Source: a bacterium (lineage in GTDB: Bacteria > UBA8248). Taken from it: a stretch of DNA of 64,000 bases. Positions 1 through 64,000 of the stretch are shown in pieces. Both the position numbers and the translations under genes were made by a program. Below the pieces are notes generated by a model, which saw only the letters and a list, made by a program, of their open reading frames with translations, did not search any database and was not told the DNA's origin. Each line of letters opens with the position of its first letter. Position 1 is the stretch's first letter. The stretch is taken from NCBI GenBank assembly GCA_965213685.1, contig CBDBZY010000051.1, positions 192,001 to 256,000 of the forward strand. Reading direction: 5' to 3'.

Positions 1-1
1 G

Positions 2-943
2 GCCCATTTCCACATCCCCCCGGCCTGGCTCAACAGCTCAGAGGTTGGTGTGGAGGCCTTCCAGGACCTGTTCTTCATTCTGGAGAACGAGTTTGACTGG
101 CCGATGCTCTCCAGTGCCACTGGGTACAAGAACTCCACCTGGAAGGACATCTCTGGGCCGGTCGACTCAGGCTACCTCCGGCTGCGGGAGATCAACCGCT
201 GCAATCACCGGGACTACCAGAACATTGCGGTGAACGGAGCAAGGTCCTCAGCCATGGCTGATACCATCGTCAAGAGCTTTGCCAGGAAGGGTATGAAGGA
301 CAATCCTGTCTTCTTGACTTTTGCACTTGTGGGCAATGATGTTTGCAACGGTCACCATGGCACCGCTCACATGACCACTCCGGCAGAGTTCTACGCCAAC
401 AACCTCAGGACGTTCCAGTACGTGGACTCCATTGTGGCCCCTGACTCGGTGCTCATTGCAATAGGGCTGGTGGATGGGCGGGTGCTGTATAACTCCATGC
501 ACAACCGCACCCACCCCATCGGCTCCCTGCACAATGATGTCAACTATTCGCAGTTCTATGACTACTTGAACTGCCTGGACGTGTCCCCCTGCTTCGGCTG
601 GCTGAACAGCAATGAGACGTGGCGTAACATCACCACTGAGCGGGCCATGGAACTCAACACAGCACTCAAGCAGCTCGTGGCAAATGTCACATTCAAGAAC
701 TTCAAGGCTTACTATTTTGACCCTCCTGTGAAGAAGGCATTTGAGCGGTGGGCGGAGCAGGGAGGCAAGCCCTGGCAGCTGATAGAGCCAGTGGATGGTT
801 TCCATCCCAACCAGGAGAGCAACTACCTCGACACCGTCATCACGTGGGAGCTGTTCCGCAACTACACTCCCGAGGTAATCCCTCCTGTTAACCCCTATAA
901 TGACCTTATCGTCAAACAGTTTGGAGACCAAGGAGGATATTAG
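2..943 (+). CDS. AOAH: Acyloxyacyl hydrolase (GDSL/SGNH lipase, LPS deacylase), 5'-truncated by window edge
   Basis: Open frame from base 2 (AHFHIPPAWL, the segment that follows the GDS motif in AOAH), LENEFDWP, NRCNHRDYQNIAVNGARS, GNDVC block, catalytic-type EPVDGFHP and terminal FGDQGGY. No intron in the visible part. Confidence 0.92.
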   Translation, partial: AHFHIPPAWLNSSEVGVEAFQDLFFILENEFDWPMLSSATGYKNSTWKDISGPVDSGYLRLREINRCNHRDYQNIAVNGARSSAMADTIVKSFARKGMKDNPVFLTFALVGNDVCNGHHGTAHMTTPAEFYANNLRTFQYVDSIVAPDSVLIAIGLVDGRVLYNSMHNRTHPIGSLHNDVNYSQFYDYLNCLDVSPCFGWLNSNETWRNITTERAMELNTALKQLVANVTFKNFKAYYFDPPVKKAFERWAEQGGKPWQLIEPVDGFHPNQESNYLDTVITWELFRNYTPEVIPPVNPYNDLIVKQFGDQGGY

Positions 944-1070
944 AGTTGTAGATTGTGTTTGATGTAAAATAACAAACTTGCAGGTATATCTAATTATACA
1001 TCAGCACATAAGTGTTGGCTACAAGTATTGTAATATTATTATGCGAATAAATAGAATGCTGTAACAGACA

Positions 1071-4728
<3,658 letters not shown>

Positions 4729-5250
4729 TCGGAAGGGACCGTGAATATAAGACGCTGCCTACCTCTGGTCGCTGTGCAGGACCAGCCCCTCCCACTCGTG
4801 TTGACGCGGTAGCTCATGGCGCTGCGCCGCCCAAAAAAAGGAGCAGACTGAACGAACAACTGTACGAACTTCGGAACGCTTCTGCGCTGCCTGCGCACTT
4901 GGCGCTTCTCCGCGATCCGGGCGTGGCTGTCTGCGAGACGCCCTTTCTTGACCTGTCACCTGCAGGTCTCTGGTGGGCGGGGCACGTCTGAGGAATGCGG
5001 CTCTGCAGCATAAACAAGATAATGTTATTCATGGTTTCCCTCTACTCTAATGAAGGGCTTTATTTAGAAAGGTGTGTGGAAGCTCTCTCTCCCAGTTCTC
5101 TAGAACAGTCGGTAATATAAGCTTGTTTTTAGTACTGCAAGAGCCTCTGTCTTCTGCGGCTCCTACGGAGATTATAAGGCAAGCGGCGGCAGGTTTGCAG
5201 CTGCCTCTGCAAACACATTATTGTGTCCATACCTTGCCAGGTCCTCTCGT

Positions 5251-6794
5251 ATGGACGTACTTGGCTGCTCGGGAGAGGAGTGCCAGATGAGACAGAGAGT
5301 GAAGAGAAAGAGATTAGACCACTTCGAGGAGTAGGTCTAAAATTTAGCGAGTGTTGTGTGTAGAAATTGAATCCTCTCCCTCCCTCCCTCCCACCCCCCC
5401 AGCTGTATGCCCCCCAAGCGCCAACTGACAGAGGAGGCAATGGCTGCCGTCATGGGGCAACTGAATCTCAGTGCAGCTCCTCCCCTCAATATCACAGCTG
5501 TCTCTTCTTGCCCCTCCACGCTCTCAGAACTTAGCTCAGACCCTAATGAGGAGTCAGTTAGAGGGGCACCCTCATCAGTGGCTTCCAGCAGTACAGGGAA
5601 TGGCTATATTGCTCACACCAGGAGCAGCAAAGGACTCTCTCCCCCCAGAACAGGCAGGCCTCCAAAGCCAGCCACATCTCAAGTGGTGGATGGGTTGGAT
5701 CTCGCCTGTGAGATGAGACTGCCTCCTCACCTGACCAACGTACGCATCAGGTTAGTAGAGCCGGTTTAACAGGCTGAACAGCACTTGATCTAAACAGTAA
5801 TTGCAGGGTCACCCCAGCCACTCCCCCTTCCTCGGAGTCCAGTGTCTCTCCTGCTGAGGAGAGTGAGCCGATGGAACAGGCACCAGAGCCCTCCTCCCTC
5901 CACCGCCCCCGGGGGAAGGACTGGGACGTCATACTGGAGGACATCAGTTCAGACAGCAGCGATGGGCCAGACAGTTCCTCTGAAATGTGAGGGGATGACT
6001 CCCTCCCACCTCACCTTCCTACCTCCCCATCCCCCCACCTCCTCCCTCCTTCCCTCTCCACCTCCCCACCTCCCCCCTCCTTCCCCCATCTCCCTATCTC
6101 TTTCCCTTTCCACCTCCTTACTCCTTTTCCCTTTTCTCTTCCCTTTGTTCCTCTGAAGATCACAGCAGGTGTGGCTTGCTCCAGAACTCAAAACTCTAAC
6201 AGCTGCTCGTAAGAACCTCCTCCTTCCCTCCATACTGGATGAGATGTGAGCAACCACTGTACATGTAGTGCTGTATCTGTAGTGGCACTTCGTTTCCTCT
6301 CTCCCTCTCCCCCCTCCCTCTCCTCCCTCCCTCCCTCCCTCCCTCCCTCCCTCTCCATGCAGCAACAAGAAGGAAATGGCATTGATTCCGTGGGTGGAGC
6401 CTGAGAGGCGTTTCCATGACATTGTCACGAGGAGCCAGGTTAGCTCCAGCTTCACTGTACAGTGCTATGTAGAATGTCACTCAAGTCCTTGTATATTTAC
6501 AATATCGTACATACCTTGGTACAGATGACTTGTGTGGAAGAGTCTGCCAGTGACTCTGAAGAGTAAGTTCATTGTTGATGTGTGCTGAGTTGTGCACATG
6601 TGCCCCATCATGTGACCGATCACATGACCACATATCTGAATGTGCCCTGTCATGTGACTGGTCACATTACCAGGACATGTGCAGGTCATGTGTGAGTCAC
6701 ATGACAACCATTGACATGGAGTCCTTGCCTCCTCCCTCCATCATGCAGGTCACAGGAAGAGAAGCCCTGGGACTGTAGAATGCACACAGACTGA
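5251..6794 (+). CDS. HCFC1R1(HPIP)/CCDC117-like small nuclear protein; about 7 exons, model tentative
   Basis: Phase-consistent splicing gives MDVLG...RVKRKRLDHFED|CMPPKRQLTEEAMAAVMGQLNLS...LLPSILDEI|NKKEMALIPWVEP...MHTD*. The K-x-L-[ST]EExM...QLxL and M-x-L-x-x-W-x-P motifs resemble HCFC1R1/CCDC117. Confidence 0.5.
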
Positions 6795-7136
6795 CATGTT
6801 CACTTCAGCTCATTCTCCCACCAGCTCTCCCTCTCCCTCTCTCCCACCAGCTCTCCCTCTCCCTCTCCCTCCCTCTCCTACTTCCTGCTGCCTCCACCCG
6901 TGATTTAATTGCTGTTCATATCACACTCTTCCTTCATGGCTGAATCTCATTAGCTGTGCAAATCACTTTATCTCCTTCAATCAATTTATTTGGGTAACTT
7001 TAACTGTTACAGTGTACAGTACAAGTGGCAGTGGTGGTGTACTGCAGAGTGGAGTGAGGTGTATAGAAATGAGTCAGCTATCAAAGGGAATGTGTCAGTG
7101 TCAGTGTCTCTATTCCAGGCCATAGTACTTGAGGCT

Positions 7137-11367
<4,231 letters not shown>

Positions 11368-11496
11368 TTCACATCCGACCACGTGTGTAAACCTCTGGAG
11401 TCACATGATCCTATTAGCCACGCCCATCAGCAAGAAAAGTACGACCTGCACACTCTGTCTTCCCCTCTCTCGTTCTCTCTCACACGCAGTCCAGCC

Positions 11497-11904
11497 ATGT
11501 TGTCTCGAATGGTGAGAGAACACCAGGAGAGGCAGGCCATCCTCAGGGAGGAGCAGGACAGGAAGAGGAAGGCTGCCTTGCTCTCGGTGCAGAAGTGCAC
11601 CCACGCCATGGTGGACTCCCTCAACAGCGGGGTGGAGAAAGCCTACGAGAACCAGCGGAAGCTGGACCGCGAGGCCAAGGCACTGCAGGCCCACTCCACC
11701 CGCTACGTGAAGCAGACAACTCAGTGGCTGTCGCTTGTTGAGGGCTTCCACAAGAGCCTGAAGAGTCTGGGGGACCTGGAGCAGTGGGCCAGGACCATCG
11801 ATGCAGACATGAAAGTGGTTGTGGACACTCTGGAGTATGCCTACTGCGGCTCTGGGGAGGTGCACGTCTTCCATGAGAGAGGAACGCCCCCACCACCTGA
11901 ATAG
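11497..11904 (+). CDS. BLOC1S1: BLOC-1 subunit 1 (BLOS1/GCN5L1), single coding exon
   Basis: MLSRMVREHQ...VDSLNSGVEKAYENQRKLDREAKAL...LKSLGDLEQWARTIDADM...LEYAY matches the GCN5L1 family pattern. Confidence 0.93.
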   Translation: MLSRMVREHQERQAILREEQDRKRKAALLSVQKCTHAMVDSLNSGVEKAYENQRKLDREAKALQAHSTRYVKQTTQWLSLVEGFHKSLKSLGDLEQWARTIDADMKVVVDTLEYAYCGSGEVHVFHERGTPPPPE

Positions 11905-12180
11905 CACCACTGCTGTTAATATGCACTGTGTGTGTGTGTGTGTGTGTGCACTGTCTGTGATGTACTTGCACAACACTGCAGCATGACAATCACCACTTGA
12001 CTGCCCCAAGTTGTGTGGCAAAGAAATGCAATACCAAAGAAAGAGGGCATCATGACAGACAATACTATGAGCTGGGGAGGGAGGGGGGAGGAGGTCATCA
12101 TGACATTACACTGTTAAGAGAACCGGGTTGCCGTGTGCAGACCAGAGTACAGTATCCTGTACAGCCCATCCAGTCTGGTG

Positions 12181-13374
12181 CTAGCTGCAGCTCTGCTCTG
12201 CTAGCAATGCCTGCTTCAGTCTGGAGCAGTCCTCCCTCAGTCTCTCATCGCCAGGCAGCAGCTCAGCGGCAGCCTCGTAGTCCTGTACTGCCAGGTCCAC
12301 CCTACCGGTCTGGGCATAGGCCGAGCCTCTTCGTGCAAACACTTTAGCTCGAGAGGCATGGTTGGAGGGCACGACGGGGAAGTAGAGCTCCAGAGCCCGG
12401 CAGCAGTCACTGACACACTTCTCCAGCTCACCCATGGCCAGGAAGCACGCTGCCCTGTTGGAGAACAGCTGGGGGAGGTTAGGGTTGAGGCAGATGCCTT
12501 CAGAGAAGGCATTCACTGCTGCGTCATAGTTCTTAGCCCGGAAGAACCCCACCCCCCTGTCCTTCAGGAACTCTGGGTTTCTCTCGTTGATATCTCCCTC
12601 TTCGTTCTTCTTCGGCTGAGTGATTCTCCGTGCAGCTGCCTGCTTGGCCAGCCACTCCTGTTCCTCTGCCTCCCGTGACTCTCTTGCGGCAGTCGGGAAT
12701 GCTCGGGGTGTGAAGTGTACGGGAATGTTTCCTCCCTCGCGGGGAGGAGGTTTTGCCTTTTTGGTCTTCTCTTTCCAAATAGCCGATGTGTCTCTGCCAT
12801 CATTCCTTGAACCATTCTCCCTGCCACCTCTTGCGGTGACAGTTGCCTGCTTCTTCTGCTGGGCCTTTGCTTTTTTCTCCTCCTTCCATCGCTGCAGCTC
12901 TCTCTCTGCCCGGTCCCTCTCGTCCTGCTTCTCCCTCTCGATCCTCTCCCTCTGCTCCTGCTCCAGCTTCATCTGCTGCCGAATGGCAAACTGCTCCTCC
13001 TCCCTCTTCTTCTTGGCCTTACGCTCTGCCTCCTCCTGTGCAGTTCTCTGGACCTTCTCCACAGCCTCAGACCTCCTCTCCCCCAACACCAGCTTGTCCT
13101 CAGACTCCTCGGAGGCCAGCCTGCCCCACACACCGGGCTCCTTCTTGACCAGTCGGAACTTTATAACGCCGTCACCTACTCTGGCCGCGCACTGCTCCTC
13201 CACCACCTCCGCGTGCAGGTGAACCTCGAAGAGGTATGGAGGGTAGTTCACTTTGATGTAGCGCTCTGTGGAGAGGATGTCCACCTTGCTCCGCTTTACT
13301 GCCTTCAGCGGCAGCACAATGTCCACCTCTGCCTCCGTCTCCCTCCACGTGTAGTCCTTCACTGCTATGGGCAT
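12181..13374 (-). CDS. DNAAF4: Dynein axonemal assembly factor 4 (DYX1C1): CS/p23 domain, charged coiled coil, 3 TPR; intronless
   Basis: MPIAVKDYTWRETE..LPLK..YIKVNYPPYLFE, FTPRAFPTAARES, EQEWL, ERNPEFLKDRG..F..NY..A, FSNRAAC, ARRGSA. Confidence 0.95.
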   Translation of the reverse strand: MPIAVKDYTWRETEAEVDIVLPLKAVKRSKVDILSTERYIKVNYPPYLFEVHLHAEVVEEQCAARVGDGVIKFRLVKKEPGVWGRLASEESEDKLVLGERRSEAVEKVQRTAQEEAERKAKKKREEEQFAIRQQMKLEQEQRERIEREKQDERDRAERELQRWKEEKKAKAQQKKQATVTARGGRENGSRNDGRDTSAIWKEKTKKAKPPPREGGNIPVHFTPRAFPTAARESREAEEQEWLAKQAAARRITQPKKNEEGDINERNPEFLKDRGVGFFRAKNYDAAVNAFSEGICLNPNLPQLFSNRAACFLAMGELEKCVSDCCRALELYFPVVPSNHASRAKVFARRGSAYAQTGRVDLAVQDYEAAAELLPGDERLREDCSRLKQALLAEQSCS

Positions 13375-13442
13375 TCTCTTCCCCCTTAAGCGAGTTAGAT
13401 GAGCATTATTTAGAAGTGGTGGGGTCGAAGGTCAGTTACAAC

Positions 13443-15917
<2,475 letters not shown>

Positions 15918-16452
15918 TGTGTGTGTGTGCTGTCTGTTTTGTGTCAATCAATTTTGTTCCATACACAGCCACTAAATTCAAATTCCTCAGATGATAATCA
16001 TTTCACTGCTCACTGGCCTCCCCCACCTCTTTCTCCTCACTACTGCCAGTGGCTGGCATGGCAGCTGCCCACAAGAGGGGCTCAGGGTGGAGGCAGCCAA
16101 GTGCCTTCGATATAAAGCATTGCCATATATGGTAAAAATACCTGTGACCACAAGGAATGTGAACCCTAAGTACCCTCAGCTCAGAATCCAAATGCAGTCT
16201 TTCCTCTGAGCAAGGCACACCAAACATGCTGGCATGTTGGACTACATGGACACACACAGCAACACCTGCACAGGTTTCAGCAGAACACAGCCATTTAGCC
16301 AAACAGTATGAGATATTACGTACAAAACTACATGTCCATACACCGTCATGCTGTATGATTCAATTGAAAACTAGAAAGACATCTAAAAAAGGTTTGATAC
16401 AAAAATAGCAGTCGAGTACACTGACTGGTTGGCGTGCAGTTCCCAAGGGCTC

Positions 16453-18429
16453 TCAGTTGGTCACCTTGATGGAGAATGGGCTGTCGTGGATCTCGCTGGC
16501 TGGGTCCTCCGTGTTCTCCCCCCACAGTAGGTGGAGCTTGTAGTCGCCGGGGTCCTTGGGGACGAAGGAGACGAGCATTGTGCCGTCCTGGTTGTTGGAG
16601 AGCTCCAGGGCTCCCTTGCTGGGGCCCTCCAGCTTGGCTCTGAGGGGGCCTGGCCCGGCACCCTCGTGAGGCACCACAGTGATGGTTCCCAGCTGGTTAC
16701 ACTTCATCCCTTCTGGGCCCAGAGCCTCTCCAGACGCAAAGACCAGTTGCGGGTTGCGCACAGCTGAGCCAGAGACTGTGGCGGAGTAGGGGCTGCCTGT
16801 GATGTGTTTGTCTGCCCAGAACACCTCGATCTTGTAGTCGCCAGGGGCAACGGGGTGGTAGGTCACTGTCATCGTGTTGTCCTGGTTGTTGGTGATCTCA
16901 ATTGGCTTGGGTGGGTGTGGCCCTGAGACTGACACGGAGAGAGAGCCTGGGCCAGCGTCTTCTGGTACATCCACTGTGAATGTGGCTGGCTGACCGACAG
17001 TGCCACCCTCAACCCCTGGCCCGTGGGCAACACAGAGGAGGGGGTTGATTGCTCTCCCCTCTCCTGTGATGGTGAAAGTGTGTGGGCTCATGGGCAGCTC
17101 CTCCTCCCCCCACTTCAGTATGAGCTGGTAGTCCCCGGGGTCATGGCAGGTGTAGCCAATCTCCACTCCCTCCTCGCTCGAGTCATCAGCAACGATGGTG
17201 GGCTTGGACGGACCAACAATCTTAACCCCTAGTGGCCCGGGCCCTGCCCCGGCCTCCCCTTCAACAAAGAACTTGAGATTTTCTCCGACGTTTCCCCCCT
17301 TCAGCCCCTCTCCTGTGACCTTCACCTTGGTGGGGTCGTTGAAGACTTCTCCTGTGATGGGGATGGTGAAGGGGCTGCCGTGAACATGTGCGTCTCCCCA
17401 CAGCACTCTGAGCTGGTAGTCTCCAGGGGCGGACGGGTTGTACACCACATCCACACATTTGTCCTCCTCGTTCTCCGTCATTTCCACAGGTTCGGCCTTG
17501 GACGGCCCCAGGATGTGGATCCGCAGACGAGCGTACCCAGCATCATCCTTGGTCCTGATCTTGAAGCGGCACGGCTCTGTGGTTGTCCCGGACACCAGAC
17601 CTGGGCCTGACGCAGAGCACTTGTCTGTGTAGGCTGCAAACTGTACGTTAGCCTTGAACGGGCTCCCGGGGATATGGTCTCCTCTGACCTTCACGCTCAC
17701 CGCGTGCTCCCCCGCCATGGTCGGCAGGTACGAGCAGGAGAACTGCCCGTTCCCGTGAGAGGTGACGTCCACGGGCTTGGTTCCCGTGGGGCCCAACACG
17801 CTCACCTCCAGCTCGTCCTCGTCCACGTCGTGGGGGCAGGAGACCTGGAAGTCGCCGTAGCAGTTCACCTCGAACGTCTCCAAGCCAGGCCCGAACGCCA
17901 CCAGCGCCACGGGCTGCTGCTCCTCTATCTTGGGGGGCTTGGCCGGCGGCACCTTGGCAGCTGGCGGAGCAGCGGGTGGCGGGGACGGCTTGACGGGAGC
18001 TTGCGTCGAGGGAGCGGGTGGCGGGGACGGCTTGGCCGGTATGGGAGCGGGTGAGGCGCTCTTTTTCTTCACCTGCATGGTGTAGGAGCTGACGTGGACG
18101 TTGCGTTTAGGCTTGGGCGCCACGGGAGGCGGCGGGCCTTTCTTCTTATCCGACGTCTTGCCGGCGAAGCTGATGACGGAATCGAAGATATCATCGATCT
18201 CTTTCTGCGCGTCCTTGACGTCCTTCGTCTTGAGCTTGACTCCGGCGCCAGAGGAAGAGGAAGAGGGAGGCGGTGGAGGAGGAGGGGGTGCTGGAGCGCC
18301 CGGAGGAGGAGGAGGCGGCGGCGGTGCTCCGCCGACAGAAACAGTCACAGAGACACCAGCTCCGCTCCCGCCGTCTTCCGTTATCCCCAGCTCGGCAAAG
18401 AGCCTGTCCGTCTCCGAGTCGATGTTCAT
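16453..18429 (-). CDS. Proline-rich protein with five filamin (ABP280) Ig-like repeats and no actin-binding CH domains; intronless
   Basis: ATG of MNIDSETD at 18429; five repeats starting AFGPGL / ASGPGL / VTGEGL / AHGPGV / ASGEAL, each with Y-x-P-x-x-P-G-x-Y and HIxGSPF-like ends. Confidence 0.88.
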   Translation of the reverse strand: MNIDSETDRLFAELGITEDGGSGAGVSVTVSVGGAPPPPPPPPGAPAPPPPPPPPSSSSSGAGVKLKTKDVKDAQKEIDDIFDSVISFAGKTSDKKKGPPPPVAPKPKRNVHVSSYTMQVKKKSASPAPIPAKPSPPPAPSTQAPVKPSPPPAAPPAAKVPPAKPPKIEEQQPVALVAFGPGLETFEVNCYGDFQVSCPHDVDEDELEVSVLGPTGTKPVDVTSHGNGQFSCSYLPTMAGEHAVSVKVRGDHIPGSPFKANVQFAAYTDKCSASGPGLVSGTTTEPCRFKIRTKDDAGYARLRIHILGPSKAEPVEMTENEEDKCVDVVYNPSAPGDYQLRVLWGDAHVHGSPFTIPITGEVFNDPTKVKVTGEGLKGGNVGENLKFFVEGEAGAGPGPLGVKIVGPSKPTIVADDSSEEGVEIGYTCHDPGDYQLILKWGEEELPMSPHTFTITGEGRAINPLLCVAHGPGVEGGTVGQPATFTVDVPEDAGPGSLSVSVSGPHPPKPIEITNNQDNTMTVTYHPVAPGDYKIEVFWADKHITGSPYSATVSGSAVRNPQLVFASGEALGPEGMKCNQLGTITVVPHEGAGPGPLRAKLEGPSKGALELSNNQDGTMLVSFVPKDPGDYKLHLLWGENTEDPASEIHDSPFSIKVTN

Positions 18430-18718
18430 GGCTGGTCGAGTAGGTGGAGAATTCGTGGAGAAGCACCCAATGTACGAAGCCCAAGAAAGCTTGACCGTGG
18501 CGTGCACTAAGAGTGAGGTGCCAGCAATGTACAGCTGGCTACGTATAAATCCGGACGGAACGTCACTTCCTGTTCCGCACCAGACAGGAAGTCGCAAGGC
18601 ACTAATAACCGTTAACCAATAATGGGAAAAATAGAGATTCAATCATGGGTGAAGAGAAAATACGGAGATAAGATAAGAAATGTGGACGGAGAGATGATGA
18701 AAAATGCATAAACAGTGG

Positions 18719-24119
<5,401 letters not shown>

Positions 24120-24575
24120 TGGACAAGCCCGTCTCTCGTTCCTTGGTATCAGACAAAAGGCGCCGACGAAATGTCGCAGTCTGCACAGACACTTCCGCAC
24201 TCAACTGCACTGCCGTCACGCCGGTAAGGAGGCTCGGGGCGGTCTCCTTTGCGTCGGGCAGGCTCGCGTCTGAGAGCACTGGAGCTTTTATTGATACCGG
24301 TAGTGATCGAAGCAGGTGTCTTTGACGCCGCTCACGACATGGTGAGCAGGACAACACTCTTGGGAGGCTGAGTAGAGGGTTGCTAAGTGCACAGATTGTC
24401 TTCGCTCCAGGTGAGCGGTGGCTGGTTTCTCGAGTTTCGTCTCACTAAGTGCCCCAGTACTGCTGTTCTGAGATTAAATACTCACTTAGCTACGTCTAGT
24501 AGAGTCTCTTGGTTGTAGAAACTTTGGAACGCCTCAAGGGCTCCTACGCCATTCATACACTATGGCGCTTCTCTG

Positions 24576-24625
24576 CGGCGGCCATCTTGATTCAAAAAAT
24601 GCGGTAAACGTCAATAATGACGTCA
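24576..24625. promoter_or_regulatory. YY1-like motif and palindromic CRE in the divergent PHF12/UNC119 promoter
   Basis: GCGGCCATCTTG (~24578-24589) and TGACGTCA (24618-24625) in a CpG-rich intergenic segment. Confidence 0.4.
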
Positions 24626-24715
24626 TCAAATTACCGGTACTAGTACTTGAGAGAATCTGCGCTCGCTGTCACATGTTGAGCTTTTAAAAGTTGTTATGCA
24701 GGTCTGTTGTAGGAG

Positions 24716-25864
24716 ATGAGCCAGAAAACTACCTCGGGAGGGAAAGAAGGCCACAAGGTCAATGCGGTAGGAGGCAGGGCGGGAGGCGCTAAGGTCAAAA
24801 GCCAATCGCGGCAGGCCCCCAAAAAAACAATGGCGAGAGTGACAGAGGCAGATCTGCGGCGCCAGCAAAATATCAGCCCGGAGGATGTCCTGCGCTTGGA
24901 CAGAGCTACAGAAGGTAAGGGACTCGTTTGTTCTCTCCCAATGTGTATTTGCGTAGCTAAGGGGCGGGGCCATCTCTCCGCAGGCTACCTCTGCGCGCCC
25001 GACGCCAACGTCTACAGCATTGAGTTCGTACGATTCAAGATCCGTGACCTGGACACGGGAACAGATTTATTTGAAGTCACGAAGGCAGAGGATGAGGAGG
25101 AGGAGGAGAATGAGCAGAAAGCAAGGGTGGAGGAGGGTGGGATGCACCTGCAGAGGGAGCCCGCCCGATATGTCAAGTACCAGTTCCCTCCTCAGTTCCT
25201 GAAGCTGAAGAGAATTGGAGCCCTGTAAGTAGCTTCCTTAGCATGTTGTTGCTGTATGGTGGTATGGTATTGCAGCCTTAGAAGTGTGGCAACCTTGCCT
25301 GGGGTTCTGGCCCTACAGAGTGGAGTTCACTGTTGGAGACCAGGAGGTGCGTAACTTCAGGATGGTAGAGAGACACTTCTTCAGGAACAAGCTGATGAAG
25401 ACTTTTGATTTTGACTTTGGATTCTGCATGCCCAACAGCCGCAACACGTGTGAGCACATCTATGAGATGCCTGACATCAGCCCCGAGGAGGGTGAGGAAA
25501 TGGCTGCCATTGTTACCATACATCACTGTCATAGTTAAGAGCCCTCATGGATGGGGTGGCCTATCTGTTCAGAATACAGCACTAGAGTTGGCTGAATGCA
25601 TTGGCAGGTGTTTATATATACTCTCATGGATAATCACAGGGCAATAGATGAGATTACACATTACATGCAGTGACCAGACCATACACAGTGTGAATGCTTT
25701 GATGTGGCTGTGCTCATGTTGTAATATGCATTGCTCATTCATGGCCCACAGAACTGGAGCTGATCAAACACCCTTATGAGACCAAGTCAGACAGCTTCTA
25801 CTTCGTAGAGAACAAACTGATCATGCATAACAAGGCAGACTATGCCTACAATGCTGCTATGTAG
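24716..25864 (+). CDS. UNC119: Protein unc-119 homolog (myristoyl-binding ciliary chaperone); 4 exons
   Basis: [101 protein letters not shown]. Confidence 0.96.
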
Positions 25865-25978
25865 CTACATCCACCATGTACCAGCCACTCCGTTTGTTAT
25901 GTATGCATAATTATGACAGTACACAGCCACAAAACAGGGCTGCAAATAGAGAGGACGAGAAAAGGACAAGTGACTAGT

Positions 25979-26027
<49 letters not shown>

Positions 26028-26032
26028 GTCCA

Positions 26033-30367
<4,335 letters not shown>

Positions 30368-30645
30368 ATTGTTACCAACTTGTTCACACAACCCTTTGGT
30401 CTGTCGAGGGTAAAGGACGTGCGTGAGACCGTGCACCAGGCCAGAGGAGCTGTGCTGCGGATTTTGAAAATTCAAAATTTTCGCAATCCCGCCAATTCTG
30501 AAACGGAAATTCGTAAAATCTCCGGATATCATCCTCGAAGTGTGGCGGCCCACCCTGCTTTCTAGCCTCCTACAGCAACTGCCTTTCTCATAAGCTTAGC
30601 AACACGGAGGAGAGTCCTACCTGGAAAGAGGGAAGGGAAGACAAC

Positions 30646-32826
30646 ATGATCACACCGTTCATGTGCGCCGGCTGCGAGAAGCCGATCATGGAACGCTTTT
30701 TGATGAAGGTGCTGGACAAGTCGTGGCATGTGCAGTGCGTTAAGTGCTCCGAGTGTCAGTGCGCACTGAACGAGAAGTGCTTCTCGAGGGAGAGCAAGCT
30801 CTACTGCAGGAACGACTTCTTCAAGTAACGAAATGAGCGTGGGCATGAGATGTTGGTGGGCTTTAATTTGGGTAGGAAGGCTCCTGTAGTGACATAATAT
30901 AGAGGGAGGGTTGAAATCTACTTAGGAAGTGACGTGTGTGTGTGTGTCTTTCCACCAGACTGTATGGCACCAAGTGTGCTGGGTGCAACACAGGTCTGTG
31001 TCCAGAGGACATGGTGAGGCGGGCCGTGGACAAGGTCTACCACTTGGCCTGCTTCGTGTGCTCACTGTGCCGGAAGGAACTGCAGACCGGAGAGCAGCTG
31101 TTCCTTGTACAGGTGCGAGGGATGGACAGGTGTCCAGTTGGAGGGCAAGACCTGCATGTACATGCTTTGTTTGCTTACTGTGGCACATGAGGTTGGACTG
31201 CATCTCTTGACTGACCTCCTCGCAGGGCGAGCGGTTCCTGTGTGAGAAGTGCTACCAAGTGTCAGTACAGTCCTCAGTGGCAGCCAATGCAGCAGCAGCT
31301 TCTTCCATCACCATGCCAACAGCCACCACCAACATGCCAAAATCTGAAGCTCTGAAGTTCAGTAAGTCCACACTGGTAGGTTTCAACTCTTGTATGAACT
31401 GAGCTGTTTTCTGCTCCCCAGCTTCTCCCCTGCCGCTAGGCGTGGAGTCTCCTCAGGCACACCTTCCCACCACACCCTCCACCCCTCACTCCCTCCCAAC
31501 TCCCACAGGTAGCTCTGGAAGTGGAGATGGGAAGAGGTCAAAGGGCAGAACCACAATTAGCCCGCAGCAGCTGGAAGTGCTGGTGGAGGTGAGGAGGGTG
31601 GGAAGGGAGAGTGCTGGGTATGAGGCTACATGACAGCATGAGTTGGGTGGGTGTGTGGTGGAGGTGAGGAGGGTGGGGAGGGAGAGTGCTGGGTGGCGTG
31701 ACAGCATCAGTTGGGTGGGTGTGTGGTGGAGGTGAGGAGGGTGGGGAGGGAGAGTGCTGGGTGGCGTGACAGCATCAGTTGGGTGGGTGTGTGGTGGAGG
31801 TGAGAAGGGTGGGGAGGGAGAGTGCTGGGTGGCGTGACAGCATCAGTTGGGTGGGTGTGTGGTGGAGGTGAGGAGGGTGGGAAGGGAGAGTGCTGGGTGG
31901 CATGACAGCATGAGTTGGGTGGGTGTCACCCTGTGTGGCTCTGAAAACCAACATATGTGTGGGAGACTTATGACGAATCAAAACTTGTGTGTAATGTGAC
32001 ATAACCCCCATTAGCAAGTGATGGGTGGTGGAATGGACTTGCCACCCACCATAGCTAAGAATGTGCAAATCATGACTGCTCTATCAGCGCTGTTGATTGG
32101 TGTGTTGCCCTCCCACTCCTGTGTTATTTTTGAGTCACTTCCTCCCTCTCCTCTGAATCCTCCCTCTCCTCCTCCTCTCCCTCTCCCATCCCTATTGTTA
32201 TTGGGTCACTTCCTAAGCTCCCTCTCTCGCTCTCTCACCAGTGTTGTTAGGACACTTCCTAAGCTTCCATCCCCCCCTCCCTCTCTCCACTTCTATACTT
32301 CTGTGTGTTTAATCACTTCCGAATCTTCCTCTCCCTGTCTCCCTCTCTCACTCCTGTGTTATTACAGAGCCACTCCCTAATTCTCCTCATTCCCCCCCCC
32401 CCCCTCTCTCTCTCTCCCTCCCTCCCTTTCTCTTCCTCCCTCCCCACTCCCGCAGGCCTACAGTCGAGAACAAAAGCCCTCTAAGCAGATGCGGGAGGAG
32501 CTAATGTCAAAGACTGGACTGGACATGAGAGTGATTCAAGTGTGGTTCCAGAACCGCCGCTCCAAGGAGAAGAGAGATGCCATGGCCATGCGTGATGACA
32601 CTTCAGCCATTCACACAGCCAGCTCAGCCTCCGTCATGTCTCCCATGGTGAGCAGCTCACCCGTATCCATGGCCATCATCACCTCCTCTGATAACCCCCT
32701 CTCCTCGACACTATCAGGTATGGTAGCACTGTTTTTACCCCTACTTGTGGCATGAATTTCTCCCTCCCTCTCCCCCCTCCCCCTCCTCTCTCTGCAGACC
32801 CTAGCTCTTCTCTGGCTACTCAGTGA
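30646..32826 (+). CDS. LIM-homeobox transcription factor, Lhx1/5 (Lin-11) class most likely
   Basis: Two LIM domains ([36 protein letters not shown]; CAGC..DMVRRA..YHLACF..C..L.TGE) and homeodomain [12 protein letters not shown]|AY...[21 protein letters not shown]. Confidence 0.9.
31583..31925 (+). repeat. 68-bp minisatellite x5 overlapping the 5' splice site of the homeobox intron
   Basis: Copies start at 31583, 31658, 31726, 31794 and 31862 (gtggaggtgaggagggtggg..gagtgctggg..tgacagcat.agttgggtgggtgtgtg). Confidence 0.9.
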
Positions 32827-33197
32827 CCTACACACATTAAGGGCCTAGCCTCCTGTGTGTTGACTCACAACTATCACCTACTATAGCTTCTATTCACGCA
32901 CCATTTCCATTAACATTCTTTCACGAGTGATTGTATAATTGGCAAGAAATACATACGCGCGTGCGCGGCCTACATGACGCATGCTATTATAGTGTGTGTA
33001 CGTACGTAGGTGTATATATGCGCACGTGATTGAAGTCTTCCCATTCTCGTATACGCGTATACGTGTACCCGCCGCGAGCGCAAGACGGTGGTGACAGCGG
33101 ACGACTCCAGAGAAGACAAACGGTACAATTTGCTATATACCATCCCGGTACGTGTTCAGTTCGCATTGTATTGGATATCTCTCACATTTCCACAGCC

Positions 33198-34056
33198 ATG
33201 AAACACCTGCTGCTACTGCTGACGGCCGCCTTGCTAGCCGTTGGACGGTGCGCGTCTGACACGGTGGGTGACAAATGACGGGAGTAGCCGTCGACTGCAT
33301 GCCCATCATAGCGCCGCTTTACAGTGCATCAACACCAATATAGATACGTAGCCCCGAGAGGTTAGGTATCTAAGACATCATGTATTTACGGATATGTCCA
33401 CCGGTGATTCCTTGCAGTTCGCGTGTACCAACTGCACTACGGAGTACACTCAAGTGATATACCGCCTGCATTTCCCCCATATCAACTGCTACGGGGGCGA
33501 AGGGAGCAGCATTGCACGCCCAGATCCCATCAATGTCAGCCTGCCTGTCCAAGAAAACAATACATACACACTTCAGATGGTTATGGAGGCAGCTACCGAC
33601 CAGGACGAATCCTACCAGTTCAGTGCACAGTACCAGGGTGAGGTGACCGGGTACCTGCTGGAAGCAGTGAATGGAACTGAGGAGAATGGTGACTGTGTGT
33701 GGATCCTCTACTACCAGGCACCGGGGGAAGCAGAGCCAACCCGCCGTGATGAATTTCAGAGTGCTGTGTCCTTTTTTGAGGTCGAATCAGAGAGCACCAT
33801 TGTGCTGTGTTTCCAGAGCACAGTCCCTCCTGAGCCACCGACAACTTCATCCCCCCCCAGCCCATCTCCCAGCCCATCACCCAGTGCTGCTCCACCCGAA
33901 CTGCCCAGCTCCCAGCCTGCCCCAGTGACCTCCCCAACCCCCCCACCTTCCACTGATGCACCAACCATGGGACCGGGGAGTGGCTCTTCACCCTCTAGAC
34001 CAGCTGTTTTTGTTTTCTTGTTTACCATACTTCTCTGTTTGTGTATAATTTTTTAA
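33198..34056 (+). CDS. Secreted, C-terminally anchored protein with one transcobalamin beta-domain-like (DUF4430) module; paralogue 1
   Basis: Exon 1 33198-33263 signal peptide MKHLLLLLTAALLAVGRCASDT; exon 2 33418-34056 TLQMVMEAA..YQFSAQY..GYLLEAVNG..CVWILYY..VSFFEV..STIVLCF; P/S/T stalk; hydrophobic C-terminus with no cytoplasmic tail. Confidence 0.75.
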
Positions 34057-34421
34057 GTAGATGGATCATAATAATAATAATTGTAAGATATTGTGTTTTG
34101 GTCTTGTCTATTACATTTGGAAGTCAAATTCTCTTGGGATAAGGTGTTAATGGAAGAGCATACCTCTGAAATGCCTGCACCCACCCTGTTCACTCCCACG
34201 TTCTTGGAATGCCGTATATACATACTGTTAGGAGGTGTGCTATTGCACTATTGTATCAGTGAAAGGCGCAGTTGAGTTGCCAGCAGCAGTGCAAGGTACG
34301 AAGAGCGAAGGCCCTGGCTGGAGCATACGTACATTTTATTTGCATTATAATATGCGAGCATTAAACCTTTTTATTTTCTCTCCCCGGACTTTTATCAGTG
34401 CGTGGTATAGGGCGGCTGAAG

Positions 34422-36091
34422 ATGACACCTCCGTTCCACCTTCTTACGCTAGTGCTTCTCACAGGACTCGCTGTCGCAGGCGTGAGTTATGCACGCACCG
34501 TAATAGTATGTACAGGTCCAGCTAACACAACTACCTACATCTAGGGGGTATAGGCATGGACTCACTTGGCAATACATTGATTGAGGCAAAGAACATAAAA
34601 TGTAGTAAACTACATGGATATTAGCCTCGCGAGACGTATGCTGCAAGGACATGAGCTCACTGTGCAATACGTTGATCGAGAAAAATGTTTCTACATGAGT
34701 ATGACATCGTCACGGCTCTGGTGCTGTAAACGTAAGCGCTTGTGTATTACTACAAGCCACTCCCTTTACATTTTGCGCACTTGGTTCATTGCACAAGAAT
34801 GCGCGGAGGAGTTAGGGCGGATAGCTGAAGTGTGCACATGTTTGTCGCGTGGAATACGCTGGGTGGCAGCACCTGTTCAAACTGCTCTGGGTGGGTAGGG
34901 GGCACTAAACAAACAATGGGATGAACACAGTTCATAACATGTACGGAGGCACTGCATGTCGTGATGATGTATCTATATTTTTCTCCCTCTTCCCAGAATG
35001 CTACAAATGACACAACCGAATGCCCGACAGATCCTCCTCCAACTGATCCTCCTACATACTATGGCCCGTACAATGTGATGTATGACATAGAGTATCCAGA
35101 CCAGGACTGCTTTGGATTGATCAATCGCACTATGTCAGTTAACAACGAGACAACCTGGATGCTGGTATACGACGTGCCTAACCCATTTACAACGACAGTT
35201 GAGTTGCAGGCGGATATCACTCATGGTGTGACATATGTTGTACAGGATGTGCTGGAGACAGCAGTAGATGAGAACTCTGATGTGTTCTTCAGTGTCACGT
35301 ACACTGGCTCAGTCACTGGCTACTTTGTCAGAGCCATAAAAGGCCTGAGGAGCAACAATAACTGCAAGTGGTTCCTGTACTACAAAGCACCCAACGTACC
35401 TTACCCCTTCCTGAGAAGCACTGGAGTGTCACTGTTTACAGCCGAGCCCAACTCTACAGTTGTGATGCGCTACCAGTACCCACCAGTCCACCATGTGTTC
35501 TATGAGCTCTACTTCCCTCACGTGAACTGCACTGACCCTGACCTCCCCAGGCCTGCTCCACTCAACATCAGCCTCTACTTTGGTGCACCCAACTACACAT
35601 ACACAGTTCAGAAGGTGATGGAGTTGGCTGTCGACATGGACCGCTCGTATGAGTTTACTGTAACATACTATGGGAAGTCACGAGGGTACGAGATTGACGC
35701 AATAAATGGTACAGACAACCATGAGAAGTGTGTCTGGCACTTCTTCTACCTTCCTGCTCGGATTCCAAGAGAACAAGCTACCATGCAGAGCAACATCTCC
35801 TACTTCAATGTGGAGGCCAACTCAACCATAATAATGAGCTTCCAGGAGCGGCCCACCATTGAGCCTCCTACGGAACCTCCAACTGACCCACCAGAACCTT
35901 CACCCACACCTGAACCCACTGGTGCACCGGTGCCCCCAATGGAGACTCCCACCGCTACGCCGACGCCCGATACCCCCGGCACCACGTTACCTCCTATGCC
36001 ATCGAGATCAGGAGCACCGAAACTCGCAGTGGGAATTCTCGCGCATGTGCTTTCTCTTGCAATATGTCTTGCCTATATGTATGTATTGTAG
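34422..36091 (+). CDS. Secreted, C-terminally anchored protein with two tandem transcobalamin beta-domain-like modules; paralogue 2
   Basis: Signal exon 34422-34481 MTPPFHLLTLVLLTGLAVAG|gtgagt; exon 34997-36091 with two modules (VQDVLETA..GYFVRAIKG..CKWFLYY..NSTVVMRY; VQKVMELA..GYEIDAING..CVWHFFY..NSTIIMSF), P/T stalk, hydrophobic tail. Confidence 0.75.
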
Positions 36092-36356
36092 AACGTAGCG
36101 AACGACTGAAATTCATGCATACCATATTATAGATGATGTAATGTTTTGCACAATTACTTTTTGCTGAAAAAGCCAGGGTTGGACACCATTGTATTCTCAA
36201 TACGAATCGCGAGAGTATAGAGGTGAGTTACTACTGTTATTTTAGCAAGAGAAGCGCAATTGCTACGGCGGTCGATTCGGCAATACACCCACACAGGGAT
36301 AGCCCTTTGGAAGCCATTCAGCTGCACTGCGAGCGCCCGTTGACATTCGTGCTGAT

Positions 36357-37107
36357 ATGTACCTCAGATCACTTCTCTTCTCGCTGTTGGTGGCGCTCTT
36401 CGCCATTTCTCACGGAGAGGTAAACAGTGCAACTCATCCTCTTCTTTCCTACCCCACCCATCTCTCCCTCCCACCTGGCTCACCCACAGTAGACTACTTC
36501 TTACTTATTTCACACAGCCTTTCTGCCTAAAGAATATCCCTTTCCCCTTCCTCTCCTCTCCCCCTCCTCCCTCCTCCTCCTTCCTCCCTCATCTCTCCTC
36601 TCCTGCCAGGCGGAGCCCCAGGTCAACTACAAACTAGAGTTCTATGTGAACTGCTCTGCTCTCAACGGAACAGTGGAAGAGCTGGGCCCTGTCACTGTTG
36701 AGCTGGAGGACACTCCCTCCACAGTGCAGGATGTCATGGAGCTGGCAGCAGACGATAGCGCTGAGTACCATTTCACCGCCACCTACTACAACCGAAGCAC
36801 TGGCTATGTGATCAATGCTGTCAGTGGGGTGTGGGAGGCTGAGGACTGTCAGTGGTACCTCTGCTACCAGGCCCCTGACGAGCATGCTCCACAGTTCCAG
36901 AGAGGTGCTCGCATCTCAAAATTCATGGTTAAAGCCAACTCTACTGTTGTGCTGAAGTACCAGCCCCCTCCCGCCATCCCACCCTCCCCCACCCCCTCCC
37001 CCACCCCCATGGCAACTGATGATGATGACTCAGCCCCGCCCATTGTTGCAGCCAATCTCCTGGCAGTTCTCCTCTGCCTCTTCATCGGAATGGCCGTACC
37101 ACTCTGA
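36357..37107 (+). CDS. Secreted, C-terminally anchored protein with one transcobalamin beta-domain-like module; paralogue 3
   Basis: Signal exon 36357-36419 MYLRSLLFSLLVALFAISHGE|gtaaac; exon 36610-37107 TVQDVMELA..YHFTATYY..GYVINAVSG..CQWYLCY..NSTVVLKY, Pro stalk, hydrophobic tail. Confidence 0.75.
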
Positions 37108-37321
37108 ACACGGCAGTGGCAGCAGCTCTCTATGACGCTGATACTAATTATAGAATTCCATGTAAAATTAGCTGACGCGAAGATGTACGTGTATTAATTT
37201 TAGGATTTTATACTCCACCTGTTATGTGGGCGGGGCCCTCGTAGTGGCCATGTGCGCGTACTGTGTTCGTGGTGCGCCAGTGACTACCTTTATGCCACAC
37301 CCGGCGTAGCGGTAGGTTGAG

Positions 37322-40496
<3,175 letters not shown>

Positions 40497-40748
40497 CTAC
40501 CTGCAACCAACCGCCCAACCATGTCACAGCTCTGTTCACCATTGTATGCGTTTGCCATGACAATCACCATTAATTCTGTGGCTTATTGTGATACATGTAC
40601 ATATGACAATAATTTATTGGTATAATTGCACCTTATGCAGGCCTTCCCCAAACAAGCTGCATGCCAGTCACGTGGGCTGTTGTCACTGTGCATACAAAAT
40701 GCGATGATGTGATGATGGTATAGGACATGCACAAGGAGATCACAGCAG

Positions 40749-42038
40749 CTAGCACTGGGTGCCCTGGGGGTCCACAGTGATGCGTGTGAAGTATGCATTG
40801 CTGGGGAGAACCTGCTGCACGTCATAGCCCTCCTCCACCTCACTCTCCTCCGTGAGGCCGAGCTTGATCACCCCTGAGATGCTGTGCAGGTACACAGGCA
40901 TGGGCTCTTCCTTCCCCCCCACCGTTTCCAGGCCTGTCTCCTTGTCACCTTCCTGGCTCTTCTTGCTCTTCTTCCTAATGTCAGCATACTTGAGGGGGCA
41001 CTTGGTGGATTGCAGTATGGTGCTGTAGCGGCAGCCCCTGCTCTGGCATGGAGTCAGCCTACTCCCAGAGTCAGGAGAGCTAGAGATAAAGAAGGTGTTC
41101 CAGTCAAGGATGAGAGCGTATCGGTACACCCCGAGATAGCGGTATATGCAGTCATTGTACCCCAGGACCTTAGAGAAGTCTCGTATATCCGTCTCGTTAA
41201 GCCACTGAGTCCAAATGTTTACACTGAGATATTTGTCCATGGATGCCTCATATATGAAGGGATTCACAAACCCTCCTCTGTTGAGGAAGGAGTTCTCAGA
41301 TATCATGTGGACGTGTTCCACACCAATCATCTTGAGGTGATGGACCCACTCATAAAACAAGTGGTCCTGGGAGGGAGGAGGGTTGCTTCTCGATAGAGTG
41401 GCAAGGCAGGCCACGATGGATACTGTATCGTTCCTGGCTGGCTGCGAGGGAGGGTTAAACCTCTTTTCAGACTCAGCTGTGTAGATGATTTTATCGTCTG
41501 GGGAGGTCTTGAAGTAGAGGAAGGCTCTCTGGCTGCAGCTGTCGACGGGGAGGTCGTAACAGTCCACCAGCGCGGGGGAGTGGGTTAGCGCCCCTTCACG
41601 GAGGACCCTCACAGCCAGCGAGGAGGTGATGTGGGTGCCCACCTGGCACTCCACCAACAGGTTGTCCTTCACCAGCTCATTCGCCACCTCCACCAGAAAC
41701 ACAGAGGCGTTGCTGTGCCCGTTCCGAGGGCGGGGATCGAAGTGCACGGCGCGGACAATCAACAGCTTGGTGGCCACGGCGTACTCGGTGTGCCAGTTGT
41801 AGTTGGAGCCGTGCTGGGGAAGAACGTAGCCTCCCGCGACGAGCTCGCGTGTTAGGCTGGACGGCTGGCTGCTACGGTAAATGGCAGGGACTCCCATAGG
41901 CAGGGCGCTCATGGACACGCTCCCTCTCGAAAAGGCAAAGTACATCAGTAGAAAGACTAGGGTGATGAGAGGCGGCGCCACCCACACGCACCAACTCCTC
42001 TTCGTTCTCTGCTCCGTGCCTTCGTGAGACTCGCCCAT
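40749..42038 (-). CDS. Type II membrane glycosyltransferase, GT92/DUF23-like; intronless
   Basis: N-terminal TM; VRAVHFDPR; SIVAC; EWVHHLKMIGVEHVHM; YNDCIYRY...YALILDWNTFF (GT92-type NDC and DxD region). Confidence 0.7.
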   Translation of the reverse strand: MGESHEGTEQRTKRSWCVWVAPPLITLVFLLMYFAFSRGSVSMSALPMGVPAIYRSSQPSSLTRELVAGGYVLPQHGSNYNWHTEYAVATKLLIVRAVHFDPRPRNGHSNASVFLVEVANELVKDNLLVECQVGTHITSSLAVRVLREGALTHSPALVDCYDLPVDSCSQRAFLYFKTSPDDKIIYTAESEKRFNPPSQPARNDTVSIVACLATLSRSNPPPSQDHLFYEWVHHLKMIGVEHVHMISENSFLNRGGFVNPFIYEASMDKYLSVNIWTQWLNETDIRDFSKVLGYNDCIYRYLGVYRYALILDWNTFFISSSPDSGSRLTPCQSRGCRYSTILQSTKCPLKYADIRKKSKKSQEGDKETGLETVGGKEEPMPVYLHSISGVIKLGLTEESEVEEGYDVQQVLPSNAYFTRITVDPQGTQC

Positions 42039-42194
42039 CGCTCTGCACTCTCAAAACGTGCGCGGTTACACCTAGTACCTGTCCACGCTCTGCGCTACTA
42101 TACTACATGCGCACGCATCACACTAGCACTCCTAATGAATACTTTTCCGCCATTCACGTGCACAATTATCAATAGCCATACACAGTACAGCAAT

Positions 42195-45580
<3,386 letters not shown>

Positions 45581-45997
45581 GCCCTTCAGCTCTGGTCTGC
45601 AGCCAGCCAACGTACATGTGTTGTGTTAACCCTTTATGCACCGTTATTCGTATTGGCGCGCGCCACATGACTATAAATTATGTCTACACCGTCGCAACAA
45701 CCCTATTACCATAGATATTTACCCTACGGCACCGTGAGGTAGTAAATATCTATGCTATTACAACTGTACACGTACATAGCTCACGTTCCCTCTCCATTCC
45801 TCTTCCGCTACAGAGCTAGAACACGGTACGTGTGCGTGTGGTGTGAGGCAGGATATAAAACAGCTCTGCAGTCTAGCAGTTATAACTGTAAAAACAGGGC
45901 ACTCTTACAGAAAGCAACAGATGATACACGTCATACAGCTCATGCCCCGCCCCTTGGCAGGAAACGTGAGTGCTAGTATTGTGAGCGAGAGTTAGAT

Positions 45998-52949
<6,952 letters not shown>

Positions 52950-53131
52950 CTCCGCGCCACCGCTGCGTTCTTCCCTCCTGGCCCCCCTGCAGTCCGCACA
53001 GAGAAATCGGCTTCCAGAGCTTGTCGGATGGGGTCTAGGCCCAAATTAGAGAATTAATTGGAGGGGCTCACCCCCGCGCCCGCCGCTTAATCGTGGCTTA
53101 TACTAATAATCTTGCACTGTTAATCAATGAA

Positions 53132-56264
<3,133 letters not shown>

Positions 56265-56274
56265 CTTGTTTGTT

Positions 56275-56288
56275 GTTACCAGAGCAAC
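56275..56288. promoter_or_regulatory. RFX X-box upstream of the LRRC74-like gene
   Basis: GTTACCAGAGCAAC fits GTNRCC-N(0-3)-RGYAAC and lies 10 bp upstream of the minus-strand ATG. Confidence 0.6.
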
Positions 56289-56939
56289 AAGGAAAGCACG
56301 TGACTGAATTGATGCGCGCACGCGCGCAGGTCCATATCAACAGCTGTCCCGGCCAGCACCTTTACTAGGGACAGGAAAGGAACCATCGACTTTTGAGCCT
56401 TAACTGCAAGCTCTAAGCTGCCCTAAAACGCGGTTCCACAGTGCTTTATGCCCATATTCACTACAAGTCAGCTCTGAAACAATCGACCTATATACCTACT
56501 GATTCAAACCTGCCCATGATTGGAGTGTAACCACAGTCCTGGTCATTCCAGGAGTGAAGGATACAAAGTCAGGCCACCGGCTCTATCCAAATAATAAAAA
56601 GAGCAGGAATAGAGAATGTTCTACTTATAGCAATTTTAGAAAGGCAGAAAAAAAGAAGTAAATCATTAGAAACCAAGGAAAAAAGAGGAAAATGCGGTGG
56701 CTATCGTGGGTTGTGCCCGTACCTGCTAACTCTTTGTTGTGTTTTTTTGTATGCATGTGTTTGTTTGCTTGTTTTTCTTTTTTTTGGGGGGGGAGGGGGG
56801 GGTTGTTTGTTGTGTATTGTTGTGTATTGCATTGTATTATGCTGTGTTGTATGGGACATCAATTTTTGTATTGTTTTGTTTGTAATATTTGCTTTTAAAA
56901 ATTTTGTATTTCTGCAACCCAGTTTATGTAAATTCTTGC

Positions 56940-57140
56940 ACCCATGAAAAAATAGAGAGAAAAAGGAGAAAAGAGAGAAAAAAAGGAAAGAAAAAGAGAA
57001 AAGAAAAAACAAAATGGAAAAAGAAGAAGAAAAACAAAGAAAAAGAAAAACAAAACAAATGAAAAAGAAAAAGAAAAACAAACAAATGAAAAAAGAAAAA
57101 GGAAGAAAAACAATGAAAAAAAAAGGAAAAGAAAACAAAA
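56940..57140. repeat. A-rich low-complexity intergenic tract
   Basis: About 200 bp of nearly pure A with G/C interruptions, preceded by a T-rich segment at 56730-56910. Confidence 0.85.
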
Positions 57141-57369
57141 GGGACGGCCTACGAGGTGAGTTGCGCTAGCCTAGGCACAATTTTCGATTATAAAGCCGAA
57201 CATTATTTGCCGCGTAGCCGCTTCGTGGGTGGAGCCTGGTATGGCCAGTCTGATTCCCAGACCGTCCGTTTAAGCGCATGCGCCTATTAGGACAGCTGTT
57301 TGCGCGCGGTTCTTTCTGTCCCTAGCCGCTGTGTGGTAGTGTAGCGAGGCAACAAGTTTACTGTTAGGG

Positions 57370-60300
57370 ATGTCGATAATCATGGGTCCTTACGAGAAGG
57401 AGGCTCGTCTCCAGGCGGAGTGCGAAGATGACGAGCTACTAGTGTTCGGATACGCTTGTAAGCTCTTTCGAGACGATACGAAAGGGTTGCTGGAGGACTC
57501 GGGCCAGCTGCTGATCCCCTGGATGGGAGATAGTTCGCTGATGGTGGACAGGTGAGAAGGATGAGAGGAGAGCCGGTTTGGCGCTAGTTTAGCAACTCGA
57601 GGGAGGTGTTGTAGTGTGCATTATTTAGAACGCAGGTGCGCTAACCCGTTCAGTAGTTGTTTCACGTTCAGTAGTTGTTGTTTGTGCTCTTCACCAGATA
57701 CGACATTCGCAACAGACTGGAGGACAAGAGCCAGTTCGGATTGAAGCCTAATCTACCACGCAGGATGACCAAGGGTGAGGAAGAGCTTGAAGAAGTGCTG
57801 GACCATGAGCGGTACCTAGCCCTGGGAGTGGACATCCTGGAGCATGAGCTGAGAGAGGGTGAGTGTAGAGAGAAAGTAGTACGGACATATTTCAGATTGC
57901 CCTGTGATTAGAATGCAATGAGTGTGCCATTCATGAGGATGTGTCTCTTTTCCTCAGAGGAAGCTGAGAAGAGAGCACATGAAGGCGGTGATGGCTTCTT
58001 CAGAGCAGTGGGCTTCAATTATGATGCCCAACCACCAGTGGAGGAGGCCACGCACATTCCAGCACACCTCCCTGAACTCCCTGAGCATCCTCCCACCTCA
58101 GCTGTGGATGTGGTAGGAAGGGAGGCCCCTTTCATTATGCCTGACAACCTGGATGTCCCTGGCCATGTTAAACTGGTATGTTCTTCATCACCCTCCCCTG
58201 AAGCCCAGTACCGGGTGAAGTAGAGCATTGTTACAACGCTGTGTCATCATCCCCCTCTCCCTCCCTCCCTCCCTCCTTTCCCTTGTTTTGTCTCTGCCTC
58301 AGCCTGCCACAAATAAGCTTCACTCCATTGTCGAGCGTACAGCCCTGTTCGTTGCCAAGCAGGGCACACAGATGGAGATAATGATCAAAGCAAAGCAGAA
58401 GTTCAACCCTTTCTTCTCCTTCCTCTCTCTCTATGACCCCCTCCACCCATACTACCGACACCTCCTCCAGCTCATCACCTCCGGCAAGTACACCCCCAAT
58501 CCAGAGGCTGCCAAGACAGAAGAGGAGGAAGGCAGTGGAGAGGTGGGGGGTGGGGGTGAGGACATTGCTGGAAGCAGTACAGAGACTGATACAGCCAGGA
58601 GAGGGGAAGAGGAGGCTATGCCCAGTGACAATGATGGGGAACCTGGTTCTGATGACTCCGATGGGGAGGAGTTTGAGCTCCACCCGCTGTTACGAGTCTC
58701 TACCAACTCCTCTCCAAGGCTTCCTTCTCACCAACAGCCTCCCAGGACCACAGCCACTCCTTCGACAGCTGCCACCACTACCCTCTCACTCGATCAGAGA
58801 CACAACACGTCGTTCTATGCCAAGTCCCTCAGTGTCAACGCTGCCCCCTCCCTGGAGCGAGAGAGGGAAGATGGAGTGGCTGGGAGGGACTACTCCTCCT
58901 CCCAGTCTGCCTATCACTACTCTCATTCCCCATACACCAGGTGGGAATGGCACACATACACACACACTCACTCACCCCACGCTGACCTCAGCCCACCCTC
59001 TCTGCTCATCTCTTGAGTTCTCTCCACAGGACTGCTACTGTAGCACATGTTGTGGTGCACTTAGCACTGTGTGTATTGCAGGCCACCTAGACCCAGTGTG
59101 TTAGAGACCTACCATAGCCCTGCCTCCCTCCCTTGTGTTAGCTATGCATCCTCCTTGGATCTTTCAGCGGGAGAGAGAGTGTCACGCTCACTGGTTGTGG
59201 CTGTATGCTGTAGGGCTAGGCTGTGTGGAACGTGTTGCAGACTGACAGGAAGAGAACGGCCACACTATTTTCTGAGCTGGCCACGCACTATTTTGTTCAA
59301 CAGGCAGAGGAGAAGCTACTGAACACACGACCCAGTGGGGAATGCTAAAATACTGTACATGAACATGGTTCTCTGCATTGTGGTTATGGTGCATGTGTAT
59401 ACCAAGTAGGATTTGGTACTTGTGTGGTATGCAGTGTGGTATGCAGTGTGGTTGTGTGGGCGGGGGGAAAATTGCAGTGATTCGTGCTCAAGATCAGCTG
59501 GCAGAGGTGAAAGGACGGTAAGATGGAGTGTTGTTTTGCAGGGGGTTATGAAACTGAAGAGTTTGTTATAGGAATGAATATTTACATAAACTTTTTATCT
59601 GTTTGATCACAGCCACCACATGGGGGGCCCCGAGGAACAGGCCTACCACTACCACCATCCTCCCCACTACCTGTACTGTGATGGTAAGACTTGGCTGCAG
59701 TGTGTTGCAGAGTGGACACTAGCTGTGTGGTGTGTTGCAGGGTGGAATATTTTTTATGCATGCATGCACACACACACACACACACACACACACAGGATAT
59801 GACTACCACCCTACCCAGTCGGACTACAGCAGTCAGTACAGTCTGGAGGCATACTACCACAGACTCAGTGCACAGCACATCAGCAGAATGGAGGGCCACA
59901 GCACGGCCCCCAGCCCTGCTCCTCCTCCCCCCGACCTGCAGCCTATCATAGACAAAACGGCCGAGTACGTTGCTCGGAACAGTGAACAATTTGAGCGAAC
60001 GGTTCTCGAGAGGCACTGTGGGGACCCCAAGTTCGGGTTCCTGAACCCCTGGAACAAGTACTATGCCTACTACAAGCTGCGGCTGCAGCAGTTCAAGGAG
60101 AGGGCAGTGCTGGAGGAGGGGCAGAGGACAGCTGGAGGGCAGGAGGAAGGGAGGGGGCAGGGCACCGAGGAGCCTCAGGAGAAGCTCCGTGGGAAGAAGG
60201 TGCAGAAGTTGAGTCAGAGTGGGACTGTCAGTTTTCGTTTGGAGCCAAAGGTTGTTAAGGTTTTGGAGACTCCAGTGGACCTGAGCACCAAGGATGAGGA

Positions 60301-60663
60301 GGAGGAGGAAGAGAAGGCTGAGGAGAAGGAGGAGGGAGAAAAGCGGGTAGAAGATGGGCCCTCTGCAGACTACCAGCAAGATGACCTCGACCAACCCTAT
60401 GCCATAGAAGCAGAACAGTACTCCTACAGTGCAGAGGGAGTGTACTACCACAGCGATGCCCCAGGGGATGGGGAAGACCCACCTGCTCCCAAGAGAGCTA
60501 GGATGGCTCCCAGTAGCAAGGGCCTAGTGATGGATAACAAGGTCAAGGTGAGTACACTGATCTTGTGTGTATAGGGGAATGACTATATATGATGATCCTT
60601 ATCAGTTCTGCTCTCACTCCTCAGGAGTTTCTGGATGAGGTCAAAGCTGTTTTGGATTCCTAG
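57370..60663 (+). CDS. SFSWAP: Splicing factor suppressor of white-apricot (DRY_EERY domain plus two SURP modules)
   Basis: [25 protein letters not shown]|YDIR, HERYLAL, SURP1 [25 protein letters not shown]2 [21 protein letters not shown]; terminal exon [12 protein letters not shown] at 60625-60663. Confidence 0.9.
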
Positions 60664-60884
60664 CCCAGCCACTATTTGTTTTGCATGATTGCATGTGTTT
60701 CAGTTCTGTCATGTGATTCATGGGATAAGTTTTGTCAATCAATTGCGGTTGCATGGAGTTCTCATAAATTCTAGGCCTATAATATGGTTAAAGTGCGTGG
60801 TGAGGTAGAGGCTAGCCTACAGTGACTTGATCGGACAGCCCGTGAAAGGAACGCGCTGAGCGGAACGCGATTTTGGGATTATCA

Positions 60885-61060
60885 TTTTGCAGGTATTAAA
60901 TTTTGCTATTTTCACTTGTGAGTGAGATGACCAATCATTCAATTGTAGTGTTGAGAACACTGTAAGCTAGTAAAGCTTTTGTTTGCGTGTACAAAATTTT
61001 GCGTTTTTGCGCCAATCCGCAAAAATTTCAAACAGTATAATAGTACCCGCAAAAAATAGT
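60885..61060. mobile_element. Possible degenerate MITE-like inverted-repeat element
   Basis: ttttgcaggtatta (60885-60898) versus the reverse complement of tagtacccgcaaaa (61041-61054), 12/14 identity, enclosing AT-rich DNA with further ttttgcg/cgcaaaa self-complementarity. Confidence 0.4.
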
Positions 61061-61179
61061 CACAAGCGAAAATTTGTTATTGCGCTGTCCCGCTTTGGAT
61101 GCGGCCTACACGTATAAGCACCCGCTTGAAGGGCTTCCTACATAAGCTCAGAGCTCGCCTGCACTGAAGTGGCCGGGAT

Positions 61180-64000
61180 ATGTCCCTGTGTGAGGAAAAC
61201 CAAGACAAGATCATCCGAGCGTGCGCCAAGGGAAATTTTAGGTACGCAGTTGAGCTCAGTAAGAATCTTAGGAGCGACGAATTCTCGGCAGTTGTTAGCA
61301 AGCGTGGATGGACTCCACTGCACTATGCGTGCAGTTTTTGCCGTGTGAAGTATGCAAGTACTTTGAATAGCCTCGGCTACGATCCGCGGCAGAAGGACTC
61401 CACGGGAGTCACGCCCCTGCACCTGGCCTGTCAGTATGGCCCACTGGAGATGGTTCAACTTCTGATTAACAATCTGACTGCGTTGGATTACAACATAGAG
61501 ACTGAGTGTGTGGATTCAGACATGAATACGCCCGTCCACAGCGCCTGTCAGTACGGCCAGCTGGACACGATGAAGACGCTATTAAGGTATGTCAACGAAG
61601 CGGTCGTAATGCAAAAAAATCGCGACGGCGACACGCCGCTTGGTATCGCCTTCCAACAAGGAGAGGTAGGCATCGTCATGCTATTTGCCAGAATTATACC
61701 CAGCGCGAAGATAAAACAGCACATCACCAGGGAGGAAGGCACAGTACTCTTTCATAAAGCTTGCGAGTATGGCAGAGTAGAAGCTGTGGACTTTCTCCTG
61801 AAAAATGGCTTCAGGTTGCATCAGGTAATGGAGATGTACAAACGTTCTGCAGTGCATGTTGCTAGCACGTATGGACAAATGGAGGTGCTAGCAGTATTGG
61901 TTCAGTATGGATGTCAGCCCAGCACACTTACAGATTACGAGGGTTCTACTCCTCTCCATGTTGCATGTTGGCATGGACATTTGAATGTGGTACAGAGACT
62001 AATATGTAGACATTCTTGCAATCCCCTGGAGGAAAACTCCAAAGGGGAAACCCCTTTCTCATTGGCCTGCATTAGTCATCACTATAGTATTGCAAGGTAT
62101 ATTCAGCATTGGTTGGCTTCCCAAGGTGACGTACCAGAAGACATAGCAGCAGCTTCATGGCCTAAGGTGGACGAGTTGCCCTCTGTATCTGAGCCATATA
62201 GATCAGAGGATGACATTGTGTTACTTACGTTGCAGGCTGTTGAGCGCACTAGTGTCCCACTAAGTTACCAACAGCAACTTCACATGGCATGCCAGAGAGG
62301 TGTTCTGGATGTGGTGAAACTACTGAGTGAGTCAAACATTGACCCACTCCTGCCAATTACTGAAGAAGGCCATTCTGCACTTCATGTGGCTTGCGAATAT
62401 GGCCAAAGTGACATTGCTAGGTACCTGATTGACACACATGGGTGTGACCCTACGTCAAAAACCAAGAATGGGTCCACAGCATTCCACTGTGCTAATAATC
62501 CAGCACCAAATGCTGCACATAACCCTCTTGATATTGGAGTGCTCTTTGAGAAATACTTCAAAGAGCACCATGGCAACACAGGAACATATCACACCGGGAC
62601 TGATGATGAACCTGACATTCACGAGAAGAGAAGAGAAAACATTCAGCACTTGAAATACTTTCAAACATTGGACTTGGATTCCAAGAATGATGAGGGGAAG
62701 ACTGCATTGCATTATGCATGCCGTCATGGTTTAAAGGACAATTTGAGACAGCTGCTTTCCATGGGTTGCAATCCATTCATAAGAGACAAGGAGTGTAACA
62801 CTGCTATGCATCTGGCTTGCTTATCGGGTAATGCTGAAACAATATCCACTCTCTCTAGTTACAGCAGTAAATTATGTAACCCAAGGTGTAAGAACAGCTA
62901 CCTTGACACACCTCTGCACTTTGCTGCATCTACTGGAAACATGGAACTGGCAACTTCATCACTGAGACTCTTTCAAAAGAATGTTTGGTACAGACCAATA
63001 CCTCAAAATTGTGTGTGGGACACACCACTGCATGAAGCCTGCCGATCTGGTTCAGTTGACTTTGTTCGCTATCTTGTAGAAGAGATGAAGTACAAAGTCA
63101 GAGTCCGAAATAAATCAGGTGAGACTCCTCTTCACAGTGCTTGCTGCAAATCTGGCAATGTGCAAGTAGTTAAGTATCTTGTGACAAAGATGGGAAACCC
63201 ACTAGTAAAAAACAAAGTGGGAGATTCACCACTGCACAACGCCTGTGCATTTGGGCAGTATGAAATTGTGAAGTTTTTGATTAGTCACTTGGCTGAAGCC
63301 AAACTTAAAAAGCTCCACAACAATCAAGGTTTCAATCCTCTGCACACTGCATGCAGCTTTGGACAAGATATCATCGTGAAGTATCTCCTACAGTGCTCCA
63401 TATGGGATCCAAACAAACCTGACTGTGCTGGTAGAACTCCTCTCCACTGTATTTTCCAAGGGCTAGAGCTGGAATATTGCTCACATGCAGCTGCCCAAGA
63501 GACATTAGAACAGCTATTGACCAAAAAGAGCCTGAATCTGTCTCTATTGGACCACAATGGACAGACTCCCTTTGCCATGTGTAACAGCACAAAGTTAGAA
63601 AAAATCTTGCTTCACAATATGAAAAACTCTGCCGAGATGTATGTAAAGTATTGTGGCCAACTTCAACCACAGTCTCTCCCAGCATCATCTCTGGTTGTGT
63701 TTGTGTTAGGAAACAGAGGTGTGGGCAAGAGCTCTCTGATTGCATCTCTTCAGAAAGAGAAGAAGCTCTCTCTTTCTCAAAAAGTCACAGTTGTGTCACC
63801 ATGCACAGCAGGAATAGTCCCAAGCAAATTTTTCAGTAAAGCATATGGTTCGGTGATGTTTTATGACTTTGCTGGCCACTACGAATATTATGCTGGACAC
63901 TCTGCCATTTTGCAAAATTGTGCAACTTCTAAGATCCCCCCACTTTTCCTGGTAGTGGTGAACCTGGAGGAAAGCAGTGATGACATCAGAAAGAGGCTAG
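61180..64000 (+). CDS. Ankyrin-repeat plus Roc GTPase (ROCO/DAPK-like) protein, 3'-truncated by window edge; intronless so far
   Basis: Frame open from ATG 61180 (upstream in-frame TGA at 61165) to the window end, so it is absent from the ORF track. Many TPLH..AC..G ankyrin repeats, then P-loop GNRGVGKS (~63709-63732), TAGI and YDFAGHYEYY. Confidence 0.9.
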   Translation, partial: MSLCEENQDKIIRACAKGNFRYAVELSKNLRSDEFSAVVSKRGWTPLHYACSFCRVKYASTLNSLGYDPRQKDSTGVTPLHLACQYGPLEMVQLLINNLTALDYNIETECVDSDMNTPVHSACQYGQLDTMKTLLRYVNEAVVMQKNRDGDTPLGIAFQQGEVGIVMLFARIIPSAKIKQHITREEGTVLFHKACEYGRVEAVDFLLKNGFRLHQVMEMYKRSAVHVASTYGQMEVLAVLVQYGCQPSTLTDYEGSTPLHVACWHGHLNVVQRLICRHSCNPLEENSKGETPFSLACISHHYSIARYIQHWLASQGDVPEDIAAASWPKVDELPSVSEPYRSEDDIVLLTLQAVERTSVPLSYQQQLHMACQRGVLDVVKLLSESNIDPLLPITEEGHSALHVACEYGQSDIARYLIDTHGCDPTSKTKNGSTAFHCANNPAPNAAHNPLDIGVLFEKYFKEHHGNTGTYHTGTDDEPDIHEKRRENIQHLKYFQTLDLDSKNDEGKTALHYACRHGLKDNLRQLLSMGCNPFIRDKECNTAMHLACLSGNAETISTLSSYSSKLCNPRCKNSYLDTPLHFAASTGNMELATSSLRLFQKNVWYRPIPQNCVWDTPLHEACRSGSVDFVRYLVEEMKYKVRVRNKSGETPLHSACCKSGNVQVVKYLVTKMGNPLVKNKVGDSPLHNACAFGQYEIVKFLISHLAEAKLKKLHNNQGFNPLHTACSFGQDIIVKYLLQCSIWDPNKPDCAGRTPLHCIFQGLELEYCSHAAAQETLEQLLTKKSLNLSLLDHNGQTPFAMCNSTKLEKILLHNMKNSAEMYVKYCGQLQPQSLPASSLVVFVLGNRGVGKSSLIASLQKEKKLSLSQKVTVVSPCTAGIVPSKFFSKAYGSVMFYDFAGHYEYYAGHSAILQNCATSKIPPLFLVVVNLEESSDDIRKRL

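Follow-up and report, generated by a model that had tools for sequence, protein, structure and literature searches.

Three tandem genes for predicted surface-tethered transcobalamin beta-domain proteins: a candidate corrinoid capture system

Results

Three same-strand genes share one gene plan

Gene models were read from the sequence of the window, that is, the whole 64-kb stretch of DNA analyzed. A cluster of three same-strand genes, called g1, g2, and g3 here, was found at positions 33198 to 37107 (+). All of them follow a common plan, in which a signal-peptide exon of 20 to 22 codons is followed by a GT..AG intron and a single large exon. The three same-strand paralogues of the original prediction, each with a phase-0 signal exon and a large exon, were thus recovered. 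The features are the following (window coordinates).

33198..33263 (+): g1 exon 1, signal-peptide exon of 22 codons, phase 0, donor GT at 33264
Between exon 1 (ends 33263) and exon 2 (starts 33418) (+): g1 intron, 154 nt
33418..34056 (+): g1 large exon, 212 aa plus TAA; one module after a Cys-rich start, then a Pro/Ser/Thr stalk and a hydrophobic tail
33448..33822 (+): g1 module, predicted transcobalamin-beta/DUF4430-like fold
34006..34053 (+): g1 C-terminal hydrophobic stretch, resembling a GPI signal; the 15-aa window of highest hydrophobicity ends 1 residue before the stop
34422..34481 (+): g2 exon 1, signal-peptide exon of 20 codons, phase 0, donor GTGAGT
Between exon 1 (ends 34481) and exon 2 (starts 34997) (+): g2 intron, 515 nt
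34997..36091 (+): g2 large exon, 364 aa plus TAG; two modules followed by a stalk and a hydrophobic tail
35063..35482 (+): g2 module A, carrying an insertion of 14 residues modelled as an additional beta hairpin
35486..35851 (+): g2 module B
36029..36088 (+): g2 C-terminal hydrophobic stretch; last 20 aa free of charged residues
36357..36419 (+): g3 exon 1, signal-peptide exon of 21 codons, phase 0, donor GT at 36420
Between exon 1 (ends 36419) and exon 2 (starts 36610) (+): g3 intron, 190 nt
36610..37107 (+): g3 large exon, 165 aa plus TGA; one module followed by a short Pro-rich stalk and a hydrophobic tail
36610..36969 (+): g3 module, the part modelled and matched to haptocorrin/transcobalamin/intrinsic factor beta domains
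37042..37104 (+): g3 C-terminal hydrophobic stretch; last 20 aa free of charged residues

Because the first exons consist of whole codons (66, 60, and 63 nt), the introns of g1, g2, and g3 are in phase 0. At the predicted splice sites of all three genes, a GT directly follows the first exon, and a pyrimidine tract and an AG lie ahead of the large exon. Reading through the intron would lead to a stop at codon 27, 41, or 58 in the three genes.

Four modules belong to an old family with animal relatives

Four modules of 120 to 140 aa were recognized across the three proteins, one in g1, two in g2, and one in g3. Every motif listed in the original prediction is present in all four, so the module count given there holds. 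The alignment of the four copies contains 23 invariant columns, two of them Cys, and identity to the first module (g1) is 34 to 43%. Pairwise BLASTP gave E values far beyond chance (8e-23 between g1 and g3 and 1e-17 between g2A and g2B). No module copies besides these four were found in the assembly.

The module profile matched 173 database proteins at E <= 1e-3. Each of the four modules was paired with its own orthologue in other assemblies (support of 98-100/93-99). Therefore, the paralogues are old. The genes had been described as diversified, a term that has to be qualified: the four modules are long-standing paralogues and did not arise in a recent lineage-specific burst. Among 20 clusters of relatives looked up, two had a name, one from a freshwater sponge (Ephydatia) and one from a marine snail (Batillaria). 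We consider g1 to g3 to be probably animal genes, with a sponge as the probable host. A search for related loci in genome contigs and metagenome contigs, covering synteny and signal-exon conservation, found none.

The surrounding assembly consists mostly of bacterial contigs with 65% GC, and g1 to g3 are known here from DNA alone, both of which would fit a spurious feature, whether open frames arising by chance, pseudogenes, or an artefact of the assembly. This explanation is already contradicted and very improbable: none of the open frames is interrupted and the splice sites are canonical, the modules have the database matches and orthologues just described, and their AlphaFold (AF2) models are confident (see below). 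In addition, the stretch was found intact and identical, as one unspliced DNA-like contig piece, in four sequencing runs, all from one study that may include the source and uninformative on expression or splicing. The gene models, with their predicted splicing, thus describe a real feature.

The modules have the fold of the transcobalamin beta domain

The modules had been said to resemble the beta domain of transcobalamin, intrinsic factor, and haptocorrin, and both sequence profiles and structure comparisons bear this out. A profile built from the four window modules alone gave nothing significant against the PDB sequences (best E value of 0.77, to an unrelated epimerase). Only the profile of the family alignment, which comprises 54 sequences, reached human intrinsic factor (residues 292 to 372, E value of 4.7e-6); the E value for haptocorrin was 0.1. 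The AF2 model of the g3 module had a pLDDT of 94.5 and a pTM of 0.87, and those of the g2 modules were also confident. A Foldseek search of the PDB with the g3 model returned 17 matches at E <= 1e-3; the best 15 were all transcobalamin, haptocorrin, or intrinsic factor, and the other two were further chains of the same entries. When the g3 model was compared with 48,161 chains by VIA-align, Z was 15.2 for haptocorrin and 15.1 each for bovine transcobalamin, intrinsic factor, and the isolated human transcobalamin beta domain, with 99 to 106 residues aligned at an rmsd of 1.8 to 2.0. The Ruminococcus gnavus protein 3u7z followed at a Z of 12.2, the next unrelated fold had a Z of 8.1, and Wza-type chains had Z values of 5.4 to 5.5. 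Identity to the solved carriers was just 11 to 22% in the Foldseek and VIA-align superpositions.

A hairpin after the helix defines the transcobalamin-like clade of the SLBB beta-grasp superfamily and contacts B12 (PMC1796856; here and below, statements from papers cited by PMC number refer to excerpts of these papers). In the g3 model, helix 39-49 is followed by strands 55-59 and 66-71, i.e., by a beta-hairpin insert directly after the helix, and modules A and B of g2 have the same order of elements. The modeled secondary structure and the full-length superpositions thus place the modules in this clade by fold and hairpin. The superfamily has two conserved glycines. One Gly, G65 of the g3 module, is near-invariant in the 54 sequences and is aligned with a Gly in intrinsic factor and haptocorrin. 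A Gly following strand 2 often occurs in the consensus of the family, but among the window modules only one of four has a Gly there.

The kinship with DUF4430 was upheld with one reservation. The Pfam model (PF14478) did not match the three large-exon proteins even at E <= 10, and a six-frame scan of the assembly at E <= 1 was negative as well. Of 150 relatives retrieved by the module profile, 33 matched the model at E <= 0.01, and 7 were above its gathering score of 23.8 bits. Since Pfam misses the window proteins and matches part of their relatives, these proteins lie beyond the reach of the model and inside a family that overlaps it. The similarity to 3u7z agrees with this, and a protein-language-model look-up, used as a lead only, ranked a DUF4430 cluster first (score of 0.89). 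The sole weak Pfam matches, Kre9_KNH (22.5 bits, below the cut-off) and DUF7678 (E value of 0.16), were treated as noise. The profile and model comparisons together confirm the modules as homologues of the beta domain of transcobalamin, intrinsic factor, and haptocorrin and of the bacterial DUF4430 proteins.

The alpha domain is absent from the three proteins

In agreement with the claim that the alpha-barrel domain is lacking, a Pfam scan of the three window proteins gave no match to Cobalamin_bind (PF01122), and modules, stalk, and tail fill their entire length. PF01122 had no match in the assembly either; this is uninformative, since the control did not give a positive in any genome and the assembly contains only part of the host genome. 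In the window, 22 long open reading frames were scanned, and none showed a B12-related family. Three markers of B12 synthesis, CobD/CbiB, CbiC, and CobS, were not found in the bacterium sharing the assembly. Both of these negative results count against a corrinoid-related role.

Signal, stalk, and tail suggest a tethered surface protein

The first exons of g1 to g3 encode an ATG start and a hydrophobic core (best 10-aa Kyte-Doolittle mean of 2.6 to 3.0). Over 40 aa, the content of Pro, Ser, and Thr in the stalk reaches 82% in g1, 70% in g2, and 47% in g3. In the large exons, hydrophobicity over 15 aa peaks close to the C terminus, the peak window ending 1, 5, or 6 residues ahead of the stop, and the final 20 residues include one charged residue in g1 and none in g2 and g3. 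Small residues (Gly/Ser, Ser/Gly/Ala, and Asp/Ser/Ala) are present 5 to 10 residues upstream of the C-terminal hydrophobic stretch. Composition, hydropathy, and charge counts therefore agree with the proposed Pro/Ser/Thr stalk and terminal hydrophobic stretch that lacks a cytoplasmic tail. With module, stalk, and hydrophobic end on one polypeptide, the putative binder and its membrane tether are indeed fused. N-x-S/T sequons were enriched, with 4, 11, and 4 observed, numbers equalled or exceeded in 38, 0, and 5 of 2000 shuffles, respectively. A signal peptide, a tail-less hydrophobic C terminus, and small residues before it make up the sequence layout expected of GPI-anchored proteins. These features suggest that the products of g1 to g3 are secreted, and that a GPI anchor is their most likely attachment.

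The proteins could also bind corrinoids without being receptors. They would then be shed or secreted carriers, or storage or sequestration proteins that keep B12 or its analogues away from microbes, and their hydrophobic end would be no more than a signal that is transient or cleaved off. Homologues in vertebrates and teleosts are soluble carriers (PMC10778862, PMC4350170), and a hydrophobic C-terminal end was found in only 29 of the 150 relatives listed, many of the rest being fragments from short contigs. We regard this explanation as improbable, because stalk and tail are kept in all three window genes and in the closest relatives. Both occurred together in 13 of the 150 relatives listed; these 13 all belong to the closer relatives (E <= 1.5e-13) and include one protein of the window itself. 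The C-terminal tail of g3 has hardly changed in relative P0006, which is 83% identical.

The best-conserved columns lie on the candidate corrinoid-binding face

In the 54-row alignment, only F55, G65, and W82 are invariant or nearly so. These columns are located in the hairpin and the next strand, and all three residues are identical in intrinsic factor and haptocorrin according to the HMM alignment. In the carriers, the beta domain is the first to bind, and beta-only carriers exist (PMC11107200). The isolated human transcobalamin beta domain binds cyanocobalamin and cobinamide, with a lower affinity than that of the whole protein (PMC5599065). Bacterial members of the clade are surface anchored, and their genes lie beside cobalt/B12-type transporters (PMC1796856). 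As the fold is that of the domain with which vertebrate carriers grip B12, g1 to g3 are, by analogy, good candidates for B12 capture at the cell surface of an animal from an early branch.

The bulky beta-domain residues of the vertebrate carriers are W359 in haptocorrin and intrinsic factor and Y362 in haptocorrin and transcobalamin (PMC4350170). When mapped via the haptocorrin alignment, the four window modules have T, T, R, and T at the W359 position and L, F, E, and V at the Y362 position, module B of g2 thus having an acidic residue at a bulky pocket position. Therefore, the pocket is not conserved residue by residue.

This variation would also fit modules that have the fold and tether described above and a noncorrinoid ligand, which could be some other soluble molecule, a metal, or a glycan on microbial surfaces, with a role in microbe or prey recognition or in adhesion. 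Ligands vary across the SLBB superfamily as a whole, which includes polysaccharide-export and DNA-receptor proteins (PMC1796856), and Wza-type chains appear in the fold list. 3u7z was deposited as a "putative metal binding protein," and heavy glycosylation, stalks, and multiple paralogues would be typical of recognition molecules. On the other hand, the match is specific to the transcobalamin-like clade, with a Z of 15 against 5 for the Nqo1/Wza clade, and the hairpin that defines the clade is present in the model. The best-conserved columns of the family are on the elements that anchor the ligand, and in the literature excerpts consulted, all clade members with a known ligand bind corrinoids. 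We consider a noncorrinoid ligand a real possibility that is nonetheless rather unlikely.

Discussion

The window modules resemble the beta domain of the vertebrate carriers transcobalamin, intrinsic factor, and haptocorrin in the whole-domain fold and the hairpin after the helix, and the near-invariant F, G, and W of the family are shared with intrinsic factor and haptocorrin. The two-domain layout of these carriers (alpha6/alpha6 barrel plus beta domain; PF01122) is absent from the window proteins, which have one or two tandem beta modules and no alpha domain. Whereas the carriers are soluble and have a separate receptor, the window proteins have a stalk and a predicted hydrophobic membrane tether, and their modules differ from the carriers at the bulky pocket positions. 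The modules also share an invariant Cys pair, whereas all four disulfides listed for rat transcobalamin are in the alpha domain (PMC11107200). Closer in domain layout are zebrafish Tcnba and Tcnbb and the fish "solo C-terminal domains," which are also beta-only proteins with a signal peptide (PMC10778862, PMC4350170, PMC1796856) and which are reported to be high-affinity cobalamin binders despite having no alpha domain (PMC4350170; PMC10778862, a review, for Tcnba and Tcnbb). The likeness is one of domain layout: according to their descriptions, the fish proteins are soluble and have a single module, whereas the window proteins appear tethered, have stalks, and in one case contain two modules. 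The transcobalamin-like SLBB (DUF4430) proteins of bacteria and archaea, e.g., RUMGNA_00854 (3u7z), share the fold of the window modules and are secreted and often anchored at the cell surface (PMC1796856). Their anchor is a Gram-positive sortase motif or an accessory domain and their genes lie in operons with transporters, in contrast to the predicted eukaryotic GPI-type signal of the window proteins and to animal genes with predicted splicing.

Building on the observed gene anatomy, fold, homology, lack of an alpha domain, and age of the paralogues, we propose that g1 to g3 encode tethered surface proteins of a corrinoid capture and uptake system, a reading that we hold by analogy and with moderate confidence. 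After removal of the signal peptide, each product would be a secreted, N-glycosylated surface protein, whose one or two transcobalamin-beta-type (SLBB/DUF4430-like) beta-grasp modules would be kept off the membrane by the Pro/Ser/Thr stalk. The C-terminal hydrophobic signal would most likely be swapped for a GPI anchor. Each module would most likely bind a single corrinoid, either cobalamin or one of its analogues, through the face of the clade-specific beta hairpin and the strands that follow, the face used by vertebrate beta domains in the first step of B12 capture. The loaded, tethered protein may then be internalized in the manner of a GPI-anchored vitamin receptor. The folate receptor is a receptor of this kind, a high-affinity binder on the outer leaflet that is taken up with its ligand; its fold and ligand are unrelated to those proposed here, and the likeness in mode of action is an analogy only. 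Similarly, Bacteroides BtuG, BtuH, and others resemble the window proteins in the concept of lipid-tethered extracellular B12 capture; according to the literature excerpts consulted, they are bacterial outer-membrane lipoproteins that pass B12 to a TonB-dependent transporter.

A more far-reaching version of this proposal is speculative, and we think it unlikely to hold in full. The proteins may be sponge receptors for corrinoids from seawater, prey, or symbionts, and GPI-anchored beta-only binders may represent the ancestral state of the animal B12 carrier family before domain fusion. Pocket positions that determine analogue specificity in the vertebrate carriers vary among the four old modules, which would therefore discriminate between cobalamin and cobinamide or pseudocobalamin. 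In g2, the two modules may grip a single ligand between them, much as transcobalamin's alpha and beta domains do.

Sponge symbionts have long been proposed, from studies of symbiont metagenomes, to supply B12 to their host. To our knowledge, the mechanism of B12 uptake in sponges is not known, and the literature searched contained no report, by title or abstract, of a transcobalamin-like protein in sponges. The tethered beta-domain family provides a concrete, clonable candidate that makes B12 uptake in sponges testable. It was proposed earlier that animals gained the transcobalamin-like protein from Gram-positive bacteria, a gain linked to gut bacteria (PMC1796856). The beta-only members in a sponge (Ephydatia) and a snail (Batillaria) suggest that the beta domain is more widespread in animals than the two-domain carriers and possibly older. 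The cluster is thus also relevant to how the B12 carriers of animals arose.

Gene plan and predicted splicing

Three genes of a common plan (g1, g2 and g3) lie on the same + strand within 33198-37107. Their parts are listed below; module means a unit of ~120 to 140 amino acids (aa) resembling the transcobalamin beta domain and DUF4430, placed by module alignment.

33198-33263, +, g1 exon 1 (22 codons)
between 33263 and 33418, +, g1 intron (154 nt)
33418-34056, +, g1 exon 2 (large exon, 212 residues)
33448-33822, +, g1 module
34422-34481, +, g2 exon 1 (20 codons)
between 34481 and 34997, +, g2 intron (515 nt)
34997-36091, +, g2 exon 2 (large exon, 364 residues)
35063-35482, +, g2 module A (g2A)
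35486-35851, +, g2 module B (g2B)
36357-36419, +, g3 exon 1 (21 codons)
36420-36609, +, g3 intron (190 nt)
36610-37107, +, g3 exon 2 (large exon, 165 residues)
36610-36969, +, g3 module

Each exon 1 has an ATG start and a hydrophobic core. The predicted introns are phase 0: every first exon closes on a complete codon, with GT immediately after. A pyrimidine tract and AG precede all three large exons, and read-through of any predicted intron meets a stop codon. Reading the sequence and aligning the modules showed the coordinates, exon plan and motifs of the original prediction to be correct throughout; the splicing itself is predicted. The stretch was unspliced and identical in four sequencing runs of one study, possibly its source; the runs listed as containing it included none of RNA. 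The g3 intron is mostly a C/T-rich low-complexity tract, with 36537-36594 flagged as a skipped repeat in read mapping. In P0010, a g1 relative from another assembly, a signal-peptide-like N terminus abuts, within one open frame, the Cys-x-Asn-Cys-Thr start shared with the g1 large exon. In that organism, the signal may lack an exon of its own.

Stalk, tail and glycosylation

Every large exon encodes one or two modules, then a Pro/Ser/Thr-rich stalk and then a terminal hydrophobic stretch. The maximum P+S+T content over 40 residues of stalk was 82% in g1, 70% in g2 and 47% in g3. The hydrophobic stretch ends 1 to 6 residues before the stop, and the final 20 residues hold one charged residue in g1 and none in g2 or g3. 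N-glycosylation sequons were enriched (4, 11 and 4 in g1, g2 and g3, matched in 38, 0 and 5 of 2000 shuffles). Among 150 relatives listed, 29 had a hydrophobic end, 19 a stalk and 13 both; these 13, the window's own protein included, were all closer relatives.

Fold and family

The four modules share 23 invariant columns, two of them Cys, and the other three are 34 to 43% identical to the g1 module; pairwise BLASTP between modules gave E values of 8e-23 and 1e-17. No further copy was found in the whole 7.97-Mb assembly. Only g2A carries a 14-residue insertion (35126-35170), modeled as an extra beta hairpin (E19-26/E29-36); its orthologue P0008 likewise has extra residues at this site.

The resemblance to DUF4430 and transcobalamin beta domains claimed originally held in profile and structure matches to the carriers, but not in Pfam, where DUF4430 did not match the window proteins. 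An exhaustive search with the module profile matched 173 proteins at an E value of ≤1e-3; DUF4430 matched 33 of 150 listed relatives (E ≤ 0.01), 7 of the 150 above its cut-off. When the profile was built from only the four modules, no PDB sequence matched significantly. A 54-sequence single-module profile matched the human intrinsic factor beta domain (E value of 4.7e-6) and haptocorrin (E value of 0.1). The AlphaFold2 model of the g3 module (pLDDT of 94.5), with a beta hairpin directly after the helix, gave 17 Foldseek matches in the PDB at an E value of ≤1e-3, and the best 15 of these were all transcobalamin, haptocorrin or intrinsic factor, in agreement with the original prediction. A hairpin in this place is reported to mark the transcobalamin-like clade and to touch B12 (PMC1796856). 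In a second, independent structure alignment against 48,161 chains, the same carriers, the isolated beta domain of human transcobalamin among them, had Z scores of 15.1 to 15.2; a protein of Ruminococcus gnavus (3u7z) scored 12.2, and the next fold reached 8.1. The model of the g2 segment that spans both modules had a pLDDT of 87.4 and a pTM of 0.73. A Pfam scan found no alpha domain (the alpha6/alpha6 barrel of two-domain B12 carriers) in the three proteins, as originally claimed.

Source of the DNA

The assembly is mixed: the GC content of most contigs is ~65%, and that of a second set, which includes the window's contig (481,697 bases), is 42 to 54%. Over all contigs, the two GC groups span about 61 to 69% and about 33 to 54%. 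Low-GC contigs include ones of 1.64, 0.81, 0.59, 0.53 and 0.48 Mb; despite the mixture, the quality figures are prokaryote-style (completeness, 94.19%; contamination, 3.68%). The window lacks the dense gene packing of bacteria and carries filamin repeats, a Prp19-type WD40 fragment, TPR/CS, a BTK motif, a Surp module, GMP-PDE delta, the ribosomal S5 C-terminal domain and ankyrin repeats with Roc. The contig is animal DNA carried along with a bacterial genome. The only named relatives come from Ephydatia muelleri, a freshwater sponge, and Batillaria attramentaria, a marine snail (database name, DUF4430 domain-containing protein); the host is likely a sponge. CobD/CbiB, CbiC and CobS had no match in the whole assembly, with controls positive in 6 to 9 of 14 genomes; since these three cobalamin synthesis markers had no match, the coassembled bacterium looks unlike a B12 producer.

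Just upstream of the cluster, an 870-codon open frame (27032-29644, −) had no Pfam match at an E value of ≤0.001. A long open frame at 61168-63999 (+), running past the window end, has a DAPK/LRRK-like architecture: numerous ankyrin repeats together with a weak match to Roc (Ras of complex). The 836-aa B. attramentaria protein P0012 consists of near-identical units, each opening with a signal-peptide-like segment, and looks like several tandem beta-only genes fused in one gene model.

History of the cluster

A maximum-likelihood tree was built from 47 modules, keeping envelopes of at least 95 profile positions and dropping P0007, the window's own duplicate. All four window modules paired with modules from another assembly: g2A and g2B with the first (support, 100/99) and second (98/94) modules of P0008, g1 with P0010, P0011 and P0043 (99/95), and g3 with P0006 and P0013 (98/95). 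The eleven modules together formed a single clade (99/95). Because each module pairs with its own counterpart, both the duplications that gave rise to the genes and the one inside g2 are older than the separation of these organisms; all four modules have been retained.

Candidate corrinoid binding

In the 54-row alignment, only F55, G65 and W82 (g3 numbering) are invariant or nearly so. All three sit in the hairpin and following strand, and in the profile alignment intrinsic factor and haptocorrin have the same residues there. The hairpin and this strand are described as anchoring the ligand (PMC11107200, PMC1796856), and their conservation would count for putative corrinoid binding. Contacts are reported to come mostly from the backbone (PMC1796856); low sequence identity is therefore in itself no evidence against binding. 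The human transcobalamin beta domain was crystallized with cyanocobalamin and with cobinamide (PMC5599065), the beta domain is described as the first to bind (PMC11107200), and a review reports high-affinity cobalamin binding by zebrafish beta-only proteins (PMC10778862). By analogy, such binding by beta domains alone would also speak for binding here.

Three observations speak against corrinoid binding. Vertebrate carriers are reported to have bulky residues at two positions, W359 and Y362 (PMC4350170); mapped via the haptocorrin alignment, g1, g2A, g2B and g3 have T, T, R and T at the first and L, F, E and V at the second. The putative pocket differs from that of the vertebrate carriers, and g2B may bind poorly or have another ligand. 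The affinity of the isolated transcobalamin beta domain is reported to be lower than that of whole transcobalamin (PMC5599065), and other ligands are bound within the wider superfamily (PMC1796856). In the main rival reading, the same architecture would serve another ligand or purpose, in microbe or glycan recognition; we consider this possible but rather unlikely. A lesser, improbable variant has the proteins carry or sequester corrinoid without acting as receptors, and an artefact is practically excluded. Corrinoid capture is the most likely mechanism, with somewhat better than an even chance for its steps taken jointly: the proteins would be secreted and glycosylated, tethered on the stalk, probably by GPI, capture corrinoid on the hairpin face and then be internalized when loaded.

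No report of transcobalamin-like proteins in sponges was found in the titles and abstracts searched. Fishes were already known to have beta-only cobalamin binders, and bacteria to have clade members anchored at the cell surface; what is new is the stalked, putatively tail-anchored, partly two-module form, in genes with predicted introns, in a sponge-like animal.
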